A DNA stretch of 64,000 nt, from positions 9,934 to 73,933 of the forward strand of contig CAYVTW010000010.1 in the NCBI GenBank assembly GCA_964454895.1, given 5' to 3'. This document shows, one piece after another, positions 1-64,000 of the stretch. The position numbers and the translations under genes are program-made. The notes below the pieces were generated by a model, which was not told the DNA's origin, made no database searches, and saw only the letters and a list, made by a program, of their open reading frames with translations. Source of the DNA: an uncultured Ignavibacterium sp. (GTDB lineage Bacteria > Bacteroidota > Ignavibacteria > Ch128b). Each line of letters begins with the position of its first letter. The stretch's first letter is position 1.

Positions 1-2502
1 GCTTCGTAATTTCTTGCAGTGTTGGGGAAAATCATTTCTGGCCCATAGTTGCCTTCGGTTGTTTGTGATAGTGTATAGCTAAGGCGATAGTTCCACCTAT
101 CACGGATTGCTTTTTCAAAAATAACTTCAAGACCAATTGAAGAACCGAAAGCGTTGTTATCAAAAGTAGTGTATGAATAAAGTGGAATATTATCGTCAGT
201 AAATCCAGCAGGGCGGTTTCTACTTCCAGTAAATGATGCAACTCTCAATAAACCGATTTGTCTGACTCTATCATTGTAAAACAAAGCAACATCTAGACGG
301 TGAGTTTCTTCAATTACTTGTTGTAATCCAAATTCATAAGAGATAGTTTTTTTGGGTTCAAGATTTGGGTTTCCTCTTCCAGCCCAACCAGACTCAGTTC
401 GTTGAGAAAGTGCTTGAGAGAAGATTGGCATCGAGGCGAAATGACCATATTGAATTCTAAAAGCTGTATTCTCGCCAATTGGGAATGATATACCAAGTCT
501 TGGTAGAACAATATATCTTGTCTTTGAGTCTTCAGTTTCTGGATTACCTCTAACACCTGGCCCACCAGCTCCTTGATAAAATACATTAAACTGATCCTTT
601 GGAACTCTTGCTTGAAAATTATATGCTTCAGCACGAAGACCAAGATTTGCAATCATTCCTTCGTATTCCATTTTATCTTGAATATAAAAAGCAATTCCAA
701 TTGGATAGGCTCTGTAGTACTCAGCAAAACCTGATCGAACCAAATAAGTATTAGCTTGAAAACTTGAATTCACACCATTGTTAATCATATCCCAGTAATA
801 AAATCGAAGACCCGCTTTTAGAAGATTTGTAGGTATAATTTGATTTGTGTAATCAACACTCAAACTCCAATGATTTGTCCTATTATCTTGATAATAATTT
901 GTTGAAAAATTGAACGGTTGACGGAAATAATTATTCTCCCACCAAACTCCATCTTTCAGAATACTACCCCGTGGATCATTTAAACTATCAAGACGATCAG
1001 CTTCAACACCATAGCCTGCAAGATATTCATAAGGCAGAACATAAGTTTCCTTTTGATGAGAGAATGTCATCTCTAAGAATGATTTTGGATTAATTGTATA
1101 AATCCAATTCACACTTTGACTTATAGTTTGTTCGGTTCTAACTGGATCTAATGTCACATAATATTTTGTTGATACTCCAGGAGGTGAAAAGGCAATTCCA
1201 GACCATCGAATATCTTCAGAACCTGACCAGATACCACCACGATACTTCTGAAATGCACCCATAAATTTTATACGATGTTCTTCAAATGGCTTGAAAGTGA
1301 TGTTCAAAATATAATTCTGATAAACTTGTACTCGTTCGGGAGTAGGTAAACGAGTTGGACTTCTACGATATTCTCCTGATAGGAAAAATTTCAAAAGATT
1401 AGGATCTTTTCCAAGGGGACCACCAAAACCAAACATTACTCTTGAATACCAACGACTTCTATAATCATAAACTCCCAGTGGATTATCTTCACTCGGAGTG
1501 TGATTTTTTACCCAAACACTATGTGCCCATGTAATTTCACGATTAACAATATCATTCCACATTTGAAGAGCGACCGAATCACCTGCTTTAGCTTTATTAT
1601 AAAGTTCTTTATATCTCGTATCTAGTTTTAATTCAGTGATAATTAAGTCCCGATTTTTAAACCAATTTTCGAGAGGGCCCCATTTACGCCATTCGTAATT
1701 ATTTTTATCATAGAGATATGGGCCCCAATGATATTGGCCTGGAGGTCGCATTTCAACTCGTATATCACCGCTAAATCTTGCAGTCCCTTCTTTCATAACA
1801 ACTTTAACAACACCAGCTTGAGCATTTCCATATTCTGCAGAAAATCCTCCAGAAATCATTTGTAATTGTTGAACACCAAGTGGATTAACATCATATTTCC
1901 AAGAATTGTTTGCTTTGTTAGTTGCAAATGCACCTGGAGCTTGAGTTGATGCATTAATTTGCTCTACACCATTTATTTGAAAATTTATTTCATATGCACC
2001 AGAACCTCTAACTTGGTAATCACCTTGTGCATTTTTCATAAAACTTGAGGTTAGATCGATAATTCCACGAATTCCTTCGATTGCAGCGACCTTAATTTGC
2101 TCATCACTGATAGTAGAAGCTGTTGAGGTTTGGTCTTTAATTATCTTTGGTTTTTCGGCGACAACAACAACATCTTGAATTTGGATTGAAACATCTTTTA
2201 AGCGGAAATTAACTTCTGTAGTTCTATCTATAAAAACTTCTACATCTTTCTTAGTAACTTTTGCATATCCAATAAAACTAGCAGATAGATCATATTTCCC
2301 AGGCTGAACATTTAAAATCACATATCGACCATTAATATCAGTTGTCGCACCAATAAAAAGTCCCTCAAAGTAAACATTCACACCTATGAGTGGTTCATTT
2401 GTTTTATCATCTACTACTCTACCCGAAATTTTCCCTTTGCCTCCTTGGGCAAAGATCAAACTCGATAAACTTAGTATCAGAAGTAAAATTTTTTTAATCA
2501 TC
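1..2502 (-). CDS. TonB-dependent outer-membrane receptor (partial; C-terminus beyond window start)
   Basis: Not in the ORF track because it has no in-window stop. Manual reverse-complement translation from the ATG at 2500-2502 gives MIKKILLLILSLSSLIFAQGGKGKISGRVVDDKTNEPLIGVNVYFEGLFIGATTDINGRYVILNVQPGKYDLSA... (signal peptide plus carboxypeptidase-regulatory-like domain), then ...TISDEQIKVAAIEGIRGIIDLTSSF, a plug-domain-like motif. The frame stays open to position 1 over the stretch I translated (about 2040-2502); the remainder was not checked for frameshifts. Confidence 0.55.
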
Positions 2503-2520
2503 GTTTTAAGATTAAAATTA

Positions 2521-3921
2521 TTATTTAGCTAAAATCATCTTCTTTGAAATTGTTCCTTTTGGTGTACTTAAAGTATAATAATAAACTCCACTAACAAGAT
2601 TTTTTGCATCAAACAACTTCACATGCTTACCAGCATTTAGATAACCATCTACTAAAGTTTGAACCACCTGACCAAGCGAATTTGTAACAACTAATTTAAC
2701 ATTCATCGCTTCGGGAAGAGTGAATGTTATAAATGTTGATGGATTGAATGGATTAGGGAAGTTTTGTTCAAGCTTGAAAGCTTCTGGAAGAACAGATTTT
2801 CCATCGACAGAAGAGAAATCACCATATTGAAATTTATAAACGCAACGATTAACAATATCAGTTACATAAGCAGTTAAACCATCTGGAGTTAATGCAACAT
2901 CAGCTGGAGCTAGCATTGGTGCTCCACTCGGATCGGGATTGGTTGAACTGTTTTGTGATGGTAATTCCGCAACATCCATAGCAAAAGTTCCAGTTAATTC
3001 GAATGCTTTTACCCATCTTCGAGTAGAATCAGTCCCGGCAACCCACAAGCGATTAAATTTATCAACTGTAATTCCATAGGGAAGTGATCGATCAAAACTC
3101 AAATATGCAAATGGATCAATAACTCTTTGACCTGTATAAGTGCCAGGGCTCGATTGATTTCCTCCAACCCAAACCGCAATACCACCTGAAATAGGAGGAT
3201 TAGAATTTCGCGAAGTATACCATGGAGTTTCAGTATTGTTGTAATCGCCATTAGGCAAAACAGCAACATCTCTAATTGTGCTTAACCCTGTCCCATCGTG
3301 TCCACTTGGTTCTTGTCCATAAGTTGGAGGTGGCACATAAGAACCTCTGGCTGGACTGGTTACTGATCGTGTAAAATTATAAAGTCTTACCGAAGTTTGA
3401 TAAGAGATACCTGTAAAAGCAAAAGAATCCCTTGATACAGCAAGACCATTAATAAAAGTCCCATAACCTGAACCAGTGTGGTAAAATCCATACTTTTCGA
3501 CTTGAGTAGTATCTCCATCTTTATAATAATATTGGGATGCAACTGTATTTGGTCTCGACCTAGGGAATGGAACGCTACCATTAATTATAACATCTGTTTT
3601 AAGCGTGGCAATTCCTCTGAGTATATAAAGATTACCAGTTAATGTATCAGATTCACCATTTAAATCGTAATCGATCATTTTTTTCATCACTAAATCAGTA
3701 GAATCGCAATACCAAATTGCATTTCGAGCTCTTACATCTACAATTTTTGAAGAGATTACATAGAGTCTACCTCTCTCATCAACTGAACAAAGATAAGGTC
3801 TAACGAATGCAGTATCAGAGTCTGGAAAATTAATTTGATAGCGATAGGTCCATTTCGGTTGAGCAATCAAATTAACAATTAAAAACACCATGAAAAGTAT
3901 TAAAGAAATATATTTCGACAT
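2521..3921 (-). CDS. Secreted protein with T9SS (Por) C-terminal sorting domain
   Basis: N-terminal signal peptide. C-terminus ...LEQNFPNPFNPSTFITFTLPEAMNVKLVVTNSLGQVV...GVYYYTL matches the type-A T9SS CTD. Higher local GC and Gly/Thr/Ser-rich repeats. Confidence 0.7.
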   Translation of the reverse strand: MSKYISLILFMVFLIVNLIAQPKWTYRYQINFPDSDTAFVRPYLCSVDERGRLYVISSKIVDVRARNAIWYCDSTDLVMKKMIDYDLNGESDTLTGNLYILRGIATLKTDVIINGSVPFPRSRPNTVASQYYYKDGDTTQVEKYGFYHTGSGYGTFINGLAVSRDSFAFTGISYQTSVRLYNFTRSVTSPARGSYVPPPTYGQEPSGHDGTGLSTIRDVAVLPNGDYNNTETPWYTSRNSNPPISGGIAVWVGGNQSSPGTYTGQRVIDPFAYLSFDRSLPYGITVDKFNRLWVAGTDSTRRWVKAFELTGTFAMDVAELPSQNSSTNPDPSGAPMLAPADVALTPDGLTAYVTDIVNRCVYKFQYGDFSSVDGKSVLPEAFKLEQNFPNPFNPSTFITFTLPEAMNVKLVVTNSLGQVVQTLVDGYLNAGKHVKLFDAKNLVSGVYYYTLSTPKGTISKKMILAK

Positions 3922-4030
3922 TACAATTCCTCCTGAAGTTACTTATTTTAATTTTAATTTATTTAGATTTTAAAATTGTTTCAATTAACTAATGTGAATT
4001 GTTCAAATTTTGCTTCTGAAAAAATACTAA

Positions 4031-6211
4031 TCACAATATTCCTTCAACGCTAAGACTAAAGGATCTGATTGGCCCTAGATTTCCTATCATTTCTATATAA
4101 TTATAATTGAAAAGATTATTCACCGAGAGATATACCCTAAAAGGTAATTTTAGAGCGATCAAGTCAAAACTCAAATGAAAATCTGTGAGAAGTACTTTAT
4201 CTCTTAAATCACCATCTTTTACAATTCCAAGCAAGATTAAATCTTCATCAATAGTTTCAAGTCGATTCCAAAATCGGAAGTCTAAAGCTGCTTGAATAAA
4301 ATCATATCTATAAATGATGTTAGATGTAATGAGATGCCTTGGCCTATATTTCAAAAAGATATTGTTCTTAAGATCACGAGCCCAGAGATAAGTATAACCT
4401 AAATTGGCCTGAAGATGTTTGTTAAAAAACTCTGAGTTGATGTTGAATTCATAACCAAGAATTCTAGCACGAGTAATATTTTTGAATTGGATAAAACTAG
4501 TAGCAGGATCTATAGAAGGTTCAATAAAATTATAAAGTTCGTTACCAAAAATTGCTACATCAAATTTTAAGATTTCACTTAATGTGTAGTTCAATCCGCT
4601 TTCAAAATTCCAGTTCGATTCAGATTTTAATTGTGGATTTGGAACAACTCTAATTCCACTTACACTTGTTGTACTGAATAATTCAGATGGTGTTGGTGCC
4701 CTGTAACCTCGTCCAACAGAAGCTCTAAGATATAGATTATCTTGAACTTTATAATTCGCAGCAAACTTTGGATTGATGTTTGCTTCAGACAAAACTGTAT
4801 CAACTTTTTGATAATCAATTCTCAAACCCGCTGTAAGCTTTAGTCGATTATCAATAAACGAAATTTCATCCTGTCCAAACAAAGCAAATCCAACAGCAGT
4901 AGGATTACTAAAAATATTAGAGGTAACTGAAGCATAGCTTCCCTCCACTCCACCTATAATTTTATGCTTTTCACTAAAATAGTTGAAAGTGAATTCGCTA
5001 CGAAGTATTTCACTCTTAGAAGAATTTTTTGAGTCAGTATTATCCCACCAATTATTATGAAACCATGTATTCTTAAAATTAAAAAGTAATGAAGAAGAGT
5101 AAAGATTTTGATAACTCAAATTTACATTAAATCTCTCGGTTTTCACCCATTGACCAATTTGTCCTTCTGGAGGAATTAAAGCATTGCGTGAGTCTTTCCA
5201 GTAAAGGTAGCTTCCACTTCTATATGTTGTCCCATTGAATAGCAAGGAAATATTATTCGTTGGATTGATATTGTATTTTGATTTAAAGAAAAGTGAATAT
5301 CTTTTATGATAGTTATTCAATTTATAGGAGTCATCTTCATATCTTGATGCAGAAATCGTAATTCCTAGATCGCCAACTTTTCTCGTGTGGGATAGTGTTA
5401 ATGTGTTGAAAAATCTTGTTCGTGGTGACCAATTCCATTCATCATAATGAGGCTTGTCATAAAATCCACCTTGAGATTTTACATAAGTTAAAGGTCTACT
5501 CGAAAAATCTTTAGTTATGATATTAATCACCCCACCAATCGCTTGAGAACCATAAAGTGCAGATCCAGCAGCTTTTACAACTTCAACTCTTTCTATTTCG
5601 TGAATTGGGAGAAGCTGCCAGATGATGTCACCTGTATCACCAGTATAAAGTGGAATTCCATCTATTAATAGCAATACTCTACTTCCAGCACCTCTTGTAT
5701 ATCCACTCGAGCCTCTAATACTAATTTGATCAGAGGTCATATTAATTCCCGAAACATATTTCAACGCTTCGTCCAATCTTCTTGTATTTCGAAAAGATAA
5801 TTCTTGCGAACTTAAAGCACTTATACTAACAGGGATTTCTTCGATCTTTTGCTCGTATTTACTTGCACTAACAAAAACTTCTTGAGTTTGAATTGTAGTT
5901 TGATTCAATTTAACTTCTACAAAAGTTATCTCGTTTGGTTTAATTTCTACCTCAATAACTTTTGTTTCATAACCAACCATTGAGAATTTAACTGAATGTT
6001 TACCAACAGGTACACGAATAATTCTAAATATGCCTTTTCTATTTGTTGCACTACCAATTAATGTGTTTTCGACTCGGATATTTGCCCCAATTAGTGGAGA
6101 ATTTGTTTCATCTAAAACTCGGCCTTCAAGAATTCCATATACTCTTTTTTGTTGAGATAATAATAAAACTGGAATGAAGATTAAGATTAATACTAAAATT
6201 TTTCTAATCAT
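4031..6211 (-). CDS. TonB-dependent receptor (CarbD N-domain + plug + 22-strand barrel type)
   Basis: Signal peptide. ...GRVLDETNSPLIGANIRVENTLIGSATNRKGIFRI... (CarbD-like). ...EIPVSISALSSQELSFRNTRRLDEALKYVSGIN... (plug). Long barrel region ending ...FSLSVEGIL. Confidence 0.8.
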   Translation of the reverse strand: MIRKILVLILIFIPVLLLSQQKRVYGILEGRVLDETNSPLIGANIRVENTLIGSATNRKGIFRIIRVPVGKHSVKFSMVGYETKVIEVEIKPNEITFVEVKLNQTTIQTQEVFVSASKYEQKIEEIPVSISALSSQELSFRNTRRLDEALKYVSGINMTSDQISIRGSSGYTRGAGSRVLLLIDGIPLYTGDTGDIIWQLLPIHEIERVEVVKAAGSALYGSQAIGGVINIITKDFSSRPLTYVKSQGGFYDKPHYDEWNWSPRTRFFNTLTLSHTRKVGDLGITISASRYEDDSYKLNNYHKRYSLFFKSKYNINPTNNISLLFNGTTYRSGSYLYWKDSRNALIPPEGQIGQWVKTERFNVNLSYQNLYSSSLLFNFKNTWFHNNWWDNTDSKNSSKSEILRSEFTFNYFSEKHKIIGGVEGSYASVTSNIFSNPTAVGFALFGQDEISFIDNRLKLTAGLRIDYQKVDTVLSEANINPKFAANYKVQDNLYLRASVGRGYRAPTPSELFSTTSVSGIRVVPNPQLKSESNWNFESGLNYTLSEILKFDVAIFGNELYNFIEPSIDPATSFIQFKNITRARILGYEFNINSEFFNKHLQANLGYTYLWARDLKNNIFLKYRPRHLITSNIIYRYDFIQAALDFRFWNRLETIDEDLILLGIVKDGDLRDKVLLTDFHLSFDLIALKLPFRVYLSVNNLFNYNYIEMIGNLGPIRSFSLSVEGIL

Positions 6212-6222
6212 TATACCCTCCT

Positions 6223-6726
6223 TTAATTCGGTGGTTGAACAGGTGGATTATTGAAATCAACAACAATATCTATATTTCGTTTAAAGACTCCATTTTCAAT
6301 CGTTACACTACCATATTTCGTCGTATCTTGTGGATCATAATAAATCCCGGCAACTCGCCAATCCTGTCTTCTTGGAAGTGGATTTGGAACGATAGATTGA
6401 GCAACAACAATGTATTTTAGTGTTGTTCCAGCTTGTGGTTCTATTAAAGGATTTTTATCTGATTCATATATGAATTCTCTAACACCATAAGGAATTGTAT
6501 CACTGATAAAACCAATATTGAAGAGATTGAAATCGGCTACAGTTCTTATTGTATCCCTGAATGCGACAACCCTAGTCTGATAAATATCATTCGGCCAATT
6601 GTTTTTAAATATTATTTTTCCTGAAAATCCGGTTCTTGGTGGTTCGATTCTCGGAGCAATTCCATGATCACAACCGATGATTAAAATAAAAACAAGTATG
6701 AAGGATTTTGTTAAAATTTTTTTCAT
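6223..6726 (-). CDS. Hypothetical lipoprotein (co-transcribed upstream of the TonB-dependent receptor)
   Basis: Signal peptide with lipobox ...LIIGC. 12-bp gap to the downstream TonB receptor gene. No recognisable catalytic motif. Confidence 0.45.
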   Translation of the reverse strand: MKKILTKSFILVFILIIGCDHGIAPRIEPPRTGFSGKIIFKNNWPNDIYQTRVVAFRDTIRTVADFNLFNIGFISDTIPYGVREFIYESDKNPLIEPQAGTTLKYIVVAQSIVPNPLPRRQDWRVAGIYYDPQDTTKYGSVTIENGVFKRNIDIVVDFNNPPVQPPN

Positions 6727-6740
6727 ACATATTCTCCCAT

Positions 6741-9299
6741 TTAGTTGTTAAATCTTAGCCAGTATAAGCTAAAATTATAAAAACCTTTCAATCCTTCTCT
6801 CAGAGAAACAAAAAAATCTTCCGATGCCTCTATTAAATTTTTATTCTCAACTCTCTTGGAATAATTATACAAAAAATTCTCAGCATTTTCTTGTGCTTTA
6901 TTCATCATAGGTAAAATTATTACTTTCACACCAGCATAACTCAATGATGAGAGTAATAGATGAAGTGTTACTGTTTCTTCGTATTTAACTGATTTTAATA
7001 AAACATATTTTGGTCGTGCATTTAAGAGATCTCTCAAATAAAATTTTCTCTGACTTTCAAAATATGTCAATTCAGGTGAACTTGAATTGAAAACTAGATT
7101 ATCGAATGAAATAACACAATCGAAATTGTTAGCCGTCGATTCAATTGCTTCTTCTTTATTCGATATCATTTCCTCTCTTAATCCAATTCTAATTTTTCTT
7201 TTCCTTTGTAATTCTTCTTGCTCCAACTCTGGTGATACTAATTTTTTAAGTTCCGAACTTTTTGAAGTGGGACTTGAAAGAATTCCATTTTTCAAAATTC
7301 CGATGGATTTTATTTTTTGATCTTTTATATCATCCAATATGAAAAGGGAATAACCTACTATGAATTTCTCCGAAATGAACTGACCATATTTCTTCGAAAA
7401 AAATAAGTGCGACAAAAAATCTAACTCTGAGCCGTTAGTAAGAAAAATAATTTCTTTTGTCTTAGAGTTTAACGATAAAACAAGTGAAATCAATTCATCG
7501 GCAATTTGTCCAAAATTATTTGACGAAAATTCTTTTAATTCATTTTGATCGAATGCATCTAAATTCTCAGTTAGAATCTTAAGATTGAATTTCAAATTTT
7601 CTAGATCAATTTTAAATGTTCTTGAAACAATTCCGTTCTTAGTTACAAAAAATGCAACAAGGAAATCGCCTGCAGGAATGAGCTCAACAAAAATTTTATC
7701 CGAATTGACTATTAAATCTCCTAATGATTTGCTATCGCTTAAACTAATCAAAAAATCGAATGATGAGCGGACTTTTTGTAACAGATCATCTAATTTTTCT
7801 GATGATTCTTCTAATTCTCTTTCAGAAACTTTTACTTTCTCTTTTATTCGTTGTCCTGATGGGAGAGATATTTCCTGCGTGAAAATTCTTTGATAAGTAT
7901 TCTGAGTTAAAATTTCTTTTTTTAGATCATGAATTAATTTTGAATGCTTCTCGTCAAAAAAATCGTAATCCCTAAATCTTAAAAAATATTCAAAGGTCTC
8001 TTGAAATTTTAAGTTTTGTAAAAAACTAAATAACTCATCAGATTTTTGTTGATTAATAACCGAAGGGATAAACGAAAAATCATACTCTAGTTTAATCGCA
8101 AAAGTTTTCAGATTATCATCTGGTTTCAATTCAATGAAATTCTTTAGCTCTTTCAATTTTGAGAAATACCTGTAAGACTTTTTTTCCTCGCCCATTTTGT
8201 GATAGAACGAGGCAATATTAGTAAGAGCTTTCTGTAAATTTTTGTAATCATGATTTTCCTCAAATCTGTTCACTGCAAATTCATAGAATCTTTCAGCTGT
8301 TTTTTTATCGCTTTCGTTTTTATTTAAGAGATAAAGTTGCTCGTAACTTTTTGCAATCTTCAATTGCAAAACTGGTGATAAAAATTTTAGAAAGGAATTC
8401 TCACTTATTGTTAGTGCTTCTTTATAATAATTTAAAGCTCTGGAATACGATTGATTTTGGTACTCGCAATCACCAAGATTATTTTTAATTGAAATTAGAA
8501 TATGTTGATTTGACTCTGAAGCTGAAAACGAATTAAAAGCTGTTTCAAAAAATTCTTTAGCTTTTGAGATTTGATTTTCATAGAAATAAATCAAACCAAT
8601 ATTATTATAAATTTCCTGATTTAAATATCTCAAACCTGTTTTATTCAAAATTTCAAATGCCATATCAAAAGATTTCAAAGCATTTGGAAAATTTCTACTT
8701 TTTATAAAAAGTTCTCCAATCCTATTCAAAGTAAAAATCATTCCTTTCGTATCACCAAGGATTTCATATGAATCATAAGCTCGATTGAAGTATTCAAATG
8801 ATTTTTCAAAATCCCAGAGTTCCTGATAAAGGTCACCGAGATTTAGCGATGCAATTGCTTCCGACTCTTTATCAGCGAAAATTAAACTCTTTCCTATTAT
8901 GTCTGAATAAATCTTTGTAGCTTCTTCGTATTCACCCAAAACCGAATGGATACCAGCAATGTTATTTAAAACCAAAAGCTCATTTTTTTTGTCGTTAAGA
9001 TTATTAAAAATCTTTTGGGCTTCTTTGTAATAGTTTTGTGCTTTATTAAAATTAGAGATTTGATAGTTAATTAATCCAAGATAAATGTAACAATTCGCCT
9101 TTCGCTGTTCGTTTCCTAATTTGTTTTCAAGTTTGATCACTTTCTCAAACAAGTCTGATGCTTGAGAGAGATATCCCCTATCGTAATAATCAAGCGCTTG
9201 ATTGAAAAAACGATCACTTTCAAGCTTCATATCTTCAATTGATTTTGTACACGAATAGAAGGATAGTGAAATTATAATCAGGAAATAAATTTTTTTCAT
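6741..9299 (-). CDS. TPR-repeat lipoprotein with C-terminal CHAT-like domain (possibly catalytically inactive)
   Basis: Lipoprotein signal (…SFYSC). More than ten TPR-like 34-aa repeats with the recurring A..YY.Eal.i. pattern. Central coiled-coil. C-terminal ~300 aa resemble a CHAT (caspase-like) fold (…YVLLKSVKYEE…AGVKVIILPMMNKAQENAENFLYNY…), but the canonical His/Cys dyad positions appear substituted. Confidence 0.55.
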   Translation of the reverse strand: MKKIYFLIIISLSFYSCTKSIEDMKLESDRFFNQALDYYDRGYLSQASDLFEKVIKLENKLGNEQRKANCYIYLGLINYQISNFNKAQNYYKEAQKIFNNLNDKKNELLVLNNIAGIHSVLGEYEEATKIYSDIIGKSLIFADKESEAIASLNLGDLYQELWDFEKSFEYFNRAYDSYEILGDTKGMIFTLNRIGELFIKSRNFPNALKSFDMAFEILNKTGLRYLNQEIYNNIGLIYFYENQISKAKEFFETAFNSFSASESNQHILISIKNNLGDCEYQNQSYSRALNYYKEALTISENSFLKFLSPVLQLKIAKSYEQLYLLNKNESDKKTAERFYEFAVNRFEENHDYKNLQKALTNIASFYHKMGEEKKSYRYFSKLKELKNFIELKPDDNLKTFAIKLEYDFSFIPSVINQQKSDELFSFLQNLKFQETFEYFLRFRDYDFFDEKHSKLIHDLKKEILTQNTYQRIFTQEISLPSGQRIKEKVKVSERELEESSEKLDDLLQKVRSSFDFLISLSDSKSLGDLIVNSDKIFVELIPAGDFLVAFFVTKNGIVSRTFKIDLENLKFNLKILTENLDAFDQNELKEFSSNNFGQIADELISLVLSLNSKTKEIIFLTNGSELDFLSHLFFSKKYGQFISEKFIVGYSLFILDDIKDQKIKSIGILKNGILSSPTSKSSELKKLVSPELEQEELQRKRKIRIGLREEMISNKEEAIESTANNFDCVISFDNLVFNSSSPELTYFESQRKFYLRDLLNARPKYVLLKSVKYEETVTLHLLLSSLSYAGVKVIILPMMNKAQENAENFLYNYSKRVENKNLIEASEDFFVSLREGLKGFYNFSLYWLRFNN

Positions 9300-9322
9300 C
9301 TCTTATTCAAAAATTTTTTGAT

Positions 9323-10300
9323 TTATTTATCGAGATAAAGTGGAAGTCTTGCGTCGATATTGAAGTCATTGACTAAAATTTTCTTTTCGAAGTTGTTGCT
9401 TAAATCAACCTGGACAATAGTTCCAGTTCCGTTTTCTCTTATGGCAGTATAATAAAAATATTTTTCGTCTTTACTAAAGGAAAATTGTGGATAAGCACCA
9501 TCTGTGAATCCAGCATCTTCTGTGATGATTTGTTTTGTTCTCGTTTTTTTGTTGTACAATACAATTCTTGCTGGAATAAAATCAGAACCTGTAACTGTAT
9601 TTTTTGAGAGCAAGGTCATGTAAGCAATGTATTTTCCTGTAGGTGACCATATGGGAGATACTGAATTTTCGTACGGTGAAGTAATGTAATTAATTGGTTG
9701 ATTTTCTGTCCAGTTCGTATTCACTATACCAATTCGAAAATTTGAATCAACTTTTCCGATATTTATTAAAAGTTCTGTCCCTTCTGGAGAATGAAGCGGA
9801 TGAAAAACATAATGTGCAAAAAGTTGGTTTGTTTGTTTTTCCCAATTGAATTTAAAGGTTGCTTCTCTTCTTTTATCGTAATAAAAAACACTTTTTTCAT
9901 CAAAAGAAAAAATTGGCGTGATTTTACTCCAATAATCGACTTCAAGAACAGTTAAAACTTTTCCTGCCGAATCGGCAATCGTAATTCCATTTTTTGAGTA
10001 TGCAGCAACATATTTACCAGAATTAGAAACTACAGGCATGTATCCTTCAAAAAAATAAATTTGCTTCTCTCGATATTTATCCACCTTGAAAATCGAATTA
10101 CCAATATTCAAAACAATAAAATTCTCGTTCAACCATCTTGGAAGATATGAATTTGAGAATGAGAGTTCAGATATTTGCTCAGTTTCAACGTCTAAGTAAA
10201 AAGCTTTAACACTCTCTGTTAATCGGTCTACACCTGTAAAAACAACTTGTGCATGTAGATTTATACTAAGCATTAATCCGAGGAAAAAAACCTTTCTCAT
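9323..10300 (-). CDS. Secreted hypothetical protein, beta-propeller-like (TolB/WD40-like repeats)
   Basis: Signal peptide. Repeated ...SP.GKY.A... / ...FS.D.K..YY... motifs typical of TolB-like propellers. Start overlaps purM stop by 4 nt (ATGA), suggesting translational coupling. Confidence 0.4.
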   Translation of the reverse strand: MRKVFFLGLMLSINLHAQVVFTGVDRLTESVKAFYLDVETEQISELSFSNSYLPRWLNENFIVLNIGNSIFKVDKYREKQIYFFEGYMPVVSNSGKYVAAYSKNGITIADSAGKVLTVLEVDYWSKITPIFSFDEKSVFYYDKRREATFKFNWEKQTNQLFAHYVFHPLHSPEGTELLINIGKVDSNFRIGIVNTNWTENQPINYITSPYENSVSPIWSPTGKYIAYMTLLSKNTVTGSDFIPARIVLYNKKTRTKQIITEDAGFTDGAYPQFSFSKDEKYFYYTAIRENGTGTIVQVDLSNNFEKKILVNDFNIDARLPLYLDK

Positions 10301-11307
10301 TTGATCTCACCAATAACAAAAGTTTCTTCGCCAGAATTTTTTAATTCATACCTAACTTTATCAACAACCGATTTCTCAACAATTAGTATCAAACCAATAC
10401 CTAGATTAAAAACCTCCCTCATTTCTTCATCCACGATCTTACCTGTAGCTTGAATTAACTTGAAAATCTCTGGCACATTCCATGAGTTCCAATCAATCTT
10501 GATATTCAAATTTTCGGGAACGATTCTTTTGGTATTTCCAATAATTCCTCCACCTGTAATATGCGATATTCCTTTGATATTGAATTTTTCAAGTAAAGGA
10601 TAAACCGAGCGAAAATATGACTTATGAATTTTTAATAATTCCTCACCTAATGTTAAACCTAATTCTGCAATCATTTCGTCGAGTCTAAATTTCTTTAGCA
10701 GTACTTTTCGTGCAAGTGAGTAACCGTTTGTATGAAGTCCATTCGATTTTAATCCGATTAAGATATCGCCAGCTTTAATACCTTGTCCATCGATTATTTT
10801 TTCTTTCTCGACAATTCCAACGATTGTTCCAGAAATATCATAATCATTTTCAGAATACAAATCGGGCATCTCAGCAGTTTCTCCTCCAATTAAAGCACAA
10901 TGGTTTTCTCTGCAGGCAATAGAAAGACCACGCATTATGGCTTCTGCAGTATCAAGATTTAATTTTCCAAATGCTAGATAATCGAGAAAGAAAAGTGGTT
11001 TAGCACCTGAACAAAGAATATCATTTACGCAATGATTGACTAAATCCTGCCCAATTGTATCGTGCTTATTCATCGTTATTGCAACTTTGAGTTTTGTCCC
11101 AACACCATCAACACTTGAAACTAAAACAGGATTTTTCATTTCCGAAAAATTATTATCGAAAAATGCACCGAAATGTCCGATATCTGTCAAAACTCGTTTT
11201 GCATTTGGATTATCATCTGAATATGTTGAGCGGAGAAGAAGCTTAATTCTTTTAACAAATTCATCCCCTTTTGAGATGCTTACACCGGCTTTTTCGTATT
11301 CTTTCAT
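10297..11307 (-). CDS. purM: Phosphoribosylformylglycinamidine cyclo-ligase (AIR synthetase)
   Basis: Near-colinear match to PurM: ...VSSVDGVGTKLKVA...HDTIGQDLVNHCVNDILCSGAKPLFFLDYLAFGKL...LIGGETAEMPDLY...HITGGG... Confidence 0.9.
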   Translation of the reverse strand: MKEYEKAGVSISKGDEFVKRIKLLLRSTYSDDNPNAKRVLTDIGHFGAFFDNNFSEMKNPVLVSSVDGVGTKLKVAITMNKHDTIGQDLVNHCVNDILCSGAKPLFFLDYLAFGKLNLDTAEAIMRGLSIACRENHCALIGGETAEMPDLYSENDYDISGTIVGIVEKEKIIDGQGIKAGDILIGLKSNGLHTNGYSLARKVLLKKFRLDEMIAELGLTLGEELLKIHKSYFRSVYPLLEKFNIKGISHITGGGIIGNTKRIVPENLNIKIDWNSWNVPEIFKLIQATGKIVDEEMREVFNLGIGLILIVEKSVVDKVRYELKNSGEETFVIGEIK

Positions 11308-11361
11308 AGTTGATACAAATCTATTAAGAAAGGAAGTCGCTTCAAAAAATCATATCTTGAT

Positions 11362-12000
11362 CTAATTTATTAACGGCAAACCTTCATTCATTTCATTAAT
11401 TGAAAAATGATAATTAACCACCACACCTTTATGTTCACCCATTTCATCTACATCACCTTTACCTGATTTTCTCCTAAACCTACGTGAATTATCAATATCG
11501 TTTGAATGAATTCTTTTTAAAACATTCAATTCTTGGTGATAAAATTTTATGCTTTGAAAATTAATTCCTGTTAAGCATGCTCTATTTATTAAACACCACA
11601 CTATATAAATAGGTTTTTGAAGTTTTTCCTTAATCGAATAATATCTTTCTAGATCGCTCAAATTCAAAGTCAAGGTTTCGGAAGGATATAAGTTGGATGC
11701 TGGAATTAATTCGCGAATCTTCATAAATGTTCTTGCTTGAACTTTAATTTCAATTAATGCAACCTCTTCTTTTGAATTTTTCTTTTTTACTATTAAGTCT
11801 GGATAACTATGATCAATTTCATTTCTAATTGCATCGAAAGAAATATTTATCCTTCTAATTAGTTCAATCACAAGATCCTGAATTAGATTTGAGAACAGAA
11901 TGTCATCATCAAATTCATAAACAGCTTTTGAGACAGAGTCACATCGATGCTCACACATCGAACAATCAAAAATATTTTTAGAAAGCTCAACAAAAGGCAT
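11362..12000 (-). CDS. Putative type II restriction endonuclease (PD-(D/E)xK fold) cognate to the adjacent methyltransferase
   Basis: 212 aa, immediately downstream and same strand as the MTase. Contains ...EIDHSYPDLIVKKKNSKEEVALIEIKVQ..., a PD...(E)xK nuclease signature. N-terminal CxxCxxxC cluster. No other recognisable family. Confidence 0.45.
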   Translation of the reverse strand: MPFVELSKNIFDCSMCEHRCDSVSKAVYEFDDDILFSNLIQDLVIELIRRINISFDAIRNEIDHSYPDLIVKKKNSKEEVALIEIKVQARTFMKIRELIPASNLYPSETLTLNLSDLERYYSIKEKLQKPIYIVWCLINRACLTGINFQSIKFYHQELNVLKRIHSNDIDNSRRFRRKSGKGDVDEMGEHKGVVVNYHFSINEMNEGLPLIN

Positions 12001-12064
12001 ATTGGTCTTGTTTATTTATTGAATTAATTAAATAACATTTAATTCTTAGTTAGTTGTCTTGCTA

Positions 12065-13192
12065 TTAAGTTTTATCTTTCTTTAAATCGTCGATGAAAAA
12101 ACAATCCACATTAAAATTTTCTTTGTAATATTTTAGTCTAACCTCGTCGATGCTAATCAGCTTATTTTTTCTTTTCACAAACCAAAATTCCCAACCATTA
12201 TTTCTTTCTCTATTCAAAATGAATGCACTTATCTTGTGAATAGAACCTACAACATCCCTATACTGAATTGAACCATCAGACAAAACTTTTGATTTATGCT
12301 TCAAATCTTTTGAGTAAATTAGTTCGCCCGGTTTTATCAAGCCTTTTTCAACAAGATTTCCGAATGGAATTCTTGCCAGTCTTTTCTCAACTTTATATTC
12401 AATTAAATCTTTATCGAGTGGTTTTATCTTTTTTAATCTTTCAAGAGAAATTTTAACATATGTTTTATCTTTCTCAAAAGCTAAGTATTTTCTTCCAAGT
12501 TTTTTTGCTACAGCTGCAGTAGTTCCGCTTCCAGAAAATGGATCAAAAACAATGTCGCCAGGATTTGTTGTTGAAATAATAATCCGATACAGCAATTCTT
12601 CAGGTTTTTGTGTCGAATGGGCTTTTTTCCCATTTAACTTTACCCTCTCTCCTCCCTGACAAATTGGAATTATCCAATCACTTCTCATCTGTAAGTCATC
12701 GTTAAAAATTTTAAGTGAATGATAATGAAATGTGTATTTTGAATTGCTAGATTTAGTTGCCCAAATCAATGTCTCGTGTGCATTATTAAAACGTGTTCCT
12801 TTAAAATTTGGCATCGGATTGGTTTTGATCCATATAATATCATTTAAAATCCAGAAACCAAGATTTTGCATAATCGTCCCAAGTCTAAAAATGTTATGAT
12901 ATGTCCCAATTACCCAAATGCTTCCCGTATCTTTTAAAATCCTTTTGCATTCACTTAGCCAATTTCTGCTGAATTCGTCATACTCTTCGAACGAACTAAA
13001 TTTATCCCATTCATCATTAACTGCATCCACTTTGGTTTGATTTGGTCTATATAATTCATTATTCAATTGAAGATTGTAAGGGGGATCGGCAAAAATTAAA
13101 TCCACTGAATTATCTGAAATTTCTTTCATTAGCTCGATACAATCACCAGCGTAAATTTTATTTAATTCAAATGGACCTAATTTTTCTGGCAT
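12065..13192 (-). CDS. Beta-class N6-adenine DNA methyltransferase, CcrM/M.HinfI family (GANTC-type specificity inferred)
   Basis: Motif IV DPPYN (…SVDLIFADPPYNLQL…) precedes motif I FDPFSGSGTT, the beta-class order. Long blocks match my recollection of CcrM (…KVDAVNDEWDKF…WVIGTYHNIFRLG…GFWILNDIIWIKTNPMPNFKGTRFNNAHETLIWA…KAHSTQKPEELLYRII…), including the CcrM-type C-terminal DNA-binding extension. Confidence 0.85.
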   Translation of the reverse strand: MPEKLGPFELNKIYAGDCIELMKEISDNSVDLIFADPPYNLQLNNELYRPNQTKVDAVNDEWDKFSSFEEYDEFSRNWLSECKRILKDTGSIWVIGTYHNIFRLGTIMQNLGFWILNDIIWIKTNPMPNFKGTRFNNAHETLIWATKSSNSKYTFHYHSLKIFNDDLQMRSDWIIPICQGGERVKLNGKKAHSTQKPEELLYRIIISTTNPGDIVFDPFSGSGTTAAVAKKLGRKYLAFEKDKTYVKISLERLKKIKPLDKDLIEYKVEKRLARIPFGNLVEKGLIKPGELIYSKDLKHKSKVLSDGSIQYRDVVGSIHKISAFILNRERNNGWEFWFVKRKNKLISIDEVRLKYYKENFNVDCFFIDDLKKDKT

Positions 13193-13722
13193 TTAGTGTA
13201 ATCTCTCCTAAAAATACTTTAAAAATCTATTCATCGATAAACTATTTATAGTGATTTCACTTATCACATAAGATAAATTAAAAAAAGGATTTGTCAGTTA
13301 AAATCTAAGGGAAATAATTATTTTTTTAAAAAAACCTCATTAAGATTTTTTTGTTACACTCATTCTCATTTAATAAAACATTTTGGTAATTAATCAAAAA
13401 TTAAATTATATCGATCAAATTTTCTTCAAATTAATACATACTACTATGAAGTTTGATATGATGTATGAATTAATATGATAATCGGTTCAAGCTGTCTCAT
13501 TTAGGGTAAATGAATTAAGAGTGAAGAAGTAGTTTCATTTCAAACCAATTTCAGTTTTATAGTTTTCAGTTCCGGACTTGGAAGAGGGATAATCTAATAA
13601 TAAGATGGACCAGTTATTAGAATAGCAGAATACTGGATTAGCATAACTGAAAAGTTAAGAAAAGCAAAAAAATCTCAATTTTTATCTTTCTTTTCAAAAT
13701 TTTATATTGCGTAACCTGAGAT

Positions 13723-14181
13723 ATGAGAAAATTCAACATTAGAAGGATACTTGTACCTACAGATTTCAGTACGATTTCTGCCCAAGCTTTTCCGTATGCC
13801 GAAGATATCGCAAGGCAATTTGGTGCAGAAATTCATTTATTACATGTGCTTGAGAAGAATCCACCAATTTTTCTCATTCGAACTTTTGACATATCAAATG
13901 AGACTGCTTTACAAAAAATTGAGGACGATGCAAAAAATTTATTGAATGAATTTAAAAATAAATTCTCGAGCGATATTAATGTGAAAACAGTGCTATTAAG
14001 AGGAAATGATTTTGAAGAGATTGTTGAATATGCTCAAAGCAATCAAATAGATTTAATTGTAATAGCAACTCACGGCAGAACTGGATTATTACATACACTA
14101 ATTGGCAGTGTTGCCGAAAAAGTGATAAGATATTCAAAGATACCTGTGCTTGTGATAACAGCAACTAAAGAAGAAAATTGA
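13723..14181 (+). CDS. Universal stress protein (UspA family)
   Basis: ...ILVPTDFS..S..A...A...A...GAEIHLLHV... and C-terminal ...LIVIATHGRTGL...GSVAEKVIRYSKIPVLVI... Confidence 0.8.
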   Translation: MRKFNIRRILVPTDFSTISAQAFPYAEDIARQFGAEIHLLHVLEKNPPIFLIRTFDISNETALQKIEDDAKNLLNEFKNKFSSDINVKTVLLRGNDFEEIVEYAQSNQIDLIVIATHGRTGLLHTLIGSVAEKVIRYSKIPVLVITATKEEN

Positions 14182-14192
14182 GGTTTTTAAAG

Positions 14193-14582
14193 ATGGCAAG
14201 ATTAAAACATGTAGATGCATTTTGTAGTTACTGTAATAAAATGACAAAGATGGAAATTGTAGGCGAAATAGCCATTGCAGGTGATAGGAGAAAATGGACA
14301 AGATGTAAAACTTGTAAGCATACAATGGCTTTGGATGTAGATTCGAATATCAAATCCTCACAAAACTTAGATCTTTCTGCAATAAAAATTGAAGATTGTA
14401 AAATTTACAATCCAACTCATTCCTACGAAGTTGGTGACTCAATTTATCATAAAGAATGGGATGATGTTGGAAAAGTAACCGGAAAAGAAACTACTTCATC
14501 AGGTATCAAAGCAATTATAGTAGAATTTGAAAAATCTGGGACAAAAAGATTATTAGAACAATTTCAAGTACAACCAAATTAA
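14193..14582 (+). CDS. Zinc-ribbon hypothetical protein (two CxxC pairs)
   Basis: Track ORF begins at a TTG (14178). I prefer the ATG at 14193 with GAGG 9 nt upstream. CSYC...CKTC zinc-ribbon. Function unknown. Sits directly 5' of rpsU. Confidence 0.4.
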   Translation: MARLKHVDAFCSYCNKMTKMEIVGEIAIAGDRRKWTRCKTCKHTMALDVDSNIKSSQNLDLSAIKIEDCKIYNPTHSYEVGDSIYHKEWDDVGKVTGKETTSSGIKAIIVEFEKSGTKRLLEQFQVQPN

Positions 14583-14594
14583 TGGAGGTAATTT

Positions 14595-14795
14595 TTGGTC
14601 GGAATTATAATTGGTGAAAACGAAAGCTTAGATAAGGCACTAAGAAGATTTAAGAAAAAATATGAAAGAGCTGGTATTCTCAAAGAATACAAGAAACGAA
14701 CATTTTATTTGAAGCCTTCAGTTAGAAGAAAAATGAAAAGTGCAAAAGCTATCAGAAGACTTCAAAAACTGATGAAAGAAGGGATGGAAAAATAA
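14595..14795 (+). CDS. rpsU: 30S ribosomal protein S21
   Basis: ...[39 protein letters not shown]... matches S21. TTG start with GGAGG 6 nt upstream. Confidence 0.85.
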
Positions 14796-14818
14796 TTTTT
14801 TCTATTCCAATTTTCTCT

Positions 14819-15619
14819 TCACAAATAATTTTTTGTTAAGAAATTTTTTAACTCATTAAAAGCTTGTTCGGGTGTATCGCAATAAGTAAAGATCTGCGTA
14901 TCTTTTTTATCGATGCACCCATGTTCAATCATCGTTTCAAAATTGATTACTTTCTTCCAATAAGAAGAGCCATATATAATCACTGCCATCTTTTTAGCAA
15001 TTTTACCTGTTTGTATCAAAGTAAGTACTTCCATTAATTCATCCATCGTTCCGAAACCACCTGGGAAAATCACCAAAGCTTTAGCAAGATAAACCAACCA
15101 AAATTTCCTCATAAAGAAATAATGAAATTCAAAACTTAATTCTTCATTCACATATTTATTTACAAATTGTTCAGTCGGTATTGAAATATTAAGACCGATG
15201 GTTTTACCCTTTCCTAACCGAGCACCTCTATTTGCTGCTTCCATTATACCAGGCCCACCACCAGTACATACGACAAATCTTCGACCCTCAGATGGAAGAG
15301 ATAAAGACCATTCAGTTAACATCTTTGAAAGTTGTAATGCATCTTCATAATATTTTGACATTTCGAGTGCAACTTGAGCCTTTCTTAATTGTTCAGGGAA
15401 ATTTTTGACCTTTTTAGGATCAAGTTTTTTGACTTCGTTATACATTTTTTGAGCAGTTTTTCGATCAACTATTCTGGCACTACCGAAGAAAACTATTGTA
15501 TCCTTGACATTTAGTTTTTTAAATCTACTCTGGGGCTCGAGAAATTCAGCCAGAATTCTAATAATTCTTGCATCGGGTGAATTTAAAAAATCTAAATTTT
15601 TATAAGCTTTTATAGGCAT
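14819..15619 (-). CDS. LOG-family / TIGR00730 Rossmann-fold nucleotide-binding protein (nucleotide 5'-monophosphate nucleosidase-like)
   Basis: ...VVCTGGGPGIMEAANRGA... and ...VIFPGGFGTMDELMEVLTLIQTGK... (PGGxGTxxE signature). Confidence 0.75.
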   Translation of the reverse strand: MPIKAYKNLDFLNSPDARIIRILAEFLEPQSRFKKLNVKDTIVFFGSARIVDRKTAQKMYNEVKKLDPKKVKNFPEQLRKAQVALEMSKYYEDALQLSKMLTEWSLSLPSEGRRFVVCTGGGPGIMEAANRGARLGKGKTIGLNISIPTEQFVNKYVNEELSFEFHYFFMRKFWLVYLAKALVIFPGGFGTMDELMEVLTLIQTGKIAKKMAVIIYGSSYWKKVINFETMIEHGCIDKKDTQIFTYCDTPEQAFNELKNFLTKNYL

Positions 15620-15646
15620 AGTAACTCCCGAATAAATTTTTGAGAA

Positions 15647-16351
15647 TCAAATTATGGAACGCCCCCCATCAATTGGAATGGTTATTCCTGTCAAGTAATC
15701 GTTATTTATTATAAAATCGATTGTTTTAATGATATGTTCGATCTTGCCATACTTTTTAAGTGGTATTTTTGAAATGGGCATTTTCTTTTCTTCTGTATTT
15801 TCAATTTCTATATAACCTGGTGCAATTGAGACAATTCTTATTTTTGGTGAGAGTTCAAGCGCTAGTGATCTAGTTAATGCAATTACACCAGCCTTTGAAA
15901 TATAATATAAACTTCTATTTGGCCAAGGTATAATTCCACCTACAGATGCGAAATTTATCACAACTGAATTTTCATTCATCAACTCAGAAAATTTTTGAAT
16001 AAGAAAATAGACAGACTTAAGATTTAAATTCATTACATAATCAAATTCAGCTTCTGATATTTTAGTAAACTCATTTTTATGAAATACTCCAGCACAATTA
16101 ATCAATAAATCCAAGGATGAATAATAGTTTTTAAATTCATTTATCAAAGCTTCGATATCCTCTTTAGTCGTTAAATCACACTTTACACACAATAAATTTT
16201 TATTATTGATAACATTATTGTTACGAATTTGATCAATTCTTTTTATGGATTTATTGAAGGTAGTTATAACTTTATAACCCTCACTTAAAAGATGAAGGAC
16301 AATTCTACTTCCAATTTTCCCCGAACCACCAGTAACTAAGGCTATTTTCAT
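15647..16351 (-). CDS. SDR-family short-chain dehydrogenase/reductase
   Basis: N-terminal TGGSGKIGSRIV Rossmann motif. ...YYISKAGV... catalytic YxxxK. Confidence 0.8.
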   Translation of the reverse strand: MKIALVTGGSGKIGSRIVLHLLSEGYKVITTFNKSIKRIDQIRNNNVINNKNLLCVKCDLTTKEDIEALINEFKNYYSSLDLLINCAGVFHKNEFTKISEAEFDYVMNLNLKSVYFLIQKFSELMNENSVVINFASVGGIIPWPNRSLYYISKAGVIALTRSLALELSPKIRIVSIAPGYIEIENTEEKKMPISKIPLKKYGKIEHIIKTIDFIINNDYLTGITIPIDGGRSII

Positions 16352-16405
16352 TTTAGTTTCAATTTAACAATTACTAATTTTGCACGCAATTAAGTTGGCT
16401 CAATA

Positions 16406-17806
16406 ATGCTATTTATTATTTGTTTTGTTTTATTTCAATTAATATTTCAGAATAATGAAACTATAAACGAAAAAATATTAGAATTATTAGATAAAAACCT
16501 ACCAAGAGGTTCTAAATATTCTTTGACCTGTTATTCAACTAAAAAAAAGGAATTTGTAGTTAAAATTAATTCTAACTTACCTCTAATTCCCGCTTCTACA
16601 AACAAACTTTTCACTTCGGGTATTGCTTTGATGAATCTAGGCCGTGAATTCAATATATATACTGAAATTTATACTTCTGATGTAAATTTAAATGACGGAA
16701 TCTTAAATGGTGATTTGATTTTAAAAGGACATGGAGATCCTACTTTAACAAGCTTTGATTTACAAGCTTTAGTTCAACAATTAAAATCACACAAAGTGCA
16801 AGCTATAACAGGTAATATCATTGTTGACGATACATTTTTCGAAGAAACTTTTTATCGCAATGAATGGATTGAGGATGAGAATATATCCGTTCCTTTACCT
16901 CCAATCTCTGCAATAACAGTGAATTATAATACCGTTTATTTAAAGATCACTGCATCGAACAAAATAAATAAACCGGGGACTATTGTAGCAGAACAAGAAC
17001 TCGACTATTTGAAAATAATTAACAGAACTAAGACAACAAGAACAAAAACACGGTTGTCCTATTCCAGTAAATTCGAAAACGGCTTCGAAGTAATAACAAT
17101 AAGTGGAAATATTCGAAGAAATTCTTCAACTAATATCAAAATTCACATATCAGAGCCTGCATATTACGCTGGCCATCTTCTTAAAGAACAATTGTTAGAA
17201 AATGGTATTAGCTTCTGGGGTGAGATAAGAAAAGGGAAGCTACCAAAAATTTCAAATCTTTTAGCTGCAAAGTCAACTCCTTTGATCGATTTGCTAAAAC
17301 CAATTAATAAAAACAGTAACAATTTTTATAGTGAACATTTATTCTTAATCATTGGTGGTCAATTTGCAAGAGGAAATGGTAGTCCTTTTGATGCTTCTCA
17401 AGCGATAATAACTACTTTGAAAACAGCAGGAATTTATGAAGAAGATTTTATCATGGTAGATGGTTCTGGTATATCAAGACAAAATCAATTCTCCACTGAA
17501 ATGTTAGTAAAATTTTTATATCATATATATCTAAGATCTGATATTTTTACAGAATTTTATAATTCACTTTCCGTTCCTCAATATGATGGAACACTTATCT
17601 ATCGCTTCAATAATTTATTCCTATCAGATCGCTTGCGAGGAAAGACTGGCACTTTAAATGGGGTAACTTCACTTGCTGGTTATGTTTTCTCGAAATCAGG
17701 AGATTTATTAATATTTGCTGTCAATTTTAACTTTTCAAAAGGAAAACAGTATAAATTAAGAGATTTTCAAGATAGATTAATTACATTAATAGCTGAAAAT
17801 TTCTGA
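16406..17806 (+). CDS. dacB: D-alanyl-D-alanine carboxypeptidase/endopeptidase (PBP4, peptidase S13 family)
   Basis: SxxK motif (…PASTNKLFTSGIAL…), ...LKGHGDPTL..., overall PBP4 length and layout. Confidence 0.7.
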   Translation: MLFIICFVLFQLIFQNNETINEKILELLDKNLPRGSKYSLTCYSTKKKEFVVKINSNLPLIPASTNKLFTSGIALMNLGREFNIYTEIYTSDVNLNDGILNGDLILKGHGDPTLTSFDLQALVQQLKSHKVQAITGNIIVDDTFFEETFYRNEWIEDENISVPLPPISAITVNYNTVYLKITASNKINKPGTIVAEQELDYLKIINRTKTTRTKTRLSYSSKFENGFEVITISGNIRRNSSTNIKIHISEPAYYAGHLLKEQLLENGISFWGEIRKGKLPKISNLLAAKSTPLIDLLKPINKNSNNFYSEHLFLIIGGQFARGNGSPFDASQAIITTLKTAGIYEEDFIMVDGSGISRQNQFSTEMLVKFLYHIYLRSDIFTEFYNSLSVPQYDGTLIYRFNNLFLSDRLRGKTGTLNGVTSLAGYVFSKSGDLLIFAVNFNFSKGKQYKLRDFQDRLITLIAENF

Positions 17807-17868
17807 GTTAAACTTTAATTTAATCTAATTGTCAAGGTATAGTAAGAAAAAACAATTGGAGGTTAAAA

Positions 17869-18807
17869 ATGAAAAAATTAATATCAATTATCTCAATTTT
17901 CCTAATTCCTTTTCTGATTTTTAGTTGTAAATCTAATGTCAATGAACCTGATTATCTTGAGGATGCAACTCTTGCTTCATTTATTGAAAATGATGAAACT
18001 ATTAAAAACTTCGAAGAAAACTTTGATGATGGTGATGCAACATCATTTACCATTGGCAAGATCCAGACTGATCTTTACCCAATAAAAGTAGGTAGAAGAA
18101 TTACCAAAGTTGAAAGAAGTTTTGATAAACAAGTTGTTGGTGACTCAGCTAAAGTAACTGTTACGACTAAATTTACAGGCCTTTTAATTATTTCGGGGAA
18201 GTTCACCCCTATTACCCCTGGAGATACTACTTTCAGGCCTGATACAATTGTTGCTAAACCATTTGTTGAGACGATTAAAAGAAATATTACTTTGCTTAGG
18301 ACAAATCCCAAAAATGAAAGAAATCGAGGATGGAAATTACAAGCTATTTCACTACCCGAAGGTTCAACTAATTTAAGAAATATTAGAATCCAAAAAGTAG
18401 AAGCCGTTGTCTCTGGTAGAGATACGCTTATCATTACCTCCCCACTCGACACATACTTCTTCATTGATGATCCAAGAAAAGATTTTCCTGAAAGAAAGAA
18501 GAATGATCAGGTCGTATTGAAAGTTTATTTAACAAGTAATTCACCTAAAGAAGATTTCGTGACAATAACTTATGGCAGAAAAATCGCAGGCCAAACCTAC
18601 AAAGTAAAAAGGAAATTAAACCTCGTATCTTCAATTCAAGTTGGTAATACTTGGGAAAAGATATATCAAGGAAATTGGAATATTTTTGTAGCACATCCAC
18701 TCGGAAAATTCCATTCAGTTATCAATGCAGTCACTAACGAAACAATATTTTCAGTCGAAGGAAGTGTTTCAAGCTCAACCTGGGGAATTCCTTATAAGGT
18801 TAATTAA
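17869..18807 (+). CDS. Hypothetical lipoprotein
   Basis: Signal + lipobox (…LIFSCKSN). No recognisable domain. Confidence 0.4.
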   Translation: MKKLISIISIFLIPFLIFSCKSNVNEPDYLEDATLASFIENDETIKNFEENFDDGDATSFTIGKIQTDLYPIKVGRRITKVERSFDKQVVGDSAKVTVTTKFTGLLIISGKFTPITPGDTTFRPDTIVAKPFVETIKRNITLLRTNPKNERNRGWKLQAISLPEGSTNLRNIRIQKVEAVVSGRDTLIITSPLDTYFFIDDPRKDFPERKKNDQVVLKVYLTSNSPKEDFVTITYGRKIAGQTYKVKRKLNLVSSIQVGNTWEKIYQGNWNIFVAHPLGKFHSVINAVTNETIFSVEGSVSSSTWGIPYKVN

Positions 18808-18827
18808 TCTCATAGAGTAATCAACTT

Positions 18828-18863
18828 AAAAGGCTGTTTCAAGTTATTTGAAACAGCCTTTTA
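18828..18863. terminator. Bidirectional rho-independent terminator between the lipoprotein gene (+) and secG (-)
   Basis: aaaAGGCTGTTTCAAgttatTTGAAACAGCCTtttaattt: a 12-bp perfect stem flanked by A-run upstream and T-run downstream. Confidence 0.7.
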
Positions 18864-18888
18864 ATTTGTAAATAAATAAAAACCTATT

Positions 18889-19227
18889 TTATTTAGTTTG
18901 TTGAGGTTGAGATGGTGGGAGAGTTGGTCTTTGCGGTAATGATTGCATTCCTTTTTTCTGAATAATACTTTCCCTCATTTTTTCTTGTGAGGAGGATGGT
19001 AAAGCTACAAGATTAATAACAATTGCAAGTAACATTAAACTAATTGCAAGAACCCAAGTTGTTTTCATCAAAAAGTCTGCAGTTCTTCTAACACCAAAAA
19101 TAGTTCCCATTTCACCAGGTCCACCAAAAGATCCTGCAAGTCCACCACCTTTACTTGATTGCATTAAAACAACAGCCATCAAAAGTAAAGAAATAAATAC
19201 TGAAAGTATTAATAAGAATGTAAACAT
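18889..19227 (-). CDS. secG: Preprotein translocase subunit SecG
   Basis: Two TM helices flanking ...MQSSKGGGLAGSFGG..., the characteristic SecG Gly-rich loop. P/Q-rich C-terminal tail. Confidence 0.8.
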   Translation of the reverse strand: MFTFLLILSVFISLLLMAVVLMQSSKGGGLAGSFGGPGEMGTIFGVRRTADFLMKTTWVLAISLMLLAIVINLVALPSSSQEKMRESIIQKKGMQSLPQRPTLPPSQPQQTK

Positions 19228-19244
19228 TTTATCTCCTTATTTAG

Positions 19245-19318
19245 TAGCGAGGGAGGGATTCGAACCCCCGACACGTGGATTATGATTCCACTGCTCTAAC
19301 CTACTGAGCTACCTCGCC
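19245..19318 (-). tRNA. tRNA with CAT anticodon (Met; a lysidine-modified tRNA-Ile2 cannot be excluded)
   Basis: Hand-folded: acceptor GGCGAGG/CCTCGCT, D-arm GCTC-AGTAGGTTA-GAGC, anticodon arm GTGGA-ATCATAA-TCCAC (anticodon CAT), T-arm GGGGG-TTCGAAT-CCCTC, discriminator A. 74 nt, CCA not encoded. Lacks the three consecutive G-C pairs in the anticodon stem typical of initiator tRNA. Confidence 0.8.
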
Positions 19319-19444
19319 AATATTTCAAAAAGTCAAATGATCGGTTACAAATATATGAACGAAATTTTACTAAGGCAAAAGATGATTTGATATAGAGGAA
19401 GGGGCTTTACCCCATAGTAAGGTAAAACCCCAGATTATGAGAGA

Positions 19445-20491
19445 TTAAATTTTGACGTGCAATGAAGCACTAACAGTGTTGTATTTAGCAATACTATAAT
19501 CAACACTCAATCCAAGTAACAATAGTTTTAATGTAGCTCCAATTGTAATTCTCGAACTGTTTTCACCTTCGAGGGAATATTTAATTTTAGCTGGTGATGG
19601 TCCAGTTGGAGTATCATAAACGACATCATACTGGACATCTATTGTGGAACTTTCAAAACTTAATCCAGCATAAGGCTCAATGTTTAATGCACCGGGGCCA
19701 AATCGTTTTGATGCAAAAATACCAAACATTGATGCAGAGGTTTTAAATACTTTTCCCACTTCAAGAGTTTGAGTAAAATATCCTAAAGAAACATTAACAG
19801 GAATGGGGAAAGGAAACCACATTGTTGGATTATGCTGAATTCCAAATCCAGTGTATTTAAATTTTCCAAGATCTGGACTAATATCAAATTCAGGAAGAAT
19901 TCTCAAAGAAACCTGAGTCCCGAAAACTGTTCCAACAGTTAATTGTGGAACCACAAGTGGTAATGCAGGTAATTCTTCAAGATACCCAGTCATTGGAAGT
20001 ACTATAGTTTTTTGTGCAAGAGTTTGTCCCTGTATTGTTGCTCCTGGGAAAACAACTTTGACTGAGTCAGTTTTTTTGCCAACAATTGTTGGTCCATTGA
20101 TTGTCACAGTAAAATCTCTACTCAAAATTTCGTTCTTAATTTGAGTTCTTTGGATTCCAGTGATGCTGCTAGGAATCAGCTGTTCAGCCTGGGCAGAATT
20201 AAATCTAAAACTACCTTTTGAAGAGAAGGTTTGATTTTGGGAACCGAAAAGAGTAGCCATAGCTACAAAACCAACATCAATATCGAGGCTGAATTTTGTC
20301 GCCTTAGGTGCACCGTGTACCCAACCTGAGTTTAAGTTTGCACCAAATGCAGAGGAAATTGGTGCAACATACGCTTTACTTGCATCACCTGTGATTTTTG
20401 CTAAAGTTTGCTCGAGTTCTGATGTTTGTGCTTGCAATAAACCACAAGCAACTATAAAGAACATTGATATAGTTAAAATTATGGATCTCAT
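19445..20491 (-). CDS. Putative outer-membrane beta-barrel protein (hypothetical)
   Basis: Signal peptide. Alternating amphipathic beta-strand pattern throughout. No identifiable enzyme motif. Confidence 0.4.
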   Translation of the reverse strand: MRSIILTISMFFIVACGLLQAQTSELEQTLAKITGDASKAYVAPISSAFGANLNSGWVHGAPKATKFSLDIDVGFVAMATLFGSQNQTFSSKGSFRFNSAQAEQLIPSSITGIQRTQIKNEILSRDFTVTINGPTIVGKKTDSVKVVFPGATIQGQTLAQKTIVLPMTGYLEELPALPLVVPQLTVGTVFGTQVSLRILPEFDISPDLGKFKYTGFGIQHNPTMWFPFPIPVNVSLGYFTQTLEVGKVFKTSASMFGIFASKRFGPGALNIEPYAGLSFESSTIDVQYDVVYDTPTGPSPAKIKYSLEGENSSRITIGATLKLLLLGLSVDYSIAKYNTVSASLHVKI

Positions 20492-21070
20492 AGTAACCTC
20501 ATATTTATTTTGGTTAATGTTAATTAAGATTAATTAATTTAAATTTCTTTTACTTCATTCACGGACAAGCTAACCATTCAGATTTTCTTTAGAATAAGTC
20601 AGATGTCGTATTTTTATGTGAGTATTTACATACAGCCTCTTAAATCGTTTACTTATAATGAAAAAATTATTAATGAGGATTACAGAATTTTTCCATTCAT
20701 TATTTTTTATCTTAGCGACTAGTCTGCTTTGGTGAATATTATTCAAGTTTTGATTGATAAAATTGTTTAGTACTAATGCCTGTCGCCATATCACCTCAGA
20801 ATAATTTATAAGAACTTAGTTGAAGTAATAATTCTCATCATTACATTAGTAAATTATAAAAAAGAACACAAATACAGCAATCCAAATTCTATTATTATTA
20901 TTAAACAAGTCAAAAAGCTATTTTCATAGATGCTAAAAGCTATCTTTTTACTTTAGCTTAACAAAGCTAATTAATGTTACATTTGATCTCTGCTTAACAA
21001 CTTAAAATGTTTATTGCAAGCTTTAAAAAAATATATTTTTAAATAATTTATTTTTTCGAAAATTCATTTT

Positions 21071-23107
21071 TTAATTGTTGAAATGTCGACTTAACCAATC
21101 GTGAACTTCTTTATACCAGTAAATAGAATTCTGCGGCTGTTGAATCCAATGATTTTCATCAGGATAATAGACAAGTCTTGCAGGGACTCCTTTGCCTTTT
21201 AAGACTCCATAAAGCTCTAAACCTTGAGTAACAACAACTCTATAATCTTTTTCTCCATGAATAATAAGCATTGGAGTTTCAAAGTTATGAGCGTAGAAAG
21301 CAGGACTCCAACGATTTATATTTTCATATCTACCTTGCCACGGTGCTCCGTCATAATTCTTGACTCTTTCATATGTTAAATCACTTGCGAATTGCCCCAT
21401 CAAATTATAAACTCCTGCATGACTAATTAACGCTTTGAATCTATTAGTATTGCCTGCAATCCAGTTTACAAGGTAACCACCATAACTACCACCCGCAGCT
21501 GCCATCTTTGTTGAGTCAATAAAATTGAAATTTCTGATAAGATAGTCTGTGGCAAGCATAATATCTTTAAATGGCTTATCACCATGAGCACCAACAATTG
21601 ATTTCCCAAAATTTTTACCAAAACTTGTTGATCCATGAAAATTTACCATTGCAACAACATAACCTGGTGCAGCAAAAAGTTGAGCATTCCAACGATAATG
21701 AAAATCATCTCCGAATGTTTGATGCGGTCCACCATGAATTAAATGAACCAACGGATATTTTTTGTTTTTATCAAAATCAGGCGGAAATAAAACAAACATT
21801 TGAACCGAATCACCGTCTGCGCCTTTGAAGTAATATTCTTCGACTCTACCGAATTTGATTTGAGCTAATAGCTCACCATTGAAATTAGAAATCTTTTTCA
21901 CAGCTCTAGTCTTAAGATCCATCTCAAAAATTTCAGCCGGTTCGCTAAGTGAATTTTTCAAGAAATAAGCTTTTTGATTTTTGATGTTTACTGAAGAGAG
22001 TGAGCCCCCCGTAAAAAGCTTTGAAAGTTTTTTAGACCTTAAATCATATTCGAATAAACAGATTTTTGCTCTTTCTTCAGCTAGCATATAAACTTTATTA
22101 AAATCATCCCCTTGAGTAAAATTTGAAAATGATAAATCGTAACTTTCTGTAAGATTTGAAATGGATTTATTTTGCAAATCATACAGCATTAAACGGACAT
22201 TATCAGCGGAATAATCTGGATCAAATTGACTTCCAAAAAAGAGATATTTTCCATCTTTTGAGAAATATGGAGATAAATCGTCTTGGAAGTTGTTAATTGT
22301 CAGATTGATAACCTTTTCAGGTTCGTTTACATTCAACAAATAGACATCTGAATTTAATGAGTCGTAAGGTGGTTCTGTACTATTGGCCGTGAACGCAAGC
22401 CAATTTCCATTTGGTGACACTGAGTATGTAATTCCACCATCGAGATTGAAAATCTTTTTCCAGCCCTTCAAAAGATCTTTTAACTCTTTCTTCTCCAAAT
22501 CATAAACATAAAGTCTTGAAACAAAACCATCAGTTAACCACGAGTCCCAATAGCGATATAACCTATCTTCAGTTACTTTAGCAGAAACTTTTTTCTCCTT
22601 TCTATTTTTTAATTCTTTCTTAAGCCCATCTAAATCATTTTCAAATTCAGGTAAAATTCTTGAAACAAAGAAAATCTTTTTTCCATCATTAGAAAATTGA
22701 GGGTTTGAAATTCCCATTGGCATTTCATAAACTAAACGTGCTTCACCACCATCAATGTCAATCTCATATAATTGAGCATTATCTCCCTCTCGTTTTGAAA
22801 TAAAAGCAATTTTTTTACTGTTTGGATGCCATACTGGGGAATTATCAGAACCTAAGTTAGTTGTTAACCTTCTTGTCTCATAAGTTTTGAGATTAATTAG
22901 CCATAAATCGGAATTTCCTTTATTCTCTTTGATATTGAATTCACTTACAACAAAAACTCCGTAATTACCATCTGGGGATATAACCAAATTTGATAGTCGC
23001 TTGAGTTGCCATAAGTCTTCTGATGTTAGAGCTCGTTTATTTTGACCTGAGATTATTATATTTTGAATAAGAAAAATGAATACAATAATTGGAAGAAGCT
23101 TTTTCAT
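21071..23107 (-). CDS. S9-family serine peptidase (prolyl oligopeptidase/acylaminoacyl-peptidase type) with N-terminal beta-propeller
   Basis: Signal peptide. TolB-like repeats (…SPDGNY…, …SPNGNWLAF…). C-terminal alpha/beta-hydrolase with GxSxG (…AAGGSYGGYL…) and ...HGEKDYRV... Confidence 0.8.
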   Translation of the reverse strand: MKKLLPIIVFIFLIQNIIISGQNKRALTSEDLWQLKRLSNLVISPDGNYGVFVVSEFNIKENKGNSDLWLINLKTYETRRLTTNLGSDNSPVWHPNSKKIAFISKREGDNAQLYEIDIDGGEARLVYEMPMGISNPQFSNDGKKIFFVSRILPEFENDLDGLKKELKNRKEKKVSAKVTEDRLYRYWDSWLTDGFVSRLYVYDLEKKELKDLLKGWKKIFNLDGGITYSVSPNGNWLAFTANSTEPPYDSLNSDVYLLNVNEPEKVINLTINNFQDDLSPYFSKDGKYLFFGSQFDPDYSADNVRLMLYDLQNKSISNLTESYDLSFSNFTQGDDFNKVYMLAEERAKICLFEYDLRSKKLSKLFTGGSLSSVNIKNQKAYFLKNSLSEPAEIFEMDLKTRAVKKISNFNGELLAQIKFGRVEEYYFKGADGDSVQMFVLFPPDFDKNKKYPLVHLIHGGPHQTFGDDFHYRWNAQLFAAPGYVVAMVNFHGSTSFGKNFGKSIVGAHGDKPFKDIMLATDYLIRNFNFIDSTKMAAAGGSYGGYLVNWIAGNTNRFKALISHAGVYNLMGQFASDLTYERVKNYDGAPWQGRYENINRWSPAFYAHNFETPMLIIHGEKDYRVVVTQGLELYGVLKGKGVPARLVYYPDENHWIQQPQNSIYWYKEVHDWLSRHFNN

Positions 23108-23151
23108 CTTAACCTCATAAGTTTGTTATTAAAAAATTCACATTCAAAGAT

Positions 23152-25143
23152 ATGAACGAAGCTCACTTATTCAAAGATATTTTAATTGTTTTAGCTTTTG
23201 CAATACCTATTATTTATTTGTTCAATAAATTGAATTTGCCTTCAATAATTGGATTTATTGTTACTGGAGTTTTGATAGGTCCAAATTTTCTTAAGATTAT
23301 AACAGATTTTGAAGGTATTAATCAGCTTGCAGAGATTGGTGTTGCACTTCTTCTTTTCACAATTGGTATTGAGATTTCGTTCAACAATTTCCTTAAAAAC
23401 TTTAAGGAAATTTTATTGATAGGTGGTTTCCAGATTTTGGGGACAATTACTCTGGGATTTTTATTTGGAATAACAATCGGATTTAATGTACAACAATCGA
23501 TATTTCTTGGATTTATAGTTACTCACTCCAGTTCGGCAATAATTCTGAAGATGATTTCAGATAGAGATGAAATTGAAACACCTCACGGAAAAATCACAAC
23601 TGGTGTGCTTGTCTTGCAAGATCTAAGCATCCTACCAATGATGCTTCTTATTCCTATTCTTGGAGCTTCATCAGAGACAACATTTATCGAAATTTCACTT
23701 CGTTTGTTTGGTTCTCTTGTTTTTATTGTTGTAATCTTTCTTATAGCAAAATTTTTGATGCCCTATATTCTTTATCAGCTCATCCAAATTCAAATGCGAG
23801 ATGTGTTTATTATTGGTGTGATTGTCTTGAGCTTCGGTATCGCTTTTTTGACTCAAATGATAGGCCTCTCATTTGCTATTGGTGCATTCATAGCAGGGCT
23901 AGTTATTTCAGAAACTGACTATACTCATCAAGTTATTGGAGAAATAATTCCTTTCAAAGAAGTCTTTACATCTTTCTTTTTCATCTCATTTGGAATGTTG
24001 TTGAATTTAGATTATTTATTATCTAATCCGGTAGTGAATTTTATTTTACTCGTAGCTGTAATCATATTCAAAGCATTTATAATAATATTGGTTGTCCTAA
24101 TGCAAAAATATCCGCTACGAATAGCAGCGCTAGTTGGTTTGTATATTTCACAAATTGGTGAATTTTCTTTCGTTCTTATATTGAAGAGTAACGAATATTC
24201 ATTATTGCCTGAAAGCTTCATCAATCAATTCATTTCAATCTCTATTCTAACAATGTTTATCTCTCCAATATTATTGAAACTATCTCCTTATATTTCCTCA
24301 AAAATCCCACAGCTCGAAAAACCTCCAAGCGAAAATTTTTTAACAACTTTGAAAAATCATGTAGTTGTAATTGGTTACGGATTGAATGGAAGAAATGTAA
24401 GTAAAGTTTTGAGAGAAGCACATATTCCTTATGTTGTAATTGAAGCAAATCCAAAAAATTTTCTTCACGCCAAAAAAGAAGGTGAAATTATAATAAATGG
24501 CGACGCTACTAAAAAAGAAATTTTAGAGCTTGTTCACATTAAACAGGCGAAAATTGTAGTAGTTGCCATTTCTGATTCGATGGCTACACGAATTATAGTA
24601 AGACTTGTTAGAGAATTAAATCCTGATGTTTATTTAATTGTTCGAACAAGATATGTAAAAGATATAGAAGATCTAATAAGACTTGGAGCCGACGAAGTCA
24701 TACCAGAAGAATTCGAAACATCAATACAAATCTTAAGTCGTGTTTTGAAAAAATTTCATATACCAAATAGTGTAATTCTTGCACAAGCAAATACACTTCG
24801 AACAGAATCGTATGGAATTTTCAGAGATGTTCGTTTTACCGAACATGCTTTCGATCAGATAAATCAAATTCTTGCACAAGGGACAATAGATACTGTGTTA
24901 ATTTCGGTTGAACATTTTGCTGCAAATAAAACATTAAAAGAAATTGATCTAAGAGCCATCACAAACGCAACCGTAATATCAGTTATTAGAGATAATCAAT
25001 TCATTCCAAATCCATCAGGAAATTTCACAGTACATCCGAACGATTTACTCGTTTTATTTGGAACTCATAATGCAATCGATAGAGCGATTGAATTATTGAC
25101 CAAGAAGGATGAACATCATGAAGCAACTAAACTTCCCATTTAA
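23152..25143 (+). CDS. CPA2-family monovalent cation:proton antiporter (Kef-type) with C-terminal TrkA-N/TrkA-C (RCK) domains
   Basis: About 12 TM segments, then ...HVVVIGYGLNGRNVSKVL... (Rossmann RCK) and a TrkA-C-like tail. Confidence 0.8.
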   Translation: MNEAHLFKDILIVLAFAIPIIYLFNKLNLPSIIGFIVTGVLIGPNFLKIITDFEGINQLAEIGVALLLFTIGIEISFNNFLKNFKEILLIGGFQILGTITLGFLFGITIGFNVQQSIFLGFIVTHSSSAIILKMISDRDEIETPHGKITTGVLVLQDLSILPMMLLIPILGASSETTFIEISLRLFGSLVFIVVIFLIAKFLMPYILYQLIQIQMRDVFIIGVIVLSFGIAFLTQMIGLSFAIGAFIAGLVISETDYTHQVIGEIIPFKEVFTSFFFISFGMLLNLDYLLSNPVVNFILLVAVIIFKAFIIILVVLMQKYPLRIAALVGLYISQIGEFSFVLILKSNEYSLLPESFINQFISISILTMFISPILLKLSPYISSKIPQLEKPPSENFLTTLKNHVVVIGYGLNGRNVSKVLREAHIPYVVIEANPKNFLHAKKEGEIIINGDATKKEILELVHIKQAKIVVVAISDSMATRIIVRLVRELNPDVYLIVRTRYVKDIEDLIRLGADEVIPEEFETSIQILSRVLKKFHIPNSVILAQANTLRTESYGIFRDVRFTEHAFDQINQILAQGTIDTVLISVEHFAANKTLKEIDLRAITNATVISVIRDNQFIPNPSGNFTVHPNDLLVLFGTHNAIDRAIELLTKKDEHHEATKLPI

Positions 25144-25798
25144 CACTATTGAATTTTTGAAAAAACTTTCAAGAAATAATAACAGGGAATGGTTTCATTC
25201 ACACAAAGATGACTATGTAAGTAATTTTTTAATTCCGGCAAAAATGGTTGTGATTGAGCTCGGAAGTTTTGTGAGAGAATATTTTCCAACTTTAGTTGCA
25301 GAACCAGAAGTTAATAAATCAATTTTTAGATTAAACCGAGATACGAGATTTACAAAAGATAAAAAACCTTACAAGATAAATCTTGGTATTTACTTTTGGG
25401 AAGGAAAAAGAAAAAAGCTAGAAAGCTCTGGTTTTTATTTTCATATCGAACCAAAAACTTTCATGATTGCTGTTGGATTCTACATTTTCCCATCGGATAT
25501 ATTAAAAAAATATCGCCAGGTTTTATTACAACAAACTAAAGAATCAGCCCTGTACAAAATTATCAAACAAATTCAGAAAAAAGGTTATTCAATTGAAGAA
25601 GAAAAATTCAAGAGATTACCAAAAGGTTTTACTTCTGAACATCCGTTTTCTGAAATATCGACTTATAGTGGTCTTTATGCATTATATGAAACAAATGATT
25701 TGGATCAGTTCAAGAAAAAAGATATTGTTGAGTTTTCAAAATCAATAATGAAAGATATGATGCCTTTGCATCAATGGATTGTTGAAAATTTGCATTGA
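25109..25798 (+). CDS. DUF2461 (TIGR02453) family protein
   Basis: ...FLKKLSRNNNREWFHSHKDDY... and ...FRLNRDTRFTKDKKPYK... are the family hallmarks. True start may be the second ATG at 25118. Confidence 0.65.
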   Translation: MNIMKQLNFPFNTIEFLKKLSRNNNREWFHSHKDDYVSNFLIPAKMVVIELGSFVREYFPTLVAEPEVNKSIFRLNRDTRFTKDKKPYKINLGIYFWEGKRKKLESSGFYFHIEPKTFMIAVGFYIFPSDILKKYRQVLLQQTKESALYKIIKQIQKKGYSIEEEKFKRLPKGFTSEHPFSEISTYSGLYALYETNDLDQFKKKDIVEFSKSIMKDMMPLHQWIVENLH

Positions 25799-25967
25799 TC
25801 TATTTCAAAACCATTGGCGATAACAAGAAACAATTTCCGAAGCTAACCCAATTTAATTGTTACTACGTTCAAACAATTATCTTAATCCAATTAAATAAAG
25901 CTTCTATCTATTTACATGCATAATAAAATCATTATTAAAATTATTTTTGTAAAAAATTCGGAAAGAT

Positions 25968-28100
25968 ATGAATAAATATTTGTTGTTTCTCTTGTTGATC
26001 TTAATTACTTCAAATCTTCATTCAGAAAATGGCTCGAAAACTATTTATGCAACTCGAGTAGTTGGTAAACCAGTTATTGATGGACATTTAAGCGATACAC
26101 TATGGTCTTTTGCAACGCCAGTTAACGATTTTCTTCAACAAGAACCAATCGCTGGTCAACCTGCATCGTTTAAAACAGAAGTTAGAATAATTTACAATGA
26201 TGATGCGCTCTATGTTGGTGTGATGTGCTATGATCCAGAACCACAAAAAATTATTGCCAGAGAATTGAAAAAAGATGGTAATCTTCGTGGTGACGATAAC
26301 TTTATGTTAATCTTCGATACATTCAATGATAAAAAATCTGCTTACTGGTTTGGTACGAATCCATTAGGTATGCGCGATGATGCTTTACTATCAGGAATTG
26401 ATTTCCGTGGATTTAATGAAGATTGGGATGGGATATGGTATGTTGAAGCAGCAGTTACTGATAGTGGTTGGTCTGTTGAGTTTGAATTTCCATTTTCGAC
26501 ATTCAAATTTCATAAGCAGAATGAACAAGTTTGGGGAGTGAACTTTGCTCGCCAGATAAGAAGACTGAACGAACAAGTGTTATGGTCTGGCGTAGGACTT
26601 AACCTTGGACTATTCAAATTGGCATATGCAGGCAAACTCGTAGGTATAAAAGATATCGAAAGAGGAAGTCCTATTTACTTAAAACCATTTTTAAGTGCTG
26701 GAATACAGAGATTTAATGGTCATAGAAAGACCGTTTTAAAACCTGGTTTAGATATCAAGTATGGATTAACACAAAATTTATCTCTAGACTTAACATTTAA
26801 CACAGATTTTGCACAAGTTGAAGCTGATAGAGCGAGAATAAATCTTTCAAGATTTCCTTTATTCTTCCCAGAAAAAAGAGACTTCTTTTTAGAAAACGCA
26901 AGTATCTTCGACTATACATTCGGTTTCAGAAATAATGTCTTTTATAGTAGAAGAATAGGCTTAAGCAGAGGAGTTGAAATCCCTATAAATTTTGGCGCAA
27001 GAATGGTTGGAAGAATTAATGAAATAGAACTCGGTATATTAAATGTCCAAACTGCTGCCAAAGAAAACGAACCACCAACGAACTACGGAGTAGTTAGAAC
27101 TAAATATGATCTGCTCGATCAATCGTATGTCGGATTTATTTTCACAAACAAGATTTCCAAAAATGGATTTAACAGAGTTTACGGTGGGGATTTTAATTTT
27201 ATCTTCACCGATTTTTTAGACAATCAAACATTAATGATTGGTGGTGGCGCTCTTAAATCCGATGAAACAAACGGAGGAAATAAAAATTTAGCATATAAAG
27301 CATTTGTTAGTTTTCCTAATGACCTGGTTAATGCTTTTTTGAGCTACCGTGAAGCACAAAAGGACTTTAATCCTGCAATGGGATTTTTCTTCAGAACAGG
27401 TTTTAAATCTCTCACATCCCATCTAAGAATTTCTCCAAGAATTAATTACCTCGGTATAAAAAAATTAAACTTTACAATATTCGAGTCTGATATTTATTGG
27501 AATAGTGACAATACATTATCAACTTCCTATTTTTCTTTATCACCATTTGGATTAGTAACAAACGCCGATGATCAAATAATATTTCGTATTAATCGTAACT
27601 TTGATTTTACAGAATATGACTTTACTATTTTTGATACTATAACCATTAAATCGGGCAAGTATAATTTTAATTCAGCTGGATTTTCGCTTAATACATCGAG
27701 AAGCCGGCCTTTGATTCTTGAATTCGATTTTGATGATGGAACATACTATTCAGGTAGAAGAAGGAATTTTTCAACTGAATTAACCTACATGTTTTCGAGG
27801 AACCTATCCCTAAGCTCTGATTTTGAGTTAAATAGAATTGAGTTATATGGAATAAAATTTTACACTAGAGAATTTGGAATGAGAATAAGGTATGATTTTT
27901 CTACAATGACATATAGTTCAATCTTTGCACAATGGAATAATGAACTTAAAGAGCTAAACATTAACTACAGATTTTTATGGCAACCAAAAATTGGAAGCAA
28001 TTTTTATTTAGTTTTAAATCATCTTATCTCAACAGAAGACAAACCCAGAACTAAAGATATTGTAATACTCGCAAAATTTGTTTGGCTAATAATTGTTTAA
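25968..28100 (+). CDS. DUF5916 / carbohydrate-binding-family-9-like domain protein (secreted, probable outer-membrane associated)
   Basis: Signal peptide. N-terminal ...VIDGHLSDTLWSFATPVNDFLQQEP...YNDDALYVGVMCYD... resembles CBM9-like modules seen in Bacteroidota DUF5916 proteins. Long beta-rich C-terminal region. Confidence 0.5.
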   Translation: MNKYLLFLLLILITSNLHSENGSKTIYATRVVGKPVIDGHLSDTLWSFATPVNDFLQQEPIAGQPASFKTEVRIIYNDDALYVGVMCYDPEPQKIIARELKKDGNLRGDDNFMLIFDTFNDKKSAYWFGTNPLGMRDDALLSGIDFRGFNEDWDGIWYVEAAVTDSGWSVEFEFPFSTFKFHKQNEQVWGVNFARQIRRLNEQVLWSGVGLNLGLFKLAYAGKLVGIKDIERGSPIYLKPFLSAGIQRFNGHRKTVLKPGLDIKYGLTQNLSLDLTFNTDFAQVEADRARINLSRFPLFFPEKRDFFLENASIFDYTFGFRNNVFYSRRIGLSRGVEIPINFGARMVGRINEIELGILNVQTAAKENEPPTNYGVVRTKYDLLDQSYVGFIFTNKISKNGFNRVYGGDFNFIFTDFLDNQTLMIGGGALKSDETNGGNKNLAYKAFVSFPNDLVNAFLSYREAQKDFNPAMGFFFRTGFKSLTSHLRISPRINYLGIKKLNFTIFESDIYWNSDNTLSTSYFSLSPFGLVTNADDQIIFRINRNFDFTEYDFTIFDTITIKSGKYNFNSAGFSLNTSRSRPLILEFDFDDGTYYSGRRRNFSTELTYMFSRNLSLSSDFELNRIELYGIKFYTREFGMRIRYDFSTMTYSSIFAQWNNELKELNINYRFLWQPKIGSNFYLVLNHLISTEDKPRTKDIVILAKFVWLIIV

Positions 28101-28185
28101 TGTAATATTTTCTTAACTGAATTCTTCTAATCATCTATCAAAAGCAAAAATTTTTTCGTAATTTTATTGAAAAAATGAGTAACAA

Positions 28186-29151
28186 ATGGAACAGAATGTA
28201 ACAAACAACGGGAAATATGTAATTGGAATTGATGGCGGAGCAACTAAAACTACCGCTGTTTTAGCAGACCTGAACAAAAATATTTTAGCTGAAAAAACTT
28301 CAGGACCTGCTAATTTCCTAATAATTGGTGCCGATAAAGTCGCTAAGACAATATCAGATTTAATCCTCGACTTATGCAACGAAGCAGAAATCAATATTCA
28401 AAATATTGAAGTTATATGCATGGGATTGACAGGTGCTGGGAGAGATGATGACGCAGAAAAAATTAAAAATGCTGTTCTCGATTACTGGCAAAAAAACTAT
28501 TCGAACCAAATTAAAAATTTGATCGTCACAAGCGATGCTCGAATTGCCTTAGAAGGTGCATTTTCTGGAAGGCCGGGCATTATTTTAATCGCTGGAACAG
28601 GCTCAATAATTTTTGGAAAAGATAGAGCTGGTCAACTTTATCGTGTCGGTGGTTTTGGTAGATATATTGGAGACGAAGGTGGTGGATACTCAATTGGTAG
28701 ACTAGGATTACAAGCGGTTGCAAAATCACTTGATGGCCGTGCCCCTGAAACAAAACTACTTAATATACTCAAAGAGGAATTTAATATTCATAACGCCGAA
28801 GATTTAATTAATAAAGTCTATAAAGAAAATATTGATTTTGCCTCAATCGCCCCTCTTGTAATAAAATGTGCGGAAGAAGGTGATGAGTCTTGCAGAGAAA
28901 TATTAAGGAAAGAAGCTGAGGAACTTGTATTACATATCAGAGCAATTAAAGATAAAATTAAAGTTAGAACCGTATATATTTCATTTTTGGGCGGACTACT
29001 CACTGCTGATAATTATTATTCTAAGTTATTACGAAAAATTATTCTCCAAAGAATTGAAGGTGTTAATGTAATCCTTCCAGAGCATCCTCCTGCATATGGT
29101 GCAGTTCTACTTGCAATGGATGCTATTGAGAATGAAGCACTTCATTATTAA
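28186..29151 (+). CDS. N-acetylglucosamine kinase-like ATPase (BadF/BadG/BcrA/BcrD family)
   Basis: ...KYVIGIDGGATKTTAVL... (phosphate-1) and ...IILIAGTGSI... (phosphate-2/adenosine motif). Confidence 0.7.
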   Translation: MEQNVTNNGKYVIGIDGGATKTTAVLADLNKNILAEKTSGPANFLIIGADKVAKTISDLILDLCNEAEINIQNIEVICMGLTGAGRDDDAEKIKNAVLDYWQKNYSNQIKNLIVTSDARIALEGAFSGRPGIILIAGTGSIIFGKDRAGQLYRVGGFGRYIGDEGGGYSIGRLGLQAVAKSLDGRAPETKLLNILKEEFNIHNAEDLINKVYKENIDFASIAPLVIKCAEEGDESCREILRKEAEELVLHIRAIKDKIKVRTVYISFLGGLLTADNYYSKLLRKIILQRIEGVNVILPEHPPAYGAVLLAMDAIENEALHY

Positions 29152-29318
29152 TCTAAAATTTTATCGCTTTTAGTTCGTTAAAGTTCTTTTGGGTTTTGTC
29201 AGGTTTCGATTAATACCTTCTCTTAATGGCCTACCGATTTTTTTATTTTACTTAATCGGACCTGACAAAATCTTTTCAATTTGAAATTCGAATCACCAAA
29301 AAATAAAAGAGTGCATCG

Positions 29319-31202
29319 ATGAAAAATTTCTTCTCTCATTTCAACAAACCTGAAAAAAGAAATCCGTGGTTGTGGGTTCCATCTCTTTATTTTGCTGAAG
29401 GAATTCCATACATCGTGGTGATGACAGTTTCTGTTATAATGTATAAAAGGATGGGAATTTCAAACACAGATATTGCTCTTTACACAAGTTGGCTCTATCT
29501 ACCATGGGTAATAAAACCTCTTTGGAGTCCAATTGTTGATTTATTTAAGACAAAAAGATTTTGGATTACAATAATGCAATTTATTATTGCAGTTGGTCTA
29601 GGAGGTGTAGCTTTAACAATTCCTCTGCCTGATTTTTTTAGATACACTCTCTTATTTTTCTGGCTATTGGCATTCAGTTCTGCCACTCACGATATCGCTG
29701 CTGATGGTTTTTACATGCTTGGACTTTCACAACACGATCAAGCTTTTTTTGTTGGTATAAGGAGTACATTTTATCGACTTGCAATGATAACGGGTCAAGG
29801 TTTACTTGTAATTCTCGCAGGTTATGTTGAAAGCACAACTGGCTTGGAACCTGTTGAAATCAAAGTATTCGCAAAGCCAAATTATGTTAATGAAATTATT
29901 TTACCTGATACAAGCTTTCATACTTTAGACGATAAAAAAATTTCAATTAAATCTTCTTCAAACGAAATTTTAATTGGAACAATACGAAAAACAAAAACCG
30001 AAATTGACTCTATTCTCAGATCTGTGAAAGAATGGAATTTAAAGAATGGTTTCTATGCAGAAGAAAAATTGAATCAAGCTTCATTAGTTCATCAAGAAGA
30101 ACCTTCATGGTGGAGCAAAGTTGTTGCTCAACCTTTAGAAAAATTTTTGCGAGAGAATTTTGGTGAAAAAAAAGTTGAGATTAAGAAATCAGATTTTGCA
30201 GGAAATATTGGAATTATACATTTCCATTTAACTCAAAAGCCCAATAAAGAATATATTATACATTTTGGAAGAGAAAAAGGTGATAATAGTATTAATTTGA
30301 TTGAAGGGACAAGGTTTGTTTTTAACCAACATAACTGGAATAAACCTGCCATAGCTATAATTCAATTGGATCCCAAATTAAATTATGAAACGAGTGCTGT
30401 TTTTCAAGTTCGCTCTGGCGATATTCCTTTCGCATGGAAAGTAACTTTCTTGTTTCTTGCTGGTTTATTCATATTATTCTTCGTTTATCATTTCTTCATC
30501 CTTCCTTATCCAAAAACAGATAAACCTGTGATTTCAGAAGGATCGAAAAATATCATTTCAGAATTTTTCAGAACATTTGTTTTATTCTTTAAAAAAGATG
30601 GAATTATTGCAGCACTTGGATTTTTACTTTTCTATAGATTTGCCGAAGCACAATTAGTTAAACTTGCATCTCCATTCTTACTCGATGTTAGAGAAGCTGG
30701 TGGCCTTGCACTTACAACAGGACAAGTAGGTTTTGTTTATGGTACTGTTGGTATCATCGCTCTAACTCTTGGTGGATTACTCGGAGGATTTGTCGCTGCA
30801 AAAAAAGGATTGAAATTCTGGTTATGGTGGATGGTCATTTCAATTAACCTTCCTGACTTGGTTTATGTATATTTATCACAAGCTTTACCAGACAACTTTT
30901 GGATTATTAATGCTTGTGTTGCAATTGAGCAATTTGGTTACGGTTTTGGATTTACTGCATATATGTTATTTATGATTTACATATCTGAAGGCGAACACAA
31001 AACTGCTCATTTTGCTATTACAACTGGATTGATGGCCTTAGGTATGATGATACCAGGAATGTTCAGTGGTTGGTTACAAGAAATTATAGGATATAAAAAC
31101 TTTTTTATCTGGGTCTGTATTGCAACTATACCCTCTTTCCTTGCTGTGAAATTCATAAAAGTTGATCCTGAATTTGGAATTAAGAAAGAAAAAGCTAATT
31201 AA
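29319..31202 (+). CDS. AmpG-like MFS muropeptide permease with ~200-aa hydrophilic insertion between the two 6-TM halves
   Basis: N-terminal ...WLYLPWVIKPLWSPIVD...RFW... matches AmpG/PAT-family signatures. 627 aa against about 420-490 for typical AmpG. Residues ~178-375 are non-hydrophobic. Confidence 0.6.
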   Translation: MKNFFSHFNKPEKRNPWLWVPSLYFAEGIPYIVVMTVSVIMYKRMGISNTDIALYTSWLYLPWVIKPLWSPIVDLFKTKRFWITIMQFIIAVGLGGVALTIPLPDFFRYTLLFFWLLAFSSATHDIAADGFYMLGLSQHDQAFFVGIRSTFYRLAMITGQGLLVILAGYVESTTGLEPVEIKVFAKPNYVNEIILPDTSFHTLDDKKISIKSSSNEILIGTIRKTKTEIDSILRSVKEWNLKNGFYAEEKLNQASLVHQEEPSWWSKVVAQPLEKFLRENFGEKKVEIKKSDFAGNIGIIHFHLTQKPNKEYIIHFGREKGDNSINLIEGTRFVFNQHNWNKPAIAIIQLDPKLNYETSAVFQVRSGDIPFAWKVTFLFLAGLFILFFVYHFFILPYPKTDKPVISEGSKNIISEFFRTFVLFFKKDGIIAALGFLLFYRFAEAQLVKLASPFLLDVREAGGLALTTGQVGFVYGTVGIIALTLGGLLGGFVAAKKGLKFWLWWMVISINLPDLVYVYLSQALPDNFWIINACVAIEQFGYGFGFTAYMLFMIYISEGEHKTAHFAITTGLMALGMMIPGMFSGWLQEIIGYKNFFIWVCIATIPSFLAVKFIKVDPEFGIKKEKAN

Positions 31203-31526
31203 ATCGAAATATTTATCCTTTTATTTTTGCTCATATTTCGTTCTTTGAGAGAAACTTTATCGGAGAAAAAGGAAGAAAAATACCTTTAGGCTCTGATTGG
31301 AATAATAAATATAAATAGTAATAAATCTTTGTTGTGGTGTTAGTTTCCGTTAATCAATTCATTATTTTTATTGAGGAAGAAATATTTGTCTTAGATAATA
31401 ATCCTTTAATCAAACAACTAAAACGAAGATTTCAAAATGAATTATAGATTTAGAATTAAATCAAGTTTTGCTTCTAAATTTATTGTATAACAGAAAAGTT
31501 CGTTGTTTTTACAATTATAAAAATTA

Positions 31527-31568
31527 AAAGGTCATCTTAACAATTAAAGCTAAGATGACCTTTTTTTG
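31527..31568. terminator. Rho-independent terminator (usable from both strands) in the 385-bp gap between the AmpG-like gene and the metzincin gene
   Basis: aaAGGTCATCTTAacaattaaagcTAAGATGACCTttttttt: 11-bp perfect stem plus T7 run. Confidence 0.7.
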
Positions 31569-31588
31569 TGACGGGGGACGATTCTACA

Positions 31589-33805
31589 TCACTTGAGCAA
31601 TATCATCTTTCGAGTTTGAATGAACTCTCTACCTGTCTTTAAATTTTTGGCTGAAAGTCTGTAGAAATAGACGCCTGAACTAATCCTTTTACCATTCATA
31701 TCAGTACCATTCCATTCAACATTGTGGTAACCGGCATCCTTTTGTTCGTTTACTAATCTCTTAACTAATTTACCATTTGTATTAAAAATCGAAATTTCTA
31801 CAAATGATCTTTCAGGTAAGTCGTAACTAATTTTTGTAACTGGGTTAAATGGATTAGGATAGTTTTGATGGAGTTCATACCTCAATGGTAGTGATGTTGT
31901 CGAGTAATAATCGTATACAGATGTAATAAAGTTTGTATCAGCGCAGTATTCAAAAGTTCTTCTAAGTACAGTATCAAGGTTAGCGCTTGCCAACTGGTCA
32001 AGTGAGATAGTATAGAAAACACTCTTCCATTTCTTTACTGCATTTTCACCTCTAACAGCAGCTATTCTAATAGTATCAGCTGTACCAGTTCCATGATGGA
32101 ATGAACGGAAATAACCAGTTCCAAAAGCATCAGTTGTGAGTCTTACATAATCTTTACCAGTTCCTAATAATCCTAAATTCAGTCCATTTCCAATGTAATC
32201 GTTCGGGAAACCTTTCAATCCATTCGCTGAAGTGTTAGAAACAAATCTAACTCCAAAATACTTTGATAGAAGGACATCGCCTGTGTCAGAGTATTGAGCG
32301 ATATTATTTCCAGCAAGGATAACTCTATTGCCAGCCTCAAATTGATTAATTAAAATTTGTCTTTCTTCAACTGATAGATTGGAAGAAGTGGGTCCGCCAG
32401 CAATCCAAAAGACTGTAGTTGATTGCGGGAATTTATTAAAGATTTGTTGCTGTGGATAAGAACCTTTTTGATTAATATCCCAATATGCATAAGCTAGTTT
32501 TAATCTTTCCAATGATGATAAATATTTTGCTTTTACTGTAGCTGATGTATCATTTGCAACAAAGAAAACTTTTGAAGGTCTAACAGAAATATTTAATGTC
32601 CTATTGTTAATTCCTAAATAAACACTATCGATAACTAAATATCTTGGGTAAGGTGGGTCAAAATAGAATGTAAGTTCGTACCATTCCTCTGCAGGTAAAT
32701 TGATTTGATATTGACCATTTGAATGAGAGTTAAATTCACCCACAAGCACATTATAATTAATTGCAGAGACAGAAATTCTTGCTGGGATACCCTCGTTTGT
32801 AAATTCATCAGCAATTTGACCACTCAAAGTAACCCTGAATTTAGGTTGCAATGCAACATCAAAAGTTATAGTCTGGGTTTGACCAATTCCACCAGGGGGA
32901 TTAAAATTAATTTGAGTTGAATCAGGATAATAACCAAATTTTTCTACACTGACTTTAAATGATTGATCTCTCACAGCAGTACGATAATTACCTGTTGTAT
33001 CGATAGTGATCGTATTAACAGCAACACCTGGCTTTCCATATCTACCAGTAAAAGTTTGTTCAACAGCTCCAATTGTTGTAGCAAATGTACCATCAAAAAT
33101 TAGATTAGCACCTGCAAGAGCTAAATTGTTTGATGCATCTACTACTCTGCCTTGCAAAACCCAAACAGGATATAATGATATCGCACCCATTACATCATCA
33201 AGGTGTAAATAACGGCGAGTAGTATCTCCCCTTGAAACTGCATACCACATTACTGCACGAGGATTGAGTGGACCACAACCATTCGAACCAGCAGAAGGTG
33301 ATGGCGGTTGACCTGCATGATTCAGTCCAATATGATGTCCTAATTCATGAGTTATAACGGTCAATAAATCCATTTTATTTGGATCGCCATTGGTGGCCGG
33401 AGGAAAATCTCGTCCATTCCAAATTAAATCTGAACCAACGGCTTGATAACCACCAACTGTAGTTGTAAAAGTTGACGAGAAAGCAATAACATTTGGATCA
33501 GAGAAATTTACTCCTTGCATATCAAAGTAAACTATATTCACTCCATCATTGGCAACAGCAGAAACACTTGTATTTGGCCCTCTCTGAAAAACAAAATAAC
33601 AACCCGGTATATCTGTCCATTGATTTGCTCCAGCTTCGATTGTTGGAATGAATTCTTCCGGAGTAGATGTGTGTAATTGATAGATGAAAGGCAATCTACT
33701 TGGGAAATAAATTCTATATTCACCGTTTTGATTTGTGATCAAACAAAATCCCAAAAATGCAAAAAGACTTAAAGCAAGTACTAATGAAATAAAATATCTT
33801 TTCAT
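31589..33805 (-). CDS. Secreted metzincin-type zinc metalloprotease with T9SS C-terminal sorting domain
   Basis: ...TVITHELGHHIGLNHAG... = HExxHxxGxxH, followed by a Met-turn candidate (…AVMWY…). C-terminus ...LHQNYPNPFNPVTKISYDLPERSFVEISIFNTNGKLV...GVYFYRL = T9SS CTD. Signal peptide. Confidence 0.75.
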   Translation of the reverse strand: MKRYFISLVLALSLFAFLGFCLITNQNGEYRIYFPSRLPFIYQLHTSTPEEFIPTIEAGANQWTDIPGCYFVFQRGPNTSVSAVANDGVNIVYFDMQGVNFSDPNVIAFSSTFTTTVGGYQAVGSDLIWNGRDFPPATNGDPNKMDLLTVITHELGHHIGLNHAGQPPSPSAGSNGCGPLNPRAVMWYAVSRGDTTRRYLHLDDVMGAISLYPVWVLQGRVVDASNNLALAGANLIFDGTFATTIGAVEQTFTGRYGKPGVAVNTITIDTTGNYRTAVRDQSFKVSVEKFGYYPDSTQINFNPPGGIGQTQTITFDVALQPKFRVTLSGQIADEFTNEGIPARISVSAINYNVLVGEFNSHSNGQYQINLPAEEWYELTFYFDPPYPRYLVIDSVYLGINNRTLNISVRPSKVFFVANDTSATVKAKYLSSLERLKLAYAYWDINQKGSYPQQQIFNKFPQSTTVFWIAGGPTSSNLSVEERQILINQFEAGNRVILAGNNIAQYSDTGDVLLSKYFGVRFVSNTSANGLKGFPNDYIGNGLNLGLLGTGKDYVRLTTDAFGTGYFRSFHHGTGTADTIRIAAVRGENAVKKWKSVFYTISLDQLASANLDTVLRRTFEYCADTNFITSVYDYYSTTSLPLRYELHQNYPNPFNPVTKISYDLPERSFVEISIFNTNGKLVKRLVNEQKDAGYHNVEWNGTDMNGKRISSGVYFYRLSAKNLKTGREFIQTRKMILLK

Positions 33806-33814
33806 ATTGCCCTC

Positions 33815-34363
33815 CTAATTCTTCGCATAGTTTTTAATTTGTTGGATGAATGCGTTAAGCTCGAATCTATTTTCAAGCTTAGAAACATCACTAATCAATT
33901 TCTTTGTAGAAGGGTCAACCAAGTTCACATTATTCAAGCTGTTAACTGCAAAGACTCTACCATTTTCTTCGTAGACCTGAAAATATCCTAAAACAATTGA
34001 ATGTATCCAGTAAGCTCCCTTCCAATCTCTCAAGAAGAGAACTACATCTTTGCCAATTTCAAGTTTTGGCGTTCCATCTACAGCTTGAGATATATATCCA
34101 ACAGTACCGCCCATCTGCTTTACAACAATTTTTTGGGAAGAATATTGCCCTTTGATTAACTCTTTAATCTCAATAGTTGTATAAGTAAAAATTGATTTAT
34201 CTTCCCAAACCGAATATTTTGATAGAACTTTACCATAAATGATGATTTGAGACTCTTTGGTCATCCTATCAAGACTTATATACTCAACCGTGAGTGCAAA
34301 TAACGGTTGGATAAAAAGTCCTATTATTAAGGATAGTGTAATGAGCTTCATTTTTTTTCTCAT
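33815..34363 (-). CDS. Hypothetical secreted protein
   Basis: Signal peptide. 10-bp gap upstream of the metzincin gene on the same strand (likely co-transcribed). No motif recognised. Confidence 0.4.
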   Translation of the reverse strand: MRKKMKLITLSLIIGLFIQPLFALTVEYISLDRMTKESQIIIYGKVLSKYSVWEDKSIFTYTTIEIKELIKGQYSSQKIVVKQMGGTVGYISQAVDGTPKLEIGKDVVLFLRDWKGAYWIHSIVLGYFQVYEENGRVFAVNSLNNVNLVDPSTKKLISDVSKLENRFELNAFIQQIKNYAKN

Positions 34364-34524
34364 ATTAGCACCTATTATTAGTTAAAGTTAATTCACAAAA
34401 TTTATTACTCATTATAATTAAACAAATAGAAAAAGTCTATTGTCTAAAATCTTGTGAATAGTGTTAGTTTTTCCATAAAACATAATTTATTGAATAAAAA
34501 TTTTATTCAACGGATATACTAATT

Positions 34525-35298
34525 TTGAAAAAAAGAGATTTAAAAATGTTGTCAAGGTTAATTCTCTCACTTAGCACCTCTCTTCTACTTTTTCGTGCTA
34601 TACTATTTTCTCAATCAGCAATTGAAATAGTCAAGAAAGCTCAAGATTTATTATATGCAAAAAGTAGCTATACTGAAATGACGATGACAATCGTAAAACC
34701 AAACTGGAAAAGAAATTTAGGGATGAAAATCTGGGCGCTCGAACCTGACTATGCGATGATTTATATTACAGAACCAGCAAGAGATAGAGGAACTGTCACA
34801 CTCAAGAGAAAAAATGAAATCTGGAATTATCTCCCAAACGTTCAGAAAACGATCAAAATTCCACCTTCGATGATGAATCAATCGTGGATGGGATCAGATT
34901 TTACAAATGATGATTTGATTCGTTCATCTTCCTATGAAGATGATTACAATCATAAACTCTCAGGTGAAGATAAACTTTTCGGTTATGACTGTTATAAAAT
35001 TGAATCAACGCCAAAACCAAATGCTGGTATTGTTTGGAGTAAGGTTATCTCATACATAACCAAGAATTCATTTATGCAATTGAAATCAGAATTTTACGAT
35101 GAAGATGGAAAATTAATTAGACTTTTTACTGGTAGTGAAATTAAAAATCTTGGTGGTAAAACAATTCCAACTAAATGGGAAATGATTCCACTTGATAAGG
35201 AAGGAAACAAAACAATTCTAGAATACAAAGTAATTGAATGGAATATTAGATTAGATGAATCATTTTTCTCTCAGCAAAATATGAGAAAATTGAAATGA
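34525..35298 (+). CDS. Outer-membrane lipoprotein-sorting (LolA-like) periplasmic protein
   Basis: Signal peptide. Length and gene context (precedes paired FtsX permeases + ABC ATPase) match the LolA-like outer membrane lipoprotein-sorting protein family. Confidence 0.6.
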   Translation: MKKRDLKMLSRLILSLSTSLLLFRAILFSQSAIEIVKKAQDLLYAKSSYTEMTMTIVKPNWKRNLGMKIWALEPDYAMIYITEPARDRGTVTLKRKNEIWNYLPNVQKTIKIPPSMMNQSWMGSDFTNDDLIRSSSYEDDYNHKLSGEDKLFGYDCYKIESTPKPNAGIVWSKVISYITKNSFMQLKSEFYDEDGKLIRLFTGSEIKNLGGKTIPTKWEMIPLDKEGNKTILEYKVIEWNIRLDESFFSQQNMRKLK

Positions 35299-36515
35299 AA
35301 CTTTATCTCGTCCTTGCATGGCGAAATATTTGGAGAAATAAACGAAGAACAATTTTGGCTGCTTCATCTATCTTTTTTGCAATTGTTTTAGCAATTTTTA
35401 CGAGAGCCATGCAACACGGCTCTTACGATTACATGATTGATAGCGCGGTTCGAATGCATACTGGTTATCTCCAGATTCATGGGAAAGGTTATTGGGATGA
35501 AAGATCGCTAGAAAAAGTAATTGATTTCGATCCCGATCTAATCAGAAAGATTGAAGAAATTAATTTTGTCGAGATTGCTGTTCCAAGACTTGAAAATTAT
35601 TTACTTATCAGTTCAAATGAAATCACAAAAGTTACAACAGTTATTTGCATAGATCCTGATAAAGAAAATAGAATGACAAAACTTCAACAAAAATTAATTA
35701 GTGGTAGATACATTAATGATAATGATACAGGAATTTTAATATCAGAAGGGCTTGCTCGAATGCTTGATGTTAATGTAGGCGATACAGTTGTTCTCTATGG
35801 ACAAGGAATCTATGGAATTACTTTAGCTACTCTTTGCCCAATTATAGGTATTATAAAATTTGCTCTACCAGATTTGAATAACTCTTTCACTTATATACCA
35901 TTACAATTTGGTCAAAACCTGTTCTCAATAGAAAACAGTATAACTACAATTTCAATTTTGGTTAATAATCCAAAAAAACTTGATTATGTTTATAACGAAG
36001 TAAAAAAAGTGATCAACGAAAATTATGAAGTCATGAGATGGGAAGAGATGATGCCCGAACTTGTTCAGGGAATTCAATTAGATAGTGTTGGTGGATTGAT
36101 TATGCTTTTCATTCTTTATTTGGTAATTGCTTTTGGAATCTTTGGTACAGTTATGATGATGACTGCAGAAAGAACTAAAGAATTTGGAATTCTACTTTCA
36201 ATAGGTGTGAAAAAGTCAAAATTAATGTTAATTACAACAATTGAAGCAATCTTAATATCAGCACTCGGTGGTCTTTCAGGAATTGTAGTCTCTCTACCAA
36301 TAGTAAGTTATTTCAAACAAAATCCGATTAGGTTTACTGGAGAAATAGCTGAGATAAGTTTGAAATTTGGTGTTGAACCAATCATTCCATTAAGCACCGA
36401 TGCTGGAATTTTTATCGCTCAAACATCTATAGTCTTGTTAATCGCATTAATGAGCTCACTCTATCCGATCAATTACATAAGAAATTTAAAACCAATTGAA
36501 GCAATCAGAATTTAA
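35295..36515 (+). CDS. ABC transporter permease, FtsX/MacB-like (4 TM, large periplasmic domain)
   Basis: N-terminal TM, ~230-aa periplasmic domain, then three C-terminal TM with FtsX motif region (…TAERTKEFGILLSIGV…). Confidence 0.8.
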   Translation: MKLYLVLAWRNIWRNKRRTILAASSIFFAIVLAIFTRAMQHGSYDYMIDSAVRMHTGYLQIHGKGYWDERSLEKVIDFDPDLIRKIEEINFVEIAVPRLENYLLISSNEITKVTTVICIDPDKENRMTKLQQKLISGRYINDNDTGILISEGLARMLDVNVGDTVVLYGQGIYGITLATLCPIIGIIKFALPDLNNSFTYIPLQFGQNLFSIENSITTISILVNNPKKLDYVYNEVKKVINENYEVMRWEEMMPELVQGIQLDSVGGLIMLFILYLVIAFGIFGTVMMMTAERTKEFGILLSIGVKKSKLMLITTIEAILISALGGLSGIVVSLPIVSYFKQNPIRFTGEIAEISLKFGVEPIIPLSTDAGIFIAQTSIVLLIALMSSLYPINYIRNLKPIEAIRI

Positions 36516-36517
36516 TT

Positions 36518-37732
36518 ATGCTTATTTCACTTGCATGGAAAAATATATGGCGAAATAAGAAAAGAAGTTTAATAATTATTCTCGCTGCTTTTTTTGGGAT
36601 CTGGGGTGGAATTCTTACTAATGGAATTTTTGTAGGGATGTGGGAAACAACTATAGAATCTGCAATCAATAGAGAATATTCCCACATTCAGATACATCAC
36701 CCAAACTTTAGAGATGAAAAATTAATCACTCAATTTATTGATAACATTAATTCAGTTGAGAAAATTCTTAAGAATAACCAAAACATTAAAAGTTATTCAA
36801 AAAGAACTATCTTAGAAGGGATGGCATCATCTCCGACTTCGGTAAGTGGAGTTAAAATTGTTGCGGTGAATCCTGTAGAGGAAAAATTTCTCACTTCGAT
36901 CCATCAAAAAATAATCAACGGTGTCTATTTTTCTGATAAAGATTTTGAAATTTTAGTTGGAGAAAGATTAGCAAGTAAATTAAAACTCAAACTTAACTCA
37001 AAAGTTGTTCTGTCTTTTCAAGGAATTGATAACAATTTTGTCGCTTCTGCTTTTAGAGTAGCAGGAATTTTTAAAACAGAATCAAAAATTTTTGATGAGA
37101 CTCAAGTTTTCATCAAACAAATTGATCTTTCTTCCATTTTAGGGACTGATTCTCCAATTCATGAAATCGCTATTCGTGTAAATTCATCAGAACTAATCGA
37201 TACAACAACAAGCACTTTAAAGTTAAAATTCAAAAACTTAAAAGTTGAAAGTTGGAAAGAACTCGCACCCGAATTAAGCCTTACATCAGGATATCTTTAT
37301 CTTCAATTAAATATATTCATGGGAATAATTTTATTTGCTCTACTGTTTGGAATTACAAATACAATGATGATGTCTGTCTTCGAAAGAATTCGCGAATTTG
37401 GTGTTTTAATTGCAATTGGAATGAGACGGGTGAGATTATTTTTACTAATCATCTTTGAATCTACAATTTTACTCTTCAGTGGTGGTCTTTGTGGAACTCT
37501 ATTTGGGTTTTTAACAATTGAAATTTTATCTAAGAAAGGTATCGACCTTTCGATAGTGGAAGCTGGTATGGCAGCTTATGGAATGGCTGCAATTCTTTAC
37601 CCATCTTTACCTTTTCATATGTATATAACTTTATTTTTAATGATGATAGCTACAGCTATAGCTGCGGCTATATCTCCAGCGATAAAAGCTATTCGACTAA
37701 AACCTGCTGAAGCAATCCGAGCATACATGTAA
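36518..37732 (+). CDS. ABC transporter permease, FtsX/MacB-like (second paralog)
   Basis: Same architecture (…FERIREFGVLIAIGM…). Start 3 nt after the upstream stop. Confidence 0.8.
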   Translation: MLISLAWKNIWRNKKRSLIIILAAFFGIWGGILTNGIFVGMWETTIESAINREYSHIQIHHPNFRDEKLITQFIDNINSVEKILKNNQNIKSYSKRTILEGMASSPTSVSGVKIVAVNPVEEKFLTSIHQKIINGVYFSDKDFEILVGERLASKLKLKLNSKVVLSFQGIDNNFVASAFRVAGIFKTESKIFDETQVFIKQIDLSSILGTDSPIHEIAIRVNSSELIDTTTSTLKLKFKNLKVESWKELAPELSLTSGYLYLQLNIFMGIILFALLFGITNTMMMSVFERIREFGVLIAIGMRRVRLFLLIIFESTILLFSGGLCGTLFGFLTIEILSKKGIDLSIVEAGMAAYGMAAILYPSLPFHMYITLFLMMIATAIAAAISPAIKAIRLKPAEAIRAYM

Positions 37733-37735
37733 GTT

Positions 37736-38434
37736 TTGGAGAAAAATATGCCTCTAATAGAAATTATAAATCTGAATAAAATTTACGATAAAACTAAAAT
37801 TCCTGTTCACGCACTAAAGGACATCAATCTTAAAATAGAGGAAAGCGAATTCACAGCAATTGTTGGTCCTTCCGGTTCAGGAAAAACGACTTTGTTGAAT
37901 ATGATTGGTGGTCTCGACTCACCTAGCGAAGGTAAAGTCTTAATTAACGGAATTGATATCTCAAAAATGAAACCTGATGAATTAATCGATTTCCGATTAA
38001 GGAACATTGGATTTGTTTTTCAATCGTTCAATTTGATTCCAGTTCTTACGGCAAAGGAAAATGTTGAATTCATAATGCTTCTTCAAAAAATTTCTAAAGA
38101 AGAAAGAGAGAGAAGAACAATCGAATTGCTTAACGCAGTTGGCCTCGCAGATAAAATCAATTCAAGGCCCTATGAACTTTCCGGCGGACAACAACAAAGA
38201 GTCGCGGTTGCACGAGCTATTGCCTCACATCCATCATTTATTCTTGCAGATGAACCCACAGCAAATTTAGACTCAACTGCTGCTGAAAGCTTACTTGATA
38301 TTATGGAAGATCTAAATAATAAAATAGGGATTACATTTATCTTTGCAACTCACGATAACAAAGTAATTCGCCGTGCGAGGAGAGTTATTACACTTGAAGA
38401 TGGGAAAATTAAATCTGATGTTATTCAAAATTAA
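37736..38434 (+). CDS. ABC transporter ATP-binding protein (LolD/MacB-type)
   Basis: Walker A GPSGSGKTT, signature LSGGQQQRVAVARA, Walker B FILADEPT, H-loop. Confidence 0.9.
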   Translation: MEKNMPLIEIINLNKIYDKTKIPVHALKDINLKIEESEFTAIVGPSGSGKTTLLNMIGGLDSPSEGKVLINGIDISKMKPDELIDFRLRNIGFVFQSFNLIPVLTAKENVEFIMLLQKISKEERERRTIELLNAVGLADKINSRPYELSGGQQQRVAVARAIASHPSFILADEPTANLDSTAAESLLDIMEDLNNKIGITFIFATHDNKVIRRARRVITLEDGKIKSDVIQN

Positions 38435-39587
38435 AGTTGCATTATTGTTACTCTTCATTTTCTGCTCTCAAATCTTTTCACAAGAATTACAGTTCGGTGG
38501 CTATACAAAATATCTTTTCAGCACATATAAAACTCAAAACCTTCCTGAATACTTTACAGATCACACACTTCACTCAAGATTTAATCTAAAATTTTTTCTT
38601 AATGATAATCTCACATTCACCTCAGCATTTCGCAATCGAATTATTTTTGGTGAATCAATTGAAAAGATCAAAAACTTTTCCGCCGAAATTTCAAAAGACG
38701 AATATTTGATGGGTTTGAATACTTTCTTATGGAATAAAAAGAAATCCATTAACTTCATCGAAATTGATCGTCTCTATTTCGATTTTTTCTTAAATAAAAT
38801 TCAACTATCCATTGGAAGGCAACGTATTGCATGGGGAACAAGTTGGGTGTGGAATATCACTGACTTGTTTAATCCTCTTTCTATTCTAGATTTTGATTAT
38901 GAGGAAAGACCTGCAAGCGACGCTATTAGATTTCAATTTTATCCTTCCACAATTTCAAGGATTGACTTTGCAACAAGATTTGGCAGAGAAAAAAAAGATT
39001 TTTCATCAGCAATACAATATTATTACAATATCTGGGAGTATGATTTAAATTTTTTATTTGGATATCATAGACTTAGACCTGTAATAGGATTTTCGTGGGC
39101 AGGAGACATTTTAGATGCTGGTTTTCGTGGTGAAGTATTAATCACATCACCTCCAACAAAGATGAATCTAATTACAACAAACTCTTATAAAAATGAAAAG
39201 AAGACGCAAATCGGTTTTGTTTTATCTTTAGATTACACTTTTGAAAATTCTTTCTACATTCACTCAGAAATTCTGCATAATAATATTGGTAAATCTGAAA
39301 ATATTAACTTATTTACTAAAGACGCTACAGAAATTGGAATGCTTTCGGCATCAAAATGGAATTTATTCTATCAACTCGGATACAATACTTCCCCTCTCTC
39401 ACGATTTGATATCATAATCCTTCACAATCCTCTCGACCACTCTTTTGTCATTCTCCCAACCTTTAATTATTCAGTTATTGAAAATCTCGATTTATCTTTA
39501 GTCTCTCTCTTCTTTGAAGGCAACGATTTTGATGAATATAGCCCAACAGGAAAAATGTTCTTTATTCGACTCAAATATTCCTTTTAG
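38418..39587 (+). CDS. Putative outer-membrane beta-barrel protein, terminal gene of the exporter operon
   Basis: I prefer the ATG at 38418 (MLFKIKVALLLLFIFCSQIFSQ signal), which overlaps the ABC gene stop by 17 nt. Beta-rich; ends ...IRLKYSF (C-terminal aromatic typical of OMPs). Confidence 0.45.
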   Translation: MLFKIKVALLLLFIFCSQIFSQELQFGGYTKYLFSTYKTQNLPEYFTDHTLHSRFNLKFFLNDNLTFTSAFRNRIIFGESIEKIKNFSAEISKDEYLMGLNTFLWNKKKSINFIEIDRLYFDFFLNKIQLSIGRQRIAWGTSWVWNITDLFNPLSILDFDYEERPASDAIRFQFYPSTISRIDFATRFGREKKDFSSAIQYYYNIWEYDLNFLFGYHRLRPVIGFSWAGDILDAGFRGEVLITSPPTKMNLITTNSYKNEKKTQIGFVLSLDYTFENSFYIHSEILHNNIGKSENINLFTKDATEIGMLSASKWNLFYQLGYNTSPLSRFDIIILHNPLDHSFVILPTFNYSVIENLDLSLVSLFFEGNDFDEYSPTGKMFFIRLKYSF

Positions 39588-39865
39588 TAAATTTTTATTT
39601 CAGTGTTGAATAAGAACAGAACGAACATCTCGATAATTTTTTCAATAGGATTATGATGAAATGAATTCTTTTAATTCAGTGGAGATTTGGTTTTTGAGCC
39701 TTGTAGGAACATTGTATTTGATTTTCTAAAAACAAAAGACTTATGAAAAGTCGAAACGTGTCCGTCGAACTTATTCAAAAATCAAAGTCTAAAAATCAAC
39801 TCAAAAAATAATCCATCATAAATTTTAGACTTATATTAATTCATCTATAATAGTAGCTTTGAATT

Positions 39866-41125
39866 ATGAAATTGAATAAAAAGACAGTAATTATAATTGG
39901 CGGTGGATTTGCAGGACTATCAGCTGCAAAAAAATTAAAGAATAAACCGGTCAATCTAATTTTGATTGATAAGACAAATCATCATCTTTTTCAACCTTTA
40001 CTATATCAAGTAGCGACAGCAGGACTTTCACCAGCCTATATTGCATTCCCACTTCGATCAATTTTCCGCAAAGCTAAAAATGTTCAAGTAATTTTAGGTG
40101 AAGTAAAGAGGATCAACCGCTATGAAAAAAAAGTTTATTTGAACGGTGAATATTATTCATATGATTTTCTGATCGTTGCTACAGGTGCTCGTCATCATTA
40201 TTTTGGAAAAGATGAATGGGAAAAGATTGCACCTGGTCTTAAAACTCTAAAAGATGCAATCAACATAAGAGAAAAAATTTTACTTGCTTTTGAGAAAGCA
40301 GAGAGAATTTCTGATCCAACCGAGCAACAGAAATATTTAAACTTCGTTGTTGTTGGTGGTGGTCCTACTGGTGTAGAGATGGCCGGCGCAATAGCAGAAA
40401 TTGCTAAGAAAACACTCATAGAAGATTTCAAAAAAATTGATCCATCAAAAGCTAAAGTATTTTTAATTGAAGCATTAGATAGAATATTACCAACTTATCC
40501 AAAAGATCTATCCGAGAAAGCAAAAAGAGATTTAGAAAAATTAGGAGTAAAAGTATTACTGAACACTAGAGTCTCTGATATTCAAAACGAAAAAGTTATT
40601 ATAAATGGTGAAAAAATTGAAACCTCCACAATAATTTGGGCGGCAGGAAACAAGGTAAATAATTTAATAAATCAATTAAACACAGAAACGGACAAAATGG
40701 GTAGAGCATTAGTTTCACCATATCTTACACTAAAAGAAGATGATACGGTATTCGTTATTGGTGATGCAGCAGCTGTTTTTGATAAAAATGGGAATACACT
40801 TCCCGGTGTTTCGCCAGTTGCAATTACCGAAGGAAGATATGTTGCTAAATCGATTTTGAGAAGAATAAAAAACAAATCAATAAAACCATACAAGTATTTT
40901 GATAAAGGTAGTCTTGCAACAATTGGAAAAGCAAAAGCAGTAGCAGATTTTGGCTGGTTAAGATTCTCAGGATTTTTTGCATGGTTGCTCTGGGTATTTG
41001 TTCACATATTTTTCCTGATCGGCTTCAAAAATCGTTTTATTGTATTGATTGAATGGATATTCGCTTATTTTACTCACCAAAAAAGTGCTAGACTTATAGT
41101 TGACGAAAAAATTATAAAAGAATAA
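39866..41125 (+). CDS. ndh: Type II NADH:quinone oxidoreductase (NDH-2)
   Basis: ...VIIIGGGFAGL... first FAD/NAD fold. Second dinucleotide motif ...VVVGGGPTGVEMAG... C-terminal membrane-anchoring hydrophobic segment. Confidence 0.8.
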   Translation: MKLNKKTVIIIGGGFAGLSAAKKLKNKPVNLILIDKTNHHLFQPLLYQVATAGLSPAYIAFPLRSIFRKAKNVQVILGEVKRINRYEKKVYLNGEYYSYDFLIVATGARHHYFGKDEWEKIAPGLKTLKDAINIREKILLAFEKAERISDPTEQQKYLNFVVVGGGPTGVEMAGAIAEIAKKTLIEDFKKIDPSKAKVFLIEALDRILPTYPKDLSEKAKRDLEKLGVKVLLNTRVSDIQNEKVIINGEKIETSTIIWAAGNKVNNLINQLNTETDKMGRALVSPYLTLKEDDTVFVIGDAAAVFDKNGNTLPGVSPVAITEGRYVAKSILRRIKNKSIKPYKYFDKGSLATIGKAKAVADFGWLRFSGFFAWLLWVFVHIFFLIGFKNRFIVLIEWIFAYFTHQKSARLIVDEKIIKE

Positions 41126-41553
41126 ATATTGTAACCAACTCAATTCTTAATCTTATTAAAACTTACTTCTTTTACAGCAATAAACTACAAACCATATTAT
41201 TTTAATTGAATATGTATTAAACGATTAAATTTTTGAAAGAGAGATTAATTTTTCAAAAGACTTTGTAATACTTTCATCATAAAAAGTTGGAAATTACTTT
41301 TTCGTCGATCTGATTCAACATAGCATTTACTTAGCATAAATTCTGATTAATCTTACTTTGAAATTTTTTCACATCTTAAAAATCAATTCAATAATGATTT
41401 AAGGCTTTCTTACTGATCTCTTTTAGGATATTTCAAAATCTTAGTGATACTTTTACAATAAAAATCCATTTTTAACATTTTACTTCTAATAGCTTGACAT
41501 TAACTCTAATCTATCATAAAATTGGAATAAATTATTTATATAAAGGTTTGAAG

Positions 41554-42945
41554 ATGAAAACAATTAAATTAATCACTGTATTTCTTCTTTCACTAATATT
41601 AATTTTTTATTTCACTAGTTGCGGTAAATCACCCACTCAACCTGATTCACCTCAAGGAGATAATGTAACGATAAATGGTCAAGTAATAGATTTCGAAACA
41701 GGACAACCAATAGTTAATGCTGCTGTTAAAATTATTGCAGACACAGCTCAACTTGGTGTAACAACAAATAACGATGGAAAATTTTCTAAAACATTCCGAA
41801 TTGTAAAAAGCATTGATGTAAAAGTTATCGCGACCAAAGAAAATTATAAAGGTGACACAACTATAGTTTTCGCCGTTCCTGGTAGAACGATTGAGGCTCC
41901 AACTCTGAAATTAGAAAAACTAAAAACTACTACTACAACAGGATCGCCTGCAAGCATTGTGCTTGTGAAACAAACATTCACAACGATTGGTGTGCGAGAA
42001 AGTGGAGATAACGAAACAACCACTTTAACATTTGAAGTCAGAGATTCGAGCGGTAACCCTCTTGATATAACTCGTTCGGTAACTGTAAACTTTACACTTG
42101 GTGCAAACCCTGGAGGTGGCTTATTCATAGACCCACCATCTAAGAAAACAAACAGCGAAGGTCGTGTTTCTGTTAATGTAACAAGCGGAACAGTTGCTGG
42201 TGTTGTTCAAATTATTGCTGAAGTTAACCTTGGTGCTAGAATTATTCGATCTAAACCTGTAAACATTGCCGTTCACGGAGGTTTACCTGACTACGAACAC
42301 TTCTCTATAGCACCTGAATTTTATAATTTCCCTGGCTTAGTTCAATATGGATTATTCAATGGAATTTCTGCTTATGTTGGTGATAAGTATTCTAATCCTG
42401 TTAAACCAAATACAATTGTTTATTTCTCCTCAACTGGAGGAATTATTCAAGGATCTGCTGTAACCGATGAGATGGGAGTAGCAACGGTCAGATTAATGTC
42501 TGCCGCTCCAACTCCAATCCATCCTACACTAGGGCCAGGTTTTGCCACAGTCACTGCTCGAACAGCAAATGAAAATAATCATATGATAGAACGAAGTATA
42601 GTTATCTTGTTTTCTGGTTATCCATCAAATTTATCCGTTACCCCAACTACTTTTGACATTCCAAATGGTGGCTCACAAGTTTTCAATTACATTGTTGCAG
42701 ATGTTAATGATAATCCAATTGCATCAGGAAATACAATTTCAGTTACTGTTGAAGGAAATGTTAAAGCTCAAGGTGATATTAGCGTGAATATGCCCGATAC
42801 TAAAAGTCGAAGGTGGACACAATTCAGTTTTGTTGTTCTAGATGCTGATCCCTCTAAAATTGAACCTGCTCCAGTTACTATTAAAATTGAAGTAAATGGT
42901 CCGAACGGTTATAATGCAATTTCTATTAGTGGAACTTCGAGGTGA
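41554..42945 (+). CDS. Hypothetical lipoprotein with Ig-like/CarbD-like repeats
   Basis: I prefer the start at 41554 (MKTIKLITVFLLSLILIFYFTSCG lipobox). ...VTINGQVIDFETGQPIVNAAVKI... CarbD-like. Higher GC. Confidence 0.45.
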   Translation: MKTIKLITVFLLSLILIFYFTSCGKSPTQPDSPQGDNVTINGQVIDFETGQPIVNAAVKIIADTAQLGVTTNNDGKFSKTFRIVKSIDVKVIATKENYKGDTTIVFAVPGRTIEAPTLKLEKLKTTTTTGSPASIVLVKQTFTTIGVRESGDNETTTLTFEVRDSSGNPLDITRSVTVNFTLGANPGGGLFIDPPSKKTNSEGRVSVNVTSGTVAGVVQIIAEVNLGARIIRSKPVNIAVHGGLPDYEHFSIAPEFYNFPGLVQYGLFNGISAYVGDKYSNPVKPNTIVYFSSTGGIIQGSAVTDEMGVATVRLMSAAPTPIHPTLGPGFATVTARTANENNHMIERSIVILFSGYPSNLSVTPTTFDIPNGGSQVFNYIVADVNDNPIASGNTISVTVEGNVKAQGDISVNMPDTKSRRWTQFSFVVLDADPSKIEPAPVTIKIEVNGPNGYNAISISGTSR

Positions 42946-43292
42946 GGTAATCAGATAAGAAGAAATATTTTTAGGATAAATCTTAACTCTTGAGTTAAAA
43001 AGACACGCTTTCTATTCATTGAGAAAAACTTATTTGAAATTTTGATTTCAATTCTTAGCTTTATATGATTAAATAGAAAACCTTATTCAAATCACATTTT
43101 CAAACATATATTTCTTATCAGCACAATTAAAATCAAATGAACTAACTGATTAAAAGCTTAATTCACCTCAACAACTAAAATTAATATCAACAAAACTTAG
43201 TTAAGACTTTCATTAAATACTTCGGTGCAGATGATTCTTGATTTTGTGGAGTGAACTCATTCACAAACCCCTTCATTGAAAAAAATTCATCT

Positions 43293-44675
43293 CTAAAAAA
43301 ATAATAAACCAATTCTATAAACAATGAAGCAAACAATAAAAGCAATAGTTAATGGAATTAAATTCGACAAGACAGTCCACTTGAGACTTTTCGTTTCTTT
43401 ATAAATTGTCCATGTTGTTGTTGAACATGGATAGTGCAGGAGAGAAAATAACATCAGGCAAATTGCTGTAAGTATAGTCCATTCATTTTGAACAAATAAA
43501 TTTTTTAATTGATCAATATCAAGATCAATCATCTTGCTCTGGTTAGAGTAAATCATAATAATTGTTGGTATTATAATTTCGTTTGCAGGAATTGCAATAA
43601 TGTACGCAAGTAGAATTGCACCATCCAGGCCAATTGCTTTCCCAATTGGATGAAGCAAATCGACACCATAACTCATGAGAGTTTTTCCATTGATATATAT
43701 ATTAGCAAGTAACCAGATCAATCCACCTGAAGGTGCAGCCATAACTACAGCTCTTCCTAAAACAAATAAGGTTCGATCAATAAATGAAGTATAAATTATT
43801 CTTAAGATTTGAGGTTTCCGATATGGTGGTAATTCAAGTTTAAAAGCAGAAGGTTCGCCTTTGAGTAAACTTTTGCTCAAAAGTTTTGATACTAAAAGTG
43901 TGATTACAATTCCAAAAAGCGTAATACCAACAACAGTTCCAGATGCGACCAATGACGAAATACTTGTTGGAAAAGAAGCAGCTACAAAAACAGTTGCAAG
44001 CATAATTATAAGTGGCCACCTACCATTGCAGGGGACAAAATTATTTGTAAGAATTGCTATTAATCTTTCTCGTGGTGAATCAATAATTCTTGTTGATACA
44101 ACACCTGCTGCATTGCAACCGAAACCCATTCCCATGGTTAGTGCTTGTTTACCATGTGCACCAGCCCACTTGAAAAGTTTATCGAGATTAAACGCTACTC
44201 TTGGAAGATAGCCTGCATCTTCGAGAATTGTGAAAATTGGAAAGAATATAGCCATTGGTGGAAACATCACAGAAACAACCCAAGCTGTCGCTCTATAAAC
44301 TCCATCAATCAGAAAACCCGTTAGCCACCACGGTGAATTAAAACTTTGAAAAAATATTTTTAGTTTTTCTTCTGCCAAGAAAAAAATAGACGCAAGGATT
44401 TGAGACGGATAATTTGCTCCTTTTATTGTTAGGAAAAATACACCAGCCAGTAATAGAAGCATTAATGGAAAACCAAAATACTTCGATGTAAGTAGTTGAT
44501 CAAGCTTTAATTCTAAATTTTCAACCCCATTGGATTTCTTTTTAACACTTCTAGATACAATTCGATTTGCCGTAACATAAATTTCTTCAACAAACTCATC
44601 GTCTATTTTTTGTCTTACTTCAGGATTACAAGATTCTACGATTTCAAGTATTTGTTTAATCTCTGGTTTTATCAT
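43293..44675 (-). CDS. feoB: Ferrous iron transporter FeoB, membrane (permease) portion encoded as a separate gene
   Basis: Polytopic membrane protein. Continues directly (ATGA overlap) from the G-domain gene. Equivalent to residues ~280-770 of full-length FeoB, including Gate-like motifs. Confidence 0.75.
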   Translation of the reverse strand: MIKPEIKQILEIVESCNPEVRQKIDDEFVEEIYVTANRIVSRSVKKKSNGVENLELKLDQLLTSKYFGFPLMLLLLAGVFFLTIKGANYPSQILASIFFLAEEKLKIFFQSFNSPWWLTGFLIDGVYRATAWVVSVMFPPMAIFFPIFTILEDAGYLPRVAFNLDKLFKWAGAHGKQALTMGMGFGCNAAGVVSTRIIDSPRERLIAILTNNFVPCNGRWPLIIMLATVFVAASFPTSISSLVASGTVVGITLFGIVITLLVSKLLSKSLLKGEPSAFKLELPPYRKPQILRIIYTSFIDRTLFVLGRAVVMAAPSGGLIWLLANIYINGKTLMSYGVDLLHPIGKAIGLDGAILLAYIIAIPANEIIIPTIIMIYSNQSKMIDLDIDQLKNLFVQNEWTILTAICLMLFSLLHYPCSTTTWTIYKETKSLKWTVLSNLIPLTIAFIVCFIVYRIGLLFF

Positions 44676-45457
44676 CTAGTATCTCCATTTCCCTTGTCTA
44701 AACCTTTATTAATCATCTGAAGTAAATTTCCGCTTTCAATCGCTTTACGAATTTTTTTATCACCCTCGAGCAAACGAATGGCTATCCATTCGCTCGAATA
44801 AATACCCGGAAAAGCTCTTTCTATCAGTTCCTTCAAATTGTCTACTTTTTCTTGAATTACTTTTTTGAGGCTTATTCTTCTGGGATTGGGTTTTATAATC
44901 CGATTAGATATTAAATGAATTTTTTCTTTTAATACATTAACTCCTTCACCAGTACGAGCATTAGTTAAAACAACAGGGATACCTAATTCTCTTTCAAGCA
45001 CTTCTCTATCGATCTCTATTCCTTTCCTTTTTGCCTCATCAATTAAATTAACACATAAAAGACATCTATTTGTAATCTGCATAATCTGAAATGCGAGATT
45101 AAGATTTCTTTCTAGTGCCGAAGCATCACACACTATCACGGTTGCATCTGGATTACCAAATAAAATAAAATCCCGAGCGACCTCTTCATCCTCCGAAGTA
45201 GAAAGTAACGAATATGTTCCAGGTAAATCAATTAACCGATATTCTTCGCCATTTATTTCAAATTCCCCTTCAGCCCTAGTAACAGTTTTCCCCGGCCAAT
45301 TACCTGTATGTTGCTTCAAACCCGTCAATCGATTAAAAATTGTGCTTTTGCCAGTGTTAGGATTTCCAGCAAGTGCTACAACTTTTTGTTCTCTCGATGG
45401 GAGAATCTCTATATGTACAAAATTTTTATTTTCAGTATTTGATTTTTTCCAGAACAT
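44672..45457 (-). CDS. feoB: Ferrous iron transporter FeoB, N-terminal GTPase (G-domain + GDI-like helical domain) as separate gene
   Basis: ...VALAGNPNTGKSTIFNRLTG... (G1), ...DLPGTYSL... (G3), ...NLID... (G4-like). Ends GNGDTR* with the stop overlapping the ATG of the membrane gene. Confidence 0.85.
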   Translation of the reverse strand: MFWKKSNTENKNFVHIEILPSREQKVVALAGNPNTGKSTIFNRLTGLKQHTGNWPGKTVTRAEGEFEINGEEYRLIDLPGTYSLLSTSEDEEVARDFILFGNPDATVIVCDASALERNLNLAFQIMQITNRCLLCVNLIDEAKRKGIEIDREVLERELGIPVVLTNARTGEGVNVLKEKIHLISNRIIKPNPRRISLKKVIQEKVDNLKELIERAFPGIYSSEWIAIRLLEGDKKIRKAIESGNLLQMINKGLDKGNGDTR

Positions 45458-45461
45458 TTTT

Positions 45462-45695
45462 TCAGTTAATTAATTCAACTTCTATTTTTTCACTTTCGTC
45501 CTTTCGTAATGCAATCAATGTATCTCTTACAAGATAAGCGATAGGATCACCTAATGGACTTTCAAAAACGACAGTTACAATTGTCCCAGGAATGAATCCT
45601 AAATCATATAATCTTCGCCTAGTCAATCCATTTAGATTTACATTTACAATCATTGCTTTCTCACCTTTTCTAAGCTCAGATAGTTTTTTTGTCAT
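45462..45695 (-). CDS. feoA: FeoA family protein
   Basis: 77 aa. ...LSELRKGEKAMIVNV...RRRLYDLGFIPGTIVTVV... SH3-like FeoA signature. Confidence 0.8.
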   Translation of the reverse strand: MTKKLSELRKGEKAMIVNVNLNGLTRRRLYDLGFIPGTIVTVVFESPLGDPIAYLVRDTLIALRKDESEKIEVELIN

Positions 45696-46351
45696 TTTAG
45701 TTTTTCGACGAAAATATTTTTAGAAATTTTTTCACTTATCAGGATTTCTTTTTTCTCAACTAGAACTAAAAGCGAATTATCATAAGTTCTTTTATCAATC
45801 ACCTTCAATTTATTTCCCACAACTAATCTCGAGTTATAAAGGTAAATTAGTAAATCTTTGTTATGATCATTTACTTTTTTAATAATTCCCGTTTCTCCTT
45901 TTTCTAGTTCAGCAAGATTAATACTTCGTCGTTGTTTTGGAATCTTTCCATTTTTTTTTGGTATCGGATGACCATGAGGATCAAAGTCTGGATAATTCAT
46001 TATTTGCTCTAATCTATCAATTAATTCATCAGACGAGCTATGTTCAAGATTTTCAGCTTCTTCATCTATTTGATACCATTCTAACCCAACAACTCGATAT
46101 AGAAAAGTTTCCCAAATCCTGTGCCTTCTAACTAATTTTATTGCTTCATCTCTACCCTTAGGAAGTAATTGAATTCCCTTATAAGGTGCATAACTCACAT
46201 ATTTTTCACGTGTTAATTTTTTTAGCATATCCGTAACTGCAGCGTTAGAAATTTCTAATTGCTCAGCTATCATCGTCGGATTAACAATTTCTGATTCTTC
46301 AAGTGCCTTAAAAATAACTCTTAAGTAATTTTCTTTTGAAATATTTGACAT
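45692..46351 (-). CDS. DtxR/MntR-family metal-dependent transcriptional repressor with C-terminal FeoA/SH3-like domain
   Basis: N-terminal wHTH (…MIAEQLEISNAAVTDMLKKL…), metal-binding/dimerisation region (…RHRIWETFL…HPIP…), C-terminal SH3-like segment (…LAELEKGETGIIKKV…). Confidence 0.8.
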   Translation of the reverse strand: MSNISKENYLRVIFKALEESEIVNPTMIAEQLEISNAAVTDMLKKLTREKYVSYAPYKGIQLLPKGRDEAIKLVRRHRIWETFLYRVVGLEWYQIDEEAENLEHSSSDELIDRLEQIMNYPDFDPHGHPIPKKNGKIPKQRRSINLAELEKGETGIIKKVNDHNKDLLIYLYNSRLVVGNKLKVIDKRTYDNSLLVLVEKKEILISEKISKNIFVEKLK

Positions 46352-46375
46352 ATTAAAGTTCCTTTACAAAAATAA

Positions 46376-46391
46376 TTTAAGTACACTTAAA
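46376..46391. promoter_or_regulatory. Candidate operator: 16-bp near-perfect palindrome TTTAAGTacACTTAAA overlapping the -35/-10 spacer of the dtxR-feoAB promoter
   Basis: Read on the minus strand: TTGATA-(17 nt containing the palindrome)-TAAATT, then AAAGGAAC RBS, then ATG of the DtxR-family gene. 7-bp perfect inverted arms with a 2-nt spacer. Confidence 0.35.
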
Positions 46392-46552
46392 CTATTTATC
46401 AAGGCATAATTTTGACCAAAAAAAGAGTAAAGATTTCTGTTTGCTGACAAAGATTACCTTTAGTTTTCCATCTATAACTAAAATCTAAATTCAGAAAATT
46501 CTTAATTTGCTATTAAAAATTACAGATGAATTAAAAAATTTAGGAGAATAAA

Positions 46553-47743
46553 ATGGACCAGATATTTAAAGAAAAAATTGAACAAGCCATTAGCATACTA
46601 CGAGAATTAGACATAGATATGTGGTTAACATATGTGAGAGAGACGGAAACAATACGCGATCCCTCGCTTGATTTGATCCTAGGCACAAATTGTACATGGC
46701 AATCTGCATTTATAATTACAGCTAAAGGAGAAACTATAGCAATTGTGGGAAGCCTTGATGTCGCTAATATAAAATCAAAAAACTTATTCAAGGAAGTAAT
46801 TGGATATGTTCAAGGAATAAAAGAAGATTTGACTAAAGTTCTTGATAAGCTAAATCCCAAAACAATAGCCATTAATTTTTCTAAAAACAGTAATCTTGCC
46901 GATGGTCTTACACATGGTATGTACCTAGACTTAATTGAAAAACTAAAAGATACACAATTTGTTGAGAGATTGATTTCTTCTGAAGAGATTATCTCGCTTC
47001 TCCGTGGAAGAAAATCTGCAACTGAGATTGAGCTTATGAAAGAAGCAATAAAAATTACTCTAGAAATATTTGAAATGACTGGGAAATTTATCCGTCCAGG
47101 GGTTACTGAAAAAGAAATAGCAGAATTTATTTTGAATGAAGTTGATAGAAGAGGATTAGATACAGCTTGGGATCGAGAATATTGTCCTTCAGTTTTCACA
47201 GGTCCTGATACTGCAGGCGCTCACGCTGGACCTACTGATAGGAAAGTAGAACCAGGTCATGTGCTCAATATTGATTTTGGTGTTAAGTATAAAGGTTACT
47301 GTTCTGATCTACAAAGAACCTGGTATATTTTAAAACCTAATGAATCAGATGCACCTGATGAAGTTAAAAGAGGATTTCAAGTAATTATTGAATCGATCAA
47401 GAGAGCTGCAGATTTTATTAAGCCTGGATCGGTGGCTTTCGAAGTAGATGCTATCGCGAGAAATTACATTCTTGAAAATGGATACGATGAATATCCTCAT
47501 GCACTTGGTCATCAAGTTGGTCGAAAAGCACATGATGGTGGTGTAATTCTTGCTCCAAAATGGGAAAGATACGGTGATATTCCATATAAAAAAGTTGGAA
47601 TTGATGAAGTCTACACACTTGAACCAAGATTAACAATTCCAAATTATGGAATAGCAACTGTAGAAGAAGAAGTAATTATTAGAGAGAACGGCGCTGAATT
47701 TCTGTCGTCACCACAGGAAGATTTGTATTTGATTAGATCATAA
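46553..47743 (+). CDS. M24-family metallopeptidase (Xaa-Pro aminopeptidase/creatinase-like)
   Basis: N-terminal creatinase-like domain. C-terminal pita-bread fold with ...GHVLNIDFG...GYCSDLQRT..., ...HALGHQVG..., ...TLEP... metal ligands. Confidence 0.75.
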   Translation: MDQIFKEKIEQAISILRELDIDMWLTYVRETETIRDPSLDLILGTNCTWQSAFIITAKGETIAIVGSLDVANIKSKNLFKEVIGYVQGIKEDLTKVLDKLNPKTIAINFSKNSNLADGLTHGMYLDLIEKLKDTQFVERLISSEEIISLLRGRKSATEIELMKEAIKITLEIFEMTGKFIRPGVTEKEIAEFILNEVDRRGLDTAWDREYCPSVFTGPDTAGAHAGPTDRKVEPGHVLNIDFGVKYKGYCSDLQRTWYILKPNESDAPDEVKRGFQVIIESIKRAADFIKPGSVAFEVDAIARNYILENGYDEYPHALGHQVGRKAHDGGVILAPKWERYGDIPYKKVGIDEVYTLEPRLTIPNYGIATVEEEVIIRENGAEFLSSPQEDLYLIRS

Positions 47744-48391
47744 CTTTAACATTTTCAATTTATCAATATAGGTAACCAACTTTGGATCTCTTAGCATAAT
47801 TAACTTTTGAGTTATTTCTTGCATTCTTTGCGCTGATTGTTGGATTAACTTAATATCATCTTCAATATCATTAAAATTTTTGTTTTGAATATTCTTTTTT
47901 AAGGATGTTAATGCCATGTTAATTGCACTAAGTGGATTATTCATTTGATGTCCAAGAGTTGCTGCCATCTCAATCAATGCTTTCTCGTGTTCAAGTTGTT
48001 TTATTTCTTGCTGAAGGTCGTAAATTCTTAATCCACTTCTAATTCTTGCGAGTAGCTCTTCATTTTCAACTGGTTTAGTTATATAATCATCTGCACCTGT
48101 ATCCAGCCCTTCCACTTTTTCATGAGTTGAAGTCTTTGCAGTGATCATAATAAAATAGATGTGTTTTAAATCTGGATTTGATTTTATTCTCGAACAAAGT
48201 TCTGCACCATCCATTTCCGGCATATTCCAATCGGCAAGAATAATTTCTGGTTTAAAGTTCGTTATTGTATTTAAGGCATCAATACCATTCTCGGCAGTTC
48301 GCACTTCAAAGTTGTTAACAACAAGTAGCCTCTCAAGAAGATACCGAGTATGCTCTTCGTCTTCAACAACTAAAATATTTCTTTTAACCAT
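47738..48391 (-). CDS. Response-regulator receiver fused to a HisKA-type DHp (phosphoacceptor/dimerisation) domain, no ATPase domain
   Basis: REC: ...ILVVEDEE...ILADWNMPEMDG...ITAKT. C-terminal ...AATLGHQMNNPLSAINMAL... = H-box. Protein ends ~70 aa later with no N/G1/G2 boxes. Confidence 0.6.
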   Translation of the reverse strand: MVKRNILVVEDEEHTRYLLERLLVVNNFEVRTAENGIDALNTITNFKPEIILADWNMPEMDGAELCSRIKSNPDLKHIYFIMITAKTSTHEKVEGLDTGADDYITKPVENEELLARIRSGLRIYDLQQEIKQLEHEKALIEMAATLGHQMNNPLSAINMALTSLKKNIQNKNFNDIEDDIKLIQQSAQRMQEITQKLIMLRDPKLVTYIDKLKMLKL

Positions 48392-48392
48392 C

Positions 48393-48785
48393 TCAGTTTA
48401 TGTATCCTCTTATTAGTCTAATGAATTCCTTATAATCAGTGATTGGCTTTTTAACACATTCTTCAGCTTTACTTTCTTTAAGTATACGAATAATATCATC
48501 ATCGCCTGCATAAGCCGTAACAATTATGATCGGAATTTTTCTAAGCTTCTCATCACTCTTTATTAATTTAGAAATAAAAATTCCGTCTACCTTTTTGTTG
48601 TTATAGTAAGTATTATCTAGACTAACATCCATAATAACAAGGTTGACATTACCATTATTTAATAATTCAAGAATTTCTTCGACTTTATCCGTAACAACTG
48701 TATCAAATTTTCCAAGTCTTCTTAGGATCAGATCAAATAATTCCACATTGAATGGATCGTCTTCAACAATCAAAATTTTAGGCAT
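48393..48785 (-). CDS. Single-domain response regulator (CheY-like receiver)
   Basis: ...ILIVEDDPFNVEL...LVIMDVSL...IIIVTAY... 130 aa, receiver only. Confidence 0.75.
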   Translation of the reverse strand: MPKILIVEDDPFNVELFDLILRRLGKFDTVVTDKVEEILELLNNGNVNLVIMDVSLDNTYYNNKKVDGIFISKLIKSDEKLRKIPIIIVTAYAGDDDIIRILKESKAEECVKKPITDYKEFIRLIRGYIN

Positions 48786-50064
48786 TTTCTTGTTCTTTTA
48801 GCTTAAACTGACTCGATCTTTTTGGTAAAGAAACAATTATTTCAAAATGATTTTCAGAATTCTTAGAGAACACATTACAAGAATTAGATTTGAATAGATT
48901 TTTAATTTGAACAAAATTAATATTTGAATTTTCGTTCAACAAATTGATCACTTGCTTATCATCAGTATGAATATGCAATTTAAGAGTTACTCTCAAAGCA
49001 TCTTCATTTGTTGATAATTTTACATCATTTATACCCATATTAATTAATTCCATAATAAGTAGTAAAAAAGCTTGTGAAAGCTTGTTATAATAACCAAAAA
49101 TTTTCGATCGAGTTAAATTCTTCACCTCAATTTTCAAAGCATTATCAATTCCTGAAATTTTCAAAATATCCAATACTTCATAAATTAATCTATCAAATTC
49201 AAAATACATTAACGAGTTCGTAGATAGAATATTTCTCGAAAATTCCGAAATCCCTTTTATTGTTCTTGAAAACTCAGGTATTTCTTTATTTAGAATAGAA
49301 AATATTTTATCCAACCTTTCATCAAACTGATTAGGGATTAATTTCTGAAGTAGATTAAATGAAGTAACTAACACTTGAGTCCTGTTTTTAAGATTATGAA
49401 AAGATTTTGAGCAAATTTTGCCTACCGCTGAAAAACTGATTTCTTTCCTTATGTAATTTTCTTTCTCTATAATTTCCGATTTTAAAATTTTGTTCCTCTC
49501 ATATGATAAATTTAAAAGAATAGAATAGCTTAGAAGGCTTAATATCATTTCTATTAATGAGAATTTGTCATTAATAATATCAGTTCTTTCACCTTCAACA
49601 TTTAGATAAATAATAGACTTTAAGTTTTCTTTTGAAAAGACTGAAATAATTAAAAATGTTTTACCATTTTTATTTTGATTATCTTCAGGATCAGGGAATA
49701 TTAAACTTTTTTTCTCTTCCAGAGCGATCTTAATCATTCCATAATCTTTTAGTCGATCTCTCAAACTATTATTACAATTACTGAAATACTCATAGAATAA
49801 ATTTTCATTTTCGTAAACACTCACAAAGTAAGATTTATACTTTATTATTTTACTAATCGTTAAAAATACTTGTTTTATTTGGTCTTCTATTATTAGTTCT
49901 TTTTTGATGATGTTATTTATTTCATTTATTAAAGAGAATACCTCATACTCAAACACAGAATTGTTTTGATTGTGTATTTGTTTATTTTGTTTTTCTATCT
50001 CTTGAAGACTGGAAAATTCTAATCCGTTTGAGATATTCTCAATTCTTAAGTTCAGTTCATTCAT
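48778..50064 (-). CDS. Degenerate sensor histidine kinase-like protein (N-terminal GAF-like region; H-box present; ATP-lid G1/G2 boxes absent)
   Basis: ...FSAVGKICSKSFHNLKNRTQVLVTSFNLL... H-box-like. C-terminal ...LLLIMELINMG... N-box-like, then no DxGxG / GxGxG. Ends ...HFEIIVSLP like HATPase_c termini. Very AT-rich gene with low-complexity N/K/I composition. Confidence 0.4.
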   Translation of the reverse strand: MNELNLRIENISNGLEFSSLQEIEKQNKQIHNQNNSVFEYEVFSLINEINNIIKKELIIEDQIKQVFLTISKIIKYKSYFVSVYENENLFYEYFSNCNNSLRDRLKDYGMIKIALEEKKSLIFPDPEDNQNKNGKTFLIISVFSKENLKSIIYLNVEGERTDIINDKFSLIEMILSLLSYSILLNLSYERNKILKSEIIEKENYIRKEISFSAVGKICSKSFHNLKNRTQVLVTSFNLLQKLIPNQFDERLDKIFSILNKEIPEFSRTIKGISEFSRNILSTNSLMYFEFDRLIYEVLDILKISGIDNALKIEVKNLTRSKIFGYYNKLSQAFLLLIMELINMGINDVKLSTNEDALRVTLKLHIHTDDKQVINLLNENSNINFVQIKNLFKSNSCNVFSKNSENHFEIIVSLPKRSSQFKLKEQENA

Positions 50065-50920
50065 TTTTTAAGATTCCAATCGTTTTAATTAAATCTGATA
50101 CATTATTAACTACATCATATAAATAGCTTTCGTCCGGTATATCTAATACAGAAATTATTGATTTATCAATTGGTTCATCCTCAGAACTTAAAAGAAATTG
50201 TGGAGCTTCTTTGGAAGCAATAAAATCTGCCAGATGAACAATAGCAACTAACTTTTTATTCCTTTCACATGAAGAAGGTGTGTGATGAAATCTAATAGCA
50301 TCAATAAGTGTTTCAGGTAAATTCCATTTCTCAGCTATAGTTGCACCAATTTCACAATGAGTAGTTCCTAAAATCATAGTCTCAGCTTTTGTTTGGTTTA
50401 TCTTTCTATAAAATTTTAACTCACTCACCAACTTGAATTCATTGTTCATTGTTCTATGACTTATTGCAATTCCAATATCATGTAATAAACCTGCTACTAA
50501 TGCTTCGTTTTTTACTGGATAATCAAAATCGTTAGCGAGAAGTTGCGAAATATATCCACATAAATAAGAATGTACATTAAATGCTTCTGAAATGAAGAAT
50601 CTATCTTTATCTTCAAGTGTTGATTGAATTATTGAAAATCCAATTACTAAATCCTTAATTGTTTCTCGCCCTAAAACCGAAATTGCCATCTCAATCGTAG
50701 AAATTTTTTTAGTAAAACCATAGACAGGAGAATTAGCAAGTGCCAGTATTTTCGCTGCAAGAGAATGATTTTTATTTATAACCTCAGAAATTTCTTTTAA
50801 AGAAATATCTTTTTGATTTAAAACCTTTAGTAGATCCACATCGGTCCTTGATAAAGTCGGGAAGTAGTCACGCACTGCTAAAGATTCTAAAAAGTCGTTT
50901 TTTAATAACATATCTTTCAC
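50057..50920 (-). CDS. HDOD-domain signalling protein
   Basis: ...LAANILALANSPVYGF...ISTIEMAISVLG... and ...VAGLLHDIGIAI... typical of HDOD (HD-related output domain). Confidence 0.7.
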   Translation of the reverse strand: MKDMLLKNDFLESLAVRDYFPTLSRTDVDLLKVLNQKDISLKEISEVINKNHSLAAKILALANSPVYGFTKKISTIEMAISVLGRETIKDLVIGFSIIQSTLEDKDRFFISEAFNVHSYLCGYISQLLANDFDYPVKNEALVAGLLHDIGIAISHRTMNNEFKLVSELKFYRKINQTKAETMILGTTHCEIGATIAEKWNLPETLIDAIRFHHTPSSCERNKKLVAIVHLADFIASKEAPQFLLSSEDEPIDKSIISVLDIPDESYLYDVVNNVSDLIKTIGILKNE

Positions 50921-51609
50921 CTCAAAATTTTACCTAATTTTTTTCTGAGTTTATTAATCACTTCAGTATGTATTTGCGATACTCTTGATACTGATATATT
51001 TAAAATGTTGGCTATTTCTTGATAGTTCATATCCTCATAGTAATATAGAGTGATTACTAGTTTTTGCTTTTCGGGAAGTTTGCTGAGTTGTTTTAAAATT
51101 ATTTCATTTACATTTTCACGTTCAGCGATTTCCTGCGGTGTTTCTTCCTTACTTGGTAAAAAATCCAGCACAGTATCATCATCCTCTCCCCATTGTTGAG
51201 AGAGTGAAAGTTTTTGATATTCCCTCAAATAATCTGTGATAGTTAGTTCAGTAAGATTATTCGCTCTTCTTCTTTTATTTTCTTCTTCAAGTTCTTTTTT
51301 AACATTCTCTTTGTAAGATCTCGGAATAAAATCAAGTTTACGAAGCTCATCGAGGATCATTCCACGAATTCTTGGTATGGCATAAGTTTCAAACTTAACA
51401 CCATAGTTAGGATTGTAACGATCTATTGCCTCGCTCAAACCCAAAATTCCGAATTGATAAAAATCTTGATCATTTAAAAGTTCTGCTCCTTTCAATTCAG
51501 TTCGATGAAGAACATAATGAACTAATCTAAGATATTGCTTCATCAAAGCCGTCTTAAGTTCAGAAGCTTTTGTTTTTCTAAACTTTTTCCATAGCATTGC
51601 CGTTGTCAT
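50917..51609 (-). CDS. fliA: RNA polymerase sigma factor FliA/WhiG (sigma-28) family
   Basis: Region 2: ...FGILGLSEAIDRYNPNYGVKFETYAIPRIRGMILDELRKLDFIPRS... Region 4: ...KQKLVITLYYYEDMNYQEIANILNISVSRVSQIHTEVINKLRKKL... Both are close to FliA. Confidence 0.8.
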   Translation of the reverse strand: MTTAMLWKKFRKTKASELKTALMKQYLRLVHYVLHRTELKGAELLNDQDFYQFGILGLSEAIDRYNPNYGVKFETYAIPRIRGMILDELRKLDFIPRSYKENVKKELEEENKRRRANNLTELTITDYLREYQKLSLSQQWGEDDDTVLDFLPSKEETPQEIAERENVNEIILKQLSKLPEKQKLVITLYYYEDMNYQEIANILNISVSRVSQIHTEVINKLRKKLGKILR

Positions 51610-51854
51610 TTTACCCTCCTGGAATTATTGGTTGTTTCGTCAATCCCTATTGCTAATCTTCCCCCAAAAATTTTTAAGACGATGGATATTAAGACTAGAA
51701 GAATTATTGAACTTAGAATTAACCAGTCAATCTCTACTAAAATAGCATTGAAAAACACGAAAGAAATTATTAATGAAAGCATTTGAGCTCTAATAATTTC
51801 CTGATTGTTTTTAGATTTCAATTCCATCATCTTTTCCACTTTTTTCTTACTCAA
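51606..51854 (-). CDS. Small two-TM membrane protein (hypothetical; candidate anti-sigma/coupling partner of FliA)
   Basis: 82 aa with two hydrophobic helices. Stop overlaps the fliA start by 4 nt. TTG start in the track; internal ATG alternatives. Confidence 0.3.
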   Translation of the reverse strand: MSKKKVEKMMELKSKNNQEIIRAQMLSLIISFVFFNAILVEIDWLILSSIILLVLISIVLKIFGGRLAIGIDETTNNSRRVK

Positions 51855-51968
51855 GCCAATATTAATGCCAACACGGTTGATGGTTTTAGATATGATACTA
51901 ATTTCTTTATTTACAAAGAGTTATAGATAGCCCCCAAAAATCATGGAAAGTACAGAATCAAAAATAAT

Positions 51969-51984
51969 TGGCTAAATTTAGCCA
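51969..51984. promoter_or_regulatory. Perfect 16-bp palindrome TGGCTAAATTTAGCCA between the REC-unknown regulator gene and the membrane-protein/fliA operon
   Basis: Perfect dyad. On the minus strand followed by ATTATTTTTGA (could also serve as terminator of the upstream gene). Confidence 0.3.
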
Positions 51985-52037
51985 GATGTTGATTATTATT
52001 ATTCAAATTGTCGGATGAGTGAAATGTTTAGGTTTGA

Positions 52038-52766
52038 CTAAATTTGAAAGTTTAGAATTAAATAAAAGAAATGCGATTTGATTAGGTAGGCTTTTAATTT
52101 AATTATATTCTGATCTATGCTTAGTTCAAACATTTTATCACTTGAAAAATAATCTTCAGAATTCGTTTGCTCGTTCAAAAGATTTTGAAATATTGTGTCA
52201 AAAAAAATTTTCCAATTTTTTCCGATAAGATTATCGTCTTTGCTCCAATCATATTGTGCTCGATTGCCTAGGACTTCCACACAATTTTCATTTTCATCAA
52301 TTTTCAGTATCAATATAGTAGAGAAATTATTGATAATTTTTTTCAGAATGTTAATTTCTTCTTCAAATTTTTGAAAAGATTTTCGCATTATTAAATCATT
52401 AAGCTTTGAAACGAGATTTGAATAATTTCTATCCTTCACTATCAAATCTGTTGCACCAGATTTGATTATATCTTGCTCAATTTCATCTCTTTCAAGAGCG
52501 GTTATTAAAAATGCAGGAATACTAGCATCATATTTTCTGATTTCTTTAATAACTTCGAGACCATTTTTCTCTGGAAGCCGATAATCAACTATTATTGCGT
52601 CTACAATTTGTCCTATTAAAAAAGTATTCCACTCTGGTGGTTTCGTTAAACTCAAACACTTAAAATCGGGAAAATTTTTCTGTATTATTAATCTTATTAA
52701 TCCTAGTTCAAGAGGATTATCGTCGATTACTAAGATGGTCAAAGATTGCTTGACTTCCTTACTCAT
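52038..52766 (-). CDS. Response regulator: receiver domain + uncharacterised C-terminal domain
   Basis: REC: ...ILVIDDNPLE...IIVDYRLPEKNG...FLITAL. ~110-aa C-terminal domain with no match I can name. Start overlaps EBP gene stop (ATGA). Confidence 0.6.
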   Translation of the reverse strand: MSKEVKQSLTILVIDDNPLELGLIRLIIQKNFPDFKCLSLTKPPEWNTFLIGQIVDAIIVDYRLPEKNGLEVIKEIRKYDASIPAFLITALERDEIEQDIIKSGATDLIVKDRNYSNLVSKLNDLIMRKSFQKFEEEINILKKIINNFSTILILKIDENENCVEVLGNRAQYDWSKDDNLIGKNWKIFFDTIFQNLLNEQTNSEDYFSSDKMFELSIDQNIIKLKAYLIKSHFFYLILNFQI

Positions 52767-54169
52767 TTTATTTGTTTTTTAACTTCAATTTTCAATTGTT
52801 CCATTCGATATCGAAGTTTTGACCTTGAAATTCCTAAAACTTTTGCAGCTTGAATTTGATTTCCGTCTGTAATTTCGAGCGTCTGAATAATCAAATCACG
52901 AACTACCTGATCCATCTTAATTCCTGTCTTAGGAATCTTTAGAAAATATTCATCGTCAACTAAATTTTGATTTTGTTTCGATTTTTCTAAAAAATTCAAA
53001 TTTTCCGGTTTTAATTCATCTCCACTAGAAAGCAAAACTGCTCGCTCAATTGTATTTCTTAATTCTCGAACATTTCCGGGCCAGGAATAATTCTGCAACA
53101 TTTCTAAGACTTCGGGAGATACTTTCCTGATGTTTCTATTCAATGCTTTATTAAATTCATCAATAAATGCAAATGTAAGGAGAGGTATATCTTCTCTTCT
53201 TTCTCGTAAGGGTGGAATATATAAAGTTGCAACATTTAATCTATAAAAAAGGTCCTCTCTAAAAGTTTTATCAGCAACAGCTTGACGAAGATCTTTATTA
53301 GTCGCAGCAATTATTCGAACATTTACACTAATCTCTTTTGTCCCACCAAGTCTAAAAAACTTTTTCTCTTGTAAAACTCTCAAAAGTTTTACTTGTAAAT
53401 CTAAACTCAATTCTCCGATTTCATCCAATAGGATAGTACCACCATCAGCAAGCTCAAACTTTCCAATTCTTGTTTTATCTCCCGCACCAGTATATGCTCC
53501 TTTCTCACTTCCAAATAATTCGCTTTCAGCTAACTCCTTAGGAATCGCACCGCAATTTATTGCAATGAAAGGACCATCTTTTCTACTTGAAATATTATGG
53601 ATATAACGGGCAATCATTTCTTTCCCTGAGCCACTCTCGCCTTCAATCAAAATCGTGGTACCTTCACTCATGGCAATTTTTTCTACAGCATCTAAAGTTA
53701 AACGCATCACACGACTATTACCAAACATCTCCCGAGTAATTTCACCTTCTTTGGATAAAAGTCTAAGTCTTTGAACCTCTTTTTGGAGTTCTAATTGTTT
53801 CAATGTTTTATTAATTATTAATTCAAGTTGATCTAAATTGATGGGTTTGAGAATAAAATCAATTGCCCCCATTTTTATCGCACTAACAGCTGTTTGTACA
53901 TCAGCAAAACCAGTAATCATTACAACGGGTAGATCTGGGTTAAGTGATTGAATTTTTTTTAGAACTTCCATTCCGTTTAAATCACCAAGAAAAATATCGA
54001 GCAAAACCATGTCTGGTTCATGCTCTTCAATTACTTTAAGACCCGCCTTACCGCTTAAAGCGATATCAACATTATAACCACTTTGGGTTAGAGCTCTTTT
54101 TAATGAGGTTGTTACAAGTTCATCGTCATCAATAACAAGAATTCTTTGTTTCATTAGTTCTCTCCACAA
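52763..54169 (-). CDS. Sigma-54-dependent transcriptional activator (NtrC/FleR family: REC + AAA+ + HTH)
   Basis: REC (…ILVIDDDE…VLLDIFLGDLNG…), AAA+ Walker A GESGSGKE, GAFTGA (…GAYTGAGD…, sigma-54 contact), ESELFGSEKGA, C-terminal Fis-type HTH. Confidence 0.85.
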   Translation of the reverse strand: MWRELMKQRILVIDDDELVTTSLKRALTQSGYNVDIALSGKAGLKVIEEHEPDMVLLDIFLGDLNGMEVLKKIQSLNPDLPVVMITGFADVQTAVSAIKMGAIDFILKPINLDQLELIINKTLKQLELQKEVQRLRLLSKEGEITREMFGNSRVMRLTLDAVEKIAMSEGTTILIEGESGSGKEMIARYIHNISSRKDGPFIAINCGAIPKELAESELFGSEKGAYTGAGDKTRIGKFELADGGTILLDEIGELSLDLQVKLLRVLQEKKFFRLGGTKEISVNVRIIAATNKDLRQAVADKTFREDLFYRLNVATLYIPPLRERREDIPLLTFAFIDEFNKALNRNIRKVSPEVLEMLQNYSWPGNVRELRNTIERAVLLSSGDELKPENLNFLEKSKQNQNLVDDEYFLKIPKTGIKMDQVVRDLIIQTLEITDGNQIQAAKVLGISRSKLRYRMEQLKIEVKKQIK

Positions 54170-54628
54170 TTCCTAATTTATGCTTTTAATATCTTTATAA
54201 AGATAATTTTATAATGATATTACTCAATGCGAAAATAGTTAATGATTTAATTTTCTAAAATTATTTATAAGAAAATTAGAAAGGTTATTTATTTTTAAGG
54301 AGATGCTTTAGTTCAGAAAGAATTTTATCTGTGACCGTATGAAATACAAAATTCTTACTATAAAAATTATTTTTAATTCTAAATTCTACAATCTTAATTA
54401 TTTCTTTATAATCTTTTGAAATTTTCTTGGCTGGACGGTTTTCAATTTTATTTTGCCAATCGAAATTTAAGGACTTCAACTTAATCTCTATGATTGTTTT
54501 CACGAATATTAATTACAACGATATTATCGGAAAGTAATGCAAGCAGTTTAATCGAAAAAATTCTGAAAAAATGAGCATAATAATTCGATAATGCTAATGA
54601 CAAACTATCTTCATTTGGAGAAATAAAT

Positions 54629-55954
54629 GTGAACGTTGATTCATACTTTTTAGTTACTACTATTTCTATATTATTGAATGTATTAAACATAATCATCTCT
54701 TTCTTGCTCTTAAGAGAAACTTACTTCAAAACTGGTTTCATTTTTCTAATGATTGGTCTAGGAATAATTTTAGCCATTCAAGTCAATGATTTTTTTACAA
54801 GAACCTATGTTAAAGGTGAGACGATAATTCTAAGCTCATTTGAAATAGTATCTCTCATTGGCAGCGTAATTTTATTTTTTGTTTTAATCATTTTTGTCGT
54901 TTCAAAAAAATTAGAAACTCAAGTTGACACTCAAGAAGAGGTCTCATTTTATAGACCATCATACAATTTTTATAAACCTCCTATTCCAGAACAACAACCT
55001 CTATCCGAAGCAAGTATTACATCCTCTCCATTTCAAAGAACGGAAAATACACCAGAAAAGAAAACATTCTCAAAAGAACAGTATAGACCAACACAACAGA
55101 AATTAGCAGAAACAATTACCGAAGAAAAAACTGAAAAAGAAAAACATATAAAAGAAGTTCCGTCAAACGGAAAAGCAGTAGTTGCAAAGTTTATCAAGAA
55201 AGAAGAACCAAGAAATGAAGCAGAAATACTTAAAGATGAATTAGAAAAATTAAAATTCCAACGAGATAAACTTGTATCCATTATCTCTCACGATCTGAGA
55301 ACCCCCTTAACCAGTGTTTTTGGTTATTGCCAACTACTAAAAGAGGGGCAGTATAAGAGCAAAAAAGAAGTAGCGCAATTTGCCGAAAACATCTTTGAAC
55401 TTTCTCAGCAACAACTAAATGCTCTTAATAAAATCATTGAATGGACTAAATATGAGTCGCCAAATCTCGCATTAAATCCTACAGAATTTGATGTAACTTC
55501 CACAATAAATTTTGTTGCTAAAACTATGTTGAAATTTGCTGAGAAAAAGAATATCAAGATTGTTGTTAATTCAAAACCTGATTTATTTGTATATGGTGAT
55601 GAATTTATGATCATAGAAGTTTTGAAGAATTTACTCGATAATGCAATTAAATTCTCCCATCCAAATAGTTCGATCGAAATTCATACACACTACCATGAAA
55701 GAATAAATAAACTTGTGGTTCTCGTCGTTGATTCTGGTATTGGTATCGACCGAGATATTCTAATGAACCTTTTAGTCTCCACAAAGAAATTTACAACCCG
55801 AGGAACTAAAGGAGAAAAAGGACTTGGACTCGGTTTGTTAATAGTAAAAGCAATAATTGATAAACATGGGGAACACTTCTGGATTGCAAGTGAGGAAGGA
55901 AAATGGACAAGAGTCTACTTTACTCTCAAGCCCGCAAAATCTCCAAATGCATAA
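54629..55954 (+). CDS. Membrane-anchored sensor histidine kinase (HisKA + HATPase_c)
   Basis: GTG start with GGAG upstream. Three N-terminal TM helices. ...ISHDLRTPLTSVFGYCQLL... H-box. N box ...LLDNAIKFS..., G1 ...VVDSGIGI..., G2 ...GLGLGL... Confidence 0.8.
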   Translation: MNVDSYFLVTTISILLNVLNIIISFLLLRETYFKTGFIFLMIGLGIILAIQVNDFFTRTYVKGETIILSSFEIVSLIGSVILFFVLIIFVVSKKLETQVDTQEEVSFYRPSYNFYKPPIPEQQPLSEASITSSPFQRTENTPEKKTFSKEQYRPTQQKLAETITEEKTEKEKHIKEVPSNGKAVVAKFIKKEEPRNEAEILKDELEKLKFQRDKLVSIISHDLRTPLTSVFGYCQLLKEGQYKSKKEVAQFAENIFELSQQQLNALNKIIEWTKYESPNLALNPTEFDVTSTINFVAKTMLKFAEKKNIKIVVNSKPDLFVYGDEFMIIEVLKNLLDNAIKFSHPNSSIEIHTHYHERINKLVVLVVDSGIGIDRDILMNLLVSTKKFTTRGTKGEKGLGLGLLIVKAIIDKHGEHFWIASEEGKWTRVYFTLKPAKSPNA

Positions 55955-56054
55955 ACTTTTTTTAGTCTTTAACCCTCTGATCAAAAAATTTTCTCAACTA
56001 ATAATTTTATATTTGTAATGAATTACTTTAAAAAATTGAAACAATGAAGAAAAT

Positions 56055-56129
56055 CGGGGCGTGGCTCAGCCCGGTTAGAGCGCCTGGTTCGGGACCAGGA
56101 GGTCGGCGGTTCGAATCCGCCCGCCCCGA
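56055..56129 (+). tRNA. tRNA-Pro (CGG)
   Basis: Hand-folded: acceptor CGGGGCG/CGCCCCG, D-arm GCTC-AGCCCGGTTA-GAGC, anticodon arm CCTGG-TTCGGGA-CCAGG (anticodon CGG), variable AGGTC, T-arm GGCGG-TTCGAAT-CCGCC, discriminator A. 75 nt. Confidence 0.9.
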
Positions 56130-56299
56130 CTTCTTTATTCACTAATTAATTCAAATTATTCGTCTATCCAACTCAATTAAGCATTCAACTTCATTGAAAA
56201 ACCTTACCCTTTTCAGTAAATTTGAATAAAAGGTTTATTTTTGGTCTTTACTTACTCAATTAATTCTAAAACTCTCATAAATAATCAACCGAGGGCTAT

Positions 56300-57388
56300 A
56301 TGCGAAAAGAAACATTAGAAATCATTCGAGAAGTACCTAAAGTATTATTACATGATCATTTAGATGGTGGATTAAGACCACAAACAATTATCGAACTGGC
56401 AAAAGATATAAAATACAACAAACTACCAACTCAAGATCCAGAAGAACTGGCAGCTTGGTTTCATGAAGGCGCAAATAAAGGAAGTCTTGTTGAATATCTT
56501 CGCGGATTTGAACATACCACAGCAGTAATGCAAACCAAAGAAGCTCTTGAAAGGGTTGCATTTGAGATGATTGAAGATATGTATAATGATGGTGTCGTTT
56601 ACGTTGAAACAAGATTCGCTCCAGTTTTTCATACTCAAAAAGGATTGCACTGGGAAGAAGTTGTTCAAGCAGTATTGAATGGACTTGAAAGAGGAAAACA
56701 GCAATACGGTGTAGGATATGGATTGATAATCTGTGCAATGCGTAACATGAAGCTAAGCCTTGAAATGGCAGAACTTGCTGTTGATTTTAGAGATCGAGGA
56801 GTTGTTGGTTTTGACCTTGCTGGTGAAGAAGGTGGATATCCCCCAAAAAAGCATATTGAGGCATTTCAATACATTCAAAGAGCAAATTTCAATATAACAA
56901 TTCATGCAGGTGAGGCTTGGGGTAAAGAATCAATTTGGCAAGCACTTCAATGGTGTGGAGCTCACAGATTAGGTCATGCAACGAGATTAATTGAAGACAT
57001 GACTATAATCGACGGTGAACTAGTTGCCATGGGAACCCTTGCTCAATATGTTCTTGATAAAAGAATTCCCCTCGAAATTTGTTTGCTTAGCAATGTTCAC
57101 ACTGGTGCTGTTAAAAGTCTTGAACAGCATCCATTTGGTATTTACTATAAAAATAAATTCCGTGTTTTTCTAAACACAGATGATAGATTAATGAGCAATA
57201 CGACAATGTCAAACGAATTTAAAATCGCTGCTGAAGTTTTCGGTTTAACATTAGACGATATGGAGAAATTAACAATCAATGCTATGAAAAGCGCATTTAT
57301 TCATTACAAAGAAAGGATTGATTACATCTATAATGTAATTAAACCTGGTTATCAAAAAGTCAGAGAAAAACTATTAGCATTTAAGTGA
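56300..57388 (+). CDS. add: Adenosine deaminase
   Basis: ...KVLLHDHLDGGLRP... (HxHxDG metal site), ...SLEMAELAV...VVGFDLAGEE..., ...HAGE..., ...LNTDD... catalytic Asp. Confidence 0.85.
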   Translation: MRKETLEIIREVPKVLLHDHLDGGLRPQTIIELAKDIKYNKLPTQDPEELAAWFHEGANKGSLVEYLRGFEHTTAVMQTKEALERVAFEMIEDMYNDGVVYVETRFAPVFHTQKGLHWEEVVQAVLNGLERGKQQYGVGYGLIICAMRNMKLSLEMAELAVDFRDRGVVGFDLAGEEGGYPPKKHIEAFQYIQRANFNITIHAGEAWGKESIWQALQWCGAHRLGHATRLIEDMTIIDGELVAMGTLAQYVLDKRIPLEICLLSNVHTGAVKSLEQHPFGIYYKNKFRVFLNTDDRLMSNTTMSNEFKIAAEVFGLTLDDMEKLTINAMKSAFIHYKERIDYIYNVIKPGYQKVREKLLAFK

Positions 57389-57389
57389 T

Positions 57390-57725
57390 ATGAAACCACT
57401 CTTTAAAAATTATAATTTTGATTTCGATTCATCAGAAAAAAAATTACTTCAAACTATGGTGAAACAAATTCTCAGGCAAATTGAAGGTGACAATCGTTAT
57501 ATTTCAGAAGTGAGAATTTATCAGAGTTTGAGTGATAAACTTTCATCATCACAATCTCCCATTCAACTAACCAAAGAAGAAATAAAACGCCTTGAATTGC
57601 AATTATCTGAAAATTCAAAAATGCTCAAGGAAAAGATTAGAAAATCAATATTTTTTATGAAATGGATTTATAAGCCTCTTCTCAAACAGTATGAATTAAT
57701 ATTAAACAAACATTTTAAGAAATAA
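57390..57725 (+). CDS. Hypothetical protein (111 aa), tightly coupled between add and hutU
   Basis: Starts 2 nt after the add stop and ends 3 nt before the hutU start. Predicted helical/coiled-coil. No motif recognised. Confidence 0.35.
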
Positions 57726-57727
57726 AC

Positions 57728-59386
57728 ATGAATTACAAATATGAACCAATTCGAGCTCCGAGAGGAACTCAGTTAAATGCAAAGGGCTGGATACAAGAAG
57801 CAGCTCTTCGTATGCTTATGAATAATTTAGACCCGGAAGTAGCCGAGAAACCCGAAGAATTAGTTGTGTATGGTGGAATTGGAAAAGCTGCAAGAAATTG
57901 GGAATGCTATCATGCAATAGTACGTGAGTTAAAAAATTTAGAAAACGATGAGACGCTCCTAGTTCAATCGGGTAAGCCAGTTGCTGTCTTTAAAACACAC
58001 ACACTTGCCCCAAAAGTAATCATTTCAAATTCAATGCTGGTTCCTAAATGGGCAACATGGGATGAGTTCAGAAGACTGGAAGCACTTGGATTGATAATGT
58101 ATGGACAAATGACAGCCGGCAGCTGGATTTACATTGGAACACAAGGAATTCTCCAAGGGACTTATGAAACATTTGCAGCATGCGCCGATAAATATTTCGG
58201 AGGTTCATTGAGTGGAAGATTTTTGCTAACATCAGGACTTGGTGGTATGGGGGGAGCACAACCACTTGCTGCCAAAATGAATGGCGCTGCTTTCTTAGGT
58301 GTTGAAGTTGATCGTTCGAGAATTGAAAAGAGATTAAAAACTGGTTATTTAGATGTGATGAGTGATAATCTTGATGAAGCTTTGGAACTTGTTCTGAAGG
58401 CTAAAAAAGAAAATAAAGCATTATCTGTTGGTTTATTAGGGAATGCAGCTGAAATTTTACCAGAGATTTTGAAGCGAGGAATAATTCCAGATGTTTTGAC
58501 AGATCAAACATCAGCACACGATACTCTTAATGGATATGTACCACATGGGATTTCGTATGAAGAAGCTTTAGAACTGCGTAAGTCCAATCCTGATAGATAC
58601 ATTCAAATGGCAAAGCAATCAATTGTAGTTCATCTTCAAACCATGTTAGAATTTCAGAAAAAAGGATCAGTCACTTTTGATTATGGTAACAATATTCGTG
58701 GAGAAGCTTTTGCAAATGGTGTTGTAAATGCCTTTGATATTCCAGGCTTTGTACCGGAATACATTCGGCCATTGTTTTGCGATGGAAAGGGTCCGTTTCG
58801 GTGGGCTGCTCTTTCTGGGGATCCACAAGATATATATGTAACCGATGAAGCAGTTATCAATACTTTTCCAGAGAATAAATCGCTTGTAAGATGGATAAAG
58901 CTTGCTCAAGAAAACGTTAAGTTTCAGGGTTTACCCGCAAGGATCTGTTGGCTCGGTTATGGTGAAAGAGCGAAGATGGGGCTAATCTTTAACAAACTTG
59001 TTCGTGAAGGAAAAGTTAAAGCTCCAATTGTAATCGGGCGTGATCATTTAGATTGCGGTTCGGTTGCATCACCTAACAGAGAAACTGAAGGAATGTTAGA
59101 TGGAAGTGATGCAATTGCCGATTGGCCAATATTAAACGCATTGTTAAATGCTATTGGTGGAGCAAGCTGGGTATCTGTTCATCATGGTGGTGGTGTTGGG
59201 ATGGGATATTCAATTCATGCTGGTATGGTAATAGTCGCTGATGGTAGTAAAGAAACTGATGAAAAATTAGAGCGAGTATTAACTTACGACCCTGGAATGG
59301 GAATAGTAAGACATGCTGATGCTGGTTATGAACGAGCAATATCAAATGCAAAAAAATTTGGCATTAAAATACCTATGTTAAAATAA
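57728..59386 (+). CDS. hutU: Urocanate hydratase
   Basis: ...[46 protein letters not shown]...: colinear with urocanase over its whole length, including the NAD-binding [13 protein letters not shown]. Confidence 0.9.
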
Positions 59387-59404
59387 ATATTTAAGGGAGT
59401 CAAA

Positions 59405-60589
59405 ATGAAGGTTCTAATAGCCGACAAATTTCCAGACAGATACATCCAAGACCTAAAAGAGTTAGGTCTAGAGGTTATTTATAATCCCAAACTCGGGGAG
59501 AATGATCTTCCAGAAGCAGCTAAAGAAGTAGATATTTTAGTTGTTCGATCTACCGTTGTAAATGAAAAGACAATTTATGAAAGCAGAAATTTATCTTTGA
59601 TCGTCCGAGCAGGTGCCGGTGTAAATAACATAGCTATTGCTGCCGCAAACAGAAAAGGAGTTTATGTGAGTAATTGTCCTGGTAAAAATGCAATTGCTGT
59701 GGCCGAACTTACAATCGGTTTGATGATTGCTTTGGACAGGTGGATTCCGGATAATGTGATCGATTTTAGAAATGGAATATGGAATAAAGATAAATATTCA
59801 AAAGCTCAAGGCTTATATGGAAGAACATTAGGAGTTATTGGAGTTGGAAACATAGGGAAAGAAGTAGCAAAAAGGGCTCTTGCACTTGGTATGAATGTTT
59901 ATGGTAAAGATATCTCAAGAATTGAGGGGATCGCAATTAAAGATTTTTCCGAAATGGATCAATTGTTACCACTCTGCGATGTTGTGTCAGTACATCTCCC
60001 TTTAACTGAACAAACAAGAAATTTATTTGATCAAAAAATGTTCAGTTATATGAAAGACGGCGCTTTATTCATCAATACATCAAGAGCTGAGATAGTAGAT
60101 GAAGATGCATTGCTTTGGGCAGTAGAAAACAAAAAGATAAGAGCAGCTTTGGATGTTTTTAAAGATGAACCTGAAGCAAAATCGGGAACTGTGTCTTCAA
60201 AACTTCAATCAAACCAAAATATTTATGTAACTCATCACATCGGAGCTTCAACTGAGCAAGCACAAAATGCCGTAGCCGAAGAAACAGTCCGAATCATTAA
60301 AGATTATCTCACTAGTGGTGTTATTGCACATTGGGTAAACAGAGCGAGAATAACTGATGCTAAATATCAGCTTGTAGTTAAACATTATGATAGGCCCGGC
60401 GTTCTCGCATCAGTTCTAAATGTGATTCGTCAAGCAAATATAAATATTGAGGAAATTGAGAATGTAATTTTTGATGGTGGGATTGTAGCCTGTTGCACAA
60501 TGAAATTAAAAGATCCATTATCACAAGAATTGCTCAACCAAATTAAAAATGATGAAAATGTGTTAAGCATCTCGCATGTCGCGATATAA
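59405..60589 (+). CDS. serA: D-3-phosphoglycerate dehydrogenase (2-hydroxyacid dehydrogenase with C-terminal ACT domain)
   Basis: ...TLGVIGVGNIGKEVAKRA... NAD fold. Catalytic ...R...E...H region (…THHIGASTEQ…). ~70-aa C-terminal ACT-like domain. Confidence 0.8.
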   Translation: MKVLIADKFPDRYIQDLKELGLEVIYNPKLGENDLPEAAKEVDILVVRSTVVNEKTIYESRNLSLIVRAGAGVNNIAIAAANRKGVYVSNCPGKNAIAVAELTIGLMIALDRWIPDNVIDFRNGIWNKDKYSKAQGLYGRTLGVIGVGNIGKEVAKRALALGMNVYGKDISRIEGIAIKDFSEMDQLLPLCDVVSVHLPLTEQTRNLFDQKMFSYMKDGALFINTSRAEIVDEDALLWAVENKKIRAALDVFKDEPEAKSGTVSSKLQSNQNIYVTHHIGASTEQAQNAVAEETVRIIKDYLTSGVIAHWVNRARITDAKYQLVVKHYDRPGVLASVLNVIRQANINIEEIENVIFDGGIVACCTMKLKDPLSQELLNQIKNDENVLSISHVAI

Positions 60590-60614
60590 TATTTTTTCAC
60601 TTTAAAACTAAAAA

Positions 60615-60643
60615 GGCTGTCGATTTTTGACAGCCTTTTTTTT
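60615..60643. terminator. Bidirectional rho-independent terminator between serA (+) and rplS (-)
   Basis: aaaaaGGCTGTCgatttttGACAGCCtttttttt: 7-bp GC-rich stem, A-run upstream and T8 downstream. Confidence 0.75.
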
Positions 60644-60661
60644 GATTTAAGATTTATAAAA

Positions 60662-61000
60662 TTATTTACTTTTAATCTTCGCCGCTTTTCCTGAAAGCTT
60701 TCTTAAATAATAAAGTTTTGCTCTTCTAACTTTTCCTTCACGGACTACTTCAATTTTCGCAATTCTTGGTGAATGCATTGGGAAAATTCTCTCTACACCA
60801 ACTCCATCAGAAATTTTACGAACAGTGAAAGTTTGATCTATACCACTGCCTCTAATCGAAATAACATCACCCTCAAATTGTTGAATTCTTTCCTTGTCAC
60901 CTTCAATAACTCGGAAGTGAACATTAATCCTATCTCCAGGCTTGAACTTAGGGAGATCCGTTCTCACCTGCATTTTTTTTACTAGATCCAATTTATTCAT
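60662..61000 (-). CDS. rplS: 50S ribosomal protein L19
   Basis: ...[38 protein letters not shown]...[19 protein letters not shown]... Confidence 0.9.
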
Positions 61001-61013
61001 TTTATCATCTCCA

Positions 61014-61682
61014 TTAAATTTTTTCTACTTTTGAGAAATATTTTTCTTTCCATTCTTTAATTTTGTTATGATCACCTGAAACTAAAACTTCAGGAACTTT
61101 TAATCCTAAAAATTCTCTAGGTCTTGTATAAATTGGTGGTTCCAAATAATCATCTTCGATAAAAGAATCTGTTAACGCAGACTCACTATCACCCAAAGCA
61201 CCAGGCAACAACCTTACAACAGCATCAACAATCACTAGAGCTGGTAACTCACCTCCACTCAATACGAATCTACCAATTGAAAGCTCTTTTGCATTAAAAT
61301 AATCAATCACTCTCTGATCTATTCCTTTATAATGTCCACAAATAATAATAACATTTTTAAGCAATGATATTCGCTTCGCTTCTTTCTGAGTAAAAATTTC
61401 ACCTTTTGCTGAAGTAACAATTATCTCATCATAATTTCTTTCAGCTTGGAGTTTTTTAACACATTTATAAATCGGTTCAGGCTTGAGGACCATTCCGCTT
61501 CCACCACCATAAGGTTTATCATCAATTTGCTTATAACGGCCCTCACCATAATCATGCAAATTATGAAGATGAATCTCTACAATACCTTTTTCTCTCGCTC
61601 TCTTTATGATACTATAACTTATTGGACTTTCAAGAATTTCAGGTACTGCCGAGATTATATCAAATCGCATCATCGGAGTCAA
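61014..61682 (-). CDS. trmD: tRNA (guanine37-N1)-methyltransferase
   Basis: ...[11 protein letters not shown]......[17 protein letters not shown]......[11 protein letters not shown]......[28 protein letters not shown]... Confidence 0.9.
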
Positions 61683-62175
61683 AAAATCCTTCGTAATTTT
61701 TTATTCTTATAATTTTCTGTTTAATATCAATTTCTTTAATATAATCTTTGACAGCAGGATAAAATACTTTCTTCTTGTTTAACAGTTCAATTTCATAAGC
61801 ATCATTTGAAGGAAGAGAGATTACATCTGTAATCACTCCAATTTGAACATCATCTTCATCTAATACTCTTAAGCCAATCAAATCATGAATATAGTATTCA
61901 TCTGCACTAAGTGGTTTCAATTCATCTTCTCTAATTATTATTTCACAATTTTTATACTTAGTAGCTTCTTCAATGCTATCAATACCTTTCAATTTCAAAC
62001 AAATGAAACCTTTGTGCAAAAAAGATTCTTCTATCAAAAATTCAAAGAGCGAATTTTCAAATTTTATTTTAACGATATTATTTTTCTCAAACCTTTCAAA
62101 AAAATCAGTAAAAGGTTTTACTTTAAGTGTCCCCCTTATTCCGTGAGGACCAACAATCTTTCCTATTAAAATCAT
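61660..62175 (-). CDS. rimM: 16S rRNA processing protein RimM
   Basis: ...IGKIVGPHGIRGTLKV...: N-terminal RimM beta-barrel plus PRC-like C-terminal domain. Position between the KH gene and trmD. Confidence 0.8.
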   Translation of the reverse strand: MILIGKIVGPHGIRGTLKVKPFTDFFERFEKNNIVKIKFENSLFEFLIEESFLHKGFICLKLKGIDSIEEATKYKNCEIIIREDELKPLSADEYYIHDLIGLRVLDEDDVQIGVITDVISLPSNDAYEIELLNKKKVFYPAVKDYIKEIDIKQKIIRIKNYEGFFDSDDAI

Positions 62176-62187
62176 TCAGTTAATGAA

Positions 62188-62424
62188 TTATTTATCAGCA
62201 ATCTCTAAAATTGCTTTTTTGCCATCTTTTGCAGCAACAGCAGTCAGAAGTACCCTCATTGCTTGAGCCGTTTTACCCTGCTTACCGATTACTTTACCAA
62301 TATCTTCTTTAGCAACCTTAAGGGTAAAAACGATCTTGTTTTCAGAAACAACTTTTTCCTCGACCTGTACCCCATCTGGCTGATCAACGAGGTGTCTCGC
62401 CATCATTTCGACGAATTCTTTCAT
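62188..62424 (-). CDS. KH-domain RNA-binding protein (YlqC/UPF0109 family)
   Basis: ...IGKVIGKQGKTAQAMRVLL... GxxG KH loop. Canonical position between rpsP and rimM. Confidence 0.7.
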   Translation of the reverse strand: MKEFVEMMARHLVDQPDGVQVEEKVVSENKIVFTLKVAKEDIGKVIGKQGKTAQAMRVLLTAVAAKDGKKAILEIADK

Positions 62425-62494
62425 CTATATGTCCCTCCATATTGGGGTGCAAAAATGTGTACAGGCAGAGGCTCCGATTTCTCAGATTCTGCCC

Positions 62495-62902
62495 TTATCC
62501 CTCAGAAGCTGCACCTTTTGCTTCCGAAGCTCCTTTTTTCTTCTTTCTTTTTGGTTCCTCTTTCAATTTTTTGAGTTTTTCTTGTTGTTTTGCTCTAAAT
62601 TCTTGTAAGGCTTCTTCAATCTTTTCTGGTTCAACTTTCTTTCTCATTAAATGATACTTTAATAGAATACCTTCTCTTCTGAGTAAGCTTCTTACAGTAT
62701 CAGTAGGCTGAGCACCATTTTTTAACCATTTGATTGCTTTATCATCTTTAATCACCACTTCCGGGGGATTAAGTCGAGGATTATATGTCCCAACAACCTC
62801 AATGAATTTACCATCTCGTGGTGAACGAGAATCTGCAGCAACTATTCTATAAAATGGTTGTTTCTTTTTACCTAATCTTTGCAATCTTAACTTTACTGCC
62901 AA
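62495..62902 (-). CDS. rpsP: 30S ribosomal protein S16 (with Lys/Ala-rich C-terminal extension)
   Basis: [40 protein letters not shown]... Confidence 0.9.
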
Positions 62903-62924
62903 AAGTTAATCCTCCATATGATTC

Positions 62925-64000
62925 TTAGTTTAGTTTCAGATTAAAATTACGAAATGCTTTATTAAAATCCATATTGTTTAGCTTTTTAATCATTTTTTGC
63001 ATTTCTTCAAATTGTTTAACGAGTCTATTGACTTCTTGAATACTCGTTCCGCTTCCTTTTGCGATTCGTCGTTTTCTACTCGCATTTAATATTTTGGGGT
63101 TTCTTCGTTCTTCTTTTGTCATTGAATTAATAATCGCTTCAACTTTTATAAAAGCTTTTTCATCAACTTGCATGTTTTTTTGAATTGAAGAAAGGCCTGG
63201 TATCATAGAAAGAATTTGTGAGAGTGAACCAAGTCGTTTTATTATTTTCAACTGACTTCGGAAATCTTCAAAATCGAATTTGTTGGATCTAAGTTTTTCT
63301 TCAAGCTTTTCCGCTTCTTTTTCTTCGAATGCACTTTGCGCTCTTTCTACGAGCGTAACAATATCTCCTTTTCCTAAAATTCTCGATGCCATCCTGTCTG
63401 GATGAAATACTTCGATTGAGTCTATTTTCTCACCAAGACTTACAAATTTTATTGGTTTATTAACAACCGCTCTAATCGATAAAGCACATCCACCTCTTGT
63501 ATCACCATCTAGTTTTGTCAAAACTATGCCATCATAAGAAATTATATCATGAAAAGCTTTTGCTGTGTTCACCGCATCCTGTCCTGTCATTGAATCAACT
63601 ACAAAATAGGTTTCGGTAGGTTTTACGATTTCTTTAATCTTTGAAATCTCTTCCATCATTTCTTCATCTATATGTAAACGACCCGCAGTATCAATTACAA
63701 CAGAATTATAATCTTTTTCCTTTGCATACTTAATCGATTGAGCAGCTATTTCTACAGCATCTTTATCTATATGAAATACATCGACATTAATTTGCTTCCC
63801 GAGTTGTTTAAGTTGCTCAACGGCAGCAGGTCTGTAAATATCGCAAGCAACAAGTAGTGGTTTTAATCCAGCTTTTTTTAGATAATTTGCAAGTTTAGCT
63901 GCAAACGTAGTCTTTCCTGAACCTTGCAATCCAGCTAACAAATAAATCGATGGTGGTGTATTTGAAAATATAAGAGGTGATGTAGTACCACCAAGAAGAT
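62925..64000 (-). CDS. ffh: Signal recognition particle protein Ffh (partial; N-terminus beyond window end)
   Basis: ...LLAGLQGSGKTTFAAKLA... (G1), ...DTAGR..., ...TKLDG... (G4). C-terminal M-domain (…RILGKGDIVTLVERAQ…). Frame remains open to position 64000. Confidence 0.9.
   Translation of the reverse strand, partial: LLGGTTSPLIFSNTPPSIYLLAGLQGSGKTTFAAKLANYLKKAGLKPLLVACDIYRPAAVEQLKQLGKQINVDVFHIDKDAVEIAAQSIKYAKEKDYNSVVIDTAGRLHIDEEMMEEISKIKEIVKPTETYFVVDSMTGQDAVNTAKAFHDIISYDGIVLTKLDGDTRGGCALSIRAVVNKPIKFVSLGEKIDSIEVFHPDRMASRILGKGDIVTLVERAQSAFEEKEAEKLEEKLRSNKFDFEDFRSQLKIIKRLGSLSQILSMIPGLSSIQKNMQVDEKAFIKVEAIINSMTKEERRNPKILNASRKRRIAKGSGTSIQEVNRLVKQFEEMQKMIKKLNNMDFNKAFRNFNLKLN

Follow-up and report, generated by a model that had tools for sequence, protein, structure and literature searches.

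A CcrM-type methyltransferase and a nuclease of a new family as a probable GANTC restriction-modification system in an Ignavibacterium

A two-gene cassette between usp and purM

In the 64-kb window, i.e., the whole stretch of DNA that was analysed, the gene for a DNA methyltransferase (M) is followed by the gene for a small protein (X), for which every database name that was encountered is "hypothetical protein". The locus raises the question whether M and X together form a restriction-modification system, or whether M is a methyltransferase that acts without X. An earlier note, which had been made from the letters of this DNA, had proposed the former. Its coordinates, its gene lengths and the order of M and then X on one strand were verified with the ORF list; the strand, which it had left unstated, is the minus strand. 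The two genes belong to a cassette that spans positions 11308-13675 on the minus strand, with usp on one side (plus strand, from 13723, the next gene upstream of M) and purM on the other side. The locus is composed of the following features:

11308..11361, minus strand: junction between the stop of X and the start of purM, 54 bp; right edge of the cassette
11362..12000, minus strand: X gene, 212 aa, ATG start; predicted PD-(D/E)xK nuclease that belongs to no described family and is proposed to act as a Type II restriction endonuclease
12001..12064, minus strand: M-X spacer, 64 bp; X lies downstream of M
12065..13192, minus strand: M gene, 375 aa, ATG start; ORF call
13193..13675, minus strand: cassette-specific share of the upstream intergenic region, presumed site of the M-X promoter; not alignable with relatives that have or lack the cassette
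13676..13722, no strand assigned: conserved usp leader; left edge of the variable segment, outside the cassette

No terminator-like site was found in the M-X spacer (12001-12064), and M and X are probably co-transcribed. The sequence of the spacer is not conserved among the relatives. A palindrome within it, AATTAAAT-GTT-ATTTAATT, has not been kept by the relatives.

The earlier note had also drawn attention to a long AT-rich leader of about 530 bp in front of the gene pair. Such a region exists (13193-13722, 530 bp), but there is nothing special about it. It is the divergent intergenic region that the cassette has in common with usp, and its GC content is about 0.28, compared to about 0.32 for the window. 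Only about 45-50 bp adjoining usp are conserved, and this was the same in five of five Ignavibacteria loci, irrespective of the presence of M and X. The leader had no match in Rfam, promoter-like sites were not in excess, flanking or terminal repeats were missing, and no ORF for a small HTH or controller protein was found. For these reasons, and because the spacer palindrome is not conserved, a special regulatory leader was rejected.

In related Ignavibacteria M and X are either both present or both absent at this position, and they are gained or lost together. The arrangement usp-M-X-purM was found in the window, in L087/L007 and in L008. The loci L089, L091 and L092 have usp and purM without M and X, and no remnants of either gene were detected at these empty sites.

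M is a predicted GANTC methyltransferase of the CcrM/M.HinfI type

Judged by its sequence, M is a beta-class N6-adenine DNA methyltransferase of the CcrM/M.HinfI type with a C-terminal RAMA segment. It matched N6_N4_Mtase (PF01555, 6.4e-68) and RAMA (PF18755, 6.8e-14, aa 271-358) in Pfam, MTase_II in PADLOC (6e-171), and CcrM (6pbd, 6e-133) among the PDB sequences, the latter alignment extending over residues 12-353. In an end-to-end alignment M is about 57% identical to CcrM of Caulobacter, and DPPY, loop residues and the C-terminal segment are conserved. Three elements of M could be localized:

13076..13087, minus strand: DPPY codons, catalytic motif IV (aa 36-39); from the sequence, identical to CcrM in the alignment
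12524..12538, minus strand: F-S-G-S-G codons, AdoMet-binding motif I (aa 219-223); from the sequence and the CcrM alignment
12119..12382, minus strand: RAMA or 80-residue segment (aa 271-358); PF18755, aligns to the C-terminal segment of CcrM

Motif IV (DPPY) comes first and motif I (FSGSG) later, which is the order of the beta class. The RAMA segment was aligned to residues 272-359 of CcrM, and NGW..W as well as the equivalents of W332 and R350 are retained. Both the motif order and the collinearity with CcrM including the C-terminal extension had been claimed by the earlier note, and both are borne out by these alignments and domain matches. A role of this type of C-terminal segment in GANTC recognition via strand separation has been described (PMC7672430).

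In spite of this likeness, M failed the CcrM equivalog test, as it reached 554.7 bits with NCBIfam NF050803 and thus stayed below the cutoff of 830. CcrM of Caulobacter is solitary and cell-cycle-regulated, whereas M is found outside the Alphaproteobacteria, is paired with a nuclease gene, and is part of a dispensable cassette. Methyltransferases with 70-74% identity to M are present in Ignavibacterium album, Kapabacteria and Raineya, and directly downstream of them, in the slot of X, lies an HpyAIV-family REase. This agrees with two earlier proposals, namely that CcrM-type enzymes outside the Alphaproteobacteria are M subunits of GANTC restriction-modification systems, and that the order of M and then R on one strand mirrors HinfI-type systems. 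Because of the likeness to CcrM, the HpyAIV-family partners of its close homologues, and the avoidance of GANTC described below, M is predicted to methylate GANTC at the adenine in both strands.

X is a predicted PD-(D/E)xK nuclease of a new family

An alignment of 35 family members revealed three conserved elements of X:

11941..11964, minus strand: codons of C13-x2-C16-x3-C20, residues that probably bind zinc as a cluster with C142; none of the four Cys varies among the 35 sequences, and metal binding is presumed
11743..11802, minus strand: catalytic core P67-D68 ... E84-I-K86, invariant in the 35-sequence alignment
11392..11484, minus strand: C-terminal block R173..E203 (RRFRRxSGxGD...HKGVVVNYHFS), nearly invariant; candidate DNA-recognition element, as suggested by its conservation

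More than 40 columns of the alignment are invariant, including PD...ExK. YPD at 66-68, E84-I-K86 and C13/C16/C20 are found in all 35 members, and therefore the motif cannot be put down to chance. E41, which is located on a helix upstream of the core, is near-invariant, and the predicted catalytic set consists of E41, D68, E84 and K86. A confident AF2 model of X has the PD-(D/E)xK fold, so that the predicted fold and the invariant catalytic residues together characterize X as a PD-(D/E)xK nuclease. The family has 318 members, and its dN/dS of 0.14-0.19 indicates purifying selection.

X had no match in Pfam (only noise, E 0.18), NCBIfam, PADLOC (including REase_II) or the PDB sequences. A profile search with the family against 1.8 billion representatives yielded only 97 matches, none of which connects the family to a named one; VRR_NUC is matched by a single distant member. 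X was found in about 108 of 185,579 species representatives, with a patchy distribution over five phyla, and it was not found in plasmid, phage or IMG/VR collections. It had been noted before that the 212-aa ORF has no assignable family, that it carries a PD...ExK core plus a CxxCxxxC cluster, and that it is consistent with a divergent REase; the searches, the alignment and the predicted fold uphold this description.

The cassette resembles the HpyAIV/HinfI systems (R.HinfI NF045831, R.HpyAIV NF045832) in the architecture of M (N6_N4_Mtase plus RAMA), in the gene order with M and then R on one strand and a short or overlapping junction, and in the predicted target GANTC. The nucleases differ, however: the HpyAIV/HinfI endonucleases have about 265-290 aa, compared to 212 aa of X, and X has a Cys cluster. 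Membership of X in the HinfI/HpyAIV family (NF045831, NF045832, PF09520) was rejected on the basis of the NCBIfam, Pfam and PADLOC REase_II results. hhalign matched the core residues of X to the D...E-x-K of the HpyAIV-family enzymes, but the alignment was not statistically significant (probability 0.9%, E 0.06), and homology to these enzymes was also rejected.

In structural comparisons X came closest to Holliday-junction resolvases and to D212 rather than to restriction enzymes, and this was counted against the restriction model. However, Hjc, SSV D212 and RecU cover only about 110-135 of the 212 residues of X, with a query-normalised TM of at most 0.39, and have no sequence similarity to it, only the core fold being alike. 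X differs from them by its N-terminal Cys cluster and its conserved C-terminal hairpin, and its patchy and methyltransferase-linked occurrence is unlike that of housekeeping resolvases. The assignment of X as a Hjc/RecU Holliday-junction resolvase was dismissed, based on the Pfam result and on its rare occurrence, mostly beside a methyltransferase. No qualifying structural or sequence similarity connected X with MutH or Vsr.

X is linked to two unrelated classes of m6A methyltransferases

The neighbourhood of X was surveyed in 83 non-redundant loci, and methyltransferase genes were sought within the fetched flanks. An m6A methyltransferase adjoins X in 59 of the 83 loci, and the partners belong to two unrelated classes and come from five phyla. 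The partner is CcrM-like in 25 loci and a Dam-family (D12) enzyme of about 375-410 aa in 26 loci; in eight loci a CcrM-like enzyme and an HpyAIV-type enzyme are both located beside X. The commonest order is M and then X on a single strand. The CcrM-like partner class occurs with HpyAIV-family REases of NF045832 (229-293 bits, cutoff 160), and at locus L096 a D12 enzyme is accompanied by a PF09520-labelled REase and a distant X. Therefore, both partner classes are tied to GANTC enzymes. In the tree of X the partners of both classes are interleaved, and the sister X sequences of L070 and L084 even have partners of different classes, which fits a constant specificity of X.

Two groups of loci depart from this pattern, and both were counted against the restriction model. 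First, 24 of the 83 loci (about 29%) had no methyltransferase in the fetched flanks, which is a high share for a Type II endonuclease; X is under purifying selection also in these loci. They resemble the "solitary RE" class of Type II endonucleases, whose cognate methyltransferase is often predicted to lie at a distance (Ershova et al. 2012, PMC3488263), but the window copy of X is not solitary. Second, the eight loci mentioned above and L096 combine X with a full-length endonuclease of the HpyAIV/PF09520 type and with just a single methyltransferase; there are at least four gene arrangements of this kind. For the closest pair with both nucleases the dN/dS was 0.054 for X versus 0.118 for the HpyAIV-type enzyme. 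Both are under purifying selection, and since X is more conserved than the co-resident endonuclease, it is not simply redundant there.

GANTC is avoided in DNA with X

The earlier note had suggested a comparison of the GANTC frequency with the expectation, and GANTC turned out to be under-represented. The window contains 148 sites versus 236 expected, and none of the 505 pentamers is as strongly depleted as GAATC/GATTC (z -6.6). The median observed/expected ratio (O/E) of GANTC was 0.61 for 70 X loci, compared to 0.88 for E. coli, 1.05 for L092 and 0.85 for L094, which form a small control set. In the pooled X loci GAATC was ranked first (z -16.5) and GACTC/GAGTC third among the avoided pentamers. 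Avoidance was strongest where X stands alone, namely in Flavobacterium (O/E 0.08-0.22). L089 and L091, which lack the cassette at the usp-purM site, are nonetheless depleted of GANTC. This depletion and the small size of the control set were also counted against the restriction model, as was the lack of a GASTC depletion in the window (50 observed versus 48 expected). A literature search on GANTC methylation in Bacteroidota and Ignavibacteria yielded no organism-matched methylome.

Discussion

Probably, M and X constitute a Type II restriction-modification system for GANTC, the endonuclease of which represents a new family. In such a system M would shield the host sites through adenine methylation of both strands of GANTC. 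X would be the cognate restriction endonuclease, presumably a homodimer, and would cleave incoming DNA at GANTC sites that lack methylation, or at a subset of them such as GAWTC. Its conserved C-terminal arginine-rich hairpin is a candidate for site recognition, and a Cys4-type cluster is also present. We infer DNA cleavage by X, its specificity and its oligomeric state, as well as the actual site of M, from the data described above. As far as can be judged from the sequences, the kind of system is ordinary, and it is the enzyme family in it that is new, being absent from the family libraries searched.

It is rather unlikely that X is instead an accessory nuclease beside GANTC methylation, i.e., a MutH-like methyl-directed nickase, a Vsr-like repair enzyme or a Hjc/RecU-like nuclease, which would leave M effectively solitary. 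Such a role would agree with the junction resolvases as top fold matches, with the loci without an adjoining methyltransferase, and with the three-gene loci, in which both nucleases are maintained by selection next to a single methyltransferase. In addition, solitary X genes are operonic with an HhH-GPD glycosylase gene in Flavobacterium and with a PolX polymerase gene in three Sphingobacteriales. However, these are two independent contexts of about 15, and the DNA-repair neighbourhood was judged to be not significant. Moreover, GANTC is the most avoided pentamer, and to an extreme extent with a lone X, whereas E. coli, in which the Dam/MutH pair acts on GATC without restriction, hardly avoids this site (O/E 0.89). 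X also lies precisely where the R gene is found in M-R cassettes that are otherwise nearly identical, and its patchy spread over five phyla and its lack in most genomes are typical of mobile defence genes.

An unlikely variant is that X is a dedicated partner of GANTC adenine methylation, which was recruited independently by two methyltransferase classes and was retained beside true GANTC endonucleases. X might then read the methylation state of GANTC and act on hemimethylated or newly replicated sites by nicking or cutting them, or it might process breaks made by the resident endonuclease. This would explain the stable three-gene modules, the solitary copies near base-excision or PolX repair genes, and the Hjc-like core.

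There is only a small chance that X is a restriction endonuclease with a site narrower than or other than GANTC, e.g., GAWTC, which would still be covered by a GANTC methyltransferase. GAWTC is the site of TfiI and PfeI. In the window the depletion is confined to GAWTC (98 observed versus 188 expected), and GASTC is not depleted (50 versus 48), but the GASTC counts are small. In the pooled X loci both GAWTC (O/E 0.56) and GASTC (O/E 0.63) are depleted, and the third rank of GACTC/GAGTC also argues against the narrower site.

That M is a CcrM-like solitary regulator and the 212-aa ORF an unrelated or decaying neighbour is very improbable and was largely refuted by the co-occurrence data, because, in spite of the identity of M to Caulobacter CcrM and of a family of at least 8000 M relatives compared to 318 of X, the two genes are linked across five phyla and are gained and lost together, X is intact and under purifying selection, and M stays below the CcrM equivalog cutoff (555 versus 830 bits).

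If X cuts GANTC, this site would have yet another family of endonucleases, one without detectable relationship to the HinfI/HpyAIV enzymes. The methyltransferases that adjoin X in Ignavibacteria, Bacteroidota, Clostridia, Treponema and Desulfovibrionaceae will probably be scored as "orphan" in methylome surveys, and the inclusion of the X family in annotation resources would mend this. The X family illustrates how one nuclease changes partners between methyltransferases of the alpha and the beta class, and how two nucleases without homology to each other, X and the HpyAIV-family enzymes, alternate in one slot. The three-gene modules and the solitary X genes with extreme GANTC avoidance pose minor but genuine puzzles, which concern the coexistence of isospecific nucleases and the tolerance of solitary endonucleases.

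A methyltransferase of known type and a nuclease family of its own

The ORFs and the sequence of the gene pair, here called M and X, were rechecked, and the coordinates, lengths, 64-bp gap and motifs that the earlier note had quoted for both genes were all right. The gene layout is as follows:

10297-11307, minus strand (same as X): purM, begins 54 bp past the X ORF
11362-12000, minus strand: X, ORF call of 212 aa, 64 bp downstream of the M ORF
12065-13192, minus strand: M, ORF call of 375 aa
13723-14181, strand opposite to M and X: universal-stress-protein gene usp, 530 bp upstream of M

The methyltransferase of the cassette is conventional. M matched N6_N4_Mtase of Pfam (6.4e-68), the Type II MTase model of PADLOC (6e-171) and, among PDB sequences, Caulobacter CcrM (6pbd; residues 12-353, 6e-133), and its aa 271-358 matched the RAMA domain of Pfam (6.8e-14). 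DPPY is kept in the alignment with CcrM, as are the loop residues NLQL/RP/W and, in the C-terminal part, NGW..W and R. Because DPPY (aa 36-39) comes before FSGSG (aa 219-223), M is a beta-class enzyme. The proposed CcrM-type methyltransferase with a C-terminal extension and the order DPPY then FxGxG is supported. For CcrM and M.HinfI it has been shown experimentally that the C-terminal segment drives GANTC recognition by strand separation (PMC7672430). M reached 555 bits against the NCBIfam CcrM equivalog, below the cutoff of 830, and is therefore a CcrM/HinfI-type enzyme and not a strict CcrM orthologue; the family is very large, with at least 8000 relatives.

Searches of X against Pfam, NCBIfam, PADLOC and PDB sequences gave no match. 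Its family comprises 318 clusters of about 200-226 aa, with names absent or 'hypothetical' throughout, and a profile search returned just 97 representatives among 1.8 billion proteins. When 35 members of several phyla were aligned (mean column identity 53%), C13, C16, C20 and C142, P67-D68, E84-x-K86-x-Q88-x-R90 and an S-E-T / N-x-S-D-x-x-R-Y block were invariant, and a C-terminal RRFRRxSGxGD...HKGVVVNYHFS block was close to invariant. The PD...ExK core and the CxxCxxxC cluster noticed earlier in this ORF without assignable family are thus real. Judged by sequence, the family has no model in the searched libraries, and no relationship to the HinfI/HpyAIV enzymes was detectable. The AlphaFold2 model was confident (pLDDT 87.4, pTM 0.85). 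The best Foldseek matches reached a query-normalised TM of at most 0.39, and a solved structural counterpart was found for the nuclease core only. The core matches and the invariant residues characterize X as a PD-(D/E)xK nuclease whose active site is intact and which has its own extra N- and C-terminal elements. The nearest folds were junction resolvases, not restriction enzymes, mostly a consequence of the minimal core.

The ~530-bp leader upstream of M is present, as the divergent usp/M intergenic region, and its GC content of ~0.28 is near the window average. Promoter-like sites occurred at shuffled expectation (13 versus 13.5), an Rfam search gave no match, neither flanking repeats nor a small HTH ORF were found in this region, and its sequence was unconserved even compared with the closest cassette-bearing relative. 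With all these features null, a special role for the leader was discarded.

A known GANTC endonuclease in the place of X

The M-X pair is probably a Type II, GANTC-type restriction-modification cassette with X as the restriction endonuclease. This interpretation, already proposed in the earlier note, is supported by a swap of nucleases in the X slot, by presence or absence of the cassette as a unit, and by GANTC avoidance. The cassette itself is a known kind of system and not categorically new; the X family is useful for annotation.

Four M homologues with 70-74% identity to the window enzyme were looked up. Three of them, from Ignavibacterium album, a Kapabacteria MAG and Raineya, have an endonuclease of the HpyAIV family (NF045832) that overlaps the 3' end of M or lies directly against it, which is the position of X. 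HpyAIV has been verified experimentally as a GANTC enzyme (PMC2615612). In three of the four cases M thus has the role expected outside the Alphaproteobacteria, that of the M subunit of a GANTC system, and the non-homologous replacement in the X slot is the strongest single argument for X in the R role. The fourth homologue (L102:4001-6727; 70% identity) has no nuclease behind it but an unknown ORF of 142 aa and then a DDE transposase; an insertion sequence may have displaced its endonuclease gene.

The cassette site was compared in metagenome contigs with purM as anchor. The order usp-M-X-purM is common to the window, a further organism (L087/L007) and L008. In L089, L091 and L092 usp is directly followed by purM, and the spacers of 739, 174 and 154 bp contained no remnants of M or X. 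Conservation across all compared loci was confined to about 45-50 bp beside usp. In the cassette-bearing lineage dN/dS was 0.14-0.19 for X, 0.06-0.08 for M and 0.08-0.13 for purM, and dS exceeded 1, showing that the cassette is old and maintained. The empty site of L089 (9262-10000) is 739 bp long versus ~160 bp and carries two copies of a 34-bp element, 209 bp apart (AAATCCCTATGTCAGTCTGAG[T/C]GACAGTC...), possibly a small repeat or MITE.

Partners of X and solitary copies

With one genome scanned per species, 108 species were positive for X, all of them from Ignavibacteria, Bacteroidota (many species), Clostridia, Treponema and Desulfovibrionaceae. The neighbours were classified at 83 non-redundant loci, the window included:

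25 loci: CcrM-like methyltransferase
26 loci: D12 (TIGR00571, Dam-family) methyltransferase, about 375-410 aa long, directly upstream on the strand of X
8 loci: CcrM-like methyltransferase and a 270-aa protein
24 loci: no methyltransferase in the fetched flanks

The partner types were interleaved in the X sequence tree. Sister X genes of Segetibacter have a D12 enzyme upstream (L070:4828-6609) or a CcrM-like enzyme downstream (L084:6001-7815); around this nuclease the methyltransferase class was recently exchanged, as expected if every partner protects the same site. A distant X (30% identity) lies in one gene cluster with a D12 methyltransferase and a PF09520-labelled endonuclease in a 3.96-Mb genome, which links the D12 enzymes to the same type of system. 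A divergent X (35% identity, GD replacing PD) adjoins a D12 methyltransferase in L097:4683-6544 and L098:4850-6711; the neighbourhood, where small ORFs are numerous and an M23 peptidase and an HNH gene occur, looks prophage-like. No X relatives were found in phage, plasmid and IMG/VR collections.

Two modest puzzles are the three-gene modules and the solitary X copies. The 270-aa neighbour is an HpyAIV-family Type II endonuclease (229-293 bits against NF045832, cutoff 160). Modules of X with an HpyAIV-type enzyme and a single methyltransferase were seen in at least four gene orders (L006:740-3522; L046:5977-8617; L052:795-3427; L073:5989-8539; L082:6007-8571; L085:5992-8590; L009:957-3616; L076:5157-7742; L096:3875-6729); in the L006 module an HTH controller gene also lies upstream of X. 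The two nucleases retain their catalytic residues and are under purifying selection, X being more conserved than the HpyAIV/PF09520-type enzyme; the dN/dS values of the closest pair were 0.034 (M), 0.054 (X) and 0.118 (HpyAIV-type gene). It is possible, as an assumption, that two isospecific endonucleases share one methyltransferase, e.g., as insurance against phage inhibitors. For three proteins labelled 'PF09520:HinfI' (L006:1565-2383; L046:6632-7441; L096:5104-5970) hmmscan against Pfam-A gave no hit; NCBIfam assigned those of L006 and L046 to the HpyAIV family and gave no match for that of L096. The versions of the label source and the Pfam-A used appear to differ.

In nine Flavobacterium species (L012:5120-12367; L016, L019-L022, L025, L026, L029) a solitary X (dN/dS 0.05-0.18) lies in the conserved order alpha/beta hydrolase, X, HhH-GPD glycosylase, 5S-23S-16S rRNA operon, and due to this operon most of the contigs stop about 1 kb past X. 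In three Sphingobacteriales/Bacteroidota MAGs (L030:4235-6603; L031:4275-6648; L034:4320-6636) X lies 5-17 bp behind a gene for the DNA-repair polymerase PolX (HHH_8 + PHP), in the same direction; a methyltransferase is absent from the vicinity. Systems with separated R and M genes have been documented (PMC3488263). A meaning of the DNA-repair neighbourhood was rejected, as only two independent contexts of about 15 were involved, which was judged not significant.

It is rather unlikely that X serves as an accessory nuclease in connection with GANTC methylation, a role that would fit the coexistence with an HpyAIV-type enzyme on one methyltransferase, the 24 loci without an adjacent methyltransferase and the resolvase-like folds.

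Avoidance of GANTC

GANTC counts were compared with expectation in the window and in the X loci, and the site was depleted in both. A maximal-order Markov model predicted 236 sites for the window, where 148 were observed, and control N-spaced palindromes had observed/expected ratios near 1. GAATC/GATTC was the most depleted reverse-complement-merged pentamer (z -6.6; next -3.0), and it also ranked first in the pooled X-bearing loci (z -16.5). Over 70 loci the median GANTC ratio was 0.61, with 59 loci below 0.8. Depletion was found in every partner class (0.58-0.64) and was strongest at the solitary Flavobacterium loci (0.31 pooled; 2-4 sites versus 19-25 expected at single loci), where it was extreme, e.g., 2 versus 24 in L020. 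The control set, which had few members, gave 0.88 for 50 kb of E. coli K-12, 1.05 for the Ignavibacteria relative L092 and 0.85 for L094. L089 and L091, which lack the cassette at the usp-purM site, were still depleted (0.52 and 0.59); this could be due to recent cassette loss or to a system at another place in the genome.

It is improbable that X is a restriction enzyme of narrower specificity: GACTC/GAGTC (GASTC) was not depleted in the window (50 observed, 48 expected), which would allow a GAWTC specificity (GAATC/GATTC only) for the X copy in the window, but it ranked third among the depleted pentamers in the pooled X-bearing loci.

Other palindromes were also rare in the window (1-64000), namely ACGT (17 observed versus 56 expected, 0.30), GTAC (0.57), CATG (0.59), CTAG (0.65) and GATC (0.71), which points to pressure by other restriction systems. 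GATC was nearly absent from four related loci, independently of GANTC (observed/expected 3/35 in L008, 0/17 in L103, 4/27 in L101 and 2/18 in L097).
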